Assembly (NCBI GenBank): GCA_942493095.1
Contig: OW818675.1
Span: 1,920,001 to 1,952,000, forward strand
Direction: 5' to 3'
DNA from: Candidatus Electronema halotolerans
GTDB taxonomy: Bacteria > Desulfobacterota > Desulfobulbia > Desulfobulbales > Desulfobulbaceae
Length of the DNA: 32,000 nucleotides
Shown: positions 1-32,000 of the stretch, one piece after another
Position numbering within the stretch: position 1 is the first letter of the stretch
Layout of the letters: every line of letters starts with the position of its first letter
Notes under the pieces: model-generated
The model's database searches: none
What the model was told of the DNA's origin: nothing
Seen by the model: the letters and a program-made list of their open reading frames with translations, nothing else
Position numbers and translations under genes: made by a program

Positions 1-1002
1 GGCGCAGTAACTTGTCGGGATAATTTTGTTCAACTGTATTGGGATGGCGCGGGAGAATTCACCGTCAAAAAATCAAAATGGCGGCATTATCGCACTGAGG
101 AGTCGGCCACGGTCTCCTTTGAGATACGAGCAGAAGAGACCCCGCTCTGGCTGCGGCTTGATCCCAGTGTTCAGCTTGGAATCATTGCTGTCGAATGGAT
201 CAGAGTGCGCAATAAGACCCGTGATAGAAAAATTATGGCCTTCCGAAAAGCAGATGAATTCAGCCAGCTTTTTCTGACCGGTGATCTGACTTGGCTGTTC
301 AGGGACAGAAAAAATATTTTCCTCTCCTGCGGGCCTGATCCAATGTTTGTTCTTCCGCAACTGAGCAGAGATTGCCTCAGTATAGGAGATTATCTTGAAA
401 TTGCAATCAAATTAAAAGAAAGTGGGGTCCAGCAATTTTTTGCCGAACAGCAAAGCCAAGGCAACTGTCAAGAGAAAAACAGCAGCGACAATGTTCTGCG
501 GTTGTATTGGGACAGCAGCGGCAAGTTCACTGCCGAGCAATCGCAGCAGCATCTATATCCGCCAGGAGAAAGCACCACTGTCTCTTTCACTCTGCCGGTC
601 AAGGAGATGCCGCTCTGGCTCCGGCTTGATCCCAGCCGCCGGACCGGCATCATTGAACTCCATCACCTCACGGTGCGCAATGTGACGCGGAATCAGAAAA
701 TTATGACATTCCGGCAGCCGGATGACTTTAAAACGCTGTTTTTGACTGGTGATCTGACGTGGCCTGCTCCTGCCCGGAGAAATATTCTCTTGGCGGGCGG
801 GGCAAATTCGATCTGCATCCTGCCGCAACTGCAAGAAAACGACGCTGCGCCGGGTGATTTGCTGGAAGTCACGGTCTGCCTGAAGGAAAGCAGTCTGCCG
901 CAGTTTCTGGCCGGGCATCAGATCAGCCTTGCCGACCGGACCTCCTCCCGCTGGCAACGCCTGTTTCAGTGTCTCAGAGGACAGCTTTGCTCGCCGCAAT
1001 GA
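1..1002 (+). CDS. Hypothetical protein, 5'-truncated by the window edge. The visible part is two tandem copies of a domain of unknown function, about 140-155 aa each.
   Basis: Frame +1 is open from nt 1 to the TGA at 1000-1002; the ORF track only starts at the first Met (205). The two halves align colinearly: LYWD..G.F...TVSF...PLWLRLDPS...GII...VRN.TR..KIM.FR..D.F..LFLTGDLTW...NI.L..G...LPQL...GD.LE...LKES..QF. Confidence 0.65.
   Translation, partial: GAVTCRDNFVQLYWDGAGEFTVKKSKWRHYRTEESATVSFEIRAEETPLWLRLDPSVQLGIIAVEWIRVRNKTRDRKIMAFRKADEFSQLFLTGDLTWLFRDRKNIFLSCGPDPMFVLPQLSRDCLSIGDYLEIAIKLKESGVQQFFAEQQSQGNCQEKNSSDNVLRLYWDSSGKFTAEQSQQHLYPPGESTTVSFTLPVKEMPLWLRLDPSRRTGIIELHHLTVRNVTRNQKIMTFRQPDDFKTLFLTGDLTWPAPARRNILLAGGANSICILPQLQENDAAPGDLLEVTVCLKESSLPQFLAGHQISLADRTSSRWQRLFQCLRGQLCSPQ
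28..918 (+). repeat. Intragenic tandem duplication with a period of about 468 nt: copy A is about 28-450 and copy B about 496-918.
   Basis: The repeat is visible at DNA level. For example, ccgctctggctgcggcttgatcccag (about 140-165) matches ccgctctggctccggcttgatcccag (about 610-635), and ggtgatctgac(t/g)tgg recurs with the same offset. Confidence 0.8.
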
Positions 1003-2192
1003 GCCGCTCAAGAGCAGCCAAGCGATATTGCCTTCAGTTCTTCTGCACTGTCTTTTTTCTCTTCAGCATCTTGCTGGGCTATGGCTTCATTTTTGATCCG
1101 TGGCAGCTTTTTCACCAGCCGTGGTTCAGATCACAGGCGTTCATCAGCAATGCCCGCTTTCAGAATGCAGGTTTGATCAACAGCTACGACTTTGATGCAG
1201 CGATTCTCGGCAACAGCATGGCGGAAAATTTTTCCGCGCACGAGGCATCGCAGGTGCTGGGCGGCACCTTTATCAATCTCTCCATGGCTGGTTCCTTGTT
1301 CAGCGAGCGGCAGATAGTGCTTGAGCATCTTTTTCGCAAAAAAAAAATTAAACAGCTCATCATCTCGCTCGATCATATGCCGAATATTCAGCCTGGACAG
1401 TACAATCAGGACCTGCCGCCGGAAAAATACGCCTTTCTCTATAATTGGAATCCATTGGACGACTTTCGTCTCTACTTTGATGTCAAGCTGTTCCGCTGCT
1501 GGAACTTCATGGAGAAGAACTCCTGCTGGCAGGAAATTCCCGGCGCGGCCAGAGTAAAATCTCTGGAGGAGCTGTATAAATGGTTTCCCTATTATGTCAA
1601 TGCCTTTGGCGGGGCTGATGCGTGGTGCGGCTGGAGCAGGCAGTCTCAGGCCTTCAAAGTTTTTCTGAAAGAAATCATCCGGGTTGCAGCTGAAATACAA
1701 CAGGGCAACAAAGACCACTGGACCGATGAACTCACTGCCGAATGCCGACATAACAGTCGTGCCGCTTTTGAACAGCATATTCTGCCGTTGATCAAAGCGC
1801 ATCCAGAGACAAAGTTTCTCCTCTTTTTTCCGCCCTATTCAAGACTGTGGTATGCCATGCAGGAGCAGTATTATGTCGGCTATTACCAAAGCTATATTCT
1901 TTTCCTGGAAGATATGGTCAACACAGTTGAAAAACTTCCCAACGTCCAGCTCTTTGGTTTTGACAATCAGCCATTCACTGCCGATATTGCCAATTACAAA
2001 GATCAAAGCCATTATCATAAGAAGATCAACTCGAAAATTCTCCATCTAATGGCCAATAAAACAGGGCTGCTCAGAGAAGAAAATCTTGCGGCGTATCTTC
2101 AAACAATCAAGGGACTGGCTGGCAGCTATGATCTGCAAGGCATTGCCCAGACATTTCAACAATGCCTGAAACAGCAGGCTGATAAAAAATAG
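999..2192 (+). CDS. Membrane-anchored hypothetical protein, possibly a DltD/AlgJ-like periplasmic partner of the downstream MBOAT acyltransferase.
   Basis: The ATG at 999 overlaps the upstream TGA (ATGA at 999-1002), suggesting translational coupling. The ORF track instead uses an alternative GTG at 969. There is an N-terminal TM helix (YCLQFFCTVFFLFSILLGYGFIF) followed by a large soluble domain. The gene ends 8 nt before the MBOAT gene. The family assignment comes from context only. Confidence 0.6.
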   Translation: MSRSRAAKRYCLQFFCTVFFLFSILLGYGFIFDPWQLFHQPWFRSQAFISNARFQNAGLINSYDFDAAILGNSMAENFSAHEASQVLGGTFINLSMAGSLFSERQIVLEHLFRKKKIKQLIISLDHMPNIQPGQYNQDLPPEKYAFLYNWNPLDDFRLYFDVKLFRCWNFMEKNSCWQEIPGAARVKSLEELYKWFPYYVNAFGGADAWCGWSRQSQAFKVFLKEIIRVAAEIQQGNKDHWTDELTAECRHNSRAAFEQHILPLIKAHPETKFLLFFPPYSRLWYAMQEQYYVGYYQSYILFLEDMVNTVEKLPNVQLFGFDNQPFTADIANYKDQSHYHKKINSKILHLMANKTGLLREENLAAYLQTIKGLAGSYDLQGIAQTFQQCLKQQADKK

Positions 2193-2200
2193 AACAGATC

Positions 2201-3760
2201 ATGCTGTTCAATTCCTCAGCCTACATTTTCTTCTTCCTCCCCTGCGTCATTGCCGGCTATTTCCTGCTCAACCGCGCCCGCTTTGTCACAGCGGCCACAG
2301 CTTGGCTGGTGTTGGCCTCGCTCTTTTTCTATGGCTGCTGGAAACCCGGCTATCTGCTGATATTGACTGTTTCAATTCTCGTCAATTTCGCCTTGGGCAC
2401 CATGCTGCACCAGAGCAGCAGAAAACTGGGCAGCACCCGGCGGCAGGAGCTTGGCCGCCGCAGCATTCTGGTCGTTGGCATTCTCTTCAATCTCGGCCTG
2501 CTTGGCTATTACAAATACGCTGATTTTTTTCTCAGCAATGTCAATAGGCTGTTCAACAGCTCCCTGCCATTGCCCCATCTTCTCCTGCCGCTGGCAATCA
2601 GTTTCTTCACCTTTCAGCAGATCGCCTATCTGCTTGATTGCAGCCGCGACAATGCCAAGGAATACGATTTTCTCAGCTACTGCCTCTTTGTCGCCTTTTT
2701 TCCTCAGCTCATTGCCGGGCCGATAGTACATCATCGGGAGATGATGCCGCAATTTGTCCGCCTGCGGAACCGGCTCTTCTCCTTCCCCAATGCCGGGCTG
2801 GGCCTGTTTTTCTTTTCATTGGGCCTGTTCAAGAAAGTCTGGATTGCCGATCAATTCTCTGTCTGGGCAGGTCTCGGCTTTGCCGCAAAACATGCTCTGA
2901 CGTTTTTTGATGCCTGGGGAACGGCCCTGAGCTACACCTTTCAGCTCTATTTTGATTTTTCCGGCTACACTGACATGGCCATCGGCTCGGCCCTGTTGTT
3001 CAACATTGTTCTGCCGATCAATTTTGATTCGCCTTATCAATCTGTCAGCATTCAGGATTTCTGGCGACGCTGGCATATCACCCTGTCGCGCTGGCTGCGG
3101 GAATATCTCTACATCCCTCTTGGCGGCAATCGCAAAGGACAGCTGCGCACCTGCCTGAATTTGTTCATCACCTTTCTCTTGGCCGGGTTGTGGCACGGCG
3201 CAGGCTGGACCTTTGTCATCTGGGGCGCATTGCACGGCGCGGCCTTAGTCCTCCATCGGCTGTGGAAAAATATTGGTCTGCGAATGCCTGCTCTCATCGG
3301 CTGGCTGCTTACTTTTCTCTTTGTCAGCGCGTCCTGGGTGATTTTCCGGGCCGCCAGCCTCCGGGAAGGACTGCATATTTTGCAGAGCATGGCCGGACTG
3401 AACGGCATCGCCTTGAGTCCAAGCATCGCCAAACTGCTGGCAGGGCTGCATGAGCAGCTTGCCGGATGCAGCAGCAAAACGCTGCTTCTGCCTGCCGAGA
3501 CTGGCTGGCATCTACTCTTCTTCAGTCTCGTGCTCTTTCTCCTGCCTAATTCCTGCCGAATCGGCGGCCTGATTGCGGAGAAAAAAGAAAACGAGCCACC
3601 CGCAGGCCGCCTGAAAAGTCTGCGCCGCCAAGCTGCCCGTTTTCTCCTCCGCTTCCAGCCAAACTGCTATTGGGCCGTGATCAGCGGCATTCTCTTTGCA
3701 ATGGCCCTCTACCGCCTGCTGCGGGTCGCGCCGACAGAATTTCTCTATTTCAACTTTTAA
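2201..3760 (+). CDS. MBOAT-family membrane-bound O-acyltransferase (AlgI/DltB-like).
   Basis: The protein is polytopic and has the typical start MLFNSSAYIFFFLP. It carries the signature FWRRWHITLSRWLREYLYIPLGGNR and the conserved-His region LLAGLWHGAGW. Confidence 0.9.
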   Translation: MLFNSSAYIFFFLPCVIAGYFLLNRARFVTAATAWLVLASLFFYGCWKPGYLLILTVSILVNFALGTMLHQSSRKLGSTRRQELGRRSILVVGILFNLGLLGYYKYADFFLSNVNRLFNSSLPLPHLLLPLAISFFTFQQIAYLLDCSRDNAKEYDFLSYCLFVAFFPQLIAGPIVHHREMMPQFVRLRNRLFSFPNAGLGLFFFSLGLFKKVWIADQFSVWAGLGFAAKHALTFFDAWGTALSYTFQLYFDFSGYTDMAIGSALLFNIVLPINFDSPYQSVSIQDFWRRWHITLSRWLREYLYIPLGGNRKGQLRTCLNLFITFLLAGLWHGAGWTFVIWGALHGAALVLHRLWKNIGLRMPALIGWLLTFLFVSASWVIFRAASLREGLHILQSMAGLNGIALSPSIAKLLAGLHEQLAGCSSKTLLLPAETGWHLLFFSLVLFLLPNSCRIGGLIAEKKENEPPAGRLKSLRRQAARFLLRFQPNCYWAVISGILFAMALYRLLRVAPTEFLYFNF

Positions 3761-4131
3761 GCCGCCTTGGGGAAATCCTCCAAGCCCCAGTCCGTAGGCG
3801 TGAGCGGCTTCAGGCCGTGCGCCAGTCTGGCTTTGTCGCAGCGTTCGTTGACCACGCCGTCGAGCAGGGAAGGAGGGAAATCCCGGCACACTGAAGCCCG
3901 CTGCGCATAAATGCCGCACGCAACGTTGCTGCCGATTTCCCCGGTCAAGGCGATGCAGCGCGGCTTCTCTCCTCTGGTGCCTTTCATCTGCACCCGGAAA
4001 TCGTTGAGCTTTTCAGTGAGCTGCTCCGGCACGCCATCAGGATTGCCTGCGGTGGTCTCGGCCCAGTAAAAGGATGCCCGAAAAAACGCGCAGCAGGCTC
4101 CGCAGGTCAGACAAGGATTGATCGTTTCCAT
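3757..4131 (-). CDS. YkgJ-family (UPF0153) cysteine-cluster protein.
   Basis: The N-terminus carries CLTCGACC and a C-terminal Cys pair follows (CGIY...VCRDFP). The ATG is at 4131, with an alternative TTG at 4137. Its stop codon (3757-3759) overlaps the convergent MBOAT stop (3758-3760). Confidence 0.7.
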   Translation of the reverse strand: METINPCLTCGACCAFFRASFYWAETTAGNPDGVPEQLTEKLNDFRVQMKGTRGEKPRCIALTGEIGSNVACGIYAQRASVCRDFPPSLLDGVVNERCDKARLAHGLKPLTPTDWGLEDFPKAA

Positions 4132-4165
4132 AGACAATGCACGGGCCTAAGCCCGCTCCGCAAAG

Positions 4166-4195
4166 AAAAAAAGCTGCGCTCACCATGAGCGCAGC
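4166..4195 (-). terminator. Rho-independent terminator closing the 9922->4349 minus-strand operon.
   Basis: A perfect 10-bp stem, gctgcgctca/tgagcgcagc (4173-4195), encloses a 3-nt loop. On the minus strand it is followed by a U7 run (A7 at 4166-4172 on the plus strand). Confidence 0.75.
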
Positions 4196-4348
4196 AACGG
4201 CGGCAAAGGATATACAGCCGGACCCGCATCTGCGTCAATGAAAATGATGCGGAACCGATCAGGCGCAGGTCATTTTTTGAAAGCAAGCTCCAGCTTGGCA
4301 AGAGAATGGGTCATGGGCAGCACTGTCTCTCTATTCGGATGCTCGGCC

Positions 4349-5320
4349 TTACTTCTGCGCAGGCCCAGCCGCGCTGGAGCATATCCGGCCCAGATAGACC
4401 AGCCCGCCCAGCAGGGAATAGCTGACCGTGGTGCCGAGGAAGAGCAGGGCCAGTGATCTGGTCTCCAGATTGCTCATTCCGACCCAGCCGAAAAAGACCA
4501 CATAGCCCGCATCGCGCAGGCCAAGGCCGAAGATGGAAATCGGCAAGGCTTCCAGCAGGGTGATCAGCGGGACAAAGGCACTGAAGTAGAAGAACGAGAC
4601 TTGGGCATGAATTGCGCCTGCCAGCAGCCAGACAATGGTGATCACTGAAAGCTGGAAGGCAAAGGAAATGACCATTACGTGCAGCAGCAGCTTGGGCTTG
4701 CTGCCGTAGGCTTGGAAGGAGCAGAAGAACTTTTCTGCCAGTCCGGTGAGCAGGGGGAAGCGGTCCAGCTTGGTTATGCGGAGGAAGAACCGCACCGGCT
4801 GCTCTTTGACCAAGGCTGCGAGGATGGCCAGCAGGATGATGAGAATCAGCAGGGGGGCGAGGAAAAAGAAGAAATTATGGAACTGGCGGGCCACCAGCAC
4901 TGAGGACAGCAGGCTGAGGATGACCAAGGCAAGAAAGCCGGAGAAGCGGTCAGCAAAGACTGAGGCTGCCGAGCGCACGCCGCCGCTCTGGCGGGCAATG
5001 TCATAGATACGGTAGGAGTCGCCGCCAATGTTGGAGGGCAGAAAGAGGTTGTAGAAGCTGCCGATCAAGTAGGTCTTGGTCAGGGCAGACAGGGGAATAT
5101 CCACGTGATCGGCAAGGAGGAAGAGCCGCCACTTGAGCGCGCTCAAGACCGTGTTGCAGAAGAGCAGCACGGCGATGGGCAGAAGATACAGCAGCTCTGC
5201 TCCGGCGAGCAGGCCGCGCAGCTCCTGCATGGGAATCTTCCGATAAAGGACAAACATCAGTGCGCCGCTGATCAGCAGCTTGGCTGCGGTGAAGAGCCAT
5301 TTGCGCCGTGCTTTGCTCAT
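4349..5320 (-). CDS. UPF0104 / lysyl-phosphatidylglycerol-synthase transmembrane-region (flippase-like) family membrane protein.
   Basis: The protein is polytopic with an N-terminal KxxRKW...KLLISG segment. Family-typical motifs are present: LSALKWRLFL and NIGGDSYRIYD. The ATG at 5320 overlaps the upstream stop (ATGA at 5320-5317 on the minus strand). Confidence 0.75.
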   Translation of the reverse strand: MSKARRKWLFTAAKLLISGALMFVLYRKIPMQELRGLLAGAELLYLLPIAVLLFCNTVLSALKWRLFLLADHVDIPLSALTKTYLIGSFYNLFLPSNIGGDSYRIYDIARQSGGVRSAASVFADRFSGFLALVILSLLSSVLVARQFHNFFFFLAPLLILIILLAILAALVKEQPVRFFLRITKLDRFPLLTGLAEKFFCSFQAYGSKPKLLLHVMVISFAFQLSVITIVWLLAGAIHAQVSFFYFSAFVPLITLLEALPISIFGLGLRDAGYVVFFGWVGMSNLETRSLALLFLGTTVSYSLLGGLVYLGRICSSAAGPAQK

Positions 5321-6057
5321 GCTCTGCGCGTCTTGACCACCTTGGCAGGCACGCCAAGGGAAATGGTGCATGCGCCGACTGGCTTGGTCAGCACTGCTCC
5401 GGCTCCGGCCACGCTGCCCCGGCCCATCGTCACCCCGCCCAGCACCGTGACATTGGCTCCGAGCCAGACATCCGCCTCCAGCCGCAGGCCGCCGTCATTG
5501 CGGATGCTCTGCTCGCGGATCAGCATGTCCAAACGTTCGAGATTGTAGCTGCCGCCGCCGATCAGGCAGCAATTTTGGCCAATCAGGCAGTCCGGGCCAA
5601 GCTCCACCGGGCAGCCGTTGGTTGACTGGACAATGGTGCGGGAATTGAGGCCGCAGTTGTCGCCGATGCTGATGGAGCCGTTCTTGCAGGAGAGCAAGAC
5701 ATCGTTGGAGAAAACCACGTTGTCGCCAATGCTGATTGAGACTGCCGCGCTGCTGTGTCTGCCGTCCAAGATGCAGCCCTCGCTGATCACCACGGCGCTG
5801 CCAAGGCGGATGCGGCCTGGCTGACGCAGAACAATGCCGGGGGCAAACATGCAGCCTTTGCCGCAGCTAGCAAAGAGGCGCGGCCAGAAGAGCTTGCGCA
5901 GGGCCATGCCGACAAGGCCGGGCAGCGGCCCCAGCAGCAGGCACCATTCATAATAGAGCAGTGCCGCCAAGGAGCGGCTGCCGACCATGAGGTCTTGGTA
6001 TTTGGCCAAGGGCGAACCTTGGCCAGTGACAGCCTGATGGGTCTTCTGCATGGTCAT
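5317..6057 (-). CDS. Hexapeptide-repeat (left-handed beta-helix) acyl/acetyltransferase with a hydrophobic N-terminal segment.
   Basis: Repeated [LIV]-G-x-x-x-x hexapeptides are visible (IGDNVVFSNDV, IGDNCGLNSRT, IGQNCCLIGGG, LGANVTVLGGVTMGRGSVAGAGAVL). The N-terminus, YYEWCLLLGPLPGLVGMALRKLFWPRLF, is typical of polysaccharide O-acetyltransferases. Confidence 0.8.
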   Translation of the reverse strand: MTMQKTHQAVTGQGSPLAKYQDLMVGSRSLAALLYYEWCLLLGPLPGLVGMALRKLFWPRLFASCGKGCMFAPGIVLRQPGRIRLGSAVVISEGCILDGRHSSAAVSISIGDNVVFSNDVLLSCKNGSISIGDNCGLNSRTIVQSTNGCPVELGPDCLIGQNCCLIGGGSYNLERLDMLIREQSIRNDGGLRLEADVWLGANVTVLGGVTMGRGSVAGAGAVLTKPVGACTISLGVPAKVVKTRRA

Positions 6058-6060
6058 TTT

Positions 6061-6684
6061 TCAGAGCACCAGCTTGAGCAGGACAAAGCCGCCAATGAGC
6101 AGGAGCAGGAAAACAATGGTCAGCAGGTTGAAATACTTGTTGATGAAATACTGAACCGGCGCGCCGAACTTGTAGATCAGGGCTGCGACGAGAAAGAAGC
6201 GGGCTGCTCGCGAGGCAAGCGAGGCGAGCATGAAGGTGAGGAAGCTGACCTTGCAGGCTCCAGCCGTGATGGTGAAGAGTTTGTAGGGCAGAGGCGTGAA
6301 TCCGGCGGCTGCCACGGCCAAGGCATCGTAGTGCTGGTACCAGGCCATGACAATGTCGTACTTGTCGCTTAGACCGTACAGCTCCACGATTTTCATGCCG
6401 AGCGTGTCCATGAAGGCCAAGCCAAGCGCGTAGCCGAATGCGCCGCCAATCACGGAACCGGCAGTGCAGATGGCGGCAAACTTAAAGGACTTTTTTGGCT
6501 CGCCCACGCAAAGGGCAATCAGGAAGACATCCGGCGGAATCGGAAAGAACGACGATTCGGCAAAAGCAATGAAGAAAAAGACCCACAGCCCTGCCGGGGT
6601 CTGAATCCACTCCATGCAGCGGATGTAGATGCGCTGCATCAAGGAGAACTTCTTGGCTGGTGCAGCTTCTTCTGGCTTGTTCAT
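6061..6684 (-). CDS. DedA/YqaA-family (VTT domain) membrane protein.
   Basis: It carries the FAESSFFPIPPDVFLIAL motif and multiple TM helices. The gene ends 3 nt before the acyltransferase start. Confidence 0.8.
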   Translation of the reverse strand: MNKPEEAAPAKKFSLMQRIYIRCMEWIQTPAGLWVFFFIAFAESSFFPIPPDVFLIALCVGEPKKSFKFAAICTAGSVIGGAFGYALGLAFMDTLGMKIVELYGLSDKYDIVMAWYQHYDALAVAAAGFTPLPYKLFTITAGACKVSFLTFMLASLASRAARFFLVAALIYKFGAPVQYFINKYFNLLTIVFLLLLIGGFVLLKLVL

Positions 6685-6729
6685 GCGGGAAATAAGTAAA
6701 TTCTTGTCCGGGAGCTGGAGAGAAACGCT

Positions 6730-7641
6730 TCAGTTCAATTTGTCATGCTTGCTTCTGAGGCAGGATGCCAGGCAGTTGCCAATGTCTGTCGAAATATCAT
6801 GCCTGCTGATCCGTTCATGAATGGCCAAATTGCAGGCAGTATTGACCTCGTTGAAAACCCATCCTGAATCTGTCGCAAACCAGTCAACAAAGGTGATTTT
6901 CGCCTTGATAATGCGGGCAAATGTCTCTGTCAGCGTGAGTAGCGCAGGCGGCGGGGCCTCACAGTGCTGGATGGCGGGATTCATGCAGACGCTGCATTTC
7001 CAACTGCTTGAAGGTGTATCAAAAAACACCGCCGCTGCCAGAGCTTGGCCGTTGATGACAATCACCCGATACAGAGCCTTGTACGGCACATATTCCTGGA
7101 TGATGAATTGATCAAAGGGAAGAGCATGCAAGGCATCAAGCATGGAGGAATCTGGCCGAGATGCAAGCAGATAACAGTAACGGCCATCGCCTTGACTGAA
7201 TCTCGGTTTCAGGACAAGCCGCTCATGCTTGGCAAACATGCTGGCGATTTGCTGAACCAGAGAATGCTTGTCAGCAGAGACTGTCTGCGGGGCCGGAATA
7301 TTGTGCTTGACAGCCTGCTGAATTGACAGATGCTTGTCCGATGAAAGCAAGACCGTGTCAGCACTGTTGATCACTTCGTATCCAGCCTGCTCGACCCGGC
7401 GCAAGGTGTCGAACACGTCCTCTTTTGCCCTGGTTCGATGATAAATGGCAGTCCGATTATGAATAAGTGTCGTGTCCGGTCGGCAGCCCTCGTGCTCTAA
7501 ATACGCTTCCAGCTCAGGAATTGTTGTCACGCCGCAGCGGATGCCTTGGAGATTGACGGCCTTGGCAATGAACTGCGCATAGCGTTCACTGTTTGCAGAC
7601 CGCACGATCACGATTCCTGGGCTGTATGTCCCTTTGTCCAT
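6730..7641 (-). CDS. ATP-grasp fold ligase (RimK-like); substrate unknown.
   Basis: The pattern matches an ATP-grasp fold: SDKHLSIQQAVKHNIPAPQT, VLKPRFSQGDGRYCY, IIQEYVPYKALYRVIVINGQ and FNEVNT. I prefer the ATG at 7641; the track extension to 7716 starts with TTG and adds a non-conserved-looking leader. Confidence 0.6.
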   Translation of the reverse strand: MDKGTYSPGIVIVRSANSERYAQFIAKAVNLQGIRCGVTTIPELEAYLEHEGCRPDTTLIHNRTAIYHRTRAKEDVFDTLRRVEQAGYEVINSADTVLLSSDKHLSIQQAVKHNIPAPQTVSADKHSLVQQIASMFAKHERLVLKPRFSQGDGRYCYLLASRPDSSMLDALHALPFDQFIIQEYVPYKALYRVIVINGQALAAAVFFDTPSSSWKCSVCMNPAIQHCEAPPPALLTLTETFARIIKAKITFVDWFATDSGWVFNEVNTACNLAIHERISRHDISTDIGNCLASCLRSKHDKLN

Positions 7642-7734
7642 AGAGTTTGTTCGTGGATTCAAGCGCAATGCACCAGAATGACGGGAAACACGGTCACAGG
7701 GGGCCGTGCCTTGCAACCATCGTGCCCGGTTCGC

Positions 7735-7986
7735 TCAGTTTTCCTGCTCCGCCTCCTTGGCCATTTCCTCCATCCGCTGATTCTGGGCATTTTGCAGGGC
7801 CTGCGAAGCCTTAGCCTTGTCAATCGGTTTGGTCATGTGTTCAACCGCCTTATGCGCGACCTCGTCAGAAGCCCGCTCAATCATGCCCTTGCTTTCCGGC
7901 TCCTTCTTTTCCTCTGAGCAGCCTGCCAGCAGGCCAAGCAGAGCCAGGGCGCAGGCGGCGGCCTTGAGATAGTCCTTTGTGATCAT
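7735..7986 (-). CDS. Small lipoprotein.
   Basis: A signal peptide with the lipobox LLAGC is followed by an acidic, Lys-rich mature part. A GGAGA Shine-Dalgarno sequence lies 7 nt upstream of the ATG. Confidence 0.7.
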   Translation of the reverse strand: MITKDYLKAAACALALLGLLAGCSEEKKEPESKGMIERASDEVAHKAVEHMTKPIDKAKASQALQNAQNQRMEEMAKEAEQEN

Positions 7987-8005
7987 GGTTGATCTCCGAT
8001 ATGGG

Positions 8006-9922
8006 TTATGCTGTTTCCAGCTTCTGCCGCACGCTTGGGAAGAGCTGCATGTCCGTGTGCGGCAGGAAAAGCGCGGCCATGTAGTGCTGCATGAACTGCG
8101 GATTCTCGGACAGCTCCATGTTGGTGATGAGCTGCCGGGTGGCTTCCAGCTCCTGAAAGCGGCTCATGTCGGTCAGGCTGATCTGGCAGCCGAGCAGCGA
8201 GGCATTGCCGAGATAATAAAAATGCTCGCGGCTGATGTCCGGCAACATGCCAATGCAGATCGCCTGCTCCAAATCCAGATAGGCCCCGAAATTGCCTGCC
8301 AAAATGACCTGATCCAAGTCCGCGAAGCTCAGGCCGACTGACTCCAGCAGGGTCTGATAGCCCGCATACATGGCCCCTTTGGCCCGCATCAGATTGTCAA
8401 TATCGACCTCTGTGAGGACGATGTCCTCGCCGACCAGCGAGTTTGCCGCCCAGACCAAGACATATTCCCAGCCATCCCGTGCCTCCCGGATGCGGGGCGT
8501 GCTCAGGTCGCGGCGGAACTTGCCCTGCTGATCAATGACCCTGTTTTCCAGCAGTTCGGCAATGATGGCAATCAGGCCGGAGCCGCAGATGCCTGCGGGC
8601 CTGCTCTGACCCACCGTGACGATCATCGGCTCAAAGGTTTCAGGGTGAATCTGGAATTTCTCTATTGCCCCGCTTGTCGCCCTCATGCCGAACTGAATGC
8701 CGCCGCCCTCAAAGGCCGGTCCGGCGGAGCAGGCTGCGCAGGCCATCCAGTCCTTGCCGCCGACCACGATCTCGCCGTTGGTGCCAATGTCAATGAACAG
8801 GCTGATCTTGTCTGACTTGGCCATCTGGCAGGCATGAACGCCGGAGACAATATCGCCGCCCACATAGGAGGCAATGCAGGGATGGAAGAACAAGCGGGTG
8901 GAGGGATGCGCATGAATGCCCAAATCGGCGGCCTTGACCAAAGGGAACTGGCTGACGCTGGGCACATAAGGAGCCTCGCGCAGGTATTTGGGATCAATGC
9001 TCAGGAGCAGGTGAGACATGACCGTGTTGCCTGCGGCACTGATGCAGGCGATGTCTGAGGGCGGAATGACCCGCTGACGGCAGATGTCCTCAATGATGGT
9101 GTTGATGGTGCTGACCGCCTTGGCCTGCAAGGTTTTCAGGCCGCCGGGCCGCCCAGCAGAGATGATCCGGGAAATGACATCCTCGCCCAAGCTGATCTGA
9201 TCGTTGTAATTAGACGATTCAGCCAGCACCTCGCCGTTGCGCAGATTGAGCAGCAGGCCGGTGCAGGTGGTGGTGCCGATGTCCAAGGCCAGCCCGTAGA
9301 GCTTGGCCGTAGTGTCGCCCGCCTCAATGTCAATGATGCGGAGGGGATTGCCCTGCCGGAGCAAAAGGGTGACTCGCCAGTCGCCGTCGCGCAGAGTTCG
9401 GGGCAGATACTTGAGCAGGTCCGGGAAGTCGTACAGCAGTTCGCCCTCGTATTCGGGCAGAGCCTGCCTGAGCGCACGGATGACCCGCTGCATGTCCGCC
9501 ATGTTGTCCTCAATGGTTGGCGGCGGCAGTTCCAAGCAGATTTTCCGCACCGGCGGATTGGCTGTCCAGTGGCCGATCAGGCTGTCCAAGGCGTTGGCCG
9601 AGGCGCTGCGGGTGGTTTTAGGCCGATGCTTGAGCGCCTTGCCGCCCTTGGTGGTCAGCTCCGGGACTGTGACCTCCAGATCAGACTCGGCTGTGGTCCG
9701 GCAGGCGAGGCGGAAGCCCTTGTCCCAGTCCTCCTGTCGGAGATTGGCCTTGTCCGAACGCACCTCGCCCTTGACCAGCACCTTGCACTTGCCGCAGACT
9801 CCTTCGCCGCCGCAGCTCGCAGGAATATAGACTCCGGCCTTGGCCGCCGCAGTGAGGATGGTGTCGTCCTTGTCAGCAGCAACGCTGATCTTTTCTGGCA
9901 GAAAGGTGATGGTGCGCTTCAT
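8006..9922 (-). CDS. 2Fe-2S ferredoxin domain fused to an ASKHA ATPase (DUF4445), resembling the RACo reductive activator of corrinoid proteins.
   Basis: The N-terminus is plant-type ferredoxin-like (ASCGGEGVCGKCKV...LACR). ASKHA phosphate motifs follow (LALDIGTTT, FIDIGTNGE). The likely start is the ATG at 9922 (MKRTITF), with GGAG 5 nt upstream. Confidence 0.75.
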   Translation of the reverse strand: MKRTITFLPEKISVAADKDDTILTAAAKAGVYIPASCGGEGVCGKCKVLVKGEVRSDKANLRQEDWDKGFRLACRTTAESDLEVTVPELTTKGGKALKHRPKTTRSASANALDSLIGHWTANPPVRKICLELPPPTIEDNMADMQRVIRALRQALPEYEGELLYDFPDLLKYLPRTLRDGDWRVTLLLRQGNPLRIIDIEAGDTTAKLYGLALDIGTTTCTGLLLNLRNGEVLAESSNYNDQISLGEDVISRIISAGRPGGLKTLQAKAVSTINTIIEDICRQRVIPPSDIACISAAGNTVMSHLLLSIDPKYLREAPYVPSVSQFPLVKAADLGIHAHPSTRLFFHPCIASYVGGDIVSGVHACQMAKSDKISLFIDIGTNGEIVVGGKDWMACAACSAGPAFEGGGIQFGMRATSGAIEKFQIHPETFEPMIVTVGQSRPAGICGSGLIAIIAELLENRVIDQQGKFRRDLSTPRIREARDGWEYVLVWAANSLVGEDIVLTEVDIDNLMRAKGAMYAGYQTLLESVGLSFADLDQVILAGNFGAYLDLEQAICIGMLPDISREHFYYLGNASLLGCQISLTDMSRFQELEATRQLITNMELSENPQFMQHYMAALFLPHTDMQLFPSVRQKLETA

Positions 9923-9964
9923 GCAGGCTCCGTTTTGGGCAATGGATAATTTGGGATGCGGCAG

Positions 9965-9994
9965 ACTATAGCATATTGCAGGGGAAAAAGGCAA
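9965..9994 (-). promoter_or_regulatory. Candidate sigma70 promoter with an extended -10 for the RACo-like operon.
   Basis: On the minus strand the sequence reads TTGCCT-N18-TATAGT, with TGc immediately upstream of the -10 box. It lies about 40 nt upstream of the ATG at 9922. Confidence 0.35.
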
Positions 9995-10039
9995 CCGGGG
10001 AGCACCGCGCCACGCCTGTTCCGCATCAGAGCCGCTGCT

Positions 10040-10954
10040 TCACAGCCGCAGCTGGCTGCTGTGGGCCATGCCGAAGAAGCCGCGTGGCCGGAAGGTCAGA
10101 ATCACCAGAATGACGGTGTAGGCGATCAGGTCGCGGAAAGTGGAGGGAAAGACCATTGCCGTGAAAATTTCAATTGCGCCGAGCAGATACCCGGCCAAAG
10201 CCGCGCCCATGATCGAGCCGCGCCCGCCGAGGATGGCGGCGACAAAGGCTTTCCAGCCAAGCAGCACACCCATGTACGGATCCAGCACCGGATAGGCTTG
10301 GCCGTAGAGAACCCCTGCCACCGAAGCCAAGCCCGCGCCAATGGCAAAAGTGAGCGGGGCCAGCACATTGACAGAAATGCCCATCAGCGGCACCGCCTGA
10401 AACTCGTATGACATGGCCCGCATGGCCATGCCCCATTTGCTGCGATGGATGAAAAGGTGCAGGCCGACCATCAGCAGCAGTGAAACCACGATGATCAGCA
10501 CCTTGACATTGGTGAGATAAACCCCGCCGATCTGCCACGTCTGCGACTCAATCAGGGCCGGGAAACTCAGCCGCTTGGTGCCGAGGAGAATCAGATTGGC
10601 GTTTTCCAAGATGATGCCGATCATCAGGCCGGTGATGGCGGCAGAGGCGCGGGGCGCATGGCGCAGGGGCCGGTAGCCGACCACTTCCACTGCAACCCCC
10701 AGCCACGCGGTAAGAAACATGGTGATCGCCACAGTGAGGAGAAAAATCGTCCAGCCCGGCAGGAACGGCCCCAGTAAGGCCAGCAGCAGCGTGGCAATGC
10801 CGCAGCCTATATAGGTGCCGGTCATGAAGATGTCGCCGTGGGCAAAATTGAAGAGCATCAGCACGCCATAAACCATTGAGTAGCCAATCGATATGACGGC
10901 GTAAAAGCTGCCCCACTGGAGAGCGTTGATCAGATTTTGGAGAAAATAGTCCAT
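10040..10954 (-). CDS. livH: Branched-chain amino acid ABC transporter permease LivH.
   Basis: There is full-length similarity to the LivH pattern ([30 protein letters not shown]..., [18 protein letters not shown]). No livM, livG, livF or binding-protein gene is adjacent. Confidence 0.85.
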
Positions 10955-11057
10955 TGCAGGCGGAACAGGTTGTTTTTATGCAATTTGATTCGTGCCGACA
11001 TAAACTGAACCTCCTCACATCGACGGATTTTGGTAAATGTTCATTGCTGCATTCAGA

Positions 11058-11159
11058 GTAGCCGAACCGCCAGCGCAGCTCCGGCATCTGCTCAAAATTC
11101 ATGCCGTAAACACCGGCAATGAAGGTTAGGGAAATAAAGATGGTGGAGATGATGGCAGG
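11058..11159 (-). pseudogene. corA: Remnant of a corA magnesium transporter gene, covering only the TM1 and GMN-motif region.
   Basis: The minus-strand translation [34 protein letters not shown] contains the CorA signature YGMNF..MPEL. There is no upstream CorA body, because the sequence changes character at about 11160. No hydrophobic TM2 follows the motif. Confidence 0.7.
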
Positions 11160-11430
11160 GTAAACGCATGACTTATTCTTGACAAATCATACGTTTGCCC
11201 TGCGAAGCAGGAAGAGAGCAGCTCTAAGCAGCCCGCATGGCGCAAGAAGATGATTGGGCTGGTGTTTGATACAACCTTCATTCCGCGCTGGATATTTGTC
11301 TGGCAGTCTGCAAATCTTCTTCAACAGACTCAGATGCGACGATATAACCGGTTGAGAAATACTCTTTCAACCGTTTTTTAAAATTGTCAAACCCTAAGCC
11401 CAATGAATGGTGATGGTGAACTGTGAGTGA

Positions 11431-12168
11431 TCAATTAAACAAAAGATTATTATTATAATCTTGAATGAACCTCCAGACAGATGCAGTTAAATTTTCGATG
11501 CTTCTCGAAAATGAAATGGTCTTTCTGACAAGTGCAGACAATCTTTGTCTGAATGTCAAATTGAGCCTTTCGATATGACTTGTTTTTCCGCTTCCTTTGC
11601 TGACAATTCTATGCCTTTCAGCTGGAAACACGCTCGAATAAGCGGCGAGTCCATCCGTAAAAAATATTCCGTTCTTTTTGCAATCTTCAGAAAGGGAGTC
11701 CCACAAGGCGGCTGCTCCTGCATTATCTCTTTTTCCAACATGATATCCGACAATAAGCTTTGTTCTTCTCTCGACAGCAAGCCATATCCAAATATCATTT
11801 TCCTTGTCACCAACGAAAGTCCACATTTCATCGGCTTCGATGAAGATTTTTCCGTTGCGGGACATATTGAAAGCCTCTTTTTTGACTTCATTTCGTTTTT
11901 TTTTAACATATTCCTGAAGCCATCTTTTTGAGATGGAAACGGCTCTCGCAATCCCAGCCAAGGAGATTCTTTCAACAAGAAGCTTATCAACTATGCGCCA
12001 TTCAGCATCAGATATTGTTTTGTTCTGAGGATTCTCAACGAATTGACGTGAGCAGTCCTTACATAAAAATTTCTTTTTCCCATTCGCATTGGAGCCATTT
12101 TTCACAATGACTGATGAACCACATCTTGGGCATTGCACAGCTTTCTTCTCCATGTTTGTTTTTTTCAT
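11431..12168 (-). CDS. IS1-family transposase in the single-ORF fused InsA-InsB form.
   Basis: The N-terminus has a zinc finger (CPRCGS...CKDCSRQF) and an HTH. The DDE core carries IS1-typical motifs: EADEMWTFV, FTDGLAAY and HIERLNLTFRQRL..LVRKT.SFS. Confidence 0.9.
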   Translation of the reverse strand: MKKTNMEKKAVQCPRCGSSVIVKNGSNANGKKKFLCKDCSRQFVENPQNKTISDAEWRIVDKLLVERISLAGIARAVSISKRWLQEYVKKKRNEVKKEAFNMSRNGKIFIEADEMWTFVGDKENDIWIWLAVERRTKLIVGYHVGKRDNAGAAALWDSLSEDCKKNGIFFTDGLAAYSSVFPAERHRIVSKGSGKTSHIERLNLTFRQRLSALVRKTISFSRSIENLTASVWRFIQDYNNNLLFN

Positions 12169-12231
12169 AATGACGGCTTGACATGCGCATCCGACGAAGA
12201 GCCGATGGGACAGAGAGCATCCCTTGCCGCC

Positions 12232-12259
12232 AGTATATTATATTTTCCAGCAATTTCAA
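12232..12259 (-). promoter_or_regulatory. Candidate promoter of the IS1 transposase, inside the right end of the element.
   Basis: The minus strand reads TTGAAA-N16-TATACT, about 60 nt upstream of the ATG at 12168. Confidence 0.35.
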
Positions 12260-12521
12260 CATATTTTCAACCCATCACTCACGATTCACCATTACCAATG
12301 AATTCGCTGCGGCCTGAAAGCTCATCTTGTGCGCATGGTATATGCCAGCCGCTAAGAAGAAACGTGCCAATTCCGCTGGACCTGCAAAGACATGAACAGC
12401 AATTTGTCTTAACTGTTTGAAGGATTCGTCACATTGATGCGGTCTATCAATAAAGTTGCCATAGTGGATTAGATTACTTTGCGCTTAACGATTTGCTTAT
12501 AAAAATTAATATTCTGATTAA

Positions 12522-13571
12522 TTAATTTGTCGTATCTTTCTCTTCCGTTATGTTCGGTTCTTGAGGAAGACGAATATCACCCTCAACAGGATTCAGTTTA
12601 AGATGCTGCTCTTGAACCGCGCTTTTATTAGATTCAACAACATCTGATATTGCTTCAAACAGATGCGAATGATTAACTTTCTTTTCCGAGTCGGGCTTAT
12701 CCTCTTTCGCCGCCGAAACAACTCCTTTTAATACAGCATTTTTAATGTCACGTCCAGAAATATCTTTGAATTCTGACGCTAACTTTGAAAAATCAACATC
12801 ATTATCCAGTGGCAATTTATCAGGAATTTGTATCTTCCAAATAGCCTTCCGTGACTCCTCGTCTGGCAATTCAAAATGTAGTTTCCAACGAATCCTGCTC
12901 AAAAAAGCTGGGTCATAGTTACCTATTAAATTTGTAGCGAAAATTATAACTCCTTCATAATTTGATAGCTGAGTTATCATTACACTTCTTGTTAAATTAA
13001 CGGCTGTATCTGTAGATTGAGTAACATTTTCCAGCCGTTTTCCAAGAAAAGAATCCGCCTCATCAAAAAAAAGAATAGCTTTATGTTCCGCAGCAAAAGT
13101 AAACGCACTGACAATATTTTTAGGAGTGTCCCCAACATATTTTGATTCAAGTTGTGAGTACGGGAGAACTATAATTTTTGATTTCAAGGTATAAGCCAAT
13201 GCCTCAGCAGCCAATGTCTTTCCTGTACCTGGAGGGCCTGAAAAATTCACAGAAAGGGCTTTATCTAATTTATGTTTTTCCCCAATTCCCCATTTGTTAT
13301 AAATTAAGTCGTAATGTTTAATTTCAGCCAAAACAGACTCTATCTGTTTTTTTGTATTTTTTGGTAAAATAACATCATTTAATGTATATTTAGGTTCACG
13401 AAGATATAACGAAAAATCAATTAATGAAGAAGGCGTTGATGAATTACAATTTTCTTCTTTGTTATCGTCAGCATCTTCAACAACACCCTTTTTTAAGGAA
13501 CTCACCTTTCCTTTGGAAAAATTTCTGAATTTCTCCATTCTCTCGTCTAAAGGCAAATCGTATCGCGGCAT
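12522..13571 (-). CDS. Classical-clade AAA+ ATPase with one AAA module and an N-terminal region of about 100 aa with no recognised domain.
   Basis: Walker A is GPPGTGKT (nt 13215-13238) and Walker B is ILFFDEAD. A second region of homology is present (IIFATNLIGNYDPAFLSRIR), as is a lid segment (ISGRDIKNAV). The ATG at 13571 is preceded by AGAGGGGG; the track's TTG at 13589 is less likely. Confidence 0.85.
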   Translation of the reverse strand: MPRYDLPLDERMEKFRNFSKGKVSSLKKGVVEDADDNKEENCNSSTPSSLIDFSLYLREPKYTLNDVILPKNTKKQIESVLAEIKHYDLIYNKWGIGEKHKLDKALSVNFSGPPGTGKTLAAEALAYTLKSKIIVLPYSQLESKYVGDTPKNIVSAFTFAAEHKAILFFDEADSFLGKRLENVTQSTDTAVNLTRSVMITQLSNYEGVIIFATNLIGNYDPAFLSRIRWKLHFELPDEESRKAIWKIQIPDKLPLDNDVDFSKLASEFKDISGRDIKNAVLKGVVSAAKEDKPDSEKKVNHSHLFEAISDVVESNKSAVQEQHLKLNPVEGDIRLPQEPNITEEKDTTN

Positions 13572-13590
13572 TTTAGCCCCCTCTTGCAAG

Positions 13591-14190
13591 TCAATCTATC
13601 TGGATAATCAGAGTGTCAAAAAATAAATTACGTTTCATTTCTCCGTATTTATCTGATTTAGTCATCATAGAATCGATACCGCTGAATATTGTATCTATAA
13701 ATTTCATCCCAATACGACCCTCAAATTCTGGAGGTTTTGGAGGAGCAACGAATCTCCTGAATAAATGAGAGAACAATTCGATACATATAACTTTCCATCT
13801 TTGATAAGATTCTCCGGTTAATCCATTGTCTAATATTATAATATCACGTAATCCAGAAGATTTTGTATCTGAAACTATCTTCAGATCATTCTGGTCAATG
13901 CTTGGAACTTTATATCCTCTTTGACTATCTTTGACATCTGGATTATATGCCCAGATTTTAAGATATCGAAAATCACAACTTCGCATTTGACGACTTTTCA
14001 TAAATATCGGCTTAACGATTAAGTCGTCAAAGAAATGCTGTGCTTTTTCACTGACAACGCACTTTCCGTTAGACAGTTTTTCTCCTGGAATCCCTATTAC
14101 TTCAATAGTTTTTAAACTCCCGTCCGCGTTTGAGGAGTTAAAACCTATTTGGAGAAAAATTTCTTCACGTTGCTCATTAACTCGTGGCAT
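13591..14190 (-). CDS. Hypothetical 199-aa protein with no recognisable motif.
   Basis: It is an intact ORF with an AAAGAGG Shine-Dalgarno 7 nt upstream. It is tightly packed between the small membrane protein gene and the ATPase gene, and shares the AT-rich composition of its neighbours. Confidence 0.6.
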   Translation of the reverse strand: MPRVNEQREEIFLQIGFNSSNADGSLKTIEVIGIPGEKLSNGKCVVSEKAQHFFDDLIVKPIFMKSRQMRSCDFRYLKIWAYNPDVKDSQRGYKVPSIDQNDLKIVSDTKSSGLRDIIILDNGLTGESYQRWKVICIELFSHLFRRFVAPPKPPEFEGRIGMKFIDTIFSGIDSMMTKSDKYGEMKRNLFFDTLIIQID

Positions 14191-14205
14191 GACAAACCTC
14201 TTTAT

Positions 14206-14547
14206 TCAGTGCCAATTTTGTAATTTAAGCTTCTTGGCTTCGCTTCGTTGCTTTGGCAAAGGTGAACTTTGGGGAGCTTGTTCCAGCGTAAAAACTTGAG
14301 ATGGCTTGCTATCACAATGAGTTGGGTCCCAAATTTCCATTATAGTTTCTCCTAAGGCATATCCTGCATAAAAGATAACATACAACGTTGAAACATAACC
14401 AAAAGCAGCAATTAAAACAGCAGCAACAGCTATTTCCCATAATTCTTGAAGAAGATATATCAACCCTTCCAAAAAAGCCTTTACTGCTCTTCCTAACCAA
14501 TCAAGCAGTTGATCAAGCAAACTGCCTAACCATGAAAAAAGTCCCAT
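14206..14547 (-). CDS. Small (113 aa) membrane protein, paralog 1, with a conserved C-terminal tail.
   Basis: A GGAGA Shine-Dalgarno lies 8 nt upstream. An amphipathic N-terminus (FSWLGSLLDQLLDWLGRAV) precedes a TM segment (IAVAAVLIAAFGYVSTLYVIFYAGYAL). The tail is QAPQSSPLPKQRSEAKKLKL. Confidence 0.6.
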   Translation of the reverse strand: MGLFSWLGSLLDQLLDWLGRAVKAFLEGLIYLLQELWEIAVAAVLIAAFGYVSTLYVIFYAGYALGETIMEIWDPTHCDSKPSQVFTLEQAPQSSPLPKQRSEAKKLKLQNWH

Positions 14548-14568
14548 TTTTTTATCTCCATATTTTTT

Positions 14569-14982
14569 TTAACTTAGCTTAAGTTTGCCAGCAATAACTT
14601 GCTTGTTAGGCAATGGAGCATCAGATGGTGCTTGCCCTATGGAGCCTATAGATGTTTCCTCTGTGCTCGGATTCATAAATCCAAGATAAACTTCATCGTC
14701 TTCTTGAAACAAGAAAACAATACATTCTTTAATATATCCAAACGCTTCTCTTATTAGGGATTTAACATCCTCCCATTGATTCTGAAGGAATTCAGCTATA
14801 TTAGCCAGAAAAATCTCAGTAGCTTCAGTGATGTATCCAAGAATTCCTTTAACGTCTGCAACAAAACTTTTCCATAAATCAACAAACCGTGGCCATAACG
14901 CATCAATAATTTTTGAAGCGGCATAAACTGTTGCGGCACCTGCCGCAATACCTATTACAGCACGCAATAATATATCTAACAT
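14569..14982 (-). CDS. Small (137 aa) membrane-associated protein, paralog 2, with a conserved C-terminal tail.
   Basis: An AGAGGAA Shine-Dalgarno lies upstream. An N-terminal hydrophobic helix (LRAVIGIAAGAATVYAA) is followed by amphipathic helices. The tail is QAPSDAPLPNKQVIAGKLKL. Confidence 0.6.
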   Translation of the reverse strand: MLDILLRAVIGIAAGAATVYAASKIIDALWPRFVDLWKSFVADVKGILGYITEATEIFLANIAEFLQNQWEDVKSLIREAFGYIKECIVFLFQEDDEVYLGFMNPSTEETSIGSIGQAPSDAPLPNKQVIAGKLKLS

Positions 14983-15080
14983 GACATTCCTCTGTTAGTC
15001 TTTATATAGCGACTTCGGGGTTCCTCGAAAAATACAACATCCATTCTGCTGCATTTGTTTTGTTATTTTTTATTTTAATA

Positions 15081-15108
15081 TTGAAATTTCAGTCTATTAT
15101 GTTATAAT
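15081..15108 (+). promoter_or_regulatory. Candidate sigma70 promoter of the IS5 transposase.
   Basis: The sequence is TTGAAA-N16-TATAAT with TGt directly upstream of the -10 box. It lies 40 nt upstream of the ATG at 15148. Confidence 0.45.
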
Positions 15109-15147
15109 TTCGGCATCAATTCAACTCATGCTGCCGGAGATGCACAG

Positions 15148-16161
15148 ATGAACCAACTTGGATTTTTTGATTTTTATATTCGTCTTTCCCGAATTGACAA
15201 AGCAGGTGATCCTTTAGTTAAGATCAACAAGGCTATTGACTGGGAAATATTTCGGCCAATTCTTGAAGAAGCAAAAAGAAAGCCTGTGAAATCAAATGCT
15301 GGAGCTAAAGGTTATGATTCAGTCATGATGTTCAAAATTTTAATTTTGCAATCATTATACAATCTTTCTGATAAAGGGATGGAATATCAAATTCTTGACA
15401 GATATTCGTTTTCCAGATTCCTTGGACTTCGGGCGGCTGACAAAGTTCCAGATGCGACAACGATATGGCTTTTTCGTGAAACTTTGACCAAAGCAGGAAA
15501 AATCGAGGAACTGTTTTCTGTTTTTGACGAATTTCTTGATGAAAATGGATATCAAGCCAGAAAAGGGCAGATAGTCGACGCTTCCATAGTCAACGCCCCG
15601 ATCCAGCGTAACAGCCGCAAGGAAAACAAGCAGATCAAGAATGGTGAACAGCCTGAAGGATGGAGTGAGAATAAGCAGGCGCAGAAGGATACTGATGCCC
15701 GTTGGACCAAAAAGAACGGCAGAAGCTTTTTTGGTTATAAAAATCATATATCTGTTGATGTGAAGCATAAATTCATCCGAAAATATGCGGTGACCAGCGC
15801 CGAGGTTCATGACAGCAATATTTTTGAGGAGCTGCTTGACCCTGACAACACCAGTCGGGATATCTATGCGGATTCGGCATACAGATCTGAAAAAAAGCTC
15901 AACTGGTTGAACGAGAATGGATACAGAGAGCATCTGAACCGCAAAGGAACACGAAGCCGGAAACTGACCGAATGGGAGAAGCAGGGAAATCGGACAAGAT
16001 CAAAAATTCGCTCCCGGATTGAACACGTCTTCGGCATCCAGGCGCAACGTGCTGGCAATATGATTCTCCGAGGAACAGGTTTCATTCGCGCTGCTGCGAA
16101 AATAGGCTTGAGAAACTTGACGTTCAATATTGACAGGTACGGAACTCTTAATAAAATTTAA
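15148..16161 (+). CDS. IS5-family (IS4/IS5 superfamily) DDE transposase.
   Basis: IS5-typical blocks are present: AGAKGYDSVMMFKILILQSLYNLSD, DATTIWLFRE, IVDASIV.AP, DTDARWTKK....FGYKNHI, ADSAY and SKIRSRIEHVFG. Confidence 0.9.
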   Translation: MNQLGFFDFYIRLSRIDKAGDPLVKINKAIDWEIFRPILEEAKRKPVKSNAGAKGYDSVMMFKILILQSLYNLSDKGMEYQILDRYSFSRFLGLRAADKVPDATTIWLFRETLTKAGKIEELFSVFDEFLDENGYQARKGQIVDASIVNAPIQRNSRKENKQIKNGEQPEGWSENKQAQKDTDARWTKKNGRSFFGYKNHISVDVKHKFIRKYAVTSAEVHDSNIFEELLDPDNTSRDIYADSAYRSEKKLNWLNENGYREHLNRKGTRSRKLTEWEKQGNRTRSKIRSRIEHVFGIQAQRAGNMILRGTGFIRAAAKIGLRNLTFNIDRYGTLNKI

Positions 16162-16384
16162 GATTTAAAAAAAAGAAACGCATTCAGGAACATATTTCAA
16201 CGGAAGTTTGCTCAAAATAAATAAAAAACAGGAAATAACAATTTATGTATTTGAAATTTTCAACTGTCAAAGACACTATTGATAAGCTGAAAAAACTTTA
16301 TCTCAAATTTTTCGAGGTTCCCTTCGGATTGCATGGTTATCAAACCCAACAATGACAAAAAAACGATTTGATTGATTTTGACTT

Positions 16385-16512
16385 AACTGTTAGGAATTAC
16401 GCAGTTGGAGTGCCAACCCGTTGATTTTATTCAACTGGCGATTTAAGCGGTAAAAAGACAACTGGCTGTAATAGCTAAACTTCTTATTTCAACTGCGTAA
16501 CTCCTACCAGTT
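16385..16512. repeat. A 128-bp element bounded by 23-bp inverted repeats; either MITE-like or a long-stem RNA.
   Basis: AACTGTTAGGAATTACGCAGTTG (16385-16407) matches the reverse complement of 16490-16512, AACTGGTAGGAGTTACGCAGTTG, at 21/23. The CAACTG(G/C) motif recurs inside at about 16432 and about 16459. Confidence 0.6.
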
Positions 16513-16723
16513 TTTAAAATTCACTGCCCATAGTAAAAAAATGGAAGCCAAATAAATTTATTACTATGGCCTCTCAGTTTGTTTCAATGAGACCTTCTTA
16601 TCAAAAATAGGTTCCCGTGCAGCCTGCTTTTTATCCTGCGAGTTTTCCACTTTTTCCGCCAGTTGTCAAGAAATATTTCCGGGCCGCACAAAAAGACTTG
16701 CACTGGCACCACAAAAGCAAAAA

Positions 16724-16748
16724 GGGTTCAGGCCGCCAGCCCGAACCC
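16724..16748 (-). terminator. Bidirectional rho-independent terminator downstream of higA.
   Basis: The stem is gggttcaggc/gcccgaaccc (10 bp with one A.C mismatch) and the loop is cgcca. It is flanked by an A-rich stretch (16712-16723) and a T-rich stretch (16749-16758). Confidence 0.65.
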
Positions 16749-16781
16749 TTTCTTGTTTCCGCTGTAGCAACGCAGCTAAGA

Positions 16782-17162
16782 TCATGCCAGAATAGGAACA
16801 TCCTCATTCGATTCAGGAATGAACAGATCGGCGGAGATTTTCAGCCCTTTCTTCAGCCGCATGATCATCTCAACAGTTAGCTTTTTCTTTCGTTCCAGAA
16901 CTTGCCGCACTACCGCCTTGGTGCCAATATACGGCTCAAGCTCATTGCTGGTGATGCCTTTCCATTCCATGATGTATTTCAGAGCCTCAACCGGGTCAGG
17001 AAAATCAATGGGAAAATGTTTTTCTTCATAATCTTCGGCAAGCACAGACAGCACTTCAAGCTCGTTGAACTCGTCAGAACCCGGCGGCGCATCAAGCAAC
17101 GCATCAATCCGCTGCATCACCTGATTGTAATCTTCCTCTGAACGTATCGGCAGAATGATCAT
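16782..17162 (-). CDS. higA: HigA-type antitoxin: an HTH (Xre-like) protein with an N-terminal extension.
   Basis: It lies immediately downstream of the higB-like toxin in the toxin-first order typical of higBA. An AAGGAGG Shine-Dalgarno lies 5 nt upstream. The HTH region is ITSNELEPYIGTKAVVRQVLERKKKLTVEMIMRL. Confidence 0.7.
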   Translation of the reverse strand: MIILPIRSEEDYNQVMQRIDALLDAPPGSDEFNELEVLSVLAEDYEEKHFPIDFPDPVEALKYIMEWKGITSNELEPYIGTKAVVRQVLERKKKLTVEMIMRLKKGLKISADLFIPESNEDVPILA

Positions 17163-17185
17163 TATGACCTCCTTTCGCGCCGCTT

Positions 17186-17479
17186 TTAAACAGCATTCGC
17201 ATCAATCTTATCGTATTCGGCATGAGTGCCGATGAAGCGGATGTAAACTCGTTGCAGTTCATAAACTGCTTTCACGATCAAGCGGTACTTGTTTCCTTTG
17301 ATATTGAAGCATATTCTGTCGTTCTTGAGAATATCCGCCGTTGAAAAAATATTTTTCATCTCCGCCGGGCCGCTCCAGCTCGCTTTACTGACCACCGCAT
17401 ACCAAGTTTTCAACGCCTGCTCGGAATCAGGATGCTTTTCCCAGAATTCCATCAAAGTTTTGCGCTTGATGATGTGCAT
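17186..17479 (-). CDS. higB: HigB-family type II toxin (mRNA interferase).
   Basis: The sequence MHIIKRKTLMEFWEKHPDSEQALKTWY......W....E.K.......IL...R..FNIKGNKYRLIV.....Q.VYIRFIGTHAEYDKI matches the HigB_toxin pattern. The ATG is at 17479. Confidence 0.8.
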   Translation of the reverse strand: MHIIKRKTLMEFWEKHPDSEQALKTWYAVVSKASWSGPAEMKNIFSTADILKNDRICFNIKGNKYRLIVKAVYELQRVYIRFIGTHAEYDKIDANAV

Positions 17480-17495
17480 GATCAATCTTTTCGGT

Positions 17496-17534
17496 AAAAC
17501 GGGGATTCAGACCATCGCCAAAATCCCCGTTTTT
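17496..17534 (-). terminator. Rho-independent (bidirectional) terminator after the glutamate synthase operon.
   Basis: A perfect 12-bp stem, aaaacggggatt (17496-17507) / aatccccgtttt (17522-17533), encloses a 14-nt loop. The U-run is part of the stem and continues just beyond it. Confidence 0.7.
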
Positions 17535-17558
17535 CATCTGTCGTCTTGCGAGGCTGCG

Positions 17559-19925
17559 CTAAAACGGCCTCATGGTCCAGATGCCGCAGGGGCAGGTGTC
17601 GGCGCAGAAGCCGCAGGCAATGCACTTGCTGTCATCCGAGACATACTTGTATGCCACGCCGTCCGCAGCCTGCTCCGGAGGCACTTCCTCGCGGGAGATG
17701 GCGTGGGTCGGGCACATGGTCTCGCAGAGGTGGCAGTCACGGCATGAGCCGCAGCTCAGGCAGCGGGCCGCCTGCTGCTCCTCGGTCTTGCCCTTGTCGT
17801 CCGCCGGATCATAGTGGGCAATGGTCAACGCCTCGTACTGAATCAGCTTTTTGGCAAAAGGCTTCCATTCCCTGCCCTCCATCGCCGCGATCAGATACTC
17901 GGCTGTCCGCTTAGCCGCGCCAAGGGCGTTGGTCGCCAGACCGGGCCGCTCCACGTCGCCGACCGCAAGAATCTTGTCATCCGTGGTCCGGCCCGCCTCG
18001 TCGGTCTTGATCCAAGAGCCGCCAGCGATTTTGATCACCTCGACGCTGTCCGGCAGGAAAGGCAGGCTGGGCACGTCGCCAATGGAAATAATCACGGTCT
18101 GGGCCGGAATCAGCTCGCCTTTGTCCGTGACAAGTCCTTTCTCCGTCACCTCCTTAGTCATCACCGGCCACTTGAAAACCGCACCAAGAGCCTCGGCAGA
18201 TTCGCGCTCCTTGCCAAAGGCCAGCGGCTTCTGGATGTCCACCAGCGTGACCTGATCCGCTCCCAGCCGATAACACTCGGCAGCCACGTCGCAGCCGACA
18301 TTGCCCGCGCCGATGATCACCACCTGCTTGCCCGTGGCCATCGGATGCTCGCTCTTGGCCGCCTTGAGATAATCAAGGGCCGGAATCACCCGCTCGTGGC
18401 CGGGGAAGGGAATGGTCTTGGGCTGATGGGTGCCGACCGCGACGATGACATAATCGTACTCGGCCTTGAGCTGCTCCATCCGGGCCTTGGTCATGCTTTC
18501 GCCGAGATGCACCTTGATGTTCTCGCTCTTCTTGAAACGCTCGACCTCCAACTCCCAGACCGCCTTGGAGAGCCGCTCCCACGGAATGGTCTGGGCCAGC
18601 TTGCCGCCGAGCTGCTCGCTTTTCTCGAAGATATGGGCTTCAATACCAGCCAAAGCCAGATGCCAAGCCGCGCCCATGCCTGCCGGGCCGCCGCCGATAA
18701 TCGCCACTTTCTGGCCAGTGGTCGCCTTGGCCTTGGGCGGATCCACGTTATGCACCGCCTGACCAAGGATCGAGACATCAATGGAAAAATCGATTTTTTT
18801 GCGCGAACAGTTCTGGATGCAGAGGTTGGGGCAGATGGTGCCGCAGACCGAGGCCGGGAAGGGCGTGTAGCGGAGCAGCAGCTCGTAGGCCTCCTCGTTC
18901 CTGCCCTCGCGGATCAGCCGCAGCCGGTCAATGGTCGGGATGTGCATCGGGCAGTAAAAGGTGCAGGGCGCGGCGGAGTCGCGGTTGACCCACCAAGGCC
19001 GACGGCGGCGCAGCTCGCCGGTTTCAATCACCCCGATCACCGAGCGGTCCAAGTTCGGAGCCAAGTCGCGCAGCGGATCGCCGCCGCCAAAGCCCGCGCT
19101 CCAGACGCGTTTGGCAAATTCCGACATCGGCATCGGGCCGGAGAACATCAGAGCGCGCTCCTGCGGGCTGACTGCCGTGAGCAGATTCCATTCCTCACGC
19201 CTGCTCAGGGTGTCGAGCAGCTCAAGTCTGCCGATGGCCTTCAGATATTCCGGCAGCCGCTCGATAAGCCACTGCCATTCCTCATCAGTCGGCTGGGTCA
19301 GCTTGGCATTGGTGCGCGAATAGCTGTCATCCGTTTTGCCCCGGAAATAGACTTGGCCGCCGACCATGCCGACGCAAGGACGATAGCCGAGCACATTGTC
19401 CGGGTTCTTGGGATTATGGCCGCAAACCACCGCAGTGCCGCCGCAGTTGAACTCGGCAAAGGTGTCGCCCACTGAGCCGAGCACCCACATTTCCGGGCGT
19501 TCGTAGTCCGGGTTCCACTTGGTCATGGTCAGGCCGCGTGCGCCGATGGAGCCGCCGATCATCACCCGGCCCCCGGCCATCGCGTTGCATGCGCCGTTGG
19601 TCGCATCGCCTTTGACAATGACATCCGCGCCGATATTGAGGTAGCCGACATCGTCCGAGGCCGAGCCTTCACAGATGATCGTGGCACCAGACATGCCCAT
19701 GCAGCCCAGCCGCTGGCCCACCGGCCCTTTAACCCGGATGGTGAGCGGCTTGTCCTTGCTGCCAAGGCGCAGGCCAATGTTGTGCTGGCCAAAGGATTCG
19801 AGCAGCAGCTCATCCGCAGCAGCGGCTGCCCCGCGCACCTCCTCCTCAAATATCTTCGAGGTCAGGCGCAGGCCCTTTGCGTCCTTGCCGCGTATTGTCA
19901 CAATGTTTTTCGCTTGTTCAGTCAT
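17559..19925 (-). CDS. Fusion of a glutamate synthase GXGXG (GltB C-terminal) domain, a GltD-like NAD(P)H/FAD oxidoreductase and a C-terminal 2x[4Fe-4S] ferredoxin.
   Basis: The N-terminus is beta-helix-like (GQRLGCMGMSGATIICEGSASDDVGYLNIGADVIVKGDATNG...). A GltD-like Fe-S region follows (CPNLCIQNCSR), then a dinucleotide fold (KVAIIGGGPAGMGAAWHL and VVIIGAGNVGCD). The C-terminus has CLSCGSCRDCHLCETMCP and CIACGFCADTCP. Confidence 0.85.
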   Translation of the reverse strand: MTEQAKNIVTIRGKDAKGLRLTSKIFEEEVRGAAAAADELLLESFGQHNIGLRLGSKDKPLTIRVKGPVGQRLGCMGMSGATIICEGSASDDVGYLNIGADVIVKGDATNGACNAMAGGRVMIGGSIGARGLTMTKWNPDYERPEMWVLGSVGDTFAEFNCGGTAVVCGHNPKNPDNVLGYRPCVGMVGGQVYFRGKTDDSYSRTNAKLTQPTDEEWQWLIERLPEYLKAIGRLELLDTLSRREEWNLLTAVSPQERALMFSGPMPMSEFAKRVWSAGFGGGDPLRDLAPNLDRSVIGVIETGELRRRRPWWVNRDSAAPCTFYCPMHIPTIDRLRLIREGRNEEAYELLLRYTPFPASVCGTICPNLCIQNCSRKKIDFSIDVSILGQAVHNVDPPKAKATTGQKVAIIGGGPAGMGAAWHLALAGIEAHIFEKSEQLGGKLAQTIPWERLSKAVWELEVERFKKSENIKVHLGESMTKARMEQLKAEYDYVIVAVGTHQPKTIPFPGHERVIPALDYLKAAKSEHPMATGKQVVIIGAGNVGCDVAAECYRLGADQVTLVDIQKPLAFGKERESAEALGAVFKWPVMTKEVTEKGLVTDKGELIPAQTVIISIGDVPSLPFLPDSVEVIKIAGGSWIKTDEAGRTTDDKILAVGDVERPGLATNALGAAKRTAEYLIAAMEGREWKPFAKKLIQYEALTIAHYDPADDKGKTEEQQAARCLSCGSCRDCHLCETMCPTHAISREEVPPEQAADGVAYKYVSDDSKCIACGFCADTCPCGIWTMRPF

Positions 19926-19994
19926 AATGAAAATCCGTGATGATGGGCGGATATAATTTTACGGTTAGATAATTACCCTTTTGCATATCAGCCA

Positions 19995-20684
19995 TTATTC
20001 TTTCATGATCGTGATGACGCGCTCATCCAAGCAGGAACGCAAAAAGGCATTCATCTGCTGCTGCTCGCCGCTGTCATAAAAGTCCAACATGAGCTGATTG
20101 AATTCCAATTGCCGTTTGGCTGGAAGATTGATCGCAGGATAGCCGCAGCTTAACAAAAATCCATTCATGACAAAACGGCCCATGCGTTTGTTGACATCAT
20201 AAAAAAATTGACAGCGGGCCATAGTCAGAAAATAGTGAATAGCGCGGTCATACACGTCATCAAGCTGCGCTGCCTCTTCTGTCATTTGCGCAAAAAATTT
20301 CAGTAGCTTTTCTGCTGCGGGCGGCAGATAACTTGTTCCAGCAATGGTCACGCCGCCGGAACGAAATTTCCCCCATTCCAGCGCATCTTCCTTGGCGGCA
20401 ATGCTGTGCAAGGCGCAAACTTGTTCAACAGTCACAGCAAACTGCTTTTTTTCTATCAAACGGAAGATGTATCGCCACGCATCAGCCTGATTCAGGGCAA
20501 CCTGCTGGTCGCTGATCTTATGACCGCCGACTGTGATACCTTCGAGCAGAGTCTGGATTTCCGGCAGAGTGTAACTGATTCCCTCCAGATTGACTGCATC
20601 ACAGACAAATTCAGCAAGCTGGCGTTTGGCCAGCATGATTGCCTTGGCTTGATTTGGCCGCATCTGCCAATAGGCATCAATCAT
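19995..20684 (-). CDS. Fic/DOC-fold protein with a degenerate active-site motif.
   Basis: The overall pattern resembles Fic, but the motif position reads QFFYDVNKRMGR (nt 20175-20210) instead of HxFx(D/E)GNGRxxR. Confidence 0.55.
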   Translation of the reverse strand: MIDAYWQMRPNQAKAIMLAKRQLAEFVCDAVNLEGISYTLPEIQTLLEGITVGGHKISDQQVALNQADAWRYIFRLIEKKQFAVTVEQVCALHSIAAKEDALEWGKFRSGGVTIAGTSYLPPAAEKLLKFFAQMTEEAAQLDDVYDRAIHYFLTMARCQFFYDVNKRMGRFVMNGFLLSCGYPAINLPAKRQLEFNQLMLDFYDSGEQQQMNAFLRSCLDERVITIMKE

Positions 20685-20702
20685 CGCAACTTCTTGCCGC
20701 TA

Positions 20703-20990
20703 TCAACTGATGTAACCCCATTCCCTGAACTGCTCCTGCAACTCAGGATCATTCTTGAACGCTTGAAAAAATATATATTCAGGGGCTAAATCTGCGCCGT
20801 TTGGCCAGACAAGTGTTTCTAAGTGCTCGTCAACAGCAAAGGCGGAAAATGCGGATGGTTGTTTCAGCGGCTCAAAAATAGGGCCATGCAATGCTTCAGA
20901 CAAATCAGCAATACCTTTTCGACCATTGTTAAATGCTACTTCTACTTTGTATTCATCAAGATGTTTGGCATCTGTAATATGAAGAAACAT
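20703..20990 (-). CDS. DUF2442 domain protein.
   Basis: MFLHITDAKHLDEYKVEVAFNNGRKGIADLSE.......PL......F..F.VD.....L.WPNGADLAPEYI is typical of DUF2442. I prefer the ATG at 20990, two nt after the DUF4160 stop. Confidence 0.7.
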   Translation of the reverse strand: MFLHITDAKHLDEYKVEVAFNNGRKGIADLSEALHGPIFEPLKQPSAFSAFAVDEHLETLVWPNGADLAPEYIFFQAFKNDPELQEQFREWGYIS

Positions 20991-20992
20991 TG

Positions 20993-21250
20993 TCACTCCA
21001 ATGGCTCGACAGAGTTGGGAGCCGCCTTTTTTCGGCACAGCTCCCAGTTTGCAATCAATTCATCCTGATGCAGTTCATGCCATTCAAGTACATGCCGCAA
21101 AGCTCTCTTTGGAAAGCGCCCTTCAACCACGCCGGTATGAATGTCCACTGTGATTTCATAGCCATCATATTTTGCATGAAAATGCGGAGGACTGTGATCA
21201 TCCCAGTACATGACGATGATTATTCCAAGAAATCTGCTTATTATTGGCAT
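20993..21250 (-). CDS. DUF4160 domain protein.
   Basis: MPIISRFLGIIIVMYWDDHSPPHFHAKYDGYE is the DUF4160 signature. The ATG at 21250 lies 18 nt after the stop of the upstream glutamate synthase gene. Confidence 0.75.
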   Translation of the reverse strand: MPIISRFLGIIIVMYWDDHSPPHFHAKYDGYEITVDIHTGVVEGRFPKRALRHVLEWHELHQDELIANWELCRKKAAPNSVEPLE

Positions 21251-21268
21251 GTCCAAAAATGGGTGGGG

Positions 21269-22909
21269 CTAACAAATATACTTAATCCCCAGCCGCTGCG
21301 CCGCATCCGCATCATCAATGCCAAGGGCATCAGACATGCCAATGGGCAGGCTCTGCGAACGGCCAAGCGGAGCCATGATCTTCTTCATCTCGGTGCGGAT
21401 TCCTTGGAAGACATCTGCCACCCGCTGGGCCACATCATCAGGGTCAAGCCGACGATAGAGCTTGGGATTCTGGCTGGTGATGCCTTTTGGACACAGGCCC
21501 ACGTTGCAGATATTGCAGCGGCCCAGCTCGTTGCCAAGACAGCCTGCCGCAGCCTGCATGATGTATTTGCCAATATGCACGCCGGACGCGCCGAGCATGA
21601 TCAGGGCCATACCGTTCTGGGTGACATTACCGTTTTTGCCCACGCCCCCAGCAGCAAAGAGCGGAATCTCATTCTGGCGACCTTGGGCAACCAGATCCAG
21701 ATAGCACTCGCGCAGGTTGGAGGCAATCGGATGGCCGGTGGCATCCATCGACACGTTGTAGGCCGCGCCGGTGCCGCCGTCAATGCCGTCAATCAGCAGG
21801 CCGCTCGCATACGGATTGCGCACCAAGTTGTTGAGCACGGACTTGGCCGAGGTGGAGCCGGAAATCTTGGGATAAACCGGCACCCGGAAGCCAAAGGCCA
21901 TAGACAGGGTCTGAATCATCTTCATGACGCTTTCCTCAATCGAATAAAGCGTCTGATGCACGGGCGGCGAAGGCAGATCAACGCCTTCCGGCACACCGCG
22001 CAGGCGGGCGATCAGCTTGCTGACCTTGAACCACATCAGTAGGCCGCCGTCGCCAGGCTTTGCGCCTTGGCCGTACTTGATCTCAATCGCTGCCGGATCG
22101 CACTGCATCTCCGGGATGGCCCGGATGATCTCGTCCCAGCCAAAATAGCCGGAAGCGATTTGCAGAATGATGTATTTCAGGAACGGGCTTTTCAGCACCC
22201 ACGGCGGACAGCCGCCCTCGCCGGTGGCCATAACTACGGGAATGCCGAGCACCTCGTTGCAATACGCCACGCCTTGGAGCAGACCCAGCCACATATTGGG
22301 CGAAAGCGCGCCAAAGGACATGGAGCCGATCACGAACGGGAATATCTCGCGGGTCGGCGGAATCCATTCGCCTGCGGCCTGACGGCGGAGAAACTCCTCC
22401 GGCGGCAGCACTCGGCCCAGAATGGTGTTGATGTTGAACTCATGCCGCCCTGCATCCAAGGCCGGATCCGTGAGCATGGAAATCCGGTCAAAGGCGATGC
22501 GGTCCAGAATGGTTCTGCCGCTGACATTGCGCCGACCGCCACGTTTCCACGCATCACCCTTCTGATCCATCTGAAAGCGGGAGCGATGCTCGTTGGTGTT
22601 CGGCACCGGGCTGATGGCCTCATTCGGGCAGACAGAAGCGCACATGCCGCAGCCAATGCACATTTTGTCCACATCCGTGTTCTGGCGGATGCCGACAAAA
22701 TGGCGGAAGTCGTTGCCGCGCTTCTTCTGGAGGATGTCTAACTTGGGCAGCCGCTGGCGACGGTAGGTCAGATAAATCGCCTGTTTAGGACAGACTGCCG
22801 TGCATTGGCCGCAGAGGGTGCAGCGGTCTTCCCGGTGCTGGATGATCCACGGCAGGTCGCTGTAGGTCAGGCTGCTTGGCTGAGTGTAAATTGATCGAAC
22901 TGAGACCAT
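21269..22909 (-). CDS. Glutamate synthase FMN-binding (GltB central/synthase) domain protein with an N-terminal 2x[4Fe-4S] ferredoxin.
   Basis: The N-terminus has CTLCGQCTAVCP and CIGCGMCASVCP. GltS-FMN-like blocks follow (IGSMSFGALS, IKYGQGAKPGDGG, SPPVHQ.LYSIE, IDGIDGGTGAA, AAGGVG). The start overlaps the upstream gene by 43 nt. Confidence 0.85.
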   Translation of the reverse strand: MVSVRSIYTQPSSLTYSDLPWIIQHREDRCTLCGQCTAVCPKQAIYLTYRRQRLPKLDILQKKRGNDFRHFVGIRQNTDVDKMCIGCGMCASVCPNEAISPVPNTNEHRSRFQMDQKGDAWKRGGRRNVSGRTILDRIAFDRISMLTDPALDAGRHEFNINTILGRVLPPEEFLRRQAAGEWIPPTREIFPFVIGSMSFGALSPNMWLGLLQGVAYCNEVLGIPVVMATGEGGCPPWVLKSPFLKYIILQIASGYFGWDEIIRAIPEMQCDPAAIEIKYGQGAKPGDGGLLMWFKVSKLIARLRGVPEGVDLPSPPVHQTLYSIEESVMKMIQTLSMAFGFRVPVYPKISGSTSAKSVLNNLVRNPYASGLLIDGIDGGTGAAYNVSMDATGHPIASNLRECYLDLVAQGRQNEIPLFAAGGVGKNGNVTQNGMALIMLGASGVHIGKYIMQAAAGCLGNELGRCNICNVGLCPKGITSQNPKLYRRLDPDDVAQRVADVFQGIRTEMKKIMAPLGRSQSLPIGMSDALGIDDADAAQRLGIKYIC

Positions 22910-24003
22910 ATCAGGAGTTCCTTTCTGTCAGGGGGAATGATGACTGTGTGTTCGCGCATGGGCTGGAAGTCGAGGCTGGGATCGCGGTCAGGGACAAGAG
23001 CTTCCACGCCGCACATCTCCGAGGCAATGGCCCATGCGCCGGGCCGTCCGCCGACTGTGGCGGGCCGCAGCTTCTTCTGATCCATGACCAAGAGGCAGCT
23101 TTCGTCCGGTAAAGTGCCGATGACCGCGTTCGGGCCGTCAATGATCAGGCGGCGGCAGGCCGTGCGCAGGCCCTTGAGGAATTCGCCCTGCGGATGCGCG
23201 TTCAGCTCCTCGGTCTTTAGCGGGGTGATGACGTGCTTGTAGCAGGCTAACGGCAGATTGAGCTTCTTGGTCACATAATGGAGAATATGAGCAAAAACCT
23301 CGGAGTCAGACTGATAGCCCATGTAGCCGGGGATGTTCTTGCCCAGCAGCCATTCCTTGATCGGGACAAAGGCGGTGTTCTCGCCATTGGTCATGGTGGC
23401 GATGCCTTGGATGAAGAAGGGATGGCAGGCATAGAGGTTGATGCCGTAGTTGGTGTTCTGGCGGCCCTGGGCCATGACCACCCGCGCCTTGAGCCTGCCG
23501 TCATCCAAGCCAAGGGCATCGCCGATGTCGAGCGGCCAGCCCACCTCCTTGATCATGACCACGTCCGGCCAGAGCGAGAAAGCGGTCAGGTCGCCGCCGT
23601 GCGCCTCGCCGTCCTTGCGCAGGAAGAGGCGAGTCTGCATCAGGCGGTCTTCCAGCTCGGCCTGAGTCAGCCCATGCGGCTTCTTATAGACCCGGACAAT
23701 GTACTGAAAGCGGTCTTTGGCCTCAATCAGCTCCGGCTTGACCTTGAACCAGTGGTCATACTCCTGCTCAAAGCCGCGCTCCTCCATGATGCGGTGGAGC
23801 CGCTTGGCTGCCGCCTCAGTGTGGGCAATGCCGGAGAGAATGACCTGCTCTTCCTTTTTGTATTTGAAATCCTCAAAACTGACCCCGCGCAGCAGCAGGC
23901 CAAGGCCGCTGCCGTCATATCCCTCCTGCATGGCCTCCATGCCACTGAGCACCTCGTAGGGTGAGAAGGGTATGTCTGCGGTTTTCAAGGCTAATCGACA
24001 CAT
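22867..24003 (-). CDS. Class-II (Ntn) glutamine amidotransferase subunit of an archaeal-type split glutamate synthase.
   Basis: The protein begins Met-Cys (MCRLA), which gives the N-terminal nucleophile Cys, followed by DGSGLGLL. It is the first gene of the operon, and GGGAG lies 7 nt upstream of the ATG. Confidence 0.8.
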   Translation of the reverse strand: MCRLALKTADIPFSPYEVLSGMEAMQEGYDGSGLGLLLRGVSFEDFKYKKEEQVILSGIAHTEAAAKRLHRIMEERGFEQEYDHWFKVKPELIEAKDRFQYIVRVYKKPHGLTQAELEDRLMQTRLFLRKDGEAHGGDLTAFSLWPDVVMIKEVGWPLDIGDALGLDDGRLKARVVMAQGRQNTNYGINLYACHPFFIQGIATMTNGENTAFVPIKEWLLGKNIPGYMGYQSDSEVFAHILHYVTKKLNLPLACYKHVITPLKTEELNAHPQGEFLKGLRTACRRLIIDGPNAVIGTLPDESCLLVMDQKKLRPATVGGRPGAWAIASEMCGVEALVPDRDPSLDFQPMREHTVIIPPDRKELLIWSQFDQFTLSQAA

Positions 24004-24080
24004 AAATGACTCCCGGAAATTCGATGCTGGATATGCGCTGGGCCGGATATTCCTTCCGGCGCAGAAAGGACTTGACAGTA

Positions 24081-24125
24081 CAAAAAAAACAACGCCCTGT
24101 CAAACAGAAAGCGCAAAGGGACAGG
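24081..24125 (-). terminator. Possible terminator downstream of cobL/cbiET.
   Basis: On the minus strand the stem is cctgtc/gacagg (6 bp) with a large loop, followed by a T8 run (A8 at 24082-24089 on the plus strand). Confidence 0.35.
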
Positions 24126-24222
24126 CTCTTGCAGGCTGGAGAGGCTGTGGATTCAACATGGTCGTGATTAGAAAACAACGCTCAATAGGGTGACGACCGA
24201 AAATCAACAGAAAATTGAAGCA

Positions 24223-25476
24223 CTATATCAGTTTCTTGCCAGTGATGATGGTGATCGGATTGAGCTGAAGAACGGAGAGCCGCCCGTCCTCGCCATAATC
24301 CTGCTGCTGCCGGCTTACTGAGACCGTGCGGACATCAGCCTCCAAGCCATTGGCCGTCATCAGGAGCGGGGCCTGCTCGGCTGTGTTCTGGAGCACCGCG
24401 CTGACCACCAGCCTGCCGCCCTTGGCCAGCCGCTCGGCGCAAGGCGCGACGATTTCGGCCAGCAGACCCCGGCTGCCGCCAATGAAGACCCGGTCCGGGT
24501 CAGGCAGCTTGGCAAAGACCTCTGGAGCCTGGCCGCGCACAAGGGTGATGTTGTAGAGGCCGTAGCGGACAATGTTGGCACGAATGTTCTGCCAGCCCTC
24601 CTCCTTCTGCTCAACCACATGAATGGACAGGCCAGGGCAGAGCCGGGCCGCTTCAACTGAAATGGATCCGGAGCCGCCGCCCACATCCCAGAGCACGCCC
24701 TGCCTTGGCAGACAGAGCCGATGGAGAATCACGGCCCGGATTTCATCCTTGGTGATCAGGCCGCGTGAATGGCTGATTTCATTCTCCTGAAGGCCGAAGA
24801 CGCAGGCCGCGTCCGGCTGCCCCTCCGCTTCAGACGGCTCCTGCTCCAGCAGCATCATGTTGAGCGGGGCGAAAATTTGCTGGGAAGCCTCTTCCAGTGA
24901 TCCCTGCCAAAGCCGCTCCTCTGGCAGGCCAAGGTTTTCCGCCACCCGAATCCGCAGCCTGCGGATGCGCTCGGCATCCTCGTGCTCCTCCAGCAGGGTG
25001 AGCAGATCAGCGGCAATGCGGGCCGGGCTGCGCTGCGGGTCAGTGAAGAGCATCACTCGCGGCGTGGCCAGCATCCGGCCCGCCAGCAGCTCAGGCGCAC
25101 GGCCATGCAGGCTGATCAGGGGCAGGTCGTCCCAAGGGATTTTGAAGCGGGCGCAGGCCAGCTGGACAGCGGACAAGGCGGGGAAAATTTGCACCCGCTC
25201 CGGGCCGAAGCGTTCCAGCAGGATTCTGCCGATGCCGAAGAAAAGCGGGTCGCCAGAGGCCAGCACCGCAACATCACCGTCCTGAAGAGCTAAGGCCAGT
25301 TCAAAGATCATGTCTTCGACCGGCGTGATGGCAATCCAGTGAATGTCTATTCCAGTCAGCAGCTCCTGATGCCGCTCTGAAGCAACGACCGCAGTGCAGC
25401 ATTCAATAAGCTGCAGCTGCTCTGGGTCCAAACTGTCCCCGCTGATGCCGAAGAGCAGAATTTCAAACGTGTTCAA
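24223..25476 (-). CDS. cobL: Bifunctional precorrin-6Y / cobalt-precorrin C5,C15-methyltransferase (decarboxylating), a CbiE-CbiT fusion (CobL).
   Basis: The CbiE half carries ASGDPLFFGIG. The CbiT half has the SAM motif LWDVGGGSGSISVEAA. The start is apparently a TTG at 25476. Confidence 0.85.
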   Translation of the reverse strand: MNTFEILLFGISGDSLDPEQLQLIECCTAVVASERHQELLTGIDIHWIAITPVEDMIFELALALQDGDVAVLASGDPLFFGIGRILLERFGPERVQIFPALSAVQLACARFKIPWDDLPLISLHGRAPELLAGRMLATPRVMLFTDPQRSPARIAADLLTLLEEHEDAERIRRLRIRVAENLGLPEERLWQGSLEEASQQIFAPLNMMLLEQEPSEAEGQPDAACVFGLQENEISHSRGLITKDEIRAVILHRLCLPRQGVLWDVGGGSGSISVEAARLCPGLSIHVVEQKEEGWQNIRANIVRYGLYNITLVRGQAPEVFAKLPDPDRVFIGGSRGLLAEIVAPCAERLAKGGRLVVSAVLQNTAEQAPLLMTANGLEADVRTVSVSRQQQDYGEDGRLSVLQLNPITIITGKKLI

Positions 25477-25569
25477 CAGTTCAGTCCTTTGGAACTGCCG
25501 GATTTTTTACTGAAGGCTTCAGTCTCCATTTATTCACAAACGATTCTAAAATTCGCACAAAGGCATCTG

Positions 25570-26379
25570 CTATTTTTTATCAAAAATATATAAACGATGA
25601 TAAGCAAGAAAGGCAGGATCAGGATAGAATTTGTTTGGAATTGCTATCCTCTTTCCATTGTAAGATACAATGGACTCTTCCGTATAGCTGTCGTTTGACG
25701 AAAGCGTTTCTGAGACACGGACTGTCATGTTCTCGTTAATGGTTATGATTCCAAGATCAAAGGCTTTGTCGTGAAGTGCTGAAAGCAGCAGGCCGTTCCT
25801 CGGATTCATCCTGTTCTTTTTGTCGCACCGCCAAGGAATAATATGGCTCGCAACTAAAAGTCTTGGCTCAGACAGCCCAGTGACGCAGCATTTGCTCTCA
25901 TAGGCATTCAAGAGCGTCTGACGGAAAAATGCCTGTCCTATCCGCACAGAAGCCTGCACAGTTCTTTCCTCCCCTGCATGATCATCAGCATCTGTTTGGG
26001 ATTCTTTTGATTGAAAGAGTTTATCTGTGGCACTTTTCAACTCAACTGCAAATTTTCCCCAATCGTCATGTATTTCATTCCATAACTCACGATCAGCTTT
26101 TGATGCCCCGGACAATCCTCTTCTTCCAGTTGCGGTGACTTTTTGATCCAGACTCGCTATATTGCATAACTTCATTGCAAGTGCGGACGGAGTCCGGCCA
26201 ATCCCTTCAGCGCACTTTATAATATCTGGATTTTTCGCATGTAATTTTCCGAAAGGGATTTGACAGTAAAGACTGAAGGCTACAAGAAGCTGTTCTCTTG
26301 TCCACAGTTGTCTGCTGTTTTTCAGGACAGGCAATTCAACTTCTCCGGCAGAACATCTGCTTTCTGCTGATTGGTGCAT
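25570..26379 (-). CDS. HNH_2-type endonuclease (putative restriction-like nuclease).
   Basis: The C-terminal signature is RIGQAFFRQTLLNAYESKCCVTG.....LLVASHIIPW.......NPRNGLLLSALHDKAFDLGIIT. The gene is visibly more AT-rich than its neighbours. Confidence 0.75.
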   Translation of the reverse strand: MHQSAESRCSAGEVELPVLKNSRQLWTREQLLVAFSLYCQIPFGKLHAKNPDIIKCAEGIGRTPSALAMKLCNIASLDQKVTATGRRGLSGASKADRELWNEIHDDWGKFAVELKSATDKLFQSKESQTDADDHAGEERTVQASVRIGQAFFRQTLLNAYESKCCVTGLSEPRLLVASHIIPWRCDKKNRMNPRNGLLLSALHDKAFDLGIITINENMTVRVSETLSSNDSYTEESIVSYNGKRIAIPNKFYPDPAFLAYHRLYIFDKK

Positions 26380-26667
26380 TTTTCAATAAACTGCTGACCA
26401 TCATTTTCAGTTGATCAACAGCATCAGCACCCTGCTGCTGGAGGCGGTGGTTTATGACGGGCTGAGGCAGGTGCAGAGAGGACATGAGGAACTGGAACTG
26501 TGCGCGGAAAGGGATTGTGTCAGCAAATCATCTTGCTGCGTCCCCGGATGAAAAGAAAAGGCAATGGGCAGAGACACTCCGTACTGTCAAGGCAGGCGGC
26601 AGAAAGAAAATGCCGCCTTTCCTGAAGACGCTGTCAGAAATTTTTGGGCAAAAATCAGCGGCAATCC

Positions 26668-27396
26668 CTACTGCTGCGATGATTCCGCCGCTTCATTAGC
26701 TGCTGAGTCACTGTCTGCGGCAGTGCTGCTGTTCTCCGACGAAGGTGCTTGCTCCTCAGATTGCGCAGGAGGAGCAGTTTGTTCAGCAGCATCGTCCGGC
26801 GGCAGCACCGCTGAAGAGAGACTGCTGCTGGCAGGCGGCGGCACTGCTGGCTGCTGTTCCTGTTTCAGTAAATAGCCAAAAGGATTCCAGCCAGTGGCAA
26901 GGCTGAACGCAGCCACAGCAAGCACTGTCAGGATAAGGAGAAAAGCGGCCAAGGTTGCTGAAGAGAGATGGGACGGCTCGGACAGCTTGTTGGCGGACAT
27001 GCTGCCCTGATCCCGGCCAGACAGGCCTGGTCCGCCCATCTTCTGCTGATGTCTGTGCCGTTCCGCAAGAAATCTCCTTGCCGCATCCGGGCCGTCAATG
27101 CCGAGAAGATTGCCGTAAATGGCGATCTGGCCGCGTATGAAGGTGTCAGCAGGCAGAGCGTCATACGCCTCATTCTCAATCGAAACCAAGTTCGAGACAG
27201 AAATGTTGGTCTCGCTGGCAATATCTTGCAGGCTCAGGCCCTTTTCCTTGCGCAGCTGGCGCAGGAGCTGGCCGACGCTGCTCTGCTCCTGCTTCCCGAC
27301 CGCAGCATGTTCCTTTTTTTCCGAGCTGTTCTTTTCCTGGGTGCTCATTTGTTCCGCTGAAAGTTGTTTGTTGCTCTGCGCGATCCGCCCTGTCAT
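26668..27396 (-). CDS. RodZ-like HTH membrane protein with a low-complexity C-terminal tail.
   Basis: The HTH is VGQLLRQLRKEKGLSLQDIASETNISVSNLVSIE. A single TM segment (ATLAAFLLILTVLAVAAF) is followed by a tail rich in A, S, P and E. Confidence 0.65.
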   Translation of the reverse strand: MTGRIAQSNKQLSAEQMSTQEKNSSEKKEHAAVGKQEQSSVGQLLRQLRKEKGLSLQDIASETNISVSNLVSIENEAYDALPADTFIRGQIAIYGNLLGIDGPDAARRFLAERHRHQQKMGGPGLSGRDQGSMSANKLSEPSHLSSATLAAFLLILTVLAVAAFSLATGWNPFGYLLKQEQQPAVPPPASSSLSSAVLPPDDAAEQTAPPAQSEEQAPSSENSSTAADSDSAANEAAESSQQ

Positions 27397-27399
27397 AAT

Positions 27400-28365
27400 T
27401 CATAATATCTTAATATACGCCTGCCGCCGGATTTCCTCAATCCAAGTTTTATACCGCGCCTCCATTTCCTGCTTTTGCAGCAGCTCATGGATTTCCTCCC
27501 GGACTGACTCAAAAGGCGGCTTGGCCGCTTCCTTGCCAGCAGAAAGCAGCTTGAAGATCATGAAACTGTCACCAGTGTCAAGCACTGGGCTGATGCCGCC
27601 AGGCTGCAGCGAAGTCACTGCCGCTCTGGTGGCCGCAGCCAGCTCGTCTTCCTCAAAGGTGCCGATGTCGCCGCCGTCATCGGCTGAGGGCAGCTCAGAA
27701 TGCTTGCGGGCCAGCTCGCGGAAATCTGCTCCGGCCACAGCCTGCCGCCGCAGCTCCTCAGCTTTTTCCGCAGCCGCCTTTCTGCCGTCGTCCTGCACAG
27801 TGATGCCGATCTGGAGGAGATGATAGCCCGCCTTTTTGACCGGATAGCTGTGCTCATAGTATTCCCGCAGCTTTTCCTCCGGGATCACCACCTTGGCCCG
27901 CACAGCGTAGCTGATCAGTTTGGAGCTGAGAATCTGCTCTTTCAGGTTTTCCCGATATTGCTGCGCAGTCAGGCCCATCTTCTTCAGCTCATGCTGAAAA
28001 TCCTCCTCGCTAAGACCGCCGCGCTGCAAGATGTCCTGCTTGGCCGCCTCAACCTCTGCCGGACTGACTGAAATTTTCATCTCCTCAGCCTGCTGAAGCA
28101 TCAGGTGCTTGTTGATCAGCTTGTCGAGCACCGCCTGTCTGGCCTGCCGCAGGGCCTCCTCACGCTGGCCGGGCGGAGCTTCGGCATTGATCTGGGCAAA
28201 AATGGGCTGGCCCGCCTCCTCAACCTCAGAAACCGTGACAACATCCTGATTGACCACTGCGGCCACAGAGTCAATCACCTTGGCTCCAGCCCACGAGGCA
28301 GGCAGCAGCCACAGCAGCACGGTCAGGCTGGCACATTGCTTCATCATTCGCACGCTGATCACCAT
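27400..28365 (-). CDS. Periplasmic SurA-like chaperone / parvulin-type peptidyl-prolyl isomerase.
   Basis: A signal peptide is followed by a SurA_N-like start (VIDSVAAVVNQDVVTVSEVEE). The parvulin block is GGDIGTFEEDEL....AVTSLQPGGISPVLDTGDSFMIFKL. Confidence 0.75.
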   Translation of the reverse strand: MVISVRMMKQCASLTVLLWLLPASWAGAKVIDSVAAVVNQDVVTVSEVEEAGQPIFAQINAEAPPGQREEALRQARQAVLDKLINKHLMLQQAEEMKISVSPAEVEAAKQDILQRGGLSEEDFQHELKKMGLTAQQYRENLKEQILSSKLISYAVRAKVVIPEEKLREYYEHSYPVKKAGYHLLQIGITVQDDGRKAAAEKAEELRRQAVAGADFRELARKHSELPSADDGGDIGTFEEDELAAATRAAVTSLQPGGISPVLDTGDSFMIFKLLSAGKEAAKPPFESVREEIHELLQKQEMEARYKTWIEEIRRQAYIKIL

Positions 28366-28402
28366 GTTGATTTCCCGGAAGATGCGGCAGGCTGCCGCTG
28401 AC

Positions 28403-30490
28403 TCAGGCCGTTGCCTCCTCCAAGGCCGCCTTGCGGCTCAGACGGATGCGGCCCCGGCTGTCAATGTCCAGCACCTTGACCTTGACCTGCTCACCCTCTT
28501 TGAGGATGTCCTCGACCTTGCTGACCCGCTGCGGAGCCAGCTCAGAGATGTGAACCATGCCGTCCGTGCCGGGCAGGATTTCGACAAACGCGCCAAAGTC
28601 CTTGATCGTCTTCACCGTGCCGTTATAAATTCTGCCAACCTCCGGCATGGCGGTCAAACCTTCAATATGCGCCATCAGAGCATCGGCGGACTCGTTGCTT
28701 TTGGCAAAGATTTTGATCGTGCCGTCATCATCCACGTCAATCTTGGCATCAAATTCGGCAGTCATCTCACGGATGATCTTGCCGCCCGGGCCGATGATGT
28801 CGCGGATCTTGTCCGGGTTAATCTTCATGCTGATAAATTTGGGCGCATGATCAGCAATGTCTTTGCGGGGAATGCCAAGAGCCTCCTGCATTTTCTCCAA
28901 AATATGGAGGCGACCATCCTTGGCCTGCGCCAAGGCCTTGCCCATGATCTGCCGGTCAACGCCGTTGATCTTGATGTCCATCTGGAGAGCGGCTATGCCC
29001 TTGGCTGTGCCCACCACCTTGAAATCCATGTCGCCAAGATGATCCTCATCGCCAAGAATATCAGTGAGCACCACCACCTTGTCGCCTTCCTTGATCAGAC
29101 CCATAGCCACACCGGAGACCGGAGCTTTGACTGGCACGCCCGCATCCATCAAAGCCAAGCTGCCGCCGCAGACCGTGGCCATGGATGAGGAGCCGTTGGA
29201 CTCCAGCACCTCGGAAGTGATCCGCATGGTGTAGGGAAAATCCACCGGATCAGGAAGCACGGCCTCAACGCCTCGGCGGGCCAAAGTGCCATGACCAATG
29301 TCGCGGCGGCTGGGGCCGCGCAAAGGCCGCACCTCGCCAACACAGAAGGGCTGAAAATTGTAATGGAGCATGAAGCGGCGATAGACATCGCCGGTCAGTC
29401 CCTCAATGTGCAGCTCATCCCGCTCCGAGCCAAGGGTTGCGACCACCAAGGCCTGGGTCTCGCCACGGGTGAACAGGGCCGAGCCGTGCGCCTTGGGCAG
29501 AACCCCGACCTCGCATTCTATGGGCCGCACCTGATCAATGCTGCGGCCATCAAGGCGGATGCCCTGATTGACGATCCGACCGCGCATGACCTTTTTCTTA
29601 TAGGCATCAAGCAGCTCGACGACCTCGTCTTTCTTGTGCAGGTCCAGATCAATTCCGGCGACCACCTCATCAACCAAGGCATCGTAGCGGCTGGCGCGGG
29701 CCATTTTCTCCGCAGTGTTGACCACGTCCTCCATGCCTGCGGCAGCCAGCTCCTCGACCTTGGCCTGCAATTCTTCGTTGATCACAGGGACGATGGCGGC
29801 CCGCTTGGCTTTGCCTGCCTCAGCCTGCATTGTTTTTTGCAGGGCAATCAGCGGCTGAAGCTGCTCATGGGCAAAGAAAATGGCTTCCAAAACCACTTCC
29901 TCGCTCAGTTCGCTGATGCGGCCTTCAACCATGACCACAGCTGTTTCCGTGCAGGCCACAACCAGATTCATGGCCGAGTGGGCTATTTGGCTCTTGCTCG
30001 GATTAAGCACATAGCTGCCGTCAACATAGCCGACCCGGCCCGCTGCCACTGGCCCGCTCCACGGAATATCGGACAAGGACAAGGCGACAGATGCGCCGTT
30101 CATGGCGAGAATGTCAGGATTAATCTCGTCTTCTGCGGAAAAGACTGTGGCGATGACTTGGGTCTCGGCCCGCCACTTTTTTGGAAAAAGAGGCCGCAGA
30201 GGCCGGTCAATCAAACGGCTGGTCAAGATTTCTTTTTCAGAAGGACGGCCAATTTCGCGGCGGAAGTAGTTGCCTGGAATCCGGCCCGCAGCGTAAAGCC
30301 GCTCCTGATATTCTATGGTCAAAGGCATGAAGCCAATGTCATCTTTTGCACTTTTCTCCGCCACTGCTGTGACCAGAACTATCGTGTCTCCGCAGGAAAC
30401 TGTCACCGAACCGCTGGCCTGCTTGGCCATCTTGCCTGTTTCAAACACTATGCTGCGATCACCGAGTGCGACTTCAAACCTTTTGTACAT
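28403..30490 (-). CDS. pnp: Polyribonucleotide nucleotidyltransferase (PNPase).
   Basis: The match to PNPase is full length, with two RNase PH domains, a KH domain and an S1 domain (GRIYNGTVKTIKDFGAFVEILPGTDGMVHISEL). The ATG at 30490 (MYKRFEV) has AGAGGAG 6 nt upstream. Confidence 0.95.
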   Translation of the reverse strand: MYKRFEVALGDRSIVFETGKMAKQASGSVTVSCGDTIVLVTAVAEKSAKDDIGFMPLTIEYQERLYAAGRIPGNYFRREIGRPSEKEILTSRLIDRPLRPLFPKKWRAETQVIATVFSAEDEINPDILAMNGASVALSLSDIPWSGPVAAGRVGYVDGSYVLNPSKSQIAHSAMNLVVACTETAVVMVEGRISELSEEVVLEAIFFAHEQLQPLIALQKTMQAEAGKAKRAAIVPVINEELQAKVEELAAAGMEDVVNTAEKMARASRYDALVDEVVAGIDLDLHKKDEVVELLDAYKKKVMRGRIVNQGIRLDGRSIDQVRPIECEVGVLPKAHGSALFTRGETQALVVATLGSERDELHIEGLTGDVYRRFMLHYNFQPFCVGEVRPLRGPSRRDIGHGTLARRGVEAVLPDPVDFPYTMRITSEVLESNGSSSMATVCGGSLALMDAGVPVKAPVSGVAMGLIKEGDKVVVLTDILGDEDHLGDMDFKVVGTAKGIAALQMDIKINGVDRQIMGKALAQAKDGRLHILEKMQEALGIPRKDIADHAPKFISMKINPDKIRDIIGPGGKIIREMTAEFDAKIDVDDDGTIKIFAKSNESADALMAHIEGLTAMPEVGRIYNGTVKTIKDFGAFVEILPGTDGMVHISELAPQRVSKVEDILKEGEQVKVKVLDIDSRGRIRLSRKAALEEATA

Positions 30491-30560
30491 GCAAACTCCT
30501 CTGCGTGCAAGTCCCGGACATATCAGGCCGGGTGTTCTTTCGTTATGCAATCAAATTCAT

Positions 30561-30595
30561 GCCGCCATTTCATCCGAAAAGCAAGAAATGGCGGC
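30561..30595 (-). promoter_or_regulatory. Stable hairpin in the pnp leader; a terminator/attenuator or a processing site.
   Basis: A perfect 11-bp stem, gccgccatttc/gaaatggcggc, encloses a 13-nt loop. It sits between the stop of the 168-aa gene (30609) and the pnp start (30490). Confidence 0.5.
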
Positions 30596-30608
30596 TTATC
30601 TACTGTTA

Positions 30609-31115
30609 TTATGATGGTTTAATACTTTCAAATACCTTCGATGCCTTATTGACAGCATAAGGTGCAAACAAAGTAAGGCCAGCGGTCAAAAAAGTGACAA
30701 CTTTATCGGCATCTTCTCCAAGTTCTCCACTTACAGCAAATCTGTAAAGAGCGAAGGTGCCAAAGCCAATAAAAAGCACCAGAATAGCGATCATGCCCAT
30801 AAATGCAACAAGTCTGCTTGAACTTGCCCGCATTTCTACAATCTTTTCTTTATTTTCGCTATCTTTATTTGTCACCTCAACCGGTTCTGACAAAGCATCA
30901 GAAAGAGACCACTCTGACTTGCCAGAGGCAAGAGCATTCTTTATATTTCTTAGGGTATAAAACAAAACAAAAAGAAAAAATACAATAACGCCATAGACAA
31001 AAAATGAATCTGGCGCATTAGCCGCTTTGCTCTGAGCAAAAGCAGGGGGTGAAAAGAGAAGAACTGAAAGAGCAGCGGCTTGAACAGAATAGAAAAAATT
31101 CCGGGATTGCATCAT
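30609..31115 (-). CDS. Hypothetical membrane protein (168 aa) with a signal peptide and 2-3 TM helices.
   Basis: A strong Shine-Dalgarno (AAGGAGG) precedes ATGATG. The signal peptide is ALSVLLFSPPAFAQ and hydrophobic segments include VYGVIVFFLFVLFYTL and LVAFMGMIAILVLFIGFGTFALY. Its composition is AT-rich relative to rpsO and pnp. Confidence 0.6.
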   Translation of the reverse strand: MMQSRNFFYSVQAAALSVLLFSPPAFAQSKAANAPDSFFVYGVIVFFLFVLFYTLRNIKNALASGKSEWSLSDALSEPVEVTNKDSENKEKIVEMRASSSRLVAFMGMIAILVLFIGFGTFALYRFAVSGELGEDADKVVTFLTAGLTLFAPYAVNKASKVFESIKPS

Positions 31116-31146
31116 GTCCTCCTTTTTTAAGTATGAGATAATGAAT

Positions 31147-31180
31147 TTCCTGCCATGCTACAGAACGTGCATGGCAGGAA
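31147..31180 (-). terminator. Hairpin immediately downstream of rpsO; a terminator or attenuator.
   Basis: A perfect 12-bp stem, ttcctgccatgc/gcatggcaggaa, encloses a 10-nt loop. An A/T-rich stretch follows on the minus strand, but there is no clean U-run. Confidence 0.5.
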
Positions 31181-31193
31181 GTGCAGTGATGCC

Positions 31194-31463
31194 TTACTTT
31201 CTGATGCCCAAGGCCTGAATCAGGGTCCGATACCGGTTGATATCCTTCTTTTTCAGATAATTGAGCAGGCTGCGCCGGTGTCCGACCAGCTTGAGCAGGC
31301 CCCGCCGGGAATGATGATCCTTGGCATGGGTCTGGAAATGTTCGGTCAGATAGGTGATCCGGTCGGAAATCAGGGCAATCTGCACCTCCGGCGAGCCGGT
31401 GTCGTTCTCATGGGTGGCAAATTTGCTGATGATTTCCATCTTCTTTACTGTAGTCTGCACCAT
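31194..31463 (-). CDS. rpsO: 30S ribosomal protein S15.
   Basis: The 89-aa protein carries the S15 signature: [56 protein letters not shown]. Confidence 0.95.
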
Positions 31464-31586
31464 TTTGGCCTCCGAAAATCTGTTCCTTCTGCTGTCGGCA
31501 AAGCCTGCTTTTCCTCAGCCTCGCCGGAGTCTGGATACGCTTGCCTTCAATTTCCTGTCCGAGGAATGAGACAGAAACGGCAAGGA

Positions 31587-31609
31587 CTGCTCCGCCCGCT
31601 GCGGAGCAG
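31587..31609 (-). terminator. Hairpin downstream of truB and within the rpsO leader region.
   Basis: A perfect 9-bp stem, ctgctccgc/gcggagcag, encloses a 5-nt loop. It is followed on the minus strand by tccttgccgtttctgtc. Confidence 0.4.
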
Positions 31610-31621
31610 CCTGTATTTCAT

Positions 31622-32000
31622 TCATGCAGATGCGCTGCTGCTCAAGGCCTGCTCCACAGTCAGCATCTTCTGATGCAGGGCGGCACGGGCGGCCTCGCGG
31701 TCATCAGCAAAGAGCAGGCTGCCATCAACAGCCTCTTCCACTACAAAGCCGCCGCTCCGGGTGCGGCGCAGCGCGGTCAGATACGCACCACAGCCGATTT
31801 TGCTGCCGATGTCTGCGGCCAGCACCCGGATGTAAGTACCCCGGCTGCACGACACCGTGCAGGCAAGGCGGGCTGTTTCTTCAGCATACTGCCTCAGCTC
31901 CAAGCTGTAAATCTCAATCTGCTTGGCTTCCTTTTCAATGATGATGCCTTGGCGGGCATAGTCATACAAGGGTCGGCCCTGATGCTTGGCAGCAGAATAG
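31622..32000 (-). CDS. truB: tRNA pseudouridine(55) synthase TruB, C-terminal part; the gene continues past the window edge.
   Basis: The frame stays open to nt 32000 (YSAAKHQGRPLYDYARQG...). The blocks CSRGTYIRVLAADIG...G.GAYL..LRRT..G are TruB-typical. This is the conserved truB-rpsO-pnp neighbourhood. Confidence 0.85.
   Translation of the reverse strand, partial: YSAAKHQGRPLYDYARQGIIIEKEAKQIEIYSLELRQYAEETARLACTVSCSRGTYIRVLAADIGSKIGCGAYLTALRRTRSGGFVVEEAVDGSLLFADDREAARAALHQKMLTVEQALSSSASA

Follow-up and report, generated by a model that had tools for sequence, protein, structure and literature searches.

A conserved AAA ATPase cassette with three orphan partner proteins in a cable bacterium: a candidate conflict module

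What kind of system is encoded by a compact, AT-rich block of four genes lying between two insertion sequences in the cable bacterium Candidatus Electronema halotolerans? The block is part of the window analysed here (the whole stretch of 32,000 nucleotides, contig OW818675.1, positions 1,920,001 to 1,952,000), and the public record misnames its ATPase gene as FtsH and leaves the other three genes unnamed. The original prediction, made from the letters alone, had proposed a candidate conflict or membrane-remodelling system that combines an AAA+ ATPase with small membrane proteins.

Gene layout and flanking elements

The four genes, sp1, sp2, p199 and the ATPase gene, run in the same direction, each with its own Shine-Dalgarno sequence (Table 1). 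Both the open reading frames and the four purine-rich sites agree with the layout originally described, which had gaps of 15-21 nt; the intergenic gaps are 21, 15 and 19 nt when the ATPase start is taken as the ATG at 13571. The ORF lister places this start at a TTG at 13589. Judged from the sequence, the ATG is the likely start, since it has a GAGGGGG Shine-Dalgarno sequence, 31 of 32 homologues begin with MPR, and the resulting protein equals the deposited one of 349 aa. The composition of the block also differs from that of its surroundings, as had been judged by eye: GC content is 36.1% in the cassette vs 55.8% in the remaining window.

Table 1. Position and assignment of the cassette genes and of the elements around them.
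Feature	Coordinates (strand)	Length	Evidence and remarks
sp1	14982..14569 (-)	137 aa	ORF; first gene of cassette; Shine-Dalgarno GAGGAA
sp2	14547..14206 (-)	113 aa	ORF; Shine-Dalgarno GGAGA
p199	14190..13591 (-)	199 aa	ORF; Shine-Dalgarno AGAGG
AAA ATPase, single-module classical	12522..13571 (-)	349 aa	PF00004; Shine-Dalgarno GAGGGGG
IS1-family insertion sequence	11397..12308 (-)		35-nt inverted repeats 11397-11431 / 12274-12308; downstream of ATPase gene
IS1 transposase, single ORF	12168..11431 (-)		DDE_Tnp_IS1 2.6e-21; Zn_ribbon_InsA (Pfam)
IS5-family insertion sequence	15018..16322 (+)		16-nt terminal inverted repeats 15018-15033 / 16307-16322
IS5-type transposase	15148..16161 (+)		DDE_Tnp_1 1.3e-23; DUF772 (Pfam)
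HigB	17485..17186 (-)		2.9e-33; HigA-like gene comes next

Pfam matches likewise confirm the proposed island between an IS1-family and an IS5-family element, beside higBA. The block is not a composite transposon, because the bracketing elements belong to different families and each has its own inverted repeats; the IS5 element is moreover flanked by its own intact 4-bp target duplication (TTCG, 15014-15017 and 16323-16326).

The ATPase and its three partners

The product of the fourth gene is the single-module classical AAA+ ATPase that had been predicted. It matches PF00004 at 2.6e-24 and combines Walker A (GPPGTGKT), Walker B (ILFFDEAD), an SRH with Arg fingers (DPAFLSRIR) and an aromatic pore loop (KYVG), as is characteristic of classical AAA proteins. 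The motifs GPPGTGKT, FFDEAD, KYVG, FATN and SRIR, sensor and Arg residues included, are kept in at least 95% of 32 ATPase homologues; the C-terminal tail (LxPVEGxIxLP) is conserved as well. The nearest solved sequences are p97/Cdc48 D2, VAT and Rpt4, all of the classical clade. The original description requires correction at the N-terminus, where a region of about 100 aa had been left unassigned: a short conserved MPRxD peptide is followed by a variable low-complexity linker of ~40 residues, no folded N-domain is present, and the AAA module begins at about residue 55. The FtsH name of the source record was rejected, as the match to TIGR01241 reaches 61.9 bits (cut-off 600) and the 349 aa comprise the AAA module and lid only, with no M41 protease and no hydrophobic N-terminus.

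Classical AAA hexamers such as Vps4/CdvC, acting with ESCRT-III, and Msp1/ATAD1 thread small membrane-associated helical proteins. The Vps4/CdvC-ESCRT-III assignment was rejected: the ATPase has no MIT domain and its partners belong to no Pfam family, neither Snf7 nor PspA. Unlike Msp1/ATAD1, the protein bears no transmembrane anchor, and in the AF2 model the 'KLKL' C-terminus of sp2 forms one of the strands of a mini-domain rather than a free MIM-like tail. The AAA genes of a Serratia entomophila plasmid, recorded as 'AAA family ATPase', are ~34% identical to this ATPase; we take them to encode the Afp eCIS ATPase (Afp15-like), which would place the eCIS/Afp15-type ATPases in the same broad subfamily. 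At least one relative in an eCIS context is much longer (728 aa) and lies beside a DUF4157 protein.

In the profile collections, IetA gives the top ATPase matches, both in PADLOC (110 bits, 2.3e-32), where the match covers the generic AAA core only, and in NCBIfam. IetA is reported to act as an ATPase antitoxin, IetAS having first been described as a plasmid-stabilising ATPase-antitoxin pair (PMC13069673); IetAS is an anti-phage system as well. The cassette resembles IetAS in placing a small single-module classical AAA ATPase beside one or more presumed toxic partners, but these are three orphan proteins here and not the IetS subtilase. The IetAS assignment was rejected: the ATPase reaches 101.8 bits vs the NCBIfam NF042959 cut-off of 510, hardly above PAN or Cdc48, and no subtilase or peptidase S8 occurs in the window or among the listed families of 127 neighbouring ORFs at 33 loci.

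The two small proteins are paralogous, as had been proposed (cross-HMM E-values 5e-26 and 8e-24). The N-terminus of sp1 is a hydrophobic helix rich in Gly and Ala that has Asp at position 3 (MLDILLRAVIGIAAGAATVYAAS); a helical middle part follows, and the C-terminal part is a beta-rich module with a paralogous counterpart in sp2. The protein starts MLDILLRAVIGIAAG here, and 22 aligned homologues show MWD or M[VA]WD followed by a Gly-rich helix. The best 19-residue Kyte-Doolittle window (1.83) lies at the N-terminus, and maxima in sp1 are 1.5-2.3. The most conserved component of the cassette is sp2, with at least 150 homologous clusters at 48-78% identity, nearly all of 113 aa and none named. 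Its N-terminal amphipathic helix (MGLFSWLGSLLDQLLDWLG) precedes a hydrophobic helix at residues 38-66, which contains the best window (2.2, residues 41-59; maxima in sp2 2.2-2.75), and a small beta module of three strands (ETIMEIWDP / SQVFTLEQ / KKLKLQNW). The AF2 model (pLDDT 81) consists of one helix (3-65) and strands at 69-72, 84-90 and 105-110. The beta module recurs in sp1, sp2 and the additional sp paralogues, whose genes adjoin one another.

The designation of sp1 and sp2 as membrane proteins holds in part. Hydrophobic stretches are present in both, hydropathy being the evidence for a membrane role, whereas the stretch in sp2 aligns with charged, non-hydrophobic stretches of sp1 and the other sp paralogues and may belong to the buried interior of the protein instead of forming a membrane helix. 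That the small ORFs are conserved as coding sequence, a point on which the original prediction depended, is apparent from the numerous sp2 clusters and from comparison with the sister locus, where in each of the four genes the third codon position differs more often than the first or the second.

The third protein, p199, is an orphan of alpha/beta type whose C-terminal IIQID, part of a conserved LFFxxLIIQID motif, is invariant; its homologues comprise 17 word-indexed sequences and 47 representatives among 1.84 G proteins. No Pfam family was found with 14 members searched, and neither NCBIfam, PADLOC nor PHROG families nor PDB sequences gave a match. Its AF2 model (pLDDT 80.8, pTM 0.75) has no Foldseek match in the PDB (best E 0.46) or among the viral structures of BFVD (best E 1.3). 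For sp1 and sp2, searches of Pfam, NCBIfam and PADLOC returned no family, and sp2 also had none in PHROG, PADLOC containing no model for sp1, sp2 or p199; a sequence search of the PDB with sp1, a PDB profile search with sp2 and a Foldseek comparison of the sp2 model with the PDB were likewise without match. Family searches recovered nothing for the three proteins in which no motif had been recognised, the structural comparison proposed at the outset connects the sp2 and p199 models with no known fold, and the family, fold and PDB searches agree with the view that no named system has this composition.

The closest resemblance of the small proteins is to the Bell and Babybell (Bab-Agp) executioners, for which an N-terminal helix signature has been described (10.1101/2020.01.06.895854; 10.1101/2024.11.07.622273). 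Similarly to these, the cassette encodes small proteins of 110-140 aa whose N-terminal hydrophobic helix has glycines at its centre and, at position 2-4, an acidic residue; products of adjacent genes share a beta-forming motif at the C-terminus; and the cassette is associated with CHAT and NB-ARC proteins and enriched in cyanobacteria. The M-x-D or M-x-W-D start of sp1 with its Gly-rich helix fits the 'MEPIS'-type Bell/Babybell signature, with its acidic residue at position 2-3, as a resemblance of pattern only. Comparison by hhalign of sp1 with MEPIS-like proteins linked to related ATPases gave 37.5% probability over 26 columns, and that of the sp core with Planktothrix small proteins gave 0.3%; no Bell, Babybell or HeLo homology of the sp proteins emerged from Pfam or from Foldseek of the sp2 model. 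The cassette differs in that the shared C-terminal part is a three-strand module of ~45 residues and not an amyloid motif of 20-25 residues, and in having a dedicated AAA unfoldase and p199, neither of which occurs in Bell/Babybell systems. A Bell/NLR amyloid-relay layout was rejected, as the adjacent NB-ARC proteins have an HTH at the N-terminus in place of the sp motif.

Distribution and genomic context

The cassette is one copy of a conserved module that has spread horizontally and that, when complete, comprises five parts: a divergent transcription regulator, sp1, sp2, p199 and a single-ring classical AAA unfoldase. The four genes do occur together, which the original prediction had proposed to check, in the same order at ~33 distinct loci in about 30 species (26-27 cyanobacteria, Thiomargarita and two cable bacteria). 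Synteny is strict, with sp1-sp2-p199-(further sp paralogues)-AAA throughout: sp1 opens the cassette in 29 loci, and p199 sits between sp2 and the ATPase in 32. Additional sp paralogues are frequent, with up to two further ones elsewhere in the cassette and a variable copy number. A divergent regulator lies upstream in 25 of the 33 loci and is an HTH protein of ~170 aa in 15, an HTH-NB-ARC STAND protein in nine and of XRE type in one. Neither this usual fifth component, the divergent HTH or HTH-STAND regulator, nor the extra sp paralogues had figured in the original prediction.

The genomic position varies among loci, and the GC content of the cassette is 5-19 points below that of the flanks in nine of ten loci. 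In the cable bacteria, the cassette occupies one chromosomal site and is ~80-82% identical at the nucleotide level, about as diverged as a neighbouring housekeeping gene; its behaviour there is accordingly that of genes long resident. Across the loci, the neighbours include HicA, PIN, MazE, HepT/MNT, HigBA, Fic and Uma2.

In one RefSeq protein of Trichormus (WP_143046498.1), a CHAT protease and a TRADD-N domain are fused to an entire sp2 module. Beside it lie a large protein of WD40 repeats and another whose N-terminus is CHAT-like in the same way. Such an architecture is typical of conflict systems in multicellular bacteria (PMC8195603). The TRADD-N/CHAT systems of Kaur, Burroughs, Iyer and Aravind (2020, 2021) have a similar phyletic bias, and the HTH-STAND neighbours (VMAP-M9-type HTH) and the single CHAT-TRADD-N-sp2 protein are further points of likeness; no description of the sp module or of the AAA cassette was found by term searches and in the sections read of the two papers. 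TRADD-N, CHAT and effector-associated domains are absent from the window, and TRADD-N appears in one distant relative only, the Trichormus fusion.

AAA-plus-small-protein cassettes are also carried by plasmids of Moraxella, Comamonas, Planktothrix and Nostoc. ATPases encoded on plasmids and sharing 36-44% identity with this one likewise occur alongside arrays of small proteins whose N-terminus is a hydrophobic helix (MEPIS in the Planktothrix proteins).

Possible functions

The reading we favour, at a probability a little short of even, is that of a regulated conflict module of the abortive-infection or toxin-control type. The evidence for it is that of genomic context. Toxin-antitoxin neighbours, the plasmid copy, the low GC content, the CHAT-TRADD-N fusion and the related ATPases are in favour of the conflict system originally proposed, while the long residence in cable bacteria is against it. 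For the proposed module also count the fixed gene order, the third-position pattern, the competent ATPase, the hydrophobic helices with their shared beta module, the divergent regulators and the IetA precedent; against it count the charged counterparts of the sp2 stretch, the low hhalign values and the HTH start of the STAND neighbour. Our best guess is that the cassette would represent a new module for cell suicide or defence at the membrane under the control of ATP. The sp paralogues, each with a long hydrophobic or amphipathic helix and the shared small beta module, would be its executioners; since all of them have this module, they could co-assemble and drive their hydrophobic helices into the membrane, with toxicity and possibly an anti-phage effect as the outcome. 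By analogy, insertion would follow the manner of Bell, Babybell and HeLo-type proteins. The ATPase, with its conserved pore loops and no substrate-binding N-domain, would thread the sp proteins as its substrates. It might keep them disassembled or extracted, and so be antitoxin-like by analogy with IetA, or it might unfold them and free the helix, and so be the trigger. In either direction p199 would probably serve as an adaptor of the ATPase or as a sensor, an effector role also being possible.

A fairly unlikely alternative is a plasmid or genomic-island addiction module with no phage role, in which the sp proteins would act as toxin and an ATP-dependent antidote would be provided by the ATPase, either alone or together with p199. 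Consistent with this, one copy resides on a 22.8-kb plasmid of Synechococcus elongatus PCC 11801, related ATPase cassettes lie on small plasmids amid RelE/ParE and other addiction genes, the cassette itself often neighbours toxin-antitoxin genes, and IetAS has a history as a plasmid-stabilising pair (PMC13069673). However, most copies are chromosomal, and the HTH-STAND regulators and the CHAT-TRADD-N fusion point instead to sensing and cell-death circuitry. The addiction and conflict roles are not mutually exclusive.

The module might also belong to the housekeeping of large filamentous bacteria, the ATPase assembling, extracting or recycling small structural membrane proteins, possibly at cell-cell junctions, intracellular membranes or sheaths. 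The bias to filamentous cyanobacteria, Beggiatoa, Thiomargarita and cable bacteria, the site that is stable between two cable bacteria, the very strong conservation of sp2 and the match of the ATPase to a CdvC-like profile (1.9e-22) are in line with such a role. It is nevertheless fairly unlikely: the cassette is present in 29 of 185,579 species representatives scanned, and is thus absent from most filamentous cyanobacteria, while it also occurs in the non-filamentous Woronichinia and on the Synechococcus elongatus plasmid; furthermore, its position and sp copy number vary, its GC content is consistently foreign, and neither a MIT domain nor an ESCRT-III or PspA partner is found.

A further question concerns the fate of the Electronema copy. 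The IS5 element, with its intact 4-bp duplication, lies 36 bp upstream of the sp1 start codon and so cuts the operon off from its native upstream region; at this locus the divergent regulator is absent and a remnant of it was also not found. Expression may consequently depend on read-out from the insertion sequence. Loss of the promoter to IS5 together with the missing regulator could mean that this copy is silent or decaying, which we consider improbable: all four ORFs are intact and of full length, the sister locus also has no regulator yet has kept its genes with third-position differences predominating, and a promoter-like site inside the IS5 end (15124-15096, a consensus match only) faces the operon.

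The remaining explanation, a remnant of a prophage or contractile-injection-system locus with an Afp15-like assembly ATPase, is largely refuted and very improbable: to its credit are the ~34% identity to the Serratia entomophila genes, the matches of the ATPase to phrog_3757 (3.6e-54) and to a Moraxella phage gene (45% identity), weak tape-measure matches of sp1 in PHROG (best E 7e-4, which may reflect helical composition alone) and a 'Collar' gene 1.4 kb downstream of the cassette in Thiomargarita, but this gene is not conserved at other loci, searches of 50,697 phage genomes and of 2.9 M viral contigs returned no relative of sp2, and no sheath, tube, baseplate, spike or capsid family is listed among the 127 neighbouring ORFs of the 33 loci, so that the known prophage or injection-system module against which the original prediction was to be checked is not recognised here.

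The four-gene cassette is undescribed, and sp1, sp2 and p199 resemble nothing known. In its boldest form, which we regard as somewhat unlikely, the proposal is that the cassette would define, as its first member, a novel class of cell-death or immunity systems in prokaryotes, in which a dedicated classical AAA unfoldase and a new-fold p199 gate the membrane insertion of co-assembling executioners; this class would be the ATP-driven equivalent of the Bell/HeLo mechanism, which relies on amyloid templating, and would be common to multicellular cyanobacteria, giant sulfur bacteria and cable bacteria, with a logic akin to that of the Moraxella, Comamonas, Planktothrix and Nostoc plasmid cassettes. 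If the conflict reading is true, regulated bacterial cell death would have a new form of control, an unfoldase acting on pore-forming or membrane-targeting small proteins, and three orphan protein families, with sp2 and p199 models that have no known structural relative, would gain functions. The unannotated plasmid cassettes of an 'ATP-binding protein plus small hypothetical proteins' might then be viewed as one functional class. Finally, the immunity-like systems concentrated in multicellular bacteria would be extended to cable bacteria and giant sulfur bacteria, which would be linked to cyanobacteria through gene transfer.

Conservation and distribution of the cassette

The gene order sp1 - sp2 - p199 - (further sp paralogues) - AAA is constant in essentially every locus, as seen after typing the ORFs of the fetched loci with HMMs built from those loci. 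A scan of one genome per species found 29 loci among 185,579 species. Carriers among the filamentous cyanobacteria include Okeania, Microcoleus, Oscillatoria, Trichodesmium, Nostoc-type genera, Phormidium, Rivularia and Lyngbya; the cassette also occurs in Woronichinia, Beggiatoa, Thiomargarita and two cable bacteria, one of them Candidatus Electronema halotolerans, and in Synechococcus elongatus PCC 11801 the cassette lies on a 22.8-kb plasmid. The p199 protein is rare, with 17 homologues in a word-indexed search of 5.8 G proteins and 47 representatives in a full HMM scan of 1.84 G cluster representatives. The small protein sp2 is more widely spread, and its conservation is very high, with 48-78% identity across at least 150 clusters, nearly all exactly 113 aa long and none of them with a name or a Pfam domain.

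In the window, the four co-directional genes proved to be packed and AT-rich, as the original prediction had it, with intergenic gaps of 21, 15 and 19 nt, a purine-rich ribosome-binding site before each gene, and a GC content of 36.1% vs 55.8% in the remaining window. The gaps are counted with the ATPase starting at the ATG at 13571, a better start than the TTG at 13589 given in the ORF listing, because it is preceded by a GAGGGGG Shine-Dalgarno sequence, yields the MPR... N-terminus found in 31 of 32 homologues, and equals the deposited 349-aa protein. The low GC content is a recurrent property, the cassette lying 5-19 points under its flanks in nine of the ten loci examined; the exception is Thiomargarita.

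The closest comparison is provided by the sister cable-bacterium locus (L006), where the cassette occupies the same chromosomal site and adjoins the same GXGXG glutamate-synthase-like gene. Nucleotide identity over the cassette is 79-82%, and that of the flanking gene is similar. In all four genes the differences at third codon positions exceed those at either other position (25/10/45 for sp1, 14/20/38 for sp2, by codon position), and therefore the small ORFs are coding. The higBA pair and both IS copies are additions in the window; higBA is missing from the otherwise collinear L006 and consequently looks inserted between the glutamate-synthase-like gene and the cassette. In L006, sp1 is instead preceded by a coiled-coil ORF of 115 aa, and a PIN gene lies downstream.

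Coordinates of the features discussed, in the window or in the fetched homologous locus (L-number)
Feature	Sequence	Coordinates	Strand	Size	Remarks
IS1-family element	window	11397-12308			downstream of cassette; 35-nt inverted repeats
AAA ATPase	window	12522-13571	minus	349 aa	ATG start at 13571
p199	window	14190..13591	minus	199 aa	ORF listing; deposited as 'hypothetical protein', GCAAIG_08515
sp2	window	14547..14206	minus	113 aa	ORF listing
sp1	window	14982..14569	minus	137 aa	ORF listing; deposited as 'hypothetical protein', GCAAIG_08520
IS5-family element	window	15018-16322			upstream of cassette; 16-nt inverted repeats; 15014-16326 with target duplication
Promoter-like site	window	15124-15096	minus		in IS5 end
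higB and higA-like gene	window	16782-17485			beyond IS5-family element
ORF in low-GC patch	window	19995..20684		229 aa	L006 counterpart a Fic-domain gene adjoining Uma2
Divergent regulator	L038	5726-6238	minus		upstream of sp1, among L014-L042
Divergent regulator	L008	3869-5224	minus		upstream of sp1
Two-module Cdc48-like AAA ATPase	L021	10034-11884	plus	616 aa	cyanobacterial MAG
WP_143046498.1	L039	6164-7348	plus	394 aa	Trichormus sp. NMC-1

The component proteins

The assignment of the last gene to a single-module classical AAA ATPase was borne out (PF00004 at 2.6e-24), the nearest solved sequences being p97/Cdc48 D2, VAT and Rpt4. At least 95% of 32 homologues retain the Walker A and B motifs, the pore loop KYVG, sensor-1 and the arginines of SRIR, and therefore the protein is very probably an active, substrate-threading enzyme. 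The N-terminal region, left unassigned and read originally as a possible domain, turned out to be a conserved MPRxD peptide followed by a variable low-complexity linker of ~40 residues leading into the AAA module; comparison of the homologous N-termini reveals no folded N-domain. Beyond the lid, the protein ends in a conserved tail, LxPVEGxIxLP.

The MPRxD start occurs in 31 of 32 cassette ATPases (loci L005-L042 and the window). Of the 18 extra sp paralogues encoded after p199, 17 have a related MPRx[DE] at or near the start, 15 of them at residue 1 and the other two at residue 19-21 of the longest ORF. An MPR start is also present in 11 of 32 p199 proteins and in none of 62 sp1 or sp2 proteins. 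This shared Met-Pro-Arg start might serve as a common docking peptide or reflect N-terminal recognition. The cassette ATPase gene of one cyanobacterial MAG is followed directly downstream by another AAA ATPase gene, whose two-module, Cdc48-like product matches the PADLOC IetA profile at 3e-73.

For p199, a confident mixed alpha/beta AF2 model was obtained (pLDDT 80.8, pTM 0.75), in which residues 156-178 form a disordered loop and a conserved LFFxxLIIQID strand contains the invariant IIQID of the C-terminus. Foldseek returned no match to this model at E <= 0.001, the best values being 0.46 (PDB) and 1.3 (BFVD viral structures), and p199 and its relatives have no Pfam, NCBIfam, PADLOC, PHROG or PDB-sequence match. 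A Pfam comparison at E <= 1 of all sequences in the p199 and sp1 alignments yielded only noise, and the p199, sp2 and sp1 profiles gave no match among PDB sequences. In the sp2 model (pLDDT 81, pTM 0.38), a single long helix spans residues 3-65 and three strands (69-72, 84-90 and 105-110) form a small sheet; this model too lacks a Foldseek match in the PDB at E <= 0.001.

The sequence had suggested two paralogous small membrane proteins. The paralogy holds for sp1, sp2 and the extra copies (HMM cross E-values 1e-6 to 1e-26), which have in common a helix with an invariant Gly at its end and the motifs LYVIFYxG...ExIMEIWDP, KPSQVFxL and PLPxxRSEAKxLxLxNW. A membrane nature of sp1 and sp2 is plausible. 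The position of the hydrophobic segment varies among the paralogues. In sp1, the N-terminal extension is rich in Gly/Ala, has Asp at residue 3 or 4 and reaches Kyte-Doolittle maxima of 1.5-2.3; in sp2 the segment lies mid-protein (2.2-2.75) and aligns with charged segments of its paralogues; the extra copies have no such segment (1.0-1.3). A free MIM-like tail, in which the shared C-terminal PLPxK...KLKL of sp1 and sp2 would be read by the ATPase N-domain as in Vps4, was disfavoured, since the ATPase has no folded N-domain and KLKLQNW forms, in the AF2 model, a strand of the three-stranded mini-domain.

A fifth component, a divergent gene just upstream of sp1, is present in 25 of 33 distinct loci. 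In 15 loci it encodes a ~170-aa protein with a LuxR/sigma-70-region-4-like helix-turn-helix (weak Pfam matches; motif LTPxEKLxLRGLLCGYSPxEIA), in nine an HTH-NB-ARC STAND NTPase (seven of 446-470 aa, two truncated at ~160 aa), and in one, Thiomargarita, an XRE-type HTH protein. The ~170-aa regulators carry a conserved Asn-rich beta segment of the pattern VVNVxNIxIxNN...IxFxL at the C-terminal end, e.g. VVNVTNINIENNQLVIAFNLRIP, which looks like an amyloid-type or beta-hairpin motif. No remnant of the regulator was detected by tblastn in the window or in L006.

Surroundings of the window copy

The placement of the cassette between an IS1- and an IS5-family element, with higBA nearby, stands as first described. 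The IS1-family transposase is a single 245-aa ORF in which the InsA zinc ribbon and the DDE domain are continuous, rather than two frameshift-joined frames. With flanking elements of two distinct families, the block does not qualify as a composite transposon. The 4-bp target duplication (TTCG) of the IS5-family element is intact, and the element looks to have inserted recently, severing the operon from its native upstream region. Rfam and tRNA scans found no structured RNA or tRNA in the window. Further low-GC patches (40-48%, the surrounding stretch being ~58-60% GC) occur at ~20000-21000, the location of the 229-aa ORF, 25500-26500 and 30500-31000, and may represent other acquired genes.

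Candidate function and relation to known systems

On the basis of the observed conservation, paralogy, motif integrity and genomic contexts, the tentative reading of the cassette is a conflict module under regulation, in which the sp paralogues would co-assemble through their shared beta module and their hydrophobic helices would attack the membrane; this would make the paralogues the toxic executioners. The unfoldase, with the sp paralogues as its putative substrates, would hold them in check or release them, with p199 as a probable adaptor or sensor. Where present, the regulator would set expression; in Thiomargarita it is of the XRE-type HTH kind, and in the cyanobacteria of the HTH or HTH-STAND kind. 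Any anti-phage effect would be a further presumed property of such a module.

Neighbouring genes are often of toxin-antitoxin or defence type (HicA, PIN, MazE, HepT/MNT, DUF433/DUF5615, Fic, Uma2, HigBA, STAND NTPases, a Csx1, a PD-T4-6 match), as a plain listing and not an enrichment. A precedent is IetA, the AAA partner of the subtilase IetS, which is reported to act as an antitoxin ATPase against that protease (PMC13069673). It is unlikely that the cassette is a pure addiction module. Similarly unlikely is a housekeeping role in membranes or assembly in large filamentous bacteria. For the window copy only, silencing by the IS5 insertion is rather improbable. The element lies just 36 bp from the start codon of sp1, and a promoter-like site in its end points toward the operon, in a promoter/terminator scan whose number of sites is not above that of shuffled sequence. 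A prophage or eCIS remnant is highly improbable, no sp2 relatives occurring in 50,697 phage records or 2.9 million viral contigs, and the contractile-injection module was rejected with no tail genes among 127 neighbouring ORFs. The Serratia entomophila plasmid ATPases, which we take to be the Afp eCIS ATPase, are only ~34% identical to the window ATPase.

IetA profiles are the top defence matches of the ATPase, far under family level (NCBIfam IetA 101.8 bits vs a cut-off of 510; PAN 96.6, Cdc48 82.9), and IetAS was rejected in the absence of a subtilase partner. The public record CAK8719050.1 names the window ATPase 'ATP-dependent zinc metalloprotease FtsH'; this is a mis-annotation, because the protein has neither a membrane anchor nor an M41 protease domain. 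The slr0374-type cyanobacterial AAA operon was a further candidate for comparison, on which a literature search yielded nothing usable. The EACC1 module, considered as a possible identity of the sp module, is described (Kaur 2020) as actinobacterial, with one TM helix and a caspase gene as partner, and is set apart from the sp module by distribution, layout and partner.

An indirect pointer to function comes from WP_143046498.1, in which an entire sp2 module shares one chain with a TRADD-N domain (1e-8) and a CHAT protease, the latter bearing HFSGHG and NACYS motifs such as hold the catalytic His and Cys of the caspase fold. Neither a p199 nor an ATPase gene adjoins it; its neighbours are a WD40-repeat protein of 1479 aa and another protein that shares its CHAT-like N-terminus. 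This architecture is that of the multicellular-bacteria conflict systems described by Kaur et al. (PMC7159879, PMC8195603); the searched portions of both papers contain no description of the sp module or the AAA cassette.

The plasmid-encoded ATPases closest to that of the window (36-44% identity) adjoin two to five small unnamed proteins starting with a hydrophobic helix. In Moraxella osloensis p2 (L043), AAA is accompanied by proteins of 119 (MIDPVSIGLWLLAGAAIG...), 130 and 232 aa between two IS elements; in Comamonas resistens pZM22-1 (L047), by 117, 123 and 206 aa among addiction modules. Planktothrix agardhii p1 (L048) encodes five paralogous proteins of 103-125 aa, then AAA, two of them starting MEPIS and MVEPIT, and Nostoc flagelliforme pNFSY04 (L044) 200, 169 and 48 aa, then AAA. 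Homology of these proteins with the sp family was not established: the hhalign probability was 37.5% for sp1 vs the proteins of Moraxella and Comamonas, confined to the hydrophobic helix, and 0.3% when the sp core was compared with the Planktothrix paralogues, and the two sets are accordingly treated as sharing an architecture but not a family. Such sets may form a wider undescribed class of cassettes on plasmids. The executioners of the amyloid-signalling Bell/Babybell systems have as their signature the 'MEPIS' motif, a hydrophobic helix at the N-terminus that is acidic at position 2-3 and in which a central glycine is essential, and a C-terminal beta motif common to adjacent gene products triggers membrane attack (10.1101/2020.01.06.895854; 10.1101/2024.11.07.622273).

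The generic classical AAA module is the only cassette component of a known family. The sp1, sp2 and p199 proteins match no described family, the sp2 and p199 models no solved fold, and the p199 model no viral predicted fold. In agreement with the original prediction, the five-part architecture has no named counterpart in PADLOC 2.0, NCBIfam, Pfam or the papers searched, and the cassette is rated as lying outside the known kinds of system. It is alike in broad logic to other NTPase-controlled cell-death modules, and it might conceivably, as a somewhat doubtful extension, be an ATP-driven counterpart of amyloid-gated executioners.

Follow-up and report, generated by a model that had tools for sequence, protein, structure and literature searches.

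The window analysed here, a stretch of 32,000 nucleotides from contig OW818675.1 of Candidatus Electronema halotolerans, contains four genes on the reverse strand that are separated by intergenic gaps of 15-21 nt and lie, together with two transposase genes, in a low-GC island extending over roughly 11000-17500:

15148..16161, + strand: IS5-type DDE transposase (PF01609, DUF772), at the site of a divergent regulator in other loci
14569..14982, - strand: type-A small protein of 137 aa, from the open reading frame list; first cassette gene in nearly all loci
14206..14547, - strand: type-B small protein of 113 aa, from the open reading frame list; 112 family members
13591..14190, - strand: protein C, 199 aa; 184 homologues, none functionally named
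12522..13571, - strand: AAA+ ATPase of the classical clade, 349 aa (PF00004, E = 2.6e-24)
11431..12168, - strand: IS1-family transposase (PF03400, PF03811), in the downstream flank of the cassette

For the ATPase, the ATG at 13571 was taken as the start; the frame given in the open reading frame list begins at a TTG at 13589.

Gene order was compared in 36 retrieved records and the window, several of the records being duplicates of one locus. The genes of A, B and C (about 199 aa) are followed by zero to two paralogues of a further type, D, and then by the AAA+ ATPase, and this A-B-C-[D]-AAA order is found in all but one of roughly 30 distinct loci. The hosts include cyanobacteria, Thiomargarita, cable bacteria and Synechococcus elongatus PCC 11801, a genetically tractable strain in which the cassette is carried by a 22.8-kb plasmid, and filamentous cyanobacteria, Thiomargarita, Beggiatoa and cable bacteria stand at the centre of the distribution. 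Other loci usually have a divergently transcribed regulator upstream, which is a STAND NTPase (NB-ARC) bearing HTH_VMAP-M9 (at least 10 loci) or a LuxR-type HTH protein (about 17 loci). The neighbourhoods are rich in toxin-antitoxin genes, and in all but one of the distinct loci examined the cassette comprises A, B, C, D and the ATPase alone, its canonical form encoding no protease. A scan for promoters and terminators gave nothing exceeding shuffle expectation.

Database comparisons revealed little that is familiar in these genes. Proteins A, B and C have no significant match in Pfam, NCBIfam, PHROG or PADLOC scans; no catalogued defence system of PADLOC-DB v2 matches the cassette, in which the ATPase alone gives a match. 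The small-protein profile identified only 65 matching clusters among 1.84 billion representative proteins, and a metagenome scan recovered ordinary cassettes and one fusion of pentapeptide repeats to B. Literature searches on IetA/Ietas turned up no account of the cassette, and term searches of the two conflict-system papers PMC7159879 and PMC8195603 found no system resembling A-B-C-AAA+. The cassette is a previously undescribed unit of four to six genes built on an AAA+ ATPase, and filamentous cyanobacteria, giant sulfur bacteria and cable bacteria have it in common through horizontal sharing.

JGI gives one homologue the label 'phage-related minor tail protein'. The identification of A as a phage tape-measure protein was rejected: the PHROG scores are marginal, the best match (E = 7e-4) covers the helical region only, and there is no tail-module context. 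A phage origin was likewise rejected, since C is absent from INPHARED and both B and C are absent from the viral contigs of IMG/VR.

The small proteins and their C-terminal tail

Type A (homologues P0001, P0003-5, P0007, P0029 and P0055) consists of an N-terminal hydrophobic segment (Kyte-Doolittle peak 1.83, residues 4-22), a helical region, a beta-hairpin closing in FMNP, and the C-terminal tail. In type B, an amphipathic-then-hydrophobic helix (residues 4-49) is followed by strands at 56-62, 67-73 and 84-88 and by the tail at 89-113, and conservation extends over the full length of the 112 family members. The N-terminal helices of A and B are hydrophobic or amphipathic, unlike the corresponding part of the type-D paralogues, in which hydropathy analysis detects no membrane-like segment. 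The AlphaFold2 model of B (120 sequences) has a mean pLDDT of 78, with 80-94 for the helix and about 52 for the tail, and contains a three-stranded sheet with the terminal strand left unplaced. The bodies had been described as helical in the first-pass annotation; the long N-terminal helix is indeed predicted, whereas the three-stranded sheet that accompanies it means that the bodies are not purely helical. The interpretation of the B core as a purely transmembrane helix was rejected: its type-D equivalent is polar, and the core is modelled as a beta-hairpin. The B profile has no sequence match in the PDB, and the B model has no Foldseek match there at E below 1.

The two bodies had also been considered hard to align; in fact they do align (BLASTP E = 2e-8, 27% identity over 96 residues), and A and B are diverged copies, paralogous along most of their length. 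Both reading frames are truly coding, synonymous sites being saturated (pS about 0.65-0.74) against pN of 0.12-0.36; for type A, pN/pS amounts to 0.36-0.52. The body end W/M-(D/N)-P noticed in the window is kept in the homologues, as EIWDP in types B and D and as h-x-(D/N/H)-P in type A, while the T/S that comes next is not conserved. In a distant B-like clade (P0290, P0302), represented by contigs under 1 kb, a C-like gene comes after the small protein.

The tails themselves are located as follows:

14575..14634, - strand: tail of A, QAPSDAPLPNKQVIAGKLKL, then S and the stop codon
14209..14280, - strand: tail of B, QAPQSSPLPKQRSEAKKLKLQNWH; family consensus QAPQxSPLPxxRSEAKxLxLxNW

The QAP-3-PLP-7-KLKL spacing reported for the two proteins is confirmed as the same in A and B. 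With the tails in register, 11 of 20 residues are identical, a level attained in none of 20,000 whole-protein shuffles, whose maximum was 9 matches. Recent gene conversion was rejected as the source of this identity because only 3 of the 11 shared residues are encoded by identical codons and the codons differ at the other 8. Across homologues, 'KLKL' corresponds to h-L-x-L, and the cyanobacterial type-A proteins have no 'QAP', their tail being (D/E)x(A/V)QLPTxQNPIVTxLxL. The conserved core of the tail, as the aligned homologues indicate, is AP…(L/K)P… followed by an alternating hydrophobic strand, not literal QAP or KLKL.

The tail is conserved among type-B homologues and also in types A and D. 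Within B, the QAP..PLP stretch is the most constrained, with the lowest pN (pN 0.12; pN/pS 0.18, the beta-core having 0.26 and the N-terminal helix 0.40), yet the tail is not more conserved than every other segment, the LYVIFYAG…GETIMEIWDP core being equally conserved; R101 and K81 of B are nearly invariant. This pattern of substitutions indicates that the tail is under purifying selection. Its placement is also strict. Of the 104 B sequences in which the last strand could be located, 103 have it at most 5 residues from the C-terminus, and the distance from PLP to the strand is essentially fixed; the spacer between AP and PLP carries a 6-residue insertion in 11 of 112 B sequences. In the monomer, AlphaFold2 renders the tail as a low-confidence coil, predicted to be unstructured. 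The tail is retained in three paralogue classes (A, B and D) with differing N-terminal parts. It is a selectively maintained module of the extreme C-terminus: first comes a short strand, then a linker containing Pro (AP…LP), and at the end a strand in which hydrophobic residues alternate.

The tail is also found on other bodies. A unit made of the third beta-strand and the tail occurs on a Clp_N-kinase-DUF3110 protein adjoining a Clp-type AAA_2 ATPase and on a helical protein of 84-127 aa adjoining a GTPase; tail-only occurrences of this kind are rare (4 of 65 clusters). The kinase fusion may be a by-product of rearrangement and not designed modularity, because a 42-aa type-A-like fragment lies upstream of it. 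Where B modules are fused at their N-terminus to other domains (CHAT-TRADD-N; pentapeptide repeats), the tail is always at the C-terminal end. One such protein unites CHAT (5e-6), TRADD-like_N (1e-8) and a B module beside an AAA_35-WD40 (STAND-WD40) protein, and the CHAT-TRADD-N-B fusion of Trichormus retains the tail with no C or AAA+ gene within 6 kb. Protein C has been joined to EAD9 (25.6 bits, cut-off 25) in a protein encoded beside a CHAT-EAD9 protein, again in a locus devoid of an AAA+ gene. The Trichormus fusion and the EAD9-C locus, taken together, suggest that the role of the tail may be independent of the ATPase.

Protein C, the ATPase and related systems

Protein C is predicted with confidence as an alpha+beta fold (AlphaFold2, pLDDT 83.6, pTM 0.79), interrupted by a low-confidence Pro-rich linker at about residues 150-180. 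It ends in an invariant strand, …LFF(N/D)(A/T)LIIQID, which is predicted to pack on C's own body. None of 117 homologues has a Pfam match, the profile against PDB sequences gave nothing significant (best E = 0.026), and Foldseek found no match to the model in the PDB or BFVD at E below 1.

The neighbouring gene had been called a classical AAA+ ATPase, and this holds true: the protein belongs to the classical clade and possesses Walker A, Walker B, pore loop 1 and the second region of homology. The corresponding motifs (GPPGTGKT, FFDEAD, the invariant pore loop ESKYVG, and ATNLIxNYDPAFxSRIR) show little or no variation between loci. There is effectively no N-domain, as a short MPRxD motif and a low-complexity linker lead directly into the AAA module; both ends are conserved, as MPRxD at the N-terminus and hxLxPVEGxhxLP at the C-terminus. 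The presence of a pore loop without an N-domain suggests adaptor- or tag-based substrate selection. The best PDB match is the D2 module of p97/Cdc48 (4.7e-33), and among PADLOC models only IetA (2.3e-32) and TRIP13 are matched. The bit scores are 110.8 (PADLOC) and 101.8 (NCBIfam) for IetA, 96.6 for PAN and 118 for p97.

ESCRT-III and Vps4 had been offered as an analogy, with which the cassette shares several small paralogues bearing a conserved C-terminal peptide beside a classical AAA+ protein (CdvC model, 1.9e-22). The analogy breaks down over the defining domains: Pfam detects AAA and lid only in the ATPase, with no MIT domain, and the small proteins give no Snf7 or PspA signal. They are built of a helix and a three-stranded sheet instead of the helical hairpins of ESCRT-III, and their tail is Pro-rich and strand-like, unlike the helical MIM. 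Membership in ESCRT-III/Vps4 was rejected on the absence of MIT, of a helical-hairpin fold, and of any PDB sequence or fold match.

Tags and adaptors are well known among AAA+ unfoldases, such as ssrA recognised by ClpX with SspB, or the HbYX tails of proteasomal ATPases. Like these, the cassette combines a pore-loop-competent unfoldase with proteins that end in a disordered peptide of specific sequence, and protein C, with its long flexible linker and conserved C-terminal peptide, is a possible counterpart of the tethered adaptors. In contrast to the ssrA and HbYX systems, there is no peptidase partner here, the tail motif is much longer, and the final strand of C is predicted to pack on C itself.

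In the toxin-antitoxin and anti-phage system IetAS, which pairs the AAA ATPase IetA with the subtilisin-like protease IetS as toxin, the ATPase is reported to be the antitoxin (PMC13069673), an earlier case of an ATPase neutralising its toxic partner. The cassette resembles this system in its single-module classical AAA+ protein of about 350 aa (NCBIfam IteA, 4.3e-29) and in its mobile, toxin-antitoxin-like or defence-like setting; it differs in having no S8 protease and in that A/B/D and C have no counterpart in IetAS. An S8 gene lies 3-6 kb upstream in one lineage and is not conserved. Membership was rejected, as the ATPase scores 101.8 bits against the cut-off of 510 for NCBIfam NF042959 (IteA) and no IetS gene is adjacent.

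A last comparison concerns the conflict systems of multicellular bacteria described by Kaur, Burroughs, Iyer and Aravind (2020 and 2021), in which EADs are predicted to act as homotypic coupling adaptors (PMC7159879; PMC8195603). The CHAT-TRADD-N-B and EAD9-C proteins and the upstream STAND HTH_VMAP-M9 genes, all found in variant loci and not in the window, are features of this kind. The cassette departs from these systems in that its core NTPase is a classical AAA+ protein, not MoxR, STAND or a GTPase, and in that it has no recognisable enzymatic effector.

Possible roles of the tail

These data raise the question of what reads the tail. The tail fits a peptide read in trans, since it is conserved, C-terminal and coil in the monomer, is present in three paralogue classes and on grafted bodies, and accompanies a classical ATPase with KYVG; docking in trans is therefore plausible. 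We propose that it would serve as a docking strand that tethers each small subunit to one common receptor in a complex, so that the same tether could be used by all N-terminal bodies, hydrophobic in A and B and soluble in D. Protein C, in the role of an adaptor or nucleator, and the ATPase would be the likeliest receptors. With its competent pore loop, the ATPase would use ATP to put together, take apart or neutralise the small subunits, which are probably membrane-active. The whole cassette would most likely serve in conflict or immunity, as a module of abortive-infection or toxin-antitoxin type that moves between filamentous bacteria and large ones. A defence role is, by association, the most likely one, as the fusions with CHAT, TRADD-N and EAD9 and the upstream STAND-HTH regulators point to conflict systems. 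The cyanobacterial type-A tail differs clearly from the tails of B and D, which speaks against the three types sharing an identical receptor site. Considered jointly, a trans-docking tail, small subunits handled by the ATPase and a conflict or immunity module make up a reading to which we tentatively give somewhat less than an even chance.

Alternatively, the subunits could read one another: the terminal h-L-x-L strand of one would be added to the open sheet of three strands in an adjacent A, B or D protein, building a ring, filament or pore of like or unlike subunits, with C and the ATPase not reading the tail. Such an exchange would agree with the B model, in which a three-stranded sheet coexists with an unplaced terminal strand, with the occurrence of both beta-core and tail in all two to four paralogues of a locus, and with the Trichormus fusion that keeps its tail without a nearby C or AAA+ gene; the beta3-plus-tail proteins, which have no hairpin, could then be caps or clients. 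We regard it as rather unlikely, because AlphaFold2 gives no confident placement of the tail with 120 sequences, though homo-oligomer contacts often appear in such models, because the type-A tail has diverged from those of B and D while the cores are still similar, and because the strict synteny of C and a pore-loop-competent AAA+ protein would be left unexplained. The tail could also be a C-terminal degron or initiation site that is threaded directly into the pore of the AAA+ ATPase, which would be an ATP-dependent antitoxin continuously unfolding or extracting the small membrane-active proteins; these would be freed on loss of its activity. The disorder and extreme C-terminal position of the tail, the invariant KYVG pore loop of an ATPase devoid of an N-domain, the antitoxin role of the ATPase in IetAS (PMC13069673) and the location of the tail-bearing kinase protein next to a different, Clp-type AAA+ ATPase are all consistent with this. 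However, a motif of about 25 residues with fixed spacing far exceeds the normal need for pore engagement, the ATPase is no closer to IetA than to PAN or p97, and the tail is also kept in loci that lack a nearby AAA+ gene, which makes a degron distinctly unlikely.

Bacterial gasdermins carry a short inhibitory peptide that is removed by associated caspase-like proteases, and the tail could be an autoinhibitory or cleavable peptide of this type, whose removal or displacement would activate a membrane-damaging N-terminal part. The fusion of B to a CHAT protease and the pairing of C with one, the near-invariant R101 and K81, which could be sites for an Arg/Lys-specific orthocaspase, and the hydrophobic or amphipathic N-terminal helices of A and B would suit such a mechanism. 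It nevertheless seems very unlikely: the canonical cassette has no protease, no packing of the tail against the body is predicted, and the soluble type D bears a tail without any membrane-like segment. Finally, the tail might be residual paralogue similarity with no function by itself, given that A and B are paralogous along most of their length and that the core is as conserved as the tail. This explanation is extremely improbable in view of the non-synonymous divergence in B, which is lowest at QAP..PLP, the survival of the tail on unrelated bodies and in three classes that are no longer recognisably alike in their N-terminal parts, and its fixed C-terminal position.

Docking of the tail in trans can also be extended to a new ATP-driven machine, in which two to four commonly tagged paralogues, some membrane-embedded and some soluble, would be recognised through their tag by the novel-fold protein C and handed over to the domain-less AAA+ ATPase; such a machine would control how a membrane-damaging or membrane-remodelling complex is assembled, as an immune or suicide effector of multicellular bacteria, and its tag could recruit kinase or CHAT clients. 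In this full form the proposal is unlikely.

Neither a curated family nor a structural relative exists for A, B or C, and the tail, should it prove to be a docking tag, would offer a way into a wholly uncharacterised cassette. CHAT, TRADD-N, EAD9 and STAND tie this cassette to the predicted 'bacterial apoptosis and immunity' networks, and, if the proposal is true, a classical AAA+ ATPase with tag-bearing small subunits would join the NTPase cores of such systems.

The tail and kinship of the two small proteins

The C-terminal peptide QAPxxxPLPx7KLKL (hereafter, the tail) is carried by two small proteins, A and B, whose genes belong to a run of four separated by gaps of 21, 15 and 19 nt in the window.

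14569-14982, minus strand: A, 137 aa, tail-bearing
14206-14547, minus strand: B, 113 aa, tail-bearing
13591-14190, minus strand: C, 199 aa
12522-13571, minus strand: AAA+ ATPase, 349 aa counted from ATG

The tails, QAPSDAPLPNKQVIAGKLKL-S in A and QAPQSSPLPKQRSEAKKLKL-QNWH in B, are identical at 11 of 20 residues when compared in register. In 20,000 composition-preserving shuffles, the number of matches never exceeded 9. The identical QAP-3-PLP-7-KLKL spacing reported in the first-pass annotation is confirmed. The same codon is used at only three of the 11 identical residues; thus, the identity is kept at the protein level, and recent gene conversion can be dismissed as its source. The view that the bodies are hard to align has to be corrected, since BLASTP aligns A and B over 96 residues (27% identity, E = 2e-8). 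This alignment and its common landmarks (F/L…LQxxWE…AFGY…V, a hairpin, (D/N)P and the tail) show that A and B are paralogues.

Searching 5.8 billion proteins with a profile built from A and B brought up 157 members. The family is narrow: when 1.84 billion representative proteins were screened exhaustively by HMM, only 65 clusters emerged. Its cyanobacterial members are mostly filamentous (Microcoleus, Okeania, Trichodesmium, Nostocales) and also include Woronichinia and a plasmid of Synechococcus elongatus PCC 11801; the other members come from Beggiatoa, Thiomargarita and the cable bacterium Candidatus Electronema halotolerans, the source of the window; the best match to C, at 100% identity, is annotated to this species. 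None of the sources gives a functional name: most entries are 'hypothetical protein', and JGI lists one as 'phage-related minor tail protein'. In Pfam, NCBIfam, PHROG and PADLOC, none of A, B and C matches any model significantly.

The A and B ORFs do bear a coding signature. Comparison of 26 loci gave saturation at synonymous sites (pS 0.64-0.74) but pN of 0.12-0.36, so that both ORFs are under purifying selection. The expectation that the tail is the most conserved segment held only in part: conserved blocks span all of B (MGFFxWLGxLxDQLxxWLG, AAFG, LYVIFYAG, GETIMEIWDP, KPSQVF, QAPQxSPLP and RSEAKxLxLxNW), while QAP..PLP has the lowest non-synonymous divergence (pN 0.12). The pN/pS ratio is 0.18 for QAP..PLP, 0.26 for the small sheet of the body (beta-core) and 0.40 for the N-terminal helix. 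The tail is thus under purifying selection.

Of 112 B proteins, 91 keep the AP-3-PLP spacing, and 84 of these also have the commonest PLP-to-strand distance; the stretch between PLP and the terminal strand is essentially constant in length. The tail is strictly C-terminal, the final strand ending no more than five residues from the C-terminus in 103 of the 104 B sequences where it could be located. Eleven of the 112 proteins (~10%) have a 6-residue insertion between AP and PLP (e.g., QAPTFGQALQDSPLP), which resembles a partial duplication of the motif; homologues with this insertion include P0041, P0058, P0059, P0061, P0063-66, P0073, P0075 and P0079.

A conserved cassette with an AAA+ ATPase

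Synteny was compared in ~30 distinct loci (36 fetched records, several of them duplicates, and the window). The order A (~134-160 aa), B (~113 aa), C (~190-210 aa), zero to two further small paralogues designated D (~133-162 aa) and AAA+ ATPase (~330-360 aa) is conserved with a single exception, a locus encoding a fusion protein.

Tails of the paralogue classes
Type B: QAPQxSPLPxxRSEAKxLxLxNW
Type D: G(I/V)P…(F/L)PxxRSxAxIxxLxxW
Type A, cyanobacteria: (D/E)x(A/V)QLPTxQNPIVTxLxL
Type A, cable-bacterium and Thiomargarita clade: QAPxxAPLP/QLAxxQVIAGxLxL

A distant B-like clade, here too with a C-like gene downstream, has the tail APxGVxKPxRxxAxV(Y/F/L). Comparison of all these sequences shows that the invariant theme is broader than a literal QAP or KLKL: AP…(L/K)P, ~7-8 residues and a terminal alternating hydrophobic strand. 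The tail is retained across divergent bodies: at the N-terminus, A has a single hydrophobic segment (Kyte-Doolittle 1.83) and B a strongly amphipathic helix leading into a hydrophobic stretch (2.19), and D lacks any membrane-like segment (<=1.13). A conserved ORF of 77-79 aa, absent from the window, directly follows the ATPase gene in eight locus records representing ~5 distinct loci (L037 10508-10741, L042 10513-10752 and six others) and may be an additional component of the cassette.

The ATPase is a single-module classical AAA+ enzyme whose closest solved relatives are p97/Cdc48 D2 and the Rpt subunits (E = 4.7e-33). The Walker A and B motifs and the pore loop ESKYVGETPKN do not vary between loci, and instead of an N-domain there is just a conserved MPRxD start with a low-complexity linker; by its sequence, the enzyme is pore-loop-competent and lacks an N-domain. 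The proposed analogy to ESCRT-III/Vps4 breaks down on the defining features of that system. The terminal peptides of the ATPase are conserved as MPRxD…F (window 13520-13571) and hxL(T/N)PVEGxhxLP(P) (window 12522-12640), the latter combining an LxL strand and LP in the reverse order relative to the small-protein tails. The ATPase also matches IetA models (PADLOC, 2.3e-32), although the fit to PAN or p97 is no poorer; the NCBIfam IteA score is 101.8 bits against a cut-off of 510, and the cassette lacks the IetS protease of IetAS and is therefore not IetAS. The closest phage homologue (44.7% identity; Moraxella phage Mcat5, KR093629, L049 46050-47875) sits at the extreme end of the prophage record, where its downstream partners are truncated, and is preceded by an HTH-WYL-WCX regulator.

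In the window, the cassette occupies a low-GC island (~11000-17500; 0.34-0.42 versus ~0.59 GC in the flanks); the window contains no tRNA genes.

11431-12168: IS1 transposase, bounding the island
15148-16161: IS5-type transposase, within the island
16782-17162: 126-aa ORF adjoining higB, no Pfam match
17186-17485: higB toxin gene, within the island

At other loci, gene A is preceded by a divergently transcribed regulator. At least 10 loci have a STAND NTPase carrying HTH_VMAP-M9 in this position, ~17 have a LuxR/GerE-type protein of ~175 aa, and Thiomargarita has an XRE HTH protein; in the window, the place is taken by the IS5 element. Cassette neighbourhoods are rich in toxin-antitoxin genes, and one copy is plasmid-borne. 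Searches of phage and viral collections (C against INPHARED phages, B and C against IMG/VR) gave no cassette match.

Predicted structures and fusion proteins

The AlphaFold2 model of B (120 sequences, mean pLDDT 78) comprises a long helix (4-49) and strands 56-62, 67-73 and 84-88, followed by the tail (89-113) as coil with pLDDT ~52; the tail is thus predicted to be disordered in the monomer. The hairpin turn is polar in D (KQEQNQ) and A (QEDDE), which supports a hairpin over a transmembrane helix for this segment. For C, a confident alpha+beta fold was obtained (pLDDT 83.6, pTM 0.79). Its C-terminal quarter (window 13591-13740) ends in an invariant …LFF(N/D)(A/T)LIIQID strand, packed in the model onto the protein's own sheet (pLDDT ~96) although it is tethered by a Pro-rich linker of ~30 low-confidence residues; the strand may be displaceable. 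Foldseek at E <1 revealed no PDB match for either model and no BFVD match for C; among sequence profiles searched against PDB, that of B had no match and that of C no significant one (best E = 0.026).

Several loci link family members to other domains. In Trichormus sp. NMC-1 (L033 5164-6348), CHAT and TRADD-like_N are fused to an entire B module, tail included, in a 394-aa protein; its gene lies next to a convergent one for a 1479-aa AAA_35 STAND-WD40 protein, and neither C nor an AAA+ gene occurs within 6 kb. In P0238 (JGI 3300059473), C carries an N-terminal EAD9 and directly follows a 344-aa CHAT-EAD9 protein; this 3792-nt contig also contains a partial 120-aa ORF upstream and PIN and XisI genes downstream, but no AAA+ gene. 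At L050 (900-3588), B bears an N-terminal pentapeptide-repeat domain (309 aa) in a cassette that is otherwise normal, except that type A is replaced by a 245-aa ORF matching none of the A, B, C and ATPase profiles.

At L043 (5852-10232; also L044 and L045), a 743-aa Clp_N, kinase and 2x DUF3110 protein ends in a unit of the last two strands of the B-type body (beta2/beta3) plus the tail (…KLFVLEKAPDDSPLPTNRSEAKRLKLENWD). It is preceded by a 615-aa Clp-type AAA_2 ATPase and followed by genes for kinase-WD40, vWA, FHA, PP2C and kinase-FGE-sulfatase proteins. As an upstream 42-aa ORF (…SVDWLIAVFFQGY) resembles a remnant of a type-A gene, this fusion may be a product of rearrangement. Another helical body, present in proteins of 84-127 aa, bears the tail KPxQIFKLEKAPxxxPLPTKRSxAxxLxLENW; at L046 (7080-8776), one such protein (127 aa, B-type tail) comes after a 293-aa MMR_HSR1 GTPase and before a truncated 63-aa copy of its own body. 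A separate 63-aa cluster (P0306) has two tail-like copies in tandem. At L034 (820-1716), one 298-aa ORF combines the N-terminal part of B, internal C and the C-terminal part of D, and is probably a deletion product or decayed cassette; the ATPase of this locus is shortened at the N-terminus.

Possible role of the tail and of the module

In bacterial TRADD-N proteins, effectors such as caspases are N-terminal and variable sensor or adaptor domains C-terminal (Kaur et al., PMC8195603), and EADs are predicted by the same authors' group to serve as adaptors for homotypic coupling, and EAD9 to recruit signalling components (PMC7159879). Through the TRADD-N and EAD9 fusions, B and C are tied into the conflict-system networks that multicellular bacteria possess, and the cassette is associated with parts of such systems. 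Term searches of these two papers returned no system resembling the A-B-C-AAA+ cassette, which appears to be previously undescribed.

What, then, could the tail do? A plausible reading is that it is a putative docking peptide, which would act in trans as a docking strand on a common receptor, either C or the ATPase. Caution is needed in linking it to the ATPase alone, because the tail is kept without a nearby C or AAA+ gene in Trichormus and the cyanobacterial type-A tail differs. Among other explanations, strand exchange between the small subunits has perhaps the best chance, though still a rather low one; direct threading of the tail as a degron is unlikely, and a cleavable or autoinhibitory peptide is more doubtful still.

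As a docking strand, the tail would allow ATP-dependent control of the probably membrane-active subunits, for which the reported role of IetA as an antitoxin (PMC13069673) offers a precedent. The whole module would be abortive-infection-like or toxin-antitoxin-like, and we rate the cassette as a conflict or toxin-antitoxin-like module that is centred on an AAA+ enzyme and has novel partners bearing the tag.
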